Made by a program: the position numbers and the translations under genes
The notes under the pieces: generated by a model
Databases searched by the model: none
What the model was told of the DNA's origin: nothing
The model's input: only the letters and a program-made list of their open reading frames with translations
Source of the DNA: an uncultured Candidatus Saccharibacteria bacterium
Lineage (GTDB): Bacteria; Patescibacteriota; Minisyncoccia; 2-02-FULL-40-12; GWA2-44-9
DNA: 24,170 nt
Reading direction: 5' to 3'
Assembly (NCBI GenBank): GCA_964502945.1
Contig: CAZCYM010000001.1
Coordinates: forward strand, 8,071-32,240
Shown: positions 1-24,170 of the stretch, piece by piece
Layout of the letters: each line of letters begins with the position of its first letter
Position numbering within the stretch: position 1 is the stretch's first letter

Positions 1-2
1 TT

Positions 3-1400
3 ACAGAAGAAATAGTAAATCAGCTGCATGATGCTAAGCCAAGGGTGATATTTGTTTCAGATTCGTTCTATCCCATACTGATCCAAGCCAGGATTAACTG
101 GAAGTGTACAGTAGTAATAGCTAGTGCCGGAGAGTGGTTACCGTGGTGGATGAGGTTGCTTTATCCGATTAAAGCCAGAAAGATGGGGATAGGATCGGTA
201 GATGTTGATAATGATGTTTTTTATTTCAGCAAAGTTATTTCGCAAGCGCTGTTGCTAACTAATCCTCCGATCGATCCTAATAAGATTGCTCAGTTTCAAT
301 ACACCGGAGGCACGACTGGAATTTCTAAGAATGCCATGCTGACTCATAGAAACTTGGTTACGAACTGTATCCAGATAAGAGAGCATTTTGGAAAAATTCT
401 TGAATATAAAAAAGAAGTTGTGCTTGGGGCTTTGCCATTATGTCATATCTACGGCATGACTACCTGTCTTAATATGACCCTTCTTTCTTTGGCTAGTAAG
501 CTGGTTCTAGTTCCTAAATTTGAGCCGGAAGAAGTGATAAAAATTATCAGGAAAAATAAAATTACTATTTTTCCGGGAGTGAATCGAATGTATCAGGCGA
601 TCATTGGTTGCAGTGGGGCTGATGATAAAGAAAATTTTAGCTCTCTTAAGCTTTGTTTGAGTGGAGCTGGGGCGATAGATAGAAAAATATGTGATAGATT
701 CAAAGAGCTTTCCGATGGTCTTGATGTTGTTGAGGGTTATGGTTTATCCGAGGCTTCGCCGGTTATTTCTGCTACTTTGCCAAGTGATCTTTCAAGATCT
801 GGTTCCGTGCCTGGACTTATAGGAAGGCCGGTACCATATACGGATGTGAAGATATGTGATGAAGATGGCAACGAATTAAGTCCTGGTTTGTCGGGAGAGA
901 TTACCGTAAGAGGTCCTCAAGTAATGTTGGGTTATTATAATAAGCCAGAGGAAACTGCAAAAGTATTAAAAAATGGCTGGCTTAAAACCGGCGATATCGG
1001 CTACATAGATAGCAATGGATACCTTTACATTACTGATCGGATTAAGGACATGATCAAGGTCTTGGGCGAGAATGTATATCCATCACGTTTAGAGGGGTGG
1101 TTTAAGAAAGTTTCTATTGTTTCCGAAGCCGTAGCCGTTGGTCTGCCGGATGCAAGAAGGGGTGAATCTTTAGCCGTAGTAGTGGTTTTAAATCCTGAAG
1201 TTAATGTCGAAGGTCCGGTTAAGTATTTTAAATTTTTACTTAAAACCGACTTTACCCTGGGCCCTAATTATGTCCCATCCACGATAAAGATAGTTAAGTC
1301 CCTCGAGCAATTTAAAAATCCGATCGGCAAAATTTACAAAAGAAAAATAAAAGAATTTCTATTAGAACAAAATAACCCCGCTCTTTCCTTAAAATCTTAG
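3..1400 (+). CDS. Long-chain fatty acid--CoA ligase (AMP-binding/ANL superfamily, FadD-like), 5'-truncated by the window edge
   Basis: Frame is open from position 3 (TEEIVNQLHDAKPRV...). ANL motifs: QYTGGTTGISKNAMLTH, EGYGLSEASP, GEITVRGPQVMLGYY, GWLKTGDIG, DRIKDMIKV.GENVYP, and C-terminal PIGKI. Confidence 0.9.
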   Translation, partial: TEEIVNQLHDAKPRVIFVSDSFYPILIQARINWKCTVVIASAGEWLPWWMRLLYPIKARKMGIGSVDVDNDVFYFSKVISQALLLTNPPIDPNKIAQFQYTGGTTGISKNAMLTHRNLVTNCIQIREHFGKILEYKKEVVLGALPLCHIYGMTTCLNMTLLSLASKLVLVPKFEPEEVIKIIRKNKITIFPGVNRMYQAIIGCSGADDKENFSSLKLCLSGAGAIDRKICDRFKELSDGLDVVEGYGLSEASPVISATLPSDLSRSGSVPGLIGRPVPYTDVKICDEDGNELSPGLSGEITVRGPQVMLGYYNKPEETAKVLKNGWLKTGDIGYIDSNGYLYITDRIKDMIKVLGENVYPSRLEGWFKKVSIVSEAVAVGLPDARRGESLAVVVVLNPEVNVEGPVKYFKFLLKTDFTLGPNYVPSTIKIVKSLEQFKNPIGKIYKRKIKEFLLEQNNPALSLKS

Positions 1401-1413
1401 AAAGAGCGGGGTT
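1374..1413 (+). terminator. Hairpin overlapping the ligase stop codon, probable intrinsic terminator
   Basis: Perfect 14-bp stem AACCCCGCTCTTTC (1374-1387) / GAAAGAGCGGGGTT (1400-1413), followed by a T-rich tail. Confidence 0.7.
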
Positions 1414-1421
1414 TAATTTGG

Positions 1422-1450
1422 TTGACTTTTCAATTTGTAAGGCTTAGCTT
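1422..1450 (+). promoter_or_regulatory. Putative sigma70 promoter for the M16 peptidase
   Basis: TTGACT-17 nt-TAGCTT; AAGGA lies upstream of the ATG at 1482. Confidence 0.45.
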
Positions 1451-1481
1451 TGTAATCAAGAACTTTAATAAGGATAGATAT

Positions 1482-2747
1482 ATGAAGCTTGTAAGTTTTG
1501 GTAAGCTTAGGAATGGGATAATGTATTATGGCCAGTATGATCCAAGTTCCAATGTTTCCGGAATCGGCATAAAGAGAGGTTCGATTCACGATCCTCCAGA
1601 TCGAAGGGGGAAGTTCCATCTAATTGAACATGTAATGTGTCGTTCTTCAAAGAAATACGATGGGCGTAAAGTTGATCTGATGCTGGAAGAATTTATGGGC
1701 GGCCCAGATGCCGATATTAATATTAGGATTGACAGGACTAGCACTTTTCTGGGCCATGATAATCTGCTTTACCGTAATCATATGATCAAGTGTTTTGATA
1801 TGCTTGCCTGTCTTTTTCTAGACAAATCAGTTGATCAAAAAGGACTAGACGTTGAGAAGGCGGCCATCCGCCAGGAATATTATTTGTATGGTTTAGATGT
1901 AATGTATAACTTAGTTGATGATCTAATGCACCAACTAATGTATGATCATAACCCAGTTCGTAATAGGATTGATTGCGAGCCAGACGAACTTAAGCAAATA
2001 ACTCTGGCCGAGGTAAAGCAAGATATTCGAAAGGGGTATTCGACGGAGAATACTTTCGTTATTCTTTTGGGTCCTAAATTCATCGAAGCTAAGTCTCTGG
2101 CCGAGAAATATTTTGGTCATTTGCCAAGGACGACCTCTCCATCGCTTAGCTACGATTTTTCAAAGGAATCCTCAAGTCTTACTTATTTCAAATCGACTAT
2201 TTATGAAAGACTGGGTATTCATCAAAGCCACTTGGCAATTGGATTTCCAACCGGAAGATTTATGATCGGTGATGATGTGGCTCTGGATATTCTGGCAAGA
2301 ATATGGGCATTTAGGCTTCGGATGAGATTAAGAGAGGGGAATAGGGGTTTTCGTGATGGCGTGTATAGAACATTAGTTTATGCTCCCCGAAGTTTTGCCC
2401 ACGGCATGATCTATTCGTGGGTTGCAGTTGATCCCAATTTTGCTCCAAGAGCCGAAGAGATTACCCTAGAAGAATGTGACAAGTTAAGAAAGGATTTAGT
2501 TCCTTATGATGAGTTTAACGCTATTAAAAATAGCGTACGTAATATATATAGAGATGCTTTTACGAAGTCACCTGGAGTACTGTCAGAACTGATTATCGAA
2601 TCTGCTTGTAATGGCGATCAAGAACTTGTTCATCTTCATTCTTTCCTTGATCGTTGGAATAAGGTAAATCCCCGCAAGCTGAGAGAGGTTGCTAATAAGT
2701 ATTTTACGGTTCCTAACTATGCAAGAGTCTTAATAAAACCTGTTTAA
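1482..2747 (+). CDS. M16 family (pitrilysin/insulinase-like) zinc metallopeptidase
   Basis: Inverted zinc motif HLIEH (HxxEH), downstream EKAAIRQE, and a C-terminal M16_C-like region. ATG 1482 with an RBS is preferred over the TTG at 1422, which coincides with the -35 box. Confidence 0.85.
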   Translation: MKLVSFGKLRNGIMYYGQYDPSSNVSGIGIKRGSIHDPPDRRGKFHLIEHVMCRSSKKYDGRKVDLMLEEFMGGPDADINIRIDRTSTFLGHDNLLYRNHMIKCFDMLACLFLDKSVDQKGLDVEKAAIRQEYYLYGLDVMYNLVDDLMHQLMYDHNPVRNRIDCEPDELKQITLAEVKQDIRKGYSTENTFVILLGPKFIEAKSLAEKYFGHLPRTTSPSLSYDFSKESSSLTYFKSTIYERLGIHQSHLAIGFPTGRFMIGDDVALDILARIWAFRLRMRLREGNRGFRDGVYRTLVYAPRSFAHGMIYSWVAVDPNFAPRAEEITLEECDKLRKDLVPYDEFNAIKNSVRNIYRDAFTKSPGVLSELIIESACNGDQELVHLHSFLDRWNKVNPRKLREVANKYFTVPNYARVLIKPV

Positions 2748-2760
2748 AGACAGGTTTTTG
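2735..2760 (+). terminator. Intrinsic terminator overlapping the peptidase stop
   Basis: AAAACCTGT (2735-2743) / ACAGGTTTT (2750-2758) stem followed by a T-rich tract. Confidence 0.6.
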
Positions 2761-2792
2761 TTATTTTAAAAATATTAGTGTAAGATTCTTTT

Positions 2793-3524
2793 ATGCCATC
2801 AAAATTAGGAACTCTAAAAATTTCCCGGAGTGGATTGAAATTATTTCTTGATTGTCCAAGATGCTTTTGGCTTGATTTGCATCACAAGATAAAACGTCCA
2901 CCCGGCTATCCATATACTCTTTCGGCGGCAGTAGATTATTTAGTTAAGCGGGAATTTGATAAATTCAGAGTTGAGGGCAAATTGCCTCCAGTTTTGAAAA
3001 ATGCCGGCATCAAGGATGCCAAGCTTTATGCTGGTGATAATCTTGCAGAATGGAGAAATAATTTTAAAGGTATCGCTTATTATGACGAATCTCAAAATGC
3101 CATATTGTATGGAGCGGTTGATGACGTTTTAGAATTTAAAGACGGTTCTTTGGGGGTTATTGATTATAAATCCTCCGGTTCAAAAGAAGTAACCATTTAC
3201 GAAGATTACCAAAAGCAGATGGACGTATATAATTATATTCTTCAGCAGTTAGGTCACGAAACATATCCCGAAGCATTCTTTGTTTTTTATCAGGTTATTA
3301 AAGAAGGGGAGGATGGCTTTCAAAACGCTCTTAAATTTAAAGAACAAGTCAAAGCAGTAAGGGTTAATAAAGATTGGGTTGGTCCGGCTTTTGAGGCAGC
3401 GGTTGAATTGGCAAGACAAGAATCACCTCCCCGCGAAAGTGGAAATGTCCGAAAACATTGCGACCATTGCCATTATGTTGAGATGGCAAGTCAACATAAA
3501 TTAACCCCAGACTTAAATATATAA
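2793..3524 (+). CDS. PD-(D/E)XK RecB-family nuclease (Cas4/AddB-like, Cys-containing)
   Basis: N-terminal LFLDCPRCFW, motif II GAVDD, motif III IDYKS, RecB motif QMDVY, C-terminal CDHC. Confidence 0.85.
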   Translation: MPSKLGTLKISRSGLKLFLDCPRCFWLDLHHKIKRPPGYPYTLSAAVDYLVKREFDKFRVEGKLPPVLKNAGIKDAKLYAGDNLAEWRNNFKGIAYYDESQNAILYGAVDDVLEFKDGSLGVIDYKSSGSKEVTIYEDYQKQMDVYNYILQQLGHETYPEAFFVFYQVIKEGEDGFQNALKFKEQVKAVRVNKDWVGPAFEAAVELARQESPPRESGNVRKHCDHCHYVEMASQHKLTPDLNI

Positions 3525-3552
3525 AATACTTCAGTAGTTAGTTTTAGTAAAT

Positions 3553-3602
3553 ATATATTGTCTTATAATCCTTTCGTACGAAAGGATTATAAGACAATAT
3601 AT
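3553..3602. repeat. Perfect 50-bp palindrome with no loop, 7 nt upstream of the PaaX/Cas2-like ATG
   Basis: ATATATTGTCTTATAATCCTTTCGT|ACGAAAGGATTATAAGACAATATAT; all 25 pairs checked by hand. Confidence 0.97.
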
Positions 3603-3609
3603 TCATAAT

Positions 3610-4143
3610 ATGCGAGGAGATTTTGTAATAAAATTTTTAGAAGGATTAAAAGATACCGTTGTTGATATTGGAACTGCCTGGAGTCATATTTCGTATAAAG
3701 GAGTTAGGTATAGCGATTTTAATATATACGGATACAACGATAGAAAGAAATATGTCGGATTTAAAAACTTGGAACATAGAGGATTTATTAAAAATAGAAA
3801 TGGCGACTACTTTATCTTTACTAAAAAGGGACAGGATTGGTTACGGAGATCTTTTGTTAGATATTTTAGAATGAAAGATGGCGGTAAGTGGGATAAAAAA
3901 TGGAGGGTGGTTATTTTTGACATTCCCCAGGAGCTACATAGAGAGAGGATAAAGTTCAGGCAACAATTAAAATCTCTAGGCTTCTCTTCGTTACAAAAAA
4001 GTGTTCTTGTTTTTCCATATCCTTGCGAGGAAGAGGTGGGAGATGCATGTAATAAATTAGGGGTTAGCGATTATGTGGACATTCTTATCGCTGAATCGCC
4101 GGGTTCTAAAGAAAAAGAATTGGTTAAAATCTTCGGATTGTAA
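3610..4143 (+). CDS. PaaX-like protein: partial winged HTH plus C-terminal Cas2-like (ferredoxin-fold) domain
   Basis: wHTH-like KNLEHRGFIK...YFIFTKKG, then WDKKWRVVIFDIP...FRQQLKSLGFSSLQKSVLVFPYPC, matching the PaaX C-terminal/Cas2-like pattern. Confidence 0.8.
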   Translation: MRGDFVIKFLEGLKDTVVDIGTAWSHISYKGVRYSDFNIYGYNDRKKYVGFKNLEHRGFIKNRNGDYFIFTKKGQDWLRRSFVRYFRMKDGGKWDKKWRVVIFDIPQELHRERIKFRQQLKSLGFSSLQKSVLVFPYPCEEEVGDACNKLGVSDYVDILIAESPGSKEKELVKIFGL

Positions 4144-4145
4144 TA

Positions 4146-4195
4146 TGTGAGTGTCTCATAAATCTTTCGTACGAAAGATTTATGAGACACTCACA
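4146..4195. repeat. Perfect 50-bp palindrome with no loop, 2 nt after the PaaX/Cas2-like stop
   Basis: TGTGAGTGTCTCATAAATCTTTCGT|ACGAAAGATTTATGAGACACTCACA; all 25 pairs checked. Same core as 3553-3602. Confidence 0.97.
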
Positions 4196-4252
4196 GTCGT
4201 CCAGTTAACCAGTAGTAGTGTTGTTTTTTTAGTTTTATGATAAGATTTATTC

Positions 4253-5695
4253 ATGGCTAAACAACCAAAACTTTACGCCGAACATTTCTATAAATTTTTC
4301 CAGTGTCCCCATTGGATTTGGTACGATATTTATGCCGATGCAACCAAGAAGAAGAAAACTCCGGCCATAATGGACCTGATCTATAAAGGTAAGGTCGCCA
4401 ATGGGATAGATGTTTTAAGGGAACATAAGAAATTCGAAGAAATAAAACCCGAACTTTTCCGAGATTTAGAAGAAGCATTTTTGGCCACGCTTGAAATGAT
4501 GAAGCAGGGCAAGAACATCTATCACGGTGTTTTAATGAACGAGGATTGGGCCGGGATGCCGGATTTGCTAGAAGCAAGACCCGGCAAATCAGAACTTGGT
4601 GATTTTCACTATGTTGTGTATGATGTTCAATCATCCCTCGATCTTCGCGATGAATATAAATTTCAATTAATTTTTTACAGTTTAATTCTTGGGCGTCTTC
4701 AGGGGGTCAGACCGAAAGAGGCCTATGTCATTGATCCTCAGGGCAATGAGCGGTCTTTTAAGGTAGATGATTTTGTCGATCAATTTCATCTTACTCGGGA
4801 GCAAATAGAGAAAATATTAGACGGTGAAAAGCCAGCGCCATTTATCAAGTCAACTTGTCGTCGGACACCGTGGTATTCTCTTTGTTTTTCTGATGCCAAG
4901 GATTGTAATGACGTTTCTCTGATTTATCGTTCAAGTCAGGCCGATCAGCGACGCTTGTATGGTATTGGTATTAAAACCGTTAGCGATCTCGCTCTGGCTG
5001 ATGTGAATGATCTCCAAAATAAACTTGAGGATTGGCCGTTTGATAAGATAATCCGTTTTGTAAATCAGGCAAAAGTTTTAACGACCCAACAGCCGATCAT
5101 TCTGCGTAAGCCGAATTTTCCGGAAGTTGAAAATGAAATCTACTTCGACATAGAGTCTGATCCGACTCGGGATATTGATTATCTCTTAGGATGTTTGATA
5201 AAAAATAACAAAGACGGAATAAAATACGAATGCTTTTTAGCTCAAGATAAGAGCGAAGAAGAAAAAATATGGAAGCAGTTTTTAGATTTTTTGGCAAAAC
5301 TGGATAATTTTGTTATTTATCATTACGCTTATGCTGAAAAAATGGTTTTTGATCGTCTCGCCCTGCGCTATGGTGCCTCGACCGCACTCATTGATAAATT
5401 CAAAGATAACACTATTGATCTCCACCTCAAGCTGGTTGATACGGCTGTTCTGCCCTTATACTTCTACAGTTTAAAAGATGTTGCCGGATATCTTGGTTAT
5501 AAGTGGGATGATCCGGATGCTGGGGGAGCGGAATCAGTTGTCTGGTATAACGATTGGCTTGATAAAAAAGACAATTCAATCATGAAAAAAATTCTCAAAT
5601 ACAACGAAGATGATGTCCGAGCGACAATGCTTATAAAAGAGTGGTTAGAAACCCAGAAACCATCAAAGCAGAGGGAGAAGTTGGATGAGGAATAA
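4253..5695 (+). CDS. TM0106-family RecB-like nuclease with C-terminal RNase H-like (YprB-type) domain
   Basis: N-terminal FFQCPHW, GMPDLL, QLIFY; C-terminal YFDIESD, IYHYAYAE, YSLKDVAGYLGYKW, GAESVVWY, YNEDDVRAT. Confidence 0.85.
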   Translation: MAKQPKLYAEHFYKFFQCPHWIWYDIYADATKKKKTPAIMDLIYKGKVANGIDVLREHKKFEEIKPELFRDLEEAFLATLEMMKQGKNIYHGVLMNEDWAGMPDLLEARPGKSELGDFHYVVYDVQSSLDLRDEYKFQLIFYSLILGRLQGVRPKEAYVIDPQGNERSFKVDDFVDQFHLTREQIEKILDGEKPAPFIKSTCRRTPWYSLCFSDAKDCNDVSLIYRSSQADQRRLYGIGIKTVSDLALADVNDLQNKLEDWPFDKIIRFVNQAKVLTTQQPIILRKPNFPEVENEIYFDIESDPTRDIDYLLGCLIKNNKDGIKYECFLAQDKSEEEKIWKQFLDFLAKLDNFVIYHYAYAEKMVFDRLALRYGASTALIDKFKDNTIDLHLKLVDTAVLPLYFYSLKDVAGYLGYKWDDPDAGGAESVVWYNDWLDKKDNSIMKKILKYNEDDVRATMLIKEWLETQKPSKQREKLDEE

Positions 5696-6257
5696 ATTTG
5701 TTATTATATCTCAAATGAACAATAGCCCAGCTAGAGATTTGGCGATTGTTGTTTTAAGCATTCTTGTTGCCATTATACTTGCCAAAACAGGAGCTCTTGA
5801 AAGTTTAATTACTTCAACCCAAGGAGTGAGGTTTATCGGCAGTTTTATTGCCGGTATTTTGTTTGTATCTGTTTTTACTGTTGCTCCGGCTACCATTGCT
5901 CTTGGTGAAATTGCTCAATCAAATTCGGTTATTACAGTTGCTCTTATCGGAGGACTGGGTGCGCTGGTAGGAGATCTCCTTATTTTCCGTTTTGTGAAGG
6001 ATAAGTTATCAGAAGATTTGCTGAATTTAATCAAAACATCGAAGTCAAAAAGATTAGCATATTTAACCAAGTTAAAGAGTCTAAAGCGGGTAGCACCCTT
6101 GATCGGCGCTTTAATTATTGCTTCACCCTTGCCGGATGAGTTGGGTATAGCAATGCTTGGTTTATCAAAAATGAGAAATTCATTATTTATTCCGCTATCA
6201 TTCGGTTTAAATACAGCCGGGATTTTAGTAATCGGGTTGATCGCAAAAGCAGTTTAG
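5685..6257 (+). CDS. Hypothetical multi-pass membrane protein (alternative start ATG 5715)
   Basis: Four to five hydrophobic segments and a SPLPDELG motif; overlaps the upstream stop, suggesting coupled translation. Confidence 0.7.
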   Translation: MRNKFVIISQMNNSPARDLAIVVLSILVAIILAKTGALESLITSTQGVRFIGSFIAGILFVSVFTVAPATIALGEIAQSNSVITVALIGGLGALVGDLLIFRFVKDKLSEDLLNLIKTSKSKRLAYLTKLKSLKRVAPLIGALIIASPLPDELGIAMLGLSKMRNSLFIPLSFGLNTAGILVIGLIAKAV

Positions 6258-6303
6258 CTGTGAAATAATAGTTCCAACCTTTTATTGTTTTAGTTCTTTA
6301 ATG

Positions 6304-6331
6304 TTGAACTTTTATTATCTTGTGTTAGAAT
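6304..6331 (+). promoter_or_regulatory. Putative sigma70 promoter for secDF
   Basis: TTGAAC-16 nt-TAGAAT with TG just upstream of the -10 box. Confidence 0.4.
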
Positions 6332-6341
6332 CAGAATCGCT

Positions 6342-7715
6342 GTGAAAAACTCTCACCTTTTAATTTTAATTCTTATTGGGTCTGTTTTTTTGTTTGCTTT
6401 CGTTTGGCCGCAGGCGATTAATAAAGGCGTAGACAACCTGCGCCAATTTTCAATTTTCAATTTTCAATTTTCAAAGTTACCCCATATTCCGGAAAAACAG
6501 TTTTTACTAGGCTTGGATCTTCTGGGCGGTGTCCATTTATTATACGAAGCCGATTTATCAAAAGTTGAGGCAGAAAATAAAAGTGATGCCATGCAGGGTA
6601 TTAGAGATGTTATCGAGAGGAGAGTTAACTTTTTTGGCGTCTCAGAGCCGTTAGTTCAGGTTTCAGGCGATGACCGTCTCATTGTTGAGCTTGCCGGTAT
6701 AAGTGATGTAAATCAGGCAATTCAGATGATAGGCGAAACTCCGTTTTTGGAGTTTAAGGAAGAAGTCTCAAATTATGAGGAATAGTTAGAAGAATTTCAG
6801 ACAATCGTCGATTCAGGCAAAGCAACTGAACTAGACAGTTTTGCTCTCAATGATAAACTCTTTATTGCTACAGGTTTAACCGGAAGTCAAGTCAAGCGAG
6901 CGGTGGTTTCTTTTGAGTCTCAAACTGGCCAGCCCCAAGTCAGTCTTGAACTAAACGATGAGGGAGCTAGACTATTTGGCGAAATAACCAAGAGAAATGT
7001 TGGAAAACGAGTAGCAATATATCTAGATGGTTTACCGATTAGTGTTCCGGTGGTTCAAACGGAAATATCTAATGGCCAAGCGGTTATTACCGGTGGATTC
7101 AATCCTCAAGAAGCGAAGCTCCTTGCTACACGATTAAATTCCGGAGCATTGCCGGTGCCGATCAGTATAATATCCCAACAAACGATAGGGGCATCTCTGG
7201 GTGCTGAATCTTTGCGTGCCAGTCTGAATGCGGGTCTTTGGAGCTTAGTCTTCGTGGCCCTATTTATGGTGGTTTTCTATCGTTTTCCTGGGGTGATATC
7301 TCTGGTTGCACTTTTCATATATACGCTCGGAGTGCTTGCTATCTATAAAATTTTTCCGGTAACTTTGACTCTTGCTGGCATCGCCGGTTTTATTTTATCG
7401 CTAGGCATGGCACTCGATGCAAATGTGCTGATATTTGCTCGTATGCGCGAGGAACTGGGTGCTGGGAAGAACCTTATGATATCCGTGACGGATGGATTTC
7501 GCCGGTCTTGGCCTTCAATACGCGATAGTCATGTCACCGCACTAATCAGTTCGGTAATATTGTATTCGTTCACTACCTCTATTGTAAAAGGCTTTGCTTT
7601 GACCCTAGGCATCGGGTTGGTTTTGAGTTTGCTGACATCACTAGTCGTGACGCGTCTTTTCCTGACGATGCTTGTTCAGACACGCTTTGGGCGCCATCGC
7701 TGGCTGTTTAAATAA
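6342..7715 (+). pseudogene. secD: Protein translocase subunit SecD interrupted by one in-frame TAG at 6783-6785 (nonsense allele, readthrough or sequence error)
   Basis: LGLDLLGGVHLLYEAD, IERRVNFFGVSEP, LIVELAG and IGETPFLEF precede the stop. The same frame continues LEEFQ...ATGLTGSQVKRA into LDG...P, LNSGALPVP, GIAGFILSLGMALDANVLIFARMREE and GFALTLGIG. Confidence 0.85.
6444..6474 (+). repeat. Tandem heptamer (CAATTTT)x4 plus CAA inside the secD coding sequence
   Basis: Read directly from the sequence; encodes QFSIFNFQFSK between TM1 and the conserved LGLDL motif. Confidence 0.95.
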
Positions 7716-7727
7716 ATTCGTTTCAAT

Positions 7728-8624
7728 ATGAAGCATTTCTACACCATAATGTTTATTGTATCAATCACAGTGCTTGTCTCATCTGCGGTTGCCCTTGGAG
7801 TCTATGGTTTAAATTTTGGAGTTGATTTTCGTGGTGGAAGCGTAATGGAAGTAGAGTTTCTAGAAAGTCGTCCTTCTGCGGTTGCAGCTCATGAAGTTCT
7901 GGCGGGCAGAGAGTCACTGAAAGAGCTTTCAGTCAATACATCAGGTGATGCGGGTCTGGTTATTCGTTCGTCTGAGCTATCTGAAGAAGATCATCAATGG
8001 ATGCTGACTACGCTGACAACGGTAATGGATGGTGGGAAACTGCAGGAATTGCGATTTGACTCTGTGGGTCCCGCAATTGGCCAGGAACTAAAAAGTAAAA
8101 GCATAACTGCCATCATCGTGCTTCTGGCAGTAGTCATGTTATATATTGCATACATGTTCCGAACTTTATCGCGTTCCTTGTCATTGTTGGCAATGGCTGC
8201 TGGGACTGTGCTGGGTCTTGTGCATGACATTATTATACCGATGGGTGTTTTTGCGGTGTTAGGTTATTATGCTGATGTTCAGATATCTGCAATTTATGTC
8301 GCTGCGGTATTGACCATCTTGGGCTACACGGTTTCCGATAAGGTGGTCATCTATGATCGGGTTCGGGAGAATATACTTCGTGGAACGAAAGATCCTTTGC
8401 CGGATATCGTACATCGAAGCGTGATGCAGACCTTGGTTAGGTCGATCAATAATACACTGGTTGTAATGCTTTCTTCTTTAGCCGTGTTTTTGTATGGGGG
8501 AGAGAGTATTCGCTACTTTGCGCTTTCACTCATGTTGGGTATTGGTTTGGGGGCGTATTCTTCAATATTTGTAGCGTCGCCTGTACTGGTCTGGTTATCG
8601 GACTGGACAAAGAAGAATAGATAG
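7728..8624 (+). CDS. secF: Protein translocase subunit SecF
   Basis: LNFGVDFRGGS, FDSVGPAIGQEL, LTILGYTVSDKVVIYDRVREN, QTLVRSINNT, GAYSSIFVASP; follows secD. Confidence 0.95.
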   Translation: MKHFYTIMFIVSITVLVSSAVALGVYGLNFGVDFRGGSVMEVEFLESRPSAVAAHEVLAGRESLKELSVNTSGDAGLVIRSSELSEEDHQWMLTTLTTVMDGGKLQELRFDSVGPAIGQELKSKSITAIIVLLAVVMLYIAYMFRTLSRSLSLLAMAAGTVLGLVHDIIIPMGVFAVLGYYADVQISAIYVAAVLTILGYTVSDKVVIYDRVRENILRGTKDPLPDIVHRSVMQTLVRSINNTLVVMLSSLAVFLYGGESIRYFALSLMLGIGLGAYSSIFVASPVLVWLSDWTKKNR

Positions 8625-8715
8625 ATTATAGTAACAAATGTTGACCCAGCCTTTGAAAAATGGTTTTGTATAAATTAACTTTGGTGTGTGTTTGGTCCAT
8701 ATTTCAAGAGCTGGG

Positions 8716-8744
8716 TTGACTTATCTAATTCGTAATGCTATTGT
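8716..8744 (+). promoter_or_regulatory. Putative sigma70 promoter (extended -10)
   Basis: TTGACT-17 nt-TATTGT with TGn before the -10 box. Confidence 0.5.
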
Positions 8745-8773
8745 ATATGGAGGTACAGTAGACTATAAAGGTC

Positions 8774-9829
8774 ATGTCAAATCAAATAGCAATAACTAAG
8801 ACAGTTGCTTTGCTGGTCAAAAATATAGCACCTAGAAACAAGGACATTATTTCTAGGCGTTTTGGCTTGAAAACTGGCAGGAAAGAGACCCTTGAATCGA
8901 TAGGCAAAAGCTACGGAATAACTCGAGAAAGAGTCAGACAGATAGAGGAATTTTCAATCAACCAGTTATCAAAAGTTATTGCTTCATCTAGAGATGTTTC
9001 CCGATATGTTTCTTTGGCAAAAGAAATACTAAATGGCAATGGAGGATTTATGAGGGAGGCTGATTTATTTAAAGCCTTTAGTGGAAATGATAAAGAGAGC
9101 GTTGTTAATGCGTCGCTGGTTTTTATTCTTACTCTTGCCGGTCAGCCAGCCTCTTCGGCTAGTGGTCCGGTTAGATTTGGGGATAATGAGCAGTATCATT
9201 CGTTCTGGGCCTTGAACCAGGAGAGTGCTGATTTATTTAAGAATGGTGTGTCTAGCTTGGTTCGGTCATTTCATAAAAATACAAGTCCGGTGGCTGAAGC
9301 TGAGCTTGTTTCTTTTGCTCAAGCTGGCGGCGTCTCAAGTCCAAAAGATGTCCTGAGCTTTTTAAATATATCAAAAGAACTCGGAAGAAATGTTTTTGGT
9401 CATATCGGTTTAATAAGCTGGGCCGAGGTAAAGCCTAAAGGAGTCAGAGACAAGGCTTATTTGGTTTTGAAAAAAGAAAAACAGCCAAAACACTTTACCG
9501 AAATAGCCAAGCTTATAAATACAACTGGTTTCTCGTCCAAAAAAGCTAATATTCAGACAGTTCACAATGAGTTAATAAAAGATTCTAGATTTGTCTTAGT
9601 CGGTAGGGGTATGTATGGATTATCCGAATGGGGCTATCAGCCGGGTACAGTTAAGGAAGTTTTGGTTAATGTCATGAAAAAACATGGCAAGCCTTTGGCT
9701 AGAGCAGAATTGGTTGCTAAAGTTCTAGATAACCGGATGGTCAAGGAAAACACTATTTTGTTAAATCTTCAAGATTCGAAAGTTTTTTCAAAACGAGAAG
9801 ACGGAACTTACGTCTTAAGAAAGGCGTAA
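8774..9829 (+). CDS. Sigma70 region-4 HTH fused to HARE-HTH/RNAP-delta-like winged helices (CPR-type transcription-related protein)
   Basis: IISRRFGL...ETLESIGKSYGITRERVRQIE (sigma r4); C-terminal AYLVLKKEKQPKHFTEI...TVHNELIKDSRFVLVGRGMYGLSEWG. No sigma region 2. Confidence 0.75.
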   Translation: MSNQIAITKTVALLVKNIAPRNKDIISRRFGLKTGRKETLESIGKSYGITRERVRQIEEFSINQLSKVIASSRDVSRYVSLAKEILNGNGGFMREADLFKAFSGNDKESVVNASLVFILTLAGQPASSASGPVRFGDNEQYHSFWALNQESADLFKNGVSSLVRSFHKNTSPVAEAELVSFAQAGGVSSPKDVLSFLNISKELGRNVFGHIGLISWAEVKPKGVRDKAYLVLKKEKQPKHFTEIAKLINTTGFSSKKANIQTVHNELIKDSRFVLVGRGMYGLSEWGYQPGTVKEVLVNVMKKHGKPLARAELVAKVLDNRMVKENTILLNLQDSKVFSKREDGTYVLRKA

Positions 9830-9944
9830 AGTTAAAAGGTAAAAGTTAAAAGGTAAAAGTTCAAGTTAAAGTTCAAAATTGATTAAATTAATTTTAAGAT
9901 TTTGAATTGTAATTTTGCATTTTGATTTTTTAATTTTCAATTTC
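9828..9944. repeat. 7-nt-period AT-rich array (A-rich arm, then T-rich arm)
   Basis: AAAAGTT/AAAAGGT units followed by AATTTTG/AATTTTC-like units. Confidence 0.8.
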
Positions 9945-9948
9945 TGCT

Positions 9949-11238
9949 TTGACTTCTTTTCTTTTAATTCTAAATACTTTTAAGGAATTTCTATCCTTAT
10001 TCACCTCGATCTGGTGGGTTTGGTTACCTGTCTTCTTGTACTTTTTCTCTTACTCTGCAGTTCAAAACTATACTTATTTAAAATACCGTCTTGCCCTTGA
10101 ATGGGTTCTTTTGGAAATTAAAATACCAAAGGAAGTTACAAAAAGTCCTAGAACAATGGAGCAAGTTTTTACCGGTCTCCATGGCGTTTATTCTCTTCCT
10201 ATAAAATGGCCATCTAAATTTTTTAAGGGCCAAGTGCCGCATTGGTTTTCTTTTGAGATGGTCGGTAAGGGCGGAGAAATTCATTTTTATATCAGGACCC
10301 AGAAAAAATACAAAAATATTGTTGAAGCTCAGGTGTATGCTCAGTATCCGGAAGCTGAAGTCTATGAGGTTCCAGATTATATAAACGACATGCCTATGTA
10401 TCTACCTAATGATCAATATGATCTTTGGGGGACTGACCTGATCCTCAACAAAGAGGATGCCTATCCGATAAGGACTTATCCAGATTTTGAGGAAAAATCA
10501 GCTGGCAAAGAAGACGTTAAAAGACTAGACCCAATGGCTTCGTTGTCAGAACTTTTTACCACTCTTCATGCCGGCGAACAGATATGGGTCCAAATTTTGG
10601 GCGCTCCGACCGGAGATGGTTGGGTTAAAAGGGGACAGTTAGTGCTTGATAAAATAATGGGTAAGGAGGCATCGCCCTTAACCGGTAATTTATTTTCGGA
10701 TGCTGTTTTTGCAATTGATAAGGCAATTTCTGGAATGGTGCCTTCGCCAGTTAACGAAAAGGGTGAGAAAATTGAGAAAAAGAAAGAAAAGGAGAAAGAA
10801 AGAGTCAGCTTAAGTCCCGGAAAACAGGAGATAATTAAAGCCATGGAAAAAAGTTGGGACAAGTTAGGCTATCAGACCGGAATCAGATTTTTATATATCG
10901 GTCCAAAAGACAATTTTCAGCAAAGTCATGTTTCCGGGGTAGTGGGCGCCTTTAGACAGTTTTCATCTCAGAATTTGAATGGTTTTAAGATGAATAAATA
11001 TACTCTTACCTACGCCTCGGGTTTATTTAAGAAATCCAAGCTTTTTAATAAAAAAATATCAATCTTTCAGGCATTTCGTGAAAGAAAATTGTTTGGGACA
11101 GGGTTTAAGCCATTTGTTCTTAATACCGAGGAGCTGGCAACCATTTTCCACTTCCCAGATGTTGGGGTAAGAGCGCCGTTATTGCCTCGCGTTGAAACTA
11201 AAAGAGGAGAACCGCCTGTGGGATTACCAATCAATTAA
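9949..11238 (+). CDS. Conserved hypothetical membrane-anchored protein, partner of the downstream VirD4-like ATPase
   Basis: 429-aa ORF with an N-terminal TM, then LLEIKIPKE...WFSFE...IHFYI...QVYAQYP. I recognise the family only as a CPR hypothetical. The start codon is uncertain. Confidence 0.7.
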   Translation: MTSFLLILNTFKEFLSLFTSIWWVWLPVFLYFFSYSAVQNYTYLKYRLALEWVLLEIKIPKEVTKSPRTMEQVFTGLHGVYSLPIKWPSKFFKGQVPHWFSFEMVGKGGEIHFYIRTQKKYKNIVEAQVYAQYPEAEVYEVPDYINDMPMYLPNDQYDLWGTDLILNKEDAYPIRTYPDFEEKSAGKEDVKRLDPMASLSELFTTLHAGEQIWVQILGAPTGDGWVKRGQLVLDKIMGKEASPLTGNLFSDAVFAIDKAISGMVPSPVNEKGEKIEKKKEKEKERVSLSPGKQEIIKAMEKSWDKLGYQTGIRFLYIGPKDNFQQSHVSGVVGAFRQFSSQNLNGFKMNKYTLTYASGLFKKSKLFNKKISIFQAFRERKLFGTGFKPFVLNTEELATIFHFPDVGVRAPLLPRVETKRGEPPVGLPIN

Positions 11239-11244
11239 AAATTA

Positions 11245-11417
11245 GGACTTACGCGCTTGAGCCATGAAGCCCTAAAATCTTGGGGCTTATCATAGCTCAA
11301 GCCACAAGGGTTTGATCAATTTCTTCGTTAAAATCTCCGTTTGATTCTCGTCGTACTAGAAGTACGTCTCGAATCAATACTCGATTTTGCCTCGAACTTG
11401 ACTAAACGCGTAAGTCC
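11245..11417. mobile_element. Candidate MITE, 173 bp, with 11-bp TIRs and a TA duplication
   Basis: TA|GGACTTACGCG ... CGCGTAAGTCC|TA (14-bp perfect inverted repeat if flanks are counted, 11242-11255 / 11407-11420). Two internal hairpins; non-coding. Confidence 0.6.
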
Positions 11418-11435
11418 TAAAAAAGACATCTATAT

Positions 11436-13295
11436 ATGCCCGTTAAAAGTAAAAAAGATATTGTTGTTATCGGTGAAACTAATTTTCGCAATCAGCGCTG
11501 GCGTTTTGGCATTAAAGAAGATGATCGTCGGCGTCATATGTATGTGATTGGTTCAACTGGCATGGGTAAGTCAGAGTTTTTGAAGAATATGGCTATTCAG
11601 GATATTGAAGCGGGACGGGGTCTGGCTTTTATTGATCCTCACGGTGATCCTTCTGATCAGCTTCTTGACCACATACCAGCTAGTCGGATAAAAGATGTTA
11701 TTTATTTTGACCCTTCTGATTTGGAATATCCGATTGCTTTCAACATAACGGAAAAAGTCCATTACGATTATCGTCACCTTATTGCTTCCGGTTTGCTTGG
11801 AGTTTTTAAGAAAATATGGGGTACCGAGGTCTGGTCAGGAAGAATGGAGTATATTCTTAATCATACCATTCTGGCTCTACTTGAATATCCCGACTCAACA
11901 CTTTTGGGGATTAATCGGATGATGTCGGTTAAAAGTTATAGGAATAAAGTTGTGGCTAATCTTAAAGACCCGATAGTTAAATCTTTTTGGGTTGATGAAT
12001 TTGCCAAGTATGCAGATCGGTTTGCAACCGAAGCCACGGCCGCTATTCAAAATAAGGTTGGTCAGTTTTCTTCTAATAATGTTATTCGGAACATTATTGG
12101 CCAAGTTCATTCAAAGTTTGATATCCGCAAAATTATGGACGAGAGCAAGATACTGATAGTTAATGTATCCAAGGGCAAAACAGGAGAGGATGCTTCTCGT
12201 CTTTTGGGTAATTTGCTGATAACCAAAATCCAGCTTGCGGCAATGTCTCGAGTTGATACGCCAGAGAAAGATAGGCGTGATTTTTATTTATATGTAGATG
12301 AATTTAAGAATTTTGCTACTGAATCCTTTGCCAATATATTATCTGAGGCCAGAAAGTTTCATTTAAGTTTGGTTGTCGCTCACCAGTATATAAAACAGAT
12401 GGAAGAACCAGTCAGAGATGCTGTCTTTGGTAATGTTGGGACAATTGTTTCTTTCAGAGTTGGCGCAGAAGATGCCGAGTTTTTAGAAAAATGGTTCTCT
12501 CCTGACTTTTTAATGGCTGATATTATTAATCTCGGAAAATATAATATGTATTTAAAGCTTATGATTGACGGAGTGTCTTCAAGGGGATTTTCGGCCACTG
12601 CTATTCCTCCTTTACCAAGACTGGAGAAGTCTAATCGGGAGGCAATCATTGAATATTCAAGAAGAACTTATGCTACTCCTCGGAGTGAAGTAGAGAAGGA
12701 TGTTGCTGATTGGGCTCTTGCGACGGAAGAAGATAAGAAACCGCAACAAGGTGGCGGGGGTTATGGCGGATCAAGAACTGCTTATGGACAATTGAGAAGC
12801 GAAGGCGATCGAAATACTGAGGCCAGCAGGCCGAATGTAGAGCAGCCAAGACCAAGACAATTCCAACCGCAATTTGATTCTCAAAGGCAGAGCCAATCAA
12901 TACCAACCTATCAAAGACCCATACCAAATTCTTCTTTTGAACGTCGAGAGCCATCACAATTCCAGAGACCAATGCCTTCCCGTCCGCCAATAAATCCAGA
13001 ATATAGACCCTTAGATAAACCCCAAGGAATGACTATCGGGCTAGAACCGAGCTCAGCTCGGCTAGGGCCGAGAGTTGTTGAACCGGTTCAAACTCCAACT
13101 GAGTTTCGAGCTCAACAACGGCAAGTCCAACAGCAATCACAATCGTCCGGGCTTTCATTTGATGATGCATTAAGACAGGGACCTGTTAATTTTCGTGGTA
13201 GAAAAATAGAGGATAAAAAAGAAAGGCCAAAGGTAGAAGTTAATACAGATGCTCTCAAAAGGGTTTTGGAAGAGGCGATGGGGAAGAAAGAGTAA
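11436..13295 (+). CDS. TraG/TraD/VirD4-like (HerA/FtsK superfamily) ATPase with a disordered Q/R/P-rich C-terminal tail
   Basis: Walker A GSTGMGKS, FIDPHGD, Walker B LYVDEF, LSEARKFHLSLVVAHQY, AVFGNVGT. Confidence 0.88.
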   Translation: MPVKSKKDIVVIGETNFRNQRWRFGIKEDDRRRHMYVIGSTGMGKSEFLKNMAIQDIEAGRGLAFIDPHGDPSDQLLDHIPASRIKDVIYFDPSDLEYPIAFNITEKVHYDYRHLIASGLLGVFKKIWGTEVWSGRMEYILNHTILALLEYPDSTLLGINRMMSVKSYRNKVVANLKDPIVKSFWVDEFAKYADRFATEATAAIQNKVGQFSSNNVIRNIIGQVHSKFDIRKIMDESKILIVNVSKGKTGEDASRLLGNLLITKIQLAAMSRVDTPEKDRRDFYLYVDEFKNFATESFANILSEARKFHLSLVVAHQYIKQMEEPVRDAVFGNVGTIVSFRVGAEDAEFLEKWFSPDFLMADIINLGKYNMYLKLMIDGVSSRGFSATAIPPLPRLEKSNREAIIEYSRRTYATPRSEVEKDVADWALATEEDKKPQQGGGGYGGSRTAYGQLRSEGDRNTEASRPNVEQPRPRQFQPQFDSQRQSQSIPTYQRPIPNSSFERREPSQFQRPMPSRPPINPEYRPLDKPQGMTIGLEPSSARLGPRVVEPVQTPTEFRAQQRQVQQQSQSSGLSFDDALRQGPVNFRGRKIEDKKERPKVEVNTDALKRVLEEAMGKKE

Positions 13296-13381
13296 TCGCA
13301 ACCCTCCCTCCATTTCTCGACCTACTTTATTTCTTCGGACAAATAGTTTGGTTTTGGTACGTTTCGATTTGGAGCTTAAGA

Positions 13382-13447
13382 ATGAGATACGATAAACTAG
13401 TTCGGGATAAAATTCCGGAAGTTATTAGAAATAAGGGCGGAAGATGT
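13382..13447 (+). pseudogene. N-terminal remnant of a MazG-like/phosphoribosyl-ATP pyrophosphohydrolase-family gene
   Basis: GGAG RBS plus MRYDKLVRDKIPEVIRNKGG, the characteristic N-terminus of that family. Similarity ends after about 20 aa and no EExxE motif follows. Confidence 0.6.
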
Positions 13448-13518
13448 ACAATGTGGATTTTTTTATTCTTTTATGTTAGTTTTACTTCAGCACATTTTCA
13501 GATAGGGAGAGTAGAAAA

Positions 13519-13875
13519 GTGGAGAACAAAAAGGTACTGGAAATTATCGATAGTTACCGACAGTATTTTCAAGAAGAAGTCGTTCCGAATAAAAAGTATC
13601 CTCATGACAAGGCGGTTTCATTTTGTAATGTTGATGATGTGCTAGCCCATTGTCACAGTATGCTTAGCGGAGTAGAGAAGTTTATCGCTACTGGCGATAA
13701 AGAGCAAAGAGACCGAGCCTTGATACGTCTAGGTTTCATTCAAGGTGGTCTATGGGCAACTGGCCATTATACGATCGAAGATTTAAAGAATCACAATCGT
13801 CCTGATGCGGGAACGGTTAGTGAGAAAACTCATTTGCCGCTAACCAAAGAGGATTTAGAGGATTGGGAGTACTAG
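13519..13875 (+). CDS. Hypothetical protein, 118 aa
   Basis: AGGGAG RBS before the GTG; RLGFIQGGLW...YTIEDLKNHNRP motif; followed by a terminator. Confidence 0.7.
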   Translation: MENKKVLEIIDSYRQYFQEEVVPNKKYPHDKAVSFCNVDDVLAHCHSMLSGVEKFIATGDKEQRDRALIRLGFIQGGLWATGHYTIEDLKNHNRPDAGTVSEKTHLPLTKEDLEDWEY

Positions 13876-13900
13876 CCCGCCATTTGGCGGGCTTTTCTTT
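13874..13900 (+). terminator. Intrinsic terminator
   Basis: AGCCCGCC-ATTT-GGCGGGCT followed by TTTCTTT. Confidence 0.8.
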
Positions 13901-13957
13901 CCTACTTTAAAAATGTATTATTCTTATATTAAACTCTTGATTTTTTAATTTTAAACT

Positions 13958-15223
13958 ATGCCTAATAAGTTTTACAGAAAATACATCAGAATCCCTCCCA
14001 GCGAATCGATCGATATTAGGGACATAATGCCGATTATTCATCATCCGCTTTTTCAGCGCTTGCTTCATATTTCTCAGCTAGGGACAACTCTTAATGTTTT
14101 TCCTGGAGCAACCCATAATCGTTTCGAACATGCTATGGGCGTATATGCCAAGACCCTTCGGTTTTCTAAAAGAATGGTTGAGGATGGTTTTCTGACGTCT
14201 TTTGAGGCCAAGAATGTTTCTCTCTTCGGTTTGCTTCACGACATCGGTCATGGGCCGTTCTCACATGTGATAGAAGAGCTGACTCCGTTAAGTGGCGATG
14301 AAGACGAGAACGGACTCGTAGTTCTTAAATTATTAAAAAAAGAAATAAAAGTCGCGGGTGGTGACTATGAATTCGTCAAAAAAATAGCTGCCCATAAAAA
14401 TCCGCTTTACCGGATAGTAATGGATAAAAATGTCGGGATGGATAAGCTGGATTACCTTGAACGGGATGTTTATCACACCGGGTTTGGTCAAAGGCCGGAT
14501 ATAGAAAGTTTATTTAACTACCTTGTTTATTTGAGAGGCCATTTGGTCATAGACAAGAAATCACTCGAAGCGGCTAAGCAGATGCAGAAATTGTATCTTT
14601 ATATGTATAAAGAAGTCTATCTTCATAAGTCGGCTCTCATTAGTCAGAGATTTATTCAGAAGATGATAGCCATGCTTTTAAAATTAACTGCATCCGATCC
14701 GGCTGAACTTTGGCGCCTCAATGATCAAGAACTTATGGGCCTTGTTTATACTCATCCCGATAAGAATTTAAAATTTATTTACGACTCCTATAAGAACAGA
14801 ACTCTGCCCAGTACCGGAGTCGTGATACGGCTCAAGGACAGAGAATTTAAAGAAAGAATTGCCGGTAAAAAAATAAAGGTAATAGGAGAAGATAGGGTAT
14901 TTTTCCGAAAGTTTATGAAGCACACTTCTCCTGAAGATCTTGAAAATCTAGAATCAAAAATTGCGAAACTAATAAATGTTCCGGCCTATAAATTAGCAAT
15001 AGTTCCAACATTAACTCCGTGGCGATTTGTACCGGAAGATATTCTGTACCACGATAATGGCCGAATACTTTCTCTCAAAGATACTCAGAAAGAATATTTT
15101 GAGGCATTAAAATCAGAGATGAGTGATTACTTGGCTGTCCGGGTTTGCATAGTCGGAGATAGAGGAATGTTGTTTAAGAACTCCTCAAAAATTTATAATC
15201 TTATAAAAAAGGAGATGTATTGA
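13958..15223 (+). CDS. HD-domain phosphohydrolase (COG1078/SAMHD1-like dNTP triphosphohydrolase family)
   Basis: HPLFQRLLHISQLG, PGATHNRFEHAMG, LLHDIGHGPFSH, DKLDYLERD, YKEVYLHK. Confidence 0.88.
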   Translation: MPNKFYRKYIRIPPSESIDIRDIMPIIHHPLFQRLLHISQLGTTLNVFPGATHNRFEHAMGVYAKTLRFSKRMVEDGFLTSFEAKNVSLFGLLHDIGHGPFSHVIEELTPLSGDEDENGLVVLKLLKKEIKVAGGDYEFVKKIAAHKNPLYRIVMDKNVGMDKLDYLERDVYHTGFGQRPDIESLFNYLVYLRGHLVIDKKSLEAAKQMQKLYLYMYKEVYLHKSALISQRFIQKMIAMLLKLTASDPAELWRLNDQELMGLVYTHPDKNLKFIYDSYKNRTLPSTGVVIRLKDREFKERIAGKKIKVIGEDRVFFRKFMKHTSPEDLENLESKIAKLINVPAYKLAIVPTLTPWRFVPEDILYHDNGRILSLKDTQKEYFEALKSEMSDYLAVRVCIVGDRGMLFKNSSKIYNLIKKEMY

Positions 15224-15260
15224 AATGCCTATGGAGGTGTCTTTTTTAATTTTTCAAAAC

Positions 15261-15285
15261 AAAAAATGCGAGGCTTGTCCTCACA
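15261..15285 (-). terminator. Minus-strand intrinsic terminator below the decayed TA operon
   Basis: On the minus strand: TGTGAGG-ACAAG-CCTCGCA followed by TTTTTT. Confidence 0.6.
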
Positions 15286-15366
15286 CTTATATATAAGTCG
15301 TGACGGGTTATCGCACATCAGTTTAATCAATGTCTTCGAGCAAAAGTCTTCCAAACTTCAACAACA

Positions 15367-15519
15367 TCATTTCCAAATATTCTCCCATAAAGTGTGTAGA
15401 GATTGATTAAAAGGATTTTGCCGGAGAAGAATAATCGAATTCGCCAGTTTTATTTTTAGTTTATTCGATAAGTTATGTGCTGACTTAACAAAAATACCGC
15501 CATAAATAATCCTGATCAT
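15367..15519 (-). pseudogene. Truncated RelE/ParE-family toxin
   Basis: Hand translation MIRIIYGGIFVKSAHNLSNKLKIKLANSIILLRQNPFNQSLHT(LWENIWK*). RelE-like up to NPF..SLHT, then the expected C-terminus is lost. Not in the ORF track. Confidence 0.6.
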
Positions 15520-15522
15520 GTT

Positions 15523-15687
15523 TTAAACTAGCTGCTTAAGAAAAGCTGCTTTGTTCTCAAAAGCATGAACTGGTTTTTCTTCGCTAAATTTGAGAATCTT
15601 TTTTACAAATTGAGGATTATAGTTTCCCTCTTTGTCTTTACCGATGGTTCCGATAACAACTAATCTTTAAGTAGTCAAGGTTGTCAT
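15523..15687 (-). pseudogene. Small antitoxin-like gene with an in-frame TAA at codon 7
   Basis: Hand translation MTTLTT*RLVVIGTIGKDKEGNYNPQFVKKILKFSEEKPVHAFENKAAFLKQLV*. Ends 3 nt before the toxin ATG. Confidence 0.55.
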
Positions 15688-15693
15688 TTTTCC

Positions 15694-15723
15694 ACAAAAA
15701 AGCCGACAGTTAGTTATGTCGGC
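15694..15723 (-). terminator. Minus-strand terminator after the 99-aa gene
   Basis: On the minus strand: GCCGACA-loop-TGTCGGC followed by a T7 run. Confidence 0.7.
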
Positions 15724-15747
15724 ATCGGAAGGTCGTTTAAAGGAAAA

Positions 15748-16047
15748 TTAGCGATTAGGATATATACTTTCTTTGCTAGATAAGTGGCTGTATTTCAGCA
15801 ATTCCAAGTCGTGTGGCTCTGCAATTCGTACATCAAGTACGGTTGTTATCGAAGTGCTCCATCCAAGAGTAATGTTTTGGAAACGTTCTGCATATTCTCT
15901 TGCAGAAGCCTCGTCTCCCGCTTCTACAAGAAACTGCTCTATTCCGATTGGCTTCGATGGAGTTACTGTTCCATTCTTATCTGTGTATTTATGGCTTATT
16001 TTCTGAAAAGTAACGACAAAGTTCAATTTTTCGGATGCCCTAGCCAT
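15748..16047 (-). CDS. Hypothetical protein, 99 aa
   Basis: GAGGAG RBS upstream of the ATG and a terminator downstream; no recognisable domain. Confidence 0.65.
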   Translation of the reverse strand: MARASEKLNFVVTFQKISHKYTDKNGTVTPSKPIGIEQFLVEAGDEASAREYAERFQNITLGWSTSITTVLDVRIAEPHDLELLKYSHLSSKESIYPNR

Positions 16048-16253
16048 TTCTGCTCCTCTTTATCAAATAACTAAATCTTGTACTTTAAGATAACATAGTT
16101 TTCTGGTAAATAAAAGGCAATGCTGTTTCGTGAAACCGGTCGGAATAATGCAAACTAGAACTTCGGACTCTATCATAGTAATATTCTAAACTTGATTTCT
16201 GGTGTATCTTTGTTAAGATGATAGAATTATTATAACTAACCGGTACCTTGTGT

Positions 16254-16326
<73 letters not shown>

Positions 16327-16348
16327 CACAGGGCATCGAACATCTAAG

Positions 16349-17179
16349 GTGACTAAGCAGGCATTTAAGCAAAAGTGCATTGAACTTAGAAACAAGAGCT
16401 TTACTCTTGGTGAGATTGCATCAACTCTAAATAGACCAAAAACAACGGTCTATTTTCACGTAAGAAACATACCCAAAACAAAAAAGTTATTGGAAAAAAT
16501 AAAGATTATCCGCATTAATTCCATAAAAGGGAAGGGTCCTCAAAGAGGCAAAAGTCTACTGGGCTATAAATATAAAAAATTTAATCAATGGACTCCACTT
16601 CTTGTTAACCTAGTAGCTCATATGCTTTTTGATGGAGCGATAAAGAGAGAAGGCGTTTTGTATTATAATCGAAGCTCGGCACTTCTTAACAATTTTAAAA
16701 ATAAGATGACAACCATATATGATGGCAGTCCTAGGATTTACAAAAATGACAATGGCGTAGCGAGACTCGCGTATCATAATGTAGAGCTTGGGACTTTTTT
16801 TCTAAAAAAATCATCCGATTTACTAGACGATATAAAAAAATTACCGATTAATTTTCAGCTAGAGTTTTTGAAGGCCTTTTTTGATGATGAGGGGTCAGTA
16901 GATTTTAGGGGTATGAAGCGGCGAATTAAAGGATATCAGCACAATACAAGGATACTTCACTTAATTTACAAGCTTCTCGGTAATTTTAAAATTAACTCAT
17001 TCGTTGATGATCGTTTCAACGAGATTATGGTCACAAGAAAAGAAAATATAAAAAAATTTGCCGCGAAAATCAACTTTTCCAAAGGAGTGAGAATTAACGG
17101 CAAACGCTCAAATAGTATCTGGAAGAAATCTTTAGAAAAAAGAAAAATTCTTGCGGATCTTCTTACTTCTTACCAGTAA
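16349..17179 (+). CDS. HTH plus double-motif LAGLIDADG homing-endonuclease-like protein
   Basis: N-terminal HTH (FTLGEIASTLNRPKTTVYFHV); LAGLIDADG-like helices LVAHMLFDGAI and FLKAFFDDEGSV; starts 22 nt after the tRNA. Confidence 0.8.
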   Translation: MTKQAFKQKCIELRNKSFTLGEIASTLNRPKTTVYFHVRNIPKTKKLLEKIKIIRINSIKGKGPQRGKSLLGYKYKKFNQWTPLLVNLVAHMLFDGAIKREGVLYYNRSSALLNNFKNKMTTIYDGSPRIYKNDNGVARLAYHNVELGTFFLKKSSDLLDDIKKLPINFQLEFLKAFFDDEGSVDFRGMKRRIKGYQHNTRILHLIYKLLGNFKINSFVDDRFNEIMVTRKENIKKFAAKINFSKGVRINGKRSNSIWKKSLEKRKILADLLTSYQ

Positions 17180-17259
17180 AAGTCAAGTCATGGACTTCTT
17201 AAGCTTTTTATTATATAATATATACCGGTAAAGTTTTTTAAAAAGATACTGGAGTCGAG

Positions 17260-17760
17260 ATGAGGAAACCAACCAAAAGAGAGAATATTCTATTAGTCAT
17301 TCTTGTCATTGTGAGTCTTGCGAGTTTTTCTATCCATAAATATGCCCAAGCAAAGGCAGAGGAAGTGGAACAGCTTTGGGCCAAGTTTCAAATCGAATTT
17401 GCGGAAATTCAATCCAAGATCAAGTCAAGAAATAGCGTCCGTGAACCGAGCAATGGTGTAACCAGTTCTTTCCACGATGATATTTATAAGGACGGTATTT
17501 GGGTAAAAAACCATGAAGTCAGCCAAATCAAAGTAATTGACCCCGAGAAGAACATAGTCGAAGTGGCGACGATAGACAGTAAGGTGAAAATCATTTTCCA
17601 TACCGATCCTGAACATATGAAGAAATTTAATCTTGGCTGGCTAGCTCCGGTTACATTCGAATGTATAAAAATGATGGATGGTATTTGTGATTTTAAAAAA
17701 CCGCATACTCTGTATGTCGGTAATCAAAAAGTCGAATTGGTAGAAGTAGTGAAAAAGTAA
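17260..17760 (+). CDS. Hypothetical protein with an N-terminal signal/TM anchor
   Basis: GGAG RBS; basic N-terminus plus hydrophobic ILLVILVIVSLASF; terminator downstream. Confidence 0.7.
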   Translation: MRKPTKRENILLVILVIVSLASFSIHKYAQAKAEEVEQLWAKFQIEFAEIQSKIKSRNSVREPSNGVTSSFHDDIYKDGIWVKNHEVSQIKVIDPEKNIVEVATIDSKVKIIFHTDPEHMKKFNLGWLAPVTFECIKMMDGICDFKKPHTLYVGNQKVELVEVVKK

Positions 17761-17788
17761 AAAAAGCGATCCTTTCGGGATCGTTTTT
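17761..17788 (+). terminator. Intrinsic (possibly bidirectional) terminator
   Basis: AAAAAG-CGATCC-TTTCG-GGATCG-TTTTT. Confidence 0.75.
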
Positions 17789-17823
17789 AATTGGTTGAAT
17801 TTGTGCTAAAGTTAGGTTATAAA

Positions 17824-18663
17824 ATGTCTAAAGCCACAAAAGTAAAATATGTCAAACATTCAGCCGAAACCGTCTATATCGGAGAGTCTGTTGATTTGAA
17901 GAAAATCCAGGAAAACGTAAGGCAATATGCCTATCTTAATCGTGACCACCCCCTCGTTGTTCGTCTTTTAAAAGACCAGTATTCCGTATTGACCAAATTT
18001 GGAGCGGTTACATTTTGGGATGTTCCTTACCGTCTTCGCTTAGAATTTTTAAAAGAAATACGGCTGGTTGTTAAGAGCAAAAAGAGTTCTTACAATTACG
18101 ACGAAGATACTAAGGTTTTTGTCGGGGGAGATACAACCAAGATAACATTCGACAAAGTTTTTCTTCCAAAATTAGGCGTTCAAGAAATAAAAATAATTTC
18201 TTATGTTCTTTCTCAGTCTGTTGCCCTTGAGAGATATGAAGATGAGATAGAAACAAGTTTATCAGAAATAGGTACGATTGTAGAAAATTTAAAATTAACC
18301 GGCCAAGCAATGCTAACCGAGAAGCAGCTTCTTAAACAGATTGGTAATGCTTTGTCGGTAAAACAGACAGCGGTTGCTCACCTCTCATTATTTGATAAGC
18401 CAGAGGAAGTTTGGGAATCGCCAGAGTTAGAGAATCTATACAATCGGATGAACGCGGAGTATGAGCTTCAGGATCGTTTTGATGTTCTCGATGAGAAAAT
18501 CAAATACCTTTCCGATATTTCCCAGATGCTTATGAGTTTTTTGGCCGAAAAACAGAATGCTTTTCTGGAGAAGATTATTATAGTATTAATAGCCATAGAT
18601 ATAGTTATCTGGTTCATCCCGCCATTTCCTGAAGTAGCAGCATTTATCAGAACATTGTTTTGA
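17824..18663 (+). CDS. RMD1/DUF155 family protein
   Basis: FGAVTFW, LSQSVALERYE, LFDKPEEVWESPELENLY, RFDVLDEKI, and C-terminal LEKIIIVLIAID. ATG 17824 is preferred over the TTG at 17791. Confidence 0.85.
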   Translation: MSKATKVKYVKHSAETVYIGESVDLKKIQENVRQYAYLNRDHPLVVRLLKDQYSVLTKFGAVTFWDVPYRLRLEFLKEIRLVVKSKKSSYNYDEDTKVFVGGDTTKITFDKVFLPKLGVQEIKIISYVLSQSVALERYEDEIETSLSEIGTIVENLKLTGQAMLTEKQLLKQIGNALSVKQTAVAHLSLFDKPEEVWESPELENLYNRMNAEYELQDRFDVLDEKIKYLSDISQMLMSFLAEKQNAFLEKIIIVLIAIDIVIWFIPPFPEVAAFIRTLF

Positions 18664-18664
18664 T

Positions 18665-18768
18665 GAATTAATTTCTAATTTACAATTTACAATTTCCAAT
18701 AAATTTACAATGAATCAATGAAACATTGAAAATTCAATGAAAATTGAGAATTGATAATTGAAAATTTC
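18665..18768. repeat. 7-nt-period inverted heptamer array between the RMD1 gene and ddl
   Basis: Left arm AATTTCT/AATTTAC/AATTTAC/AATTTCC; right arm ATTGAAA/ATTGAGA/ATTGATA/ATTGAAA. Confidence 0.8.
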
Positions 18769-18771
18769 ATC

Positions 18772-19788
18772 GTGTCTAAAAAGTTACTCAAAGTCGGTGT
18801 CTTAATGGGCGGACCATCGTCTGAGCATGAGGTGTCTTTGGGTACTGGAATGAGTGTTGTCGAAAATTTAGACAAGTCAAAGTACCAGGCCGTTGGCATT
18901 ACAATAACTAAAGATAAAGAATGGTTTGTTGGAGACAGGAAAATGACCGAGCGAAAAGCTTTGGCAAATTGCGACATAGTTTTTAATGCTCTTCATGGTA
19001 CATTTGGTGAAGATGGCCGAGCTCAGGCTCAGTTGGAATATTATGATAAAAAATATACCGGTTCTGGGATTACTGCCTCGGCTCTGGCTATGGATAAATT
19101 AAGAAGCCGGGAAATGTTCAAGCTAGCTGGACTTCAGGTTCCCAAAACTTTAAAGATAAGAAACGGAGAGAATTATCAGGCCATACTTAGCGTTTTTACG
19201 AATAAAATTGCCGGTTTTCCCGTTGTCGTTAAGCCGTGCTCAAACGGTTCTTCAGTCGGAGTCTCTATCGCAAAAAATGCAAGTCAGTTAAATAAAGCCC
19301 TTGAATCGGTTTTTCAGGTTGAGAAGAAAGTACTCGTCGAAGATTTTATTGAAGGAACTGAAGTAACCTGTGGAGTGCTGGAGGATGGTCAGTTAGTTTC
19401 TGCTCTACCGGTGACGGAAATAGTTCCGAAAATGGGACATAGATTTTTTGATTATAACGCTAAGTATAAGAGCGGTCATTCAGATGAGATTACTCCTGCT
19501 AGAATAGACGAAGACACAACCAAAAAAGTTCAAGAGATCGCGGTCAAAACTCACCAGCTTTTGGGGTGTAGAGCTTATTCGAGAACTGATATGATAATAA
19601 AAAAGCCCTTCGACCCCCTTCGACAAAGCTCAGGGCAAGCTGCTCAGGGCGAACACATAAGCTACGTGCTCGAAACTAACACTCTTCCCGGATTGACTTC
19701 TAACTCTCTTTTACCGAAGGCCGCCCTTGCCGCTGGATTGACCATGAGCCAACTAGTTGATAAAATAATTGAAAGTTCTTTGGTATAA
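18772..19788 (+). CDS. ddl: D-alanine--D-alanine ligase
   Basis: VLMGGPSSEHEVSL, FNALHGTFGEDG, MDKLRS, VKPCSNGSSVG, FFDYNAKY, RTDM, LETNTLPGLT. GTG 18772 is the likely start (the ORF is open from 18751). Confidence 0.95.
   Translation: MSKKLLKVGVLMGGPSSEHEVSLGTGMSVVENLDKSKYQAVGITITKDKEWFVGDRKMTERKALANCDIVFNALHGTFGEDGRAQAQLEYYDKKYTGSGITASALAMDKLRSREMFKLAGLQVPKTLKIRNGENYQAILSVFTNKIAGFPVVVKPCSNGSSVGVSIAKNASQLNKALESVFQVEKKVLVEDFIEGTEVTCGVLEDGQLVSALPVTEIVPKMGHRFFDYNAKYKSGHSDEITPARIDEDTTKKVQEIAVKTHQLLGCRAYSRTDMIIKKPFDPLRQSSGQAAQGEHISYVLETNTLPGLTSNSLLPKAALAAGLTMSQLVDKIIESSLV
19605..19654. repeat. Nested REP-like palindromic insertion within ddl
   Basis: CCCTTCGAC occurs twice (19606-14, 19616-24) and GCTCAGGGC twice (19628-36, 19642-50); encodes PFDPLRQSSGQAAQGE. 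Confidence 0.75.
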
Positions 19789-19841
19789 AAGAAGAGGGGG
19801 GATTGGTGTCTTTGATAGGTCTACCACATAGGAGTCTATAT

Positions 19842-20021
19842 ATGCTATTGGGCCATAGAGTAAACTGTATTCATGCTTGTCACTGTAGTTGTCATACATC
19901 CAGAGCGGTTCATATCATGGCTTGTTGTACAATCTGCCCAGCGTGCAAAGGTTTCGTTCATTCCCTCGATAACCATTTAAAAGATTGTCACCCCTCTTAC
20001 ACGGAGAATGTTGATAAATAA
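19842..20021 (+). CDS. Small Cys/His-rich putative metal-binding protein, 59 aa
   Basis: AGGAG RBS 7 nt before ATG 19842; 9 Cys and 8 His (CHCSCH, CC..CPAC, H...CH); terminator downstream. Confidence 0.7.
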   Translation: MLLGHRVNCIHACHCSCHTSRAVHIMACCTICPACKGFVHSLDNHLKDCHPSYTENVDK

Positions 20022-20030
20022 TTTATGCGT

Positions 20031-20055
20031 AGCCCGATAAGGGCTTTTTGTTTTT
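20031..20055 (+). terminator. Intrinsic terminator
   Basis: AGCCC-GATAA-GGGCT followed by TTTTGTTTTT. Confidence 0.65.
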
Positions 20056-20222
20056 ATAATTTCTATGGTAACATTCAATCATGCCCAGTATAGCCACTTC
20101 GAAACGATTTTTATAATGCCTTAAGGTAATGCTGGGTATTGTTTTAAAATAGAGATTACTTTGTTTAATATTGGTTGTAATTAAAATCGTCCAAGGCATA
20201 ATTCGAAGTAATTGTACTGGGT

Positions 20223-21683
20223 ATGCAACGAACTCTAGTTTTAGAAACTAAAGACCTTGTCGGTGCCGAAGTTAATCTTTTTGGTTGGGTTAATGTCCGG
20301 CGAGATCATGGAAAAATAATTTTTATTGATTTACGCGATAAAAGCGGGGTGGTTCAAGTTGTTTTCGGTCCGTGGATGGCTTCGATGGACTCACCACAAG
20401 CAAAAGAATCTTATGAACTAGCTACTCAACTTCGCTCTGAATGGGTTATTCGAATTAAAGGCAAGGTCAAAGAGCGTCCTGAAAAAATGGTAAATCCCGA
20501 GATTGAAACCGGCAAAGTCGAGATAGAACCCTTAGAATTAGAGATTCTCAACAAGGCCGAGACTATGCCTCTACCAATAGATACTGATGGCTACGAAATA
20601 AGTGAAGAATCAAGGATGCAGTACCGCTATTTAGACATTAGACGCCAAAGACTTAATAAGAATTTAATTAAAAGACACGACCTCATTCATTTAATAAGAA
20701 ACTGGCTTTCGGATGCCGGATTTATAGAAGTCGAGACGCCGATACTTACGAAATCAACTCCCGAAGGGGCGCGTGATTATGTTGTCCCATCTCGATTATA
20801 TTCTGGAAAATTCTATGCTCTTCCTCAATCGCCTCAACAGTACAAACAACTTTTAATGGTTGGTGGGTTGGAGAAATATTTTCAGATTGCTCGTTGTTTT
20901 CGCGATGAAGATACTAGGGGTGATCGTCAGCCGGAATTTACCCAGCTTGACTTGGAGATGAGTTTTGTTGAACGTGAAGATGTAATGGAGTTGAACGAAA
21001 AACTTTTAATCGAGATTATCCATAAATTATATCCGAACAAAAAAATCCAAGAGATACCATTTCCCAGAATTAGTTATAAAGAAGCGATGGAAAAATATAA
21101 TTCTGACCGACCAGATCTGCGTAAAGATAAAAACGATCTCGACTTGTTAGCTTTATGTTGGATAATAGATTTTCCATTTTTTGAAAAGTTTGAAGAAGAA
21201 GTGCCTGCACTTCGAAGCTCCGAAGGAGCGAAGAAGTGGACTTTTACTCACAATCCTTTTTCAGCACCGAAGCCGGAATATATGGAGCATCTGTTGAAAA
21301 AGGAGGAAATTGGCGAAATTCTTACCAGTCAATACGATGTTGTTCTAAATGGTTTGGAGATAGGCGGTGGCAGTATTCGTAATCATAGGCCCGAAGCACT
21401 AGAAAAAGTTTTTGAAATAATGGGCTTTGAGAAGAAAAGAATAAAAGAAAATTTCGGTCACATATTAAGTGCTCTAGGTTATGGTGCCCCTCCTCATGGT
21501 GGGATTGCTTGGGGCTTGGATAGATTGGTTTCTATTCTGCAGAGTGAACCGAATATTCGAGAGGTAATTGCTTTTCCCAAGACAGGAGATGCTAGGGATT
21601 TAATGATGGATTCGCCGTCAGAATTAGATAAAAAACAGCTTAAGGAACTTCATCTGAAGATTGATCCAGCCGAGTCGGATTGA
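20223..21683 (+). CDS. aspS: Aspartate--tRNA ligase, short form, probably non-discriminating (Asp/Asn)
   Basis: RRDHG (His typical of non-discriminating AspRS), YALPQSPQQYKQLLM, ARCFRDED.RGDRQPEFTQLDLEMSF, GAPPHGGIAWGLDR. At 486 aa, the GAD insertion is largely missing. Confidence 0.96.
   Translation: MQRTLVLETKDLVGAEVNLFGWVNVRRDHGKIIFIDLRDKSGVVQVVFGPWMASMDSPQAKESYELATQLRSEWVIRIKGKVKERPEKMVNPEIETGKVEIEPLELEILNKAETMPLPIDTDGYEISEESRMQYRYLDIRRQRLNKNLIKRHDLIHLIRNWLSDAGFIEVETPILTKSTPEGARDYVVPSRLYSGKFYALPQSPQQYKQLLMVGGLEKYFQIARCFRDEDTRGDRQPEFTQLDLEMSFVEREDVMELNEKLLIEIIHKLYPNKKIQEIPFPRISYKEAMEKYNSDRPDLRKDKNDLDLLALCWIIDFPFFEKFEEEVPALRSSEGAKKWTFTHNPFSAPKPEYMEHLLKKEEIGEILTSQYDVVLNGLEIGGGSIRNHRPEALEKVFEIMGFEKKRIKENFGHILSALGYGAPPHGGIAWGLDRLVSILQSEPNIREVIAFPKTGDARDLMMDSPSELDKKQLKELHLKIDPAESD
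21208..21238. repeat. REP-like hairpin inserted in frame in aspS
   Basis: CACTTC-gaa-GCTCC-gaa-GGAGC-gaa-GAAGTG; encodes (A)LRSSEGAKK(W) between DFPFFE and WTFTHNPFS. Confidence 0.65.
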
Positions 21684-21692
21684 AAAATAGCC

Positions 21693-22631
21693 ATGCGATT
21701 AAAAGTCTACTCTGCAACAATTACGATAATTGTTCTCTTTGCCATAAATATTTTTTTGGTTGTTAAAAACTCTCAAGACATTCCCTTAAATGATTTGATG
21801 CCTCTAAGCGTCTCAAGTTCTCGAAGGCAAGCCTACGTTCTGTCCATATCGGAGCCAAATTATATTCCCATTCTCAATGCTAATATTCCTAAGCCGATGA
21901 TAAGCGGCAAGTCAGCCCTTATTTATGACACTGACTCCAACAGGTTTTTGTACGAAGAAGGCACTGATTCTAAATTGCCGATAGCTTCTCTTACTAAAAT
22001 TTTAAGTGCGGTGGTTGTCCTGGAAAGACTTGATCCAAATGATATCGTAACCATTACTGAAAAATCTATTAAAGTAGACGGAGAAAAACAGGATTTATAT
22101 TTAGGCGAGAAGTTAACCGTTAGAAATCTGCTTAAGCTAATGCTTATAGAATCTTCCAACGATGCCGCTTATGCCCTGGCCGAGCATGCTAAGAATCTAG
22201 ATATTAATTTCGTTGACGAGATGAATGTCAAAGCTCGAAATCTAGACATGCGCGACTCATATTTTACTGATCCGGCCGGTTTGGATGATAACGCCTATTC
22301 AACGGCGAGAGATCTGGTAAAATTAGTACAGTACTCTTTGAATTATAAAGAAATTTGGGATATATCTGCCGAGAAAACGGCGATTGTGGAATCAAGCGAT
22401 GAAAGAATCAAACATTCTATAACTAGTACAAATCGGTTGCTCGGATTAATCAAAGATATTATTGGGGGTAAAACTGGATATACAGATGGGGCCGGGCAGT
22501 GTATGATATTGGTTGCTAGCATTCCCGATTATCCCGGTAAAATAATAAGCATTGTTCTTGGTTCAAATGACAGATTCGGTGATACCCAGAAATTAGTCGA
22601 GTGGACTAGGGCGGCTTATAGATGGAAATGA
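21693..22631 (+). CDS. D-alanyl-D-alanine carboxypeptidase (peptidase S11, low-molecular-weight PBP)
   Basis: SxxK (ASLTK), SxN (SSNDA), KTG (GGKTGYT), and an N-terminal TM anchor. Confidence 0.92.
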   Translation: MRLKVYSATITIIVLFAINIFLVVKNSQDIPLNDLMPLSVSSSRRQAYVLSISEPNYIPILNANIPKPMISGKSALIYDTDSNRFLYEEGTDSKLPIASLTKILSAVVVLERLDPNDIVTITEKSIKVDGEKQDLYLGEKLTVRNLLKLMLIESSNDAAYALAEHAKNLDINFVDEMNVKARNLDMRDSYFTDPAGLDDNAYSTARDLVKLVQYSLNYKEIWDISAEKTAIVESSDERIKHSITSTNRLLGLIKDIIGGKTGYTDGAGQCMILVASIPDYPGKIISIVLGSNDRFGDTQKLVEWTRAAYRWK

Positions 22632-22632
22632 G

Positions 22633-22668
22633 TCAATTAAAAATTAAAAGTTTAAAATTTAAAATTGA
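22633..22668. repeat. Short A-rich heptamer array directly before mraY
   Basis: AATTAAA-AATTAAA-AGTTTAA-AATTTAA-AATTG. Confidence 0.65.
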
Positions 22669-23738
22669 GCGATAGCGTATTTACAATTTTTAATGTAGTT
22701 CGTATTTTTGCTGTCGGCACAGTAGCTTTTTTTGTTACTCTTTTTATAACTCCATTGTGGACGAAAATTTTATATAAATATCAGTTAGGCAAAGAAGTGG
22801 TTCGTCATGAAAATGCGCCAATTTTTTCAGAACTTCACAAGAAAAAAGTAGGCATTCCGACAATGGGCGGAGTAGTTATTTGGGCAACGGTATCTATATT
22901 AACTATCGGTTATTGGCTGTTGGCTAAAATATATCCCAATACCGCTCTTGGCAGTATCAATTTTCTTTCTCGAGGTCAGACTTGGGTTCCTTTTGCCACT
23001 TTGATTATTGCGGCACTTTTCGGGTTGCTTGATGATATGCTCGGTGTTTTAAGGAAAGGTCCGGGAGGCGGGGGATTAAGAATGCGTGATCGTTTAATAA
23101 TGTATGCTATTGTTGGTGCCGGTGGGGCTTGGTGGTTTTATACTAAACTCGGTTGGGATTTTGTAAACATTCCATTTTTGGGTGATTGGACCATCGGTTG
23201 GCTATATATTCCATTTTTTATTTTTATAATTGTTGCCTCGGCTTTTTCAGCTAATGAGACAGACGGCCTTGATGGTTTAGCGGCCGGAGTTTTTCTTACT
23301 ATGTTTGGGGCTTATGCGGCCATTGCCTTTGATCAGGGCAGAATGGATTTAGTCGTATTCTTGGCAGCGATAATGGGTTCTTTAATTGCTTTTTTGTGGT
23401 TTAATATTTACCCGGCCAAGTTTTTTATGGGCGATACCGGTTCAATGTCACTTGGAATAACCCTTGGGGTTGTGGCGATGTTGACCAACACCCCCTTCCT
23501 TCTTATTCCCATCGCCCTTATTTTTATCATGGAATCAGGTTCGGTTATTATCCAGCTTACATCTAAAAAATTCCGCAAGAAAAAAATATTTCTTTCGACT
23601 CCAATCCATCACCATTTTGAAGCTCTCGGCTGGCCGGAAACCCAAGTCACGATGCGCTTCTGGATGATTTCCGCAGTTGGGGCAATAATAGGATTGATTA
23701 TATTCTTAGTTGATAGTAAAATTCCCCCCTTGTTTTGA
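22665..23738 (+). CDS. mraY: Phospho-N-acetylmuramoyl-pentapeptide transferase
   Basis: KKVGIPTMGG, GLLDD, NETDGLDGLA, NIYPAKFFMGDTGS, PIHHHFE. Confidence 0.95.
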   Translation: MSDSVFTIFNVVRIFAVGTVAFFVTLFITPLWTKILYKYQLGKEVVRHENAPIFSELHKKKVGIPTMGGVVIWATVSILTIGYWLLAKIYPNTALGSINFLSRGQTWVPFATLIIAALFGLLDDMLGVLRKGPGGGGLRMRDRLIMYAIVGAGGAWWFYTKLGWDFVNIPFLGDWTIGWLYIPFFIFIIVASAFSANETDGLDGLAAGVFLTMFGAYAAIAFDQGRMDLVVFLAAIMGSLIAFLWFNIYPAKFFMGDTGSMSLGITLGVVAMLTNTPFLLIPIALIFIMESGSVIIQLTSKKFRKKKIFLSTPIHHHFEALGWPETQVTMRFWMISAVGAIIGLIIFLVDSKIPPLF

Positions 23739-23779
23739 TCGAATTTTACATCTAATTTAATAAATGTTACACTTACAAA

Positions 23780-23971
23780 ATGCCCCAAGTTATTACAAAT
23801 AAAAGACTGGATAATACTATCGGAAACCTTATTAAGGAAATGAGGGAACTTAAAGATAAGATAGATAAGTTTACTAGTTTAGTACCCGAAGAAAGCATCA
23901 AAGAATATAAGAATTGGCAGGAGATAAAAAAGGATTTTTTTTCCGCATTTAAATCTCACCCCCAAGGATAA
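23780..23971 (+). CDS. Putative antitoxin, 63 aa
   Basis: Small ORF whose TAA overlaps the ATG of a RelE-like toxin (TAATG at 23969-23973). Confidence 0.6.
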   Translation: MPQVITNKRLDNTIGNLIKEMRELKDKIDKFTSLVPEESIKEYKNWQEIKKDFFSAFKSHPQG

Positions 23972-24170
23972 TGAATATCCACAAGATGCCAGTTTTTGTT
24001 AGGAAGCTAGAGAAGCTGCCAAAGGAAGTCAGGAGGTTATATAGAAGACAAGAATCTCGTTTTGAAGATAACTGGCTTAATCCTCTTCTGCAAACTAAGA
24101 AATTAAAAGAATTATCTGGAGTATATTCTTTTCGTATCACCCGCAAATATAGGGCTCTTTTTTATTTTAA
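23971..24170 (+). CDS. RelE/ParE-family toxin, runs off the window end
   Basis: Hand translation MNIHKMPVFVRKLEKLPKEVRRLYRRQESRFEDNWLNPLLQTKKLKELSGVYSFRITRKYRALFYF..., with the RelE-type SFRIT..YR motif. Absent from the ORF track because there is no stop in the window. Confidence 0.8.
   Translation, partial: MNIHKMPVFVRKLEKLPKEVRRLYRRQESRFEDNWLNPLLQTKKLKELSGVYSFRITRKYRALFYF

Follow-up and report, generated by a model that had tools for sequence, protein, structure and literature searches.

The window analysed here, a stretch of 24,170 nucleotides from an uncultured Candidatus Saccharibacteria bacterium, includes a short gene that lies between two perfect palindromes. The upstream site, P1 (3553..3602, no strand assigned), is 50 bp long, with 25-nt arms that are 100% complementary and are separated by a spacer of 0 nt; it ends 7 nt upstream of the ATG of the gene, at 3610. 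The downstream site, P2 (4146..4195, no strand assigned), is likewise a perfect palindrome of 50 bp, and starts 2 nt past the stop codon, a TAA at 4141-4143. The centres of the two are 593 bp apart. A first-pass annotation had described this arrangement—two perfect, loop-less palindromes around a gene for a winged helix-turn-helix (wHTH) and Cas2-like protein—and its coordinates, distances and centre spacing all agree with ours. The core of P1 (3559-3596) reads TGTCTTATAA-TC-CTTTCGT/ACGAAAG-GA-TTATAAGACA, the slash marking the centre, and is kept in 11 orthologous sites; that of P2 (4152-4189) reads TGTCTCATAA-AT-CTTTCGT/ACGAAAG-AT-TTATGAGACA. Within these 38-bp cores each arm differs between the two sites at three positions, the opposite arm carrying the mirror-image change every time, as had been noticed at first pass. 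The core, of 38–40 bp, is the conserved unit; the outer 6 bp, which extend the pairing to 50 bp, are paired in this window only.

A chance origin of the palindromes is ruled out by their perfect symmetry, by a shuffle test and by their folding. P1 and P2 are the sole occurrences of the half-site pattern within the 24 kb (chance expectation, 0.04 matches), none of 100 shuffles reached four, and as single-stranded DNA the two fold with energies of -19.7 and -23.6 kcal/mol (z-scores of about -12). Nor are they artefacts of assembly, a concern raised in the first-pass annotation, since the same site family flanks orthologues in independent assemblies (L001, L081, L083, L084 and L088). The left arm of P1 holds a -10-like hexamer, TATAAT (3564..3569, + strand), a putative promoter element read off the sequence. 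It is present at the equivalent place in L081 and L083, and absent from L001 and from the left arm of L084; a promoter scan did not call it, and alignment of six orthologous upstream regions gave no convincing -35/-10 pair. The window also carries one tRNA-Lys.

The gene between the sites (3610..4143, + strand) encodes a short, PaaX-like protein of 177 aa, in which a variable N-terminal wHTH is followed by a conserved Cas2-like domain. Residues 93-169 match the Pfam family PaaX_M (PF20803, ‘central Cas2-like domain’) with an E-value of 2.2e-22 and 79.4 bits, against a cut-off of 24 bits, and residues 98-132 match TIGR01573 (cas2) with 25.0 bits, against a cut-off of 24.5. The match to HTH_45, over residues 46-87, is weak (E 0.023). 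In the AF2 model (pLDDT 78), residues 44-89 form a helix-strand-strand-helix; because residues 17-44 are poorly modelled, confidence in the wHTH assignment is moderate. In fold comparisons the model comes closest to PaaX (8a39, E 6.5e-4) and to Rv0674; over the full length, PaaX 8a39 is followed by wHTH regulators of the IdeR/DtxR kind, and the C-terminal half aligns with Cas2 structures at target-normalised TM-scores of 0.5-0.65. TIGR02277 gives only 32.6 bits against its cut-off of 264.55, and the protein ends at residue 177, so we term it ‘PaaX-like’ rather than PaaX. Among 81 members of the family, the N-terminal half is variable whereas the Cas2-like half is conserved, and D95, W98, R99, F103, D104, P106, R113, Q129 and S131 are invariant in all 81. 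The stretch VVIFDIP of the 177-aa protein aligns with IVFFDLP of Cas2, and D104 corresponds to the aspartate of the Cas2 FDLP motif. The nearest protein other than itself is 83% identical, and the contig index that we searched holds no record of the window's own protein. The family comprises at least 574 confirmed loci, scattered single genes of which several paralogues occur per genome, and many database records call its members ‘CRISPR-associated endonuclease Cas2’. Our search of the literature found no paper on this PaaX-like, Cas2-like family in Patescibacteria/CPR.

The site–gene–site module recurs in most relatives across the Patescibacteria. A site was counted as shared between both flanks when it scored higher than the 99th percentile of cross-locus controls. 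By this measure, related, quasi-palindromic sites of ∼37 bp (median shared length, 37 bp) lie on either side of the gene in 67 of 80 homologous loci, which bears out the first-pass expectation that palindromes would flank homologues at both ends. Next to the gene, strict palindromes reach a density of 1.82 per kb, 18-fold that found elsewhere (0.099 per kb). The upstream site ends at a median of 36 nt ahead of the start codon, and the downstream site starts at a median of 12 nt past the stop codon; in 58 of 58 loci the latter is closer to its own gene's stop than to the next gene, regardless of the strand of that neighbour (+ in 31 loci, - in 30). In 24 loci the two sites are direct repeats, in 14 they are inverted, and the orientation is ambiguous in the remaining 29. 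A metagenome scan yielded five loci in all.

The sites diverge along with the protein, as had also been anticipated. Upstream and downstream sites of one locus score 48 against each other on average; between loci the score is 28 when the proteins are at least 60% identical, and 13 when they are less than 40% identical, and paralogues of one genome carry differing sites. In the 11 orthologous sites the core takes the form TGTCTY-N24-26-RAGACA (N26 here), in which both boxes are invariant, the variable positions change jointly on both arms, and an indel in the inter-box spacer of one arm has its mirror image in the other. Across paralogues, the central hexamer is kept while the arms diverge (CGATCG in 17, CGTACG in 12 and CATATG in 7). 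The first-pass interpretation built on perfect, loop-less symmetry, but this is not conserved: the sites of L081, L084 and L088 have arm mismatches, and those of L002 and L003 keep the outer boxes and their spacing around an asymmetric centre of 18 bp. The perfect 50-bp symmetry is evidently a lineage-specific state, and not a requirement.

The module occupies a slot bordered on the left by the gene for a Cas4-like PD-(D/E)XK nuclease (2793..3524, + strand; PF12705, E 4.7e-11) and on the right by that for a RecB-like nuclease of the TM0106 family (4253..5695, + strand; TIGR03491, 329 bits). The Cas4-like gene adjoins the slot in L001, L004, L005, L007, L078, L086, L088-L090 and L092-L095, and a leader, TTTTATGATAAGATTTATT (4231..4252, + strand), lies ahead of the TM0106 ATG. 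This leader also occurs in L088, which has the cassette, with one substitution (TTTTATGGTAAGATTTATT), and in L086, which does not; being kept with or without the cassette, it shows where the variable segment stops on the right. In close relatives the slot between the two nuclease genes is empty or filled by other genes, as the first reading of the window had suspected. One empty slot, on the contig that carries P0144 (JGI 3300071358), has a spacer of 50 bp. In an empty-site test anchored on TM0106 homologues of 78-92% identity, which covered 10 loci, the gene is present in L088 only and the sites are present in L088 only; none of the cassette-less slots (L086, L087 and L089-L095) contains a solo site. 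The module is accessory: the slot that houses it, flanked by the two nuclease genes, is hypervariable, and both sites come and go with the gene. Together, the paired sites in homologues, their co-divergence with the protein and the empty slots establish that the unit is a discrete cassette, gained and lost whole. The same slot in L078 holds a non-orthologous PaaX-like cassette that is only 37% identical, and L002 and L003 have the same cassette type as the window, 62-63% identical, but in a second context, beside RNase H. An RNase P RNA downstream of the L002 cassette was considered and not confirmed, and the window was set aside as an empty site for the L021 paralogue because the intervening gene content is too different for comparison.

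We explain P1 and P2, with moderate confidence, as paired predicted cognate operators of the protein encoded between them, the whole forming a self-contained site–gene–site module. The fast-evolving N-terminal winged helix would read the outer boxes, TGTCTY...RAGACA. The strongly conserved Cas2-like domain would mediate dimerisation and lie above the central hexamer, which is CGTACG in the window and CGATCG, CATATG or another sequence in other family members. Binding to the upstream site, so close to the ATG, would occlude the promoter or the 5' end of the gene, and the most likely use of this operator is negative autoregulation, in the manner of PaaX, which represses its own promoter, Px, in Escherichia coli (PMC9493321). 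Binding to the downstream site, at the stop codon, would probably block elongating RNA polymerase and/or loop to the upstream site, like LacI at O3, and so might add feedback and shield the gene from transcription out of either neighbour. At O3, bound or looped LacI repressor could halt RNA polymerase before the full mRNA is made, and the LacI roadblock leads to truncated lacI transcripts, with SsrA tagging (PMC3711431).

Two arguments that had been raised against ordinary operators lose their force on comparison with published work. The first was that operators need no such length; the E. coli PaaX operator is 39 bp long, however, and its TGATTC(N27)GAATCA matches the TGTCTY(N26)RAGACA found here (PMC9493321). 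The second was that mirrored differences betray a special mechanism, but they have an ordinary cause in template-switch mutation, which turns imperfect quasipalindrome repeats into perfect ones (PMC7202029); given such mutation at a symmetric dimer site, perfect symmetry is to be expected. Recognition would be of the duplex rather than of a hairpin, since L002 and L003 keep the outer boxes despite their asymmetric centres and mismatches show no excess of G:T on the sense strand (18 versus 16). L054 has a third site, identical to the other two, at the distal end of a divergent isochorismatase–cupin–nitroreductase operon, a conventional regulatory target that favours operators.

Several observations sit less easily with operators. 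Residues of Cas2 catalytic type are invariant in all 81 members and yet missing in E. coli PaaX, which hints at a role for the domain beyond dimerisation. The PaaX-like gene has a GC3 that is 10 points under that of its neighbours, and it is the minimum of the locus in 61% of loci. The identities of the L002 and L003 cassettes, set against that of the syntenic L078 cassette, mean that cassette phylogeny and synteny disagree. Mirrored spacer indels are not demanded by protein contacts alone. Extra copies of the site are few, three in 540 kb of flanks, and a regulator that controls little besides itself would be odd. Finally, an orphan site in L082/L085 lies between convergent genes, where a promoter is unexpected; in L082 it is 9 nt past a stop codon. 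We considered this orphan as a scar of recombination between P1 and P2 and rejected the idea, because both of its flanks are shared with the downstream site of L083, and a copied P2 region is more likely.

Some of these same features would also suit a mobile or DNA-processing cassette, in which an active Cas2-like nuclease nicks or cuts the central hexamer, and lox- or dif-like sites let the unit excise, insert or exchange, possibly via hairpin or cruciform intermediates. The invariance of D95, R99, D104, R113, Q129 and S131, with D104 in the position of the Cas2 aspartate that E. coli PaaX lacks, speaks for such an activity, as does the persistence of the central hexamer across paralogues whose arms have diverged. 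So do the near-confinement of the sites to the flanks of their own gene and their disappearance with it, the empty or differently filled slots of close relatives, the non-orthologous PaaX-like cassette in the same slot (L078) and the cassette of the same type in a second context (L002 and L003), the GC3 deficit, and the several PaaX-like paralogues per genome. We nonetheless judge this explanation unlikely. No known recombinase or transposase fold was found in the protein or in the window. A search for target-site duplications gave none: beyond the sites, the flanks resemble each other no more (13.8) than cross-locus controls do (12.5), and an apparent repeat in the window, CAGTAGT/TAGTTTTA, is not significant. 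The orientation of the sites is inconsistent, identical or near-identical cassette copies were not found at different places, and viral contigs and phage genomes do not carry the cassette, the only plasmid matches being distant PaaX genes of Rhodococcus. Divergence of the cassette within the slot follows that of TM0106 (83-90, 69-72 and 54-68%), which fits inheritance and loss. Genes without sites of this kind are exchanged at the slot too, and the PaaX-like cassette is thus not the only source of its variability. The conserved aspartate, moreover, is also retained in Cas2 proteins, and the catalytic activity of Cas2 is dispensable for its known role in adaptation. The first-pass proposal of a minimal mobile element thus holds as regards a discrete cassette that comes and goes whole, but not as regards movement by way of hairpins or cruciforms, and the hairpin-capped element that it also envisaged finds no protelomerase, transposase or recombinase in the window.

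The enzymatic part of this explanation can be framed more narrowly. The wHTH–Cas2-like dimer might be a site-specific DNA-processing enzyme, seated on its ∼38-bp site with the invariant, acidic D95/D104 pocket over the central hexamer to nick or cut it, and the cassette would then recognise itself. We regard this as distinctly unlikely. A DNA-processing role of some kind draws what plausibility it has from the invariant Cas2 signature, the conserved central hexamer and the patchy, AT-rich, slot-hopping nature of the cassette. Were it true, cassettes might be excised, exchanged between hypervariable slots, or used in another DNA transaction; a Cas2-fold protein would have a catalytic DNA role outside CRISPR, with implications for the way in which CRISPR adaptation came to recruit Cas2.

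If P1 and P2 were instead ordinary local regulatory elements, they would serve mainly the Cas4-like and TM0106 nuclease genes, as control sites or terminators. At L081, L083 and L084, a perfect -35-like hexamer, TTGACA, abuts the downstream site ahead of the next gene, and the third site in L054 bounds a divergent operon, both of which are consistent with control of neighbours. Relatives that lack the PaaX-like gene, however, keep both nuclease genes and the TM0106 leader and have no sites; of 61 downstream neighbours, 30 are convergent; and the downstream site is always closer to the regulator's own stop codon. Control of the nuclease genes is quite improbable as the main function of the sites.

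A role at the RNA level, in which the transcribed palindromes would form hairpins that terminate transcription, are processed by RNase III or stabilise the mRNA at its 5' and 3' ends, is very improbable. Each could fold into a hairpin with a 23-bp stem and a 4-nt loop, the position of the downstream site follows the 3' end of its gene, and the orphan of L082 also follows closely on a stop codon. Against this, no sense-strand U-tract follows P1 or P2, and no terminator was called on the sense strand; the compensated positions include no one-sided changes of the G-U type, nor is G:T in excess on the sense strand; the centres in L002 and L003 are conserved in sequence and not in pairing; terminators in these genomes are GC-rich, A/T-flanked hairpins, a separate class of element; and Rfam returned only sub-threshold, generic, miRNA-like hairpin matches. 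For intrinsic (Rho-independent) terminators in particular, the lack of a sense-strand call, a mean GC content of 36% and the absence of a T-run rule them out.

As paired operators, the sites would offer dozens of ready-made, predicted protein–operator pairs, each regulator encoded between its two sites, in a family common in small genomes. The site–gene–site layout points to a general way in which compact genomes, with their short intergenic regions, could insulate autoregulation, and the many orthogonal sites could serve as parts for synthetic biology.

Several known systems resemble the module in one respect or another. Like the sites of protelomerases (TelN, TelK and ResT), loxP and dif, P1 and P2 are long dyads with arms around a core, and in size they are close to telomere-resolution sites; unlike those, they are accompanied by no tyrosine-recombinase-like enzyme in the window, their perfection is not conserved in orthologues, and sites of the family are internal to chromosomal contigs and inconsistent in orientation. 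In RAYT/REP systems, too, one gene, that of a domesticated transposase, is bracketed by two short palindromic elements that co-diverge with the protein; the PaaX-like protein is not an HUH/Y1 transposase, however, and its sites are not genome-wide repeats, the extra copies being confined to the three mentioned above and the one orphan locus. Insertion sequences and MITEs, including IS200/IS605, are a poor match, given the lack of a transposase domain, the mixed orientation, the absence of any excess of flanking direct repeats and the fact that no identical copies were found. With Cas2 and VapD-type nucleases the protein shares the Cas2 fold and, in its C-terminal domain, the signature of a β1 Asp, an α1 Arg and Q-S-V-F; in contrast to Cas2, the domain is fused to a wHTH and encoded by scattered single genes, several per genome. 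Neither a cas1 gene, nor other cas genes, nor a CRISPR array appeared in the window's ORFs scanned or in a repeat search, and a PADLOC defence search gave weak Cas2 and Cas4 matches only.

The closest parallels are regulatory. Like LacI O3, the downstream site is a predicted operator at the 3' end of the regulator's own gene. O3, however, owes its place to the neighbouring lac promoter, of which it is a by-product, and the lacI promoter itself has no operator, whereas the predicted operators described here form a dedicated pair that is conserved family-wide and independent of neighbours; our literature search did not find an architecture of promoter operator plus a second operator fixed at the stop codon irrespective of the neighbour. 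E. coli PaaX differs in its size (316 aa versus 177) and in its C-terminal phenylacetyl-CoA domain, which the window protein lacks, and it has lost polar residues, the FDxP aspartate of Cas2 among them, that the window protein keeps. The window's gene, moreover, has no linkage to paa genes, its site has a conserved centre that is palindromic in most cases, and a second site is fixed at the gene's 3' end. In other respects PaaX is very similar: an N-terminal wHTH is followed by a Cas2-like dimerisation domain (PF20803), the fold of 8a39 matches, and 6-bp inverted boxes ∼26-27 bp apart make up a site of ∼38-39 bp, situated, like P1, at the regulator's own promoter.

The ORF at window positions 3610-4143, which encodes a 177-aa PaaX-like protein, is bracketed by two palindromes, both 50 bp long and perfect, with a spacer of 0: P1 (3553-3602) ends 7 nt before the ATG, and P2 (4146-4195) begins 2 nt after the TAA. 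Their centres are 593 bp apart, and the window sequence bears out the first-pass annotation on the geometry of this loop-less pair. Folded as single strands, they give -19.7 and -23.6 kcal/mol (z ~ -12). Common to both is a 38-bp core, TGTCTYATAA-WY-CTTTCGT|ACGAAAG-RW-TTATRAGACA, confined to P1 and P2 within the 24-kb window; 4 matches were observed versus 0.04 expected by chance, a number reached in 0 of 100 shuffles. We consider the palindromes best explained as a putative pair of operators cognate to a short regulator of PaaX-like type and Cas2 fold.

A Pfam search of the protein gives PaaX_M ('PaaX central Cas2-like domain'; E 2.2e-22) together with a weak wHTH match; a match to TIGR01573 cas2 over residues 98-132 is barely above cut-off. 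In a profile of 39 homologues, VVIFDIP...QKSVF aligns with IVFFDLP...QKSVY of Cas2. In an AF2 model (pLDDT 78), helices and a wing make up the N-terminal half, and the C-terminal half follows the order beta-alpha-beta-beta-alpha-beta; PaaX (8a39) and Rv0674 came top in a PDB fold search, and Cas2 structures fit the C-terminal half. The immediate neighbours are genes for a Cas4-like PD-(D/E)XK nuclease on the left (2793-3524) and the RecB-like nuclease TM0106 on the right (4253-5695). The interval 2793-5695 thus places a Cas2-like gene between two Cas4-like nuclease genes, TM0106 also scoring on Cas4 models; this three-gene order is seen again in several lineages, and at the compared loci L083 and L084 the nuclease gene on the left lies on the opposite strand and encodes a paralogue with 33% identity. 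Many family members carry the public-record name 'CRISPR-associated endonuclease Cas2', the examined loci being without CRISPR context, and one homologue record bears the title 'repressor in the phenylacetic acid catabolism'.

Domain and repeat scans found no cas1, CRISPR array, transposase or protelomerase in the window, which by gene content is ordinary chromosome: acyl-CoA ligase-like (AMP-binding), M16 peptidase, SecDF, sigma-like protein, Ddl and class II aminoacyl-tRNA synthetase genes are also present. SecD is split in two ORFs about 117 bp apart, the first (6342-6785) holding SecD_1st and the second (6903-7715) the P1 head and C-terminal part; locus L095 has a single SecD of 456 aa, and the split may reflect a frameshift, an error in sequencing or an intervening sequence. 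An AT-rich motif, (AATTTTCAA)n / TTGATTTTTTAATTTTCAA, is repeated at 6445-6474, 9911-9940, 13937-13955 and 18670-18699; two of them sit a few nt ahead of the start codons at 9949 and 13958, so the motif may serve as a promoter or leader. An ORF resembling homing endonucleases of the LAGLIDADG type (16349-17179; E 2.9e-6) begins 22 nt past tRNA-Lys(UUU) (16254-16327), which is spanned by an imperfect inverted repeat (16241-16260 / 16319-16338).

At least hundreds of relatives of the 177-aa protein are spread over Yanofskybacteria, Paceibacterota and other Patescibacteria, and a genome often has several of them. Strict palindromes (zero- or short-loop, within 200 bp of gene ends) were surveyed in 80 genome loci plus the window; 45 loci have at least one and 17 have them at both ends, and their density there is 1.82 per kb versus 0.099 per kb elsewhere. 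Background palindromes away from the gene are mostly GC-rich terminators. Independently of palindromy, the 160-bp upstream flank was aligned to the 160-bp downstream flank, with cross-locus controls, and 67 of 80 loci have a site common to both flanks (median 37 bp). Of the earlier expectation that homologues carry paired long perfect palindromes, the pairing of related sites is thus upheld in these 67 loci, and the perfection is not conserved. The site-gene-site architecture is family-wide, and the window shows it in unusually perfect form; the searchable literature yielded no account of it.

The upstream site ends at a median distance of 36 nt from the start codon. For the downstream site, the median distance from the stop codon to its first base is 12 nt (interquartile range 1-22), with overlap of the stop codon or coding sequence in 13 loci. 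In 58 of 58 loci the downstream site is closer to its own gene's stop than to the next gene, which runs in the same direction in 31 loci and is convergent in 30; the site therefore belongs to the regulator gene and not to the neighbour. Given this proximity and the convergent neighbours, it cannot as a rule be an operator for the promoter of the next gene.

Sites also match their proteins. The mean upstream-versus-downstream score within one locus is 48, and between loci it climbs from 13 where the proteins share less than 40% identity to 20 (50-60%) and 28 (60% and above), a rise that agrees with the co-variation of site and protein anticipated in the first-pass annotation. Paralogues inside one genome have unrelated site arms. 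Arms vary around a conserved central hexamer (CGATCG 17, CGTACG 12, CATATG 7, CAATTG 4), just as the N-terminal wHTH half of the protein varies strongly and its Cas2-like half is conserved; both patterns agree with a dimer in which the wHTH domains would read the outer boxes and the conserved Cas2-like core would sit over the dyad.

The length and symmetry of the sites had been taken as a sign that they are no ordinary operators, which were said not to need 25 perfect pairs. Such length is expected for the PaaX family: in Escherichia coli, PaaX, a repressor of its own promoter Px, has the site TGATTC(N27)GAATCA (PMC9493321). Across 11 orthologous sites the unit kept is TGTCTY(N24-26)RAGACA, and the outer 6 bp pair solely in the window. 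P1 of L084 has three arm mismatches, P1 of L081 one central mismatch and the upstream site of L088 several; L002 and L003 keep TGTCTCATAA...TTATGAGACA at unchanged spacing around an asymmetric, sequence-conserved centre. Variation at core positions, 1-nt indels of the spacer among it, usually affects the two arms in concert; one-sided core changes are absent from the 11 orthologous sites, and no sense-strand excess of G:T is seen among mismatches (18 versus 16). This points to symmetry at the level of the DNA and away from RNA hairpins. Template switching at quasipalindromes, a known mutational process that turns imperfect repeats perfect (PMC7202029), accounts for the arm symmetry with no appeal to function.

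Further copies are scarce, with only 3 of a locus-specific site in 540 kb of flanking DNA. In L054 one of them bounds a divergent isochorismatase-cupin-nitroreductase operon, a typical target of a local repressor. The three copies of the site in L054 (3320-3354, 4803-4837 and 5428-5462) bound the PaaX-like gene and this operon, back to back, which suggests that they mark both ends of regulated units. A metagenome scan for the window's core returned three orthologous cassettes (gene plus both sites) and one orphan locus, seen twice: a perfect 40-bp site, TTGTCTCATAACCCTTTCGTACGAAAGGGTTATGAGACAA, 9 nt after the stop of a small ORF between convergent genes, on contigs without a PaaX-like gene (L082 5849-5890; L085 9562-9603). 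Its flanks (about 10-15 nt each side) resemble those of L083 P2. L082 and L085 are 99.8% identical and differ from 35 bp off the site onward, where L085 has 800 bp with a 200-aa ORF bearing a methyltransferase-like GxGxG motif (from reading the motif only, no Pfam scan) and L082 has 144 bp with a small ORF. In L081, L083 (8675-8720) and L084 a perfect TTGACA hexamer abuts the downstream site, and an ORF of about 196 aa with no Pfam match is inserted between cassette and TM0106; in L005 that place is taken by another gene, of 363 aa and reversed.

The slot between the Cas4-like and TM0106 genes, where the first-pass annotation had proposed looking for an empty site, proved empty or otherwise filled in relatives. 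Among relatives anchored on TM0106 homologues (78-92% identical), this slot holds the PaaX-like cassette in L088 only; others have a PI3/PI4-kinase-like gene with a 91-aa ORF (L086, L087, L090), a reversed gene of about 224 aa (L089, L094), other small genes (L092, L093, L095) or, on the contig carrying the homologous protein P0144, nothing beyond a 50-bp spacer. In the 10 TM0106-anchored loci, site motifs are restricted to where the gene is present; relatives lacking the cassette still have the TM0106 leader and the two nuclease genes but no site. The slot (window 3524-4253; compare L086 3847-5000, L089 4187-5000, L090 and L092-L095) is hypervariable in Yanofskybacteria-like genomes: homology ends at the Cas4-like stop codon and, in L086 and L088, resumes about 20 nt before the TM0106 ATG. 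In L078 it holds a non-orthologous PaaX-like cassette, 37% identical, with different sites, and it also exchanges genes without such sites. The window's site type recurs in L002 and L003 adjoining RNase H. In GC3, PaaX-like genes fall 10.3 points short of the remaining ORFs at the locus (p 1e-13; 81 loci), against a deviation of -0.2 points for other small ORFs, and are lowest in 61% of loci (window, 0.315 versus 0.360). Given the varied slot contents, the second context and the odd composition, the site-gene-site unit is an accessory module that turns over, and the earlier idea of a discrete exchangeable cassette stands. Where present in the slot, cassette and TM0106 are 69 versus 72%, 54 versus 68% and 83 versus 90% identical (the last equating L088 with an 83% match, homologue P0002, by inference and not measured identity); this tracking fits inheritance accompanied by frequent loss.

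A DNA-processing role for the protein would draw on an invariant Cas2 catalytic signature, the conserved central hexamer, the near absence of other targets and the AT-rich composition; we regard it as improbable. The hairpin-telomere or cruciform-transposition element first envisaged finds no support, and no mechanism of movement is visible: there is no protelomerase, no transposase or recombinase in the protein fold or window domain scans, no target-site duplication in the flanks, no identical copy of the protein in the homologue search and no family member on the phage or viral contigs searched, and the orientation of the paired sites is mixed, with 24 loci direct, 14 inverted and 29 ambiguous.

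We return to the paired operators. A promoter scan and an alignment of orthologous upstream regions gave no confident placement of the PaaX-like gene's promoter; protein bound at the upstream site would occlude it. The downstream site could act as a roadblock and/or form a loop of about 0.6 kb to the upstream site. Lying about 12 nt past the stop codon, it would stall polymerase at or just before that codon, and would also protect the gene from read-through in compact genomes. E. coli PaaX (8a39) differs from the family in lacking the VVIFDIP...QKSVF stretch that its proteins have in common with Cas2. For the proposed combination of occlusion with a roadblock or loop we rely on the position of the site just past the stop and on the precedent of LacI at O3, an operator at the 3' end of its own gene, where LacI in a looped state stops transcription of lacI and the truncated product receives an SsrA tag (PMC3711431).
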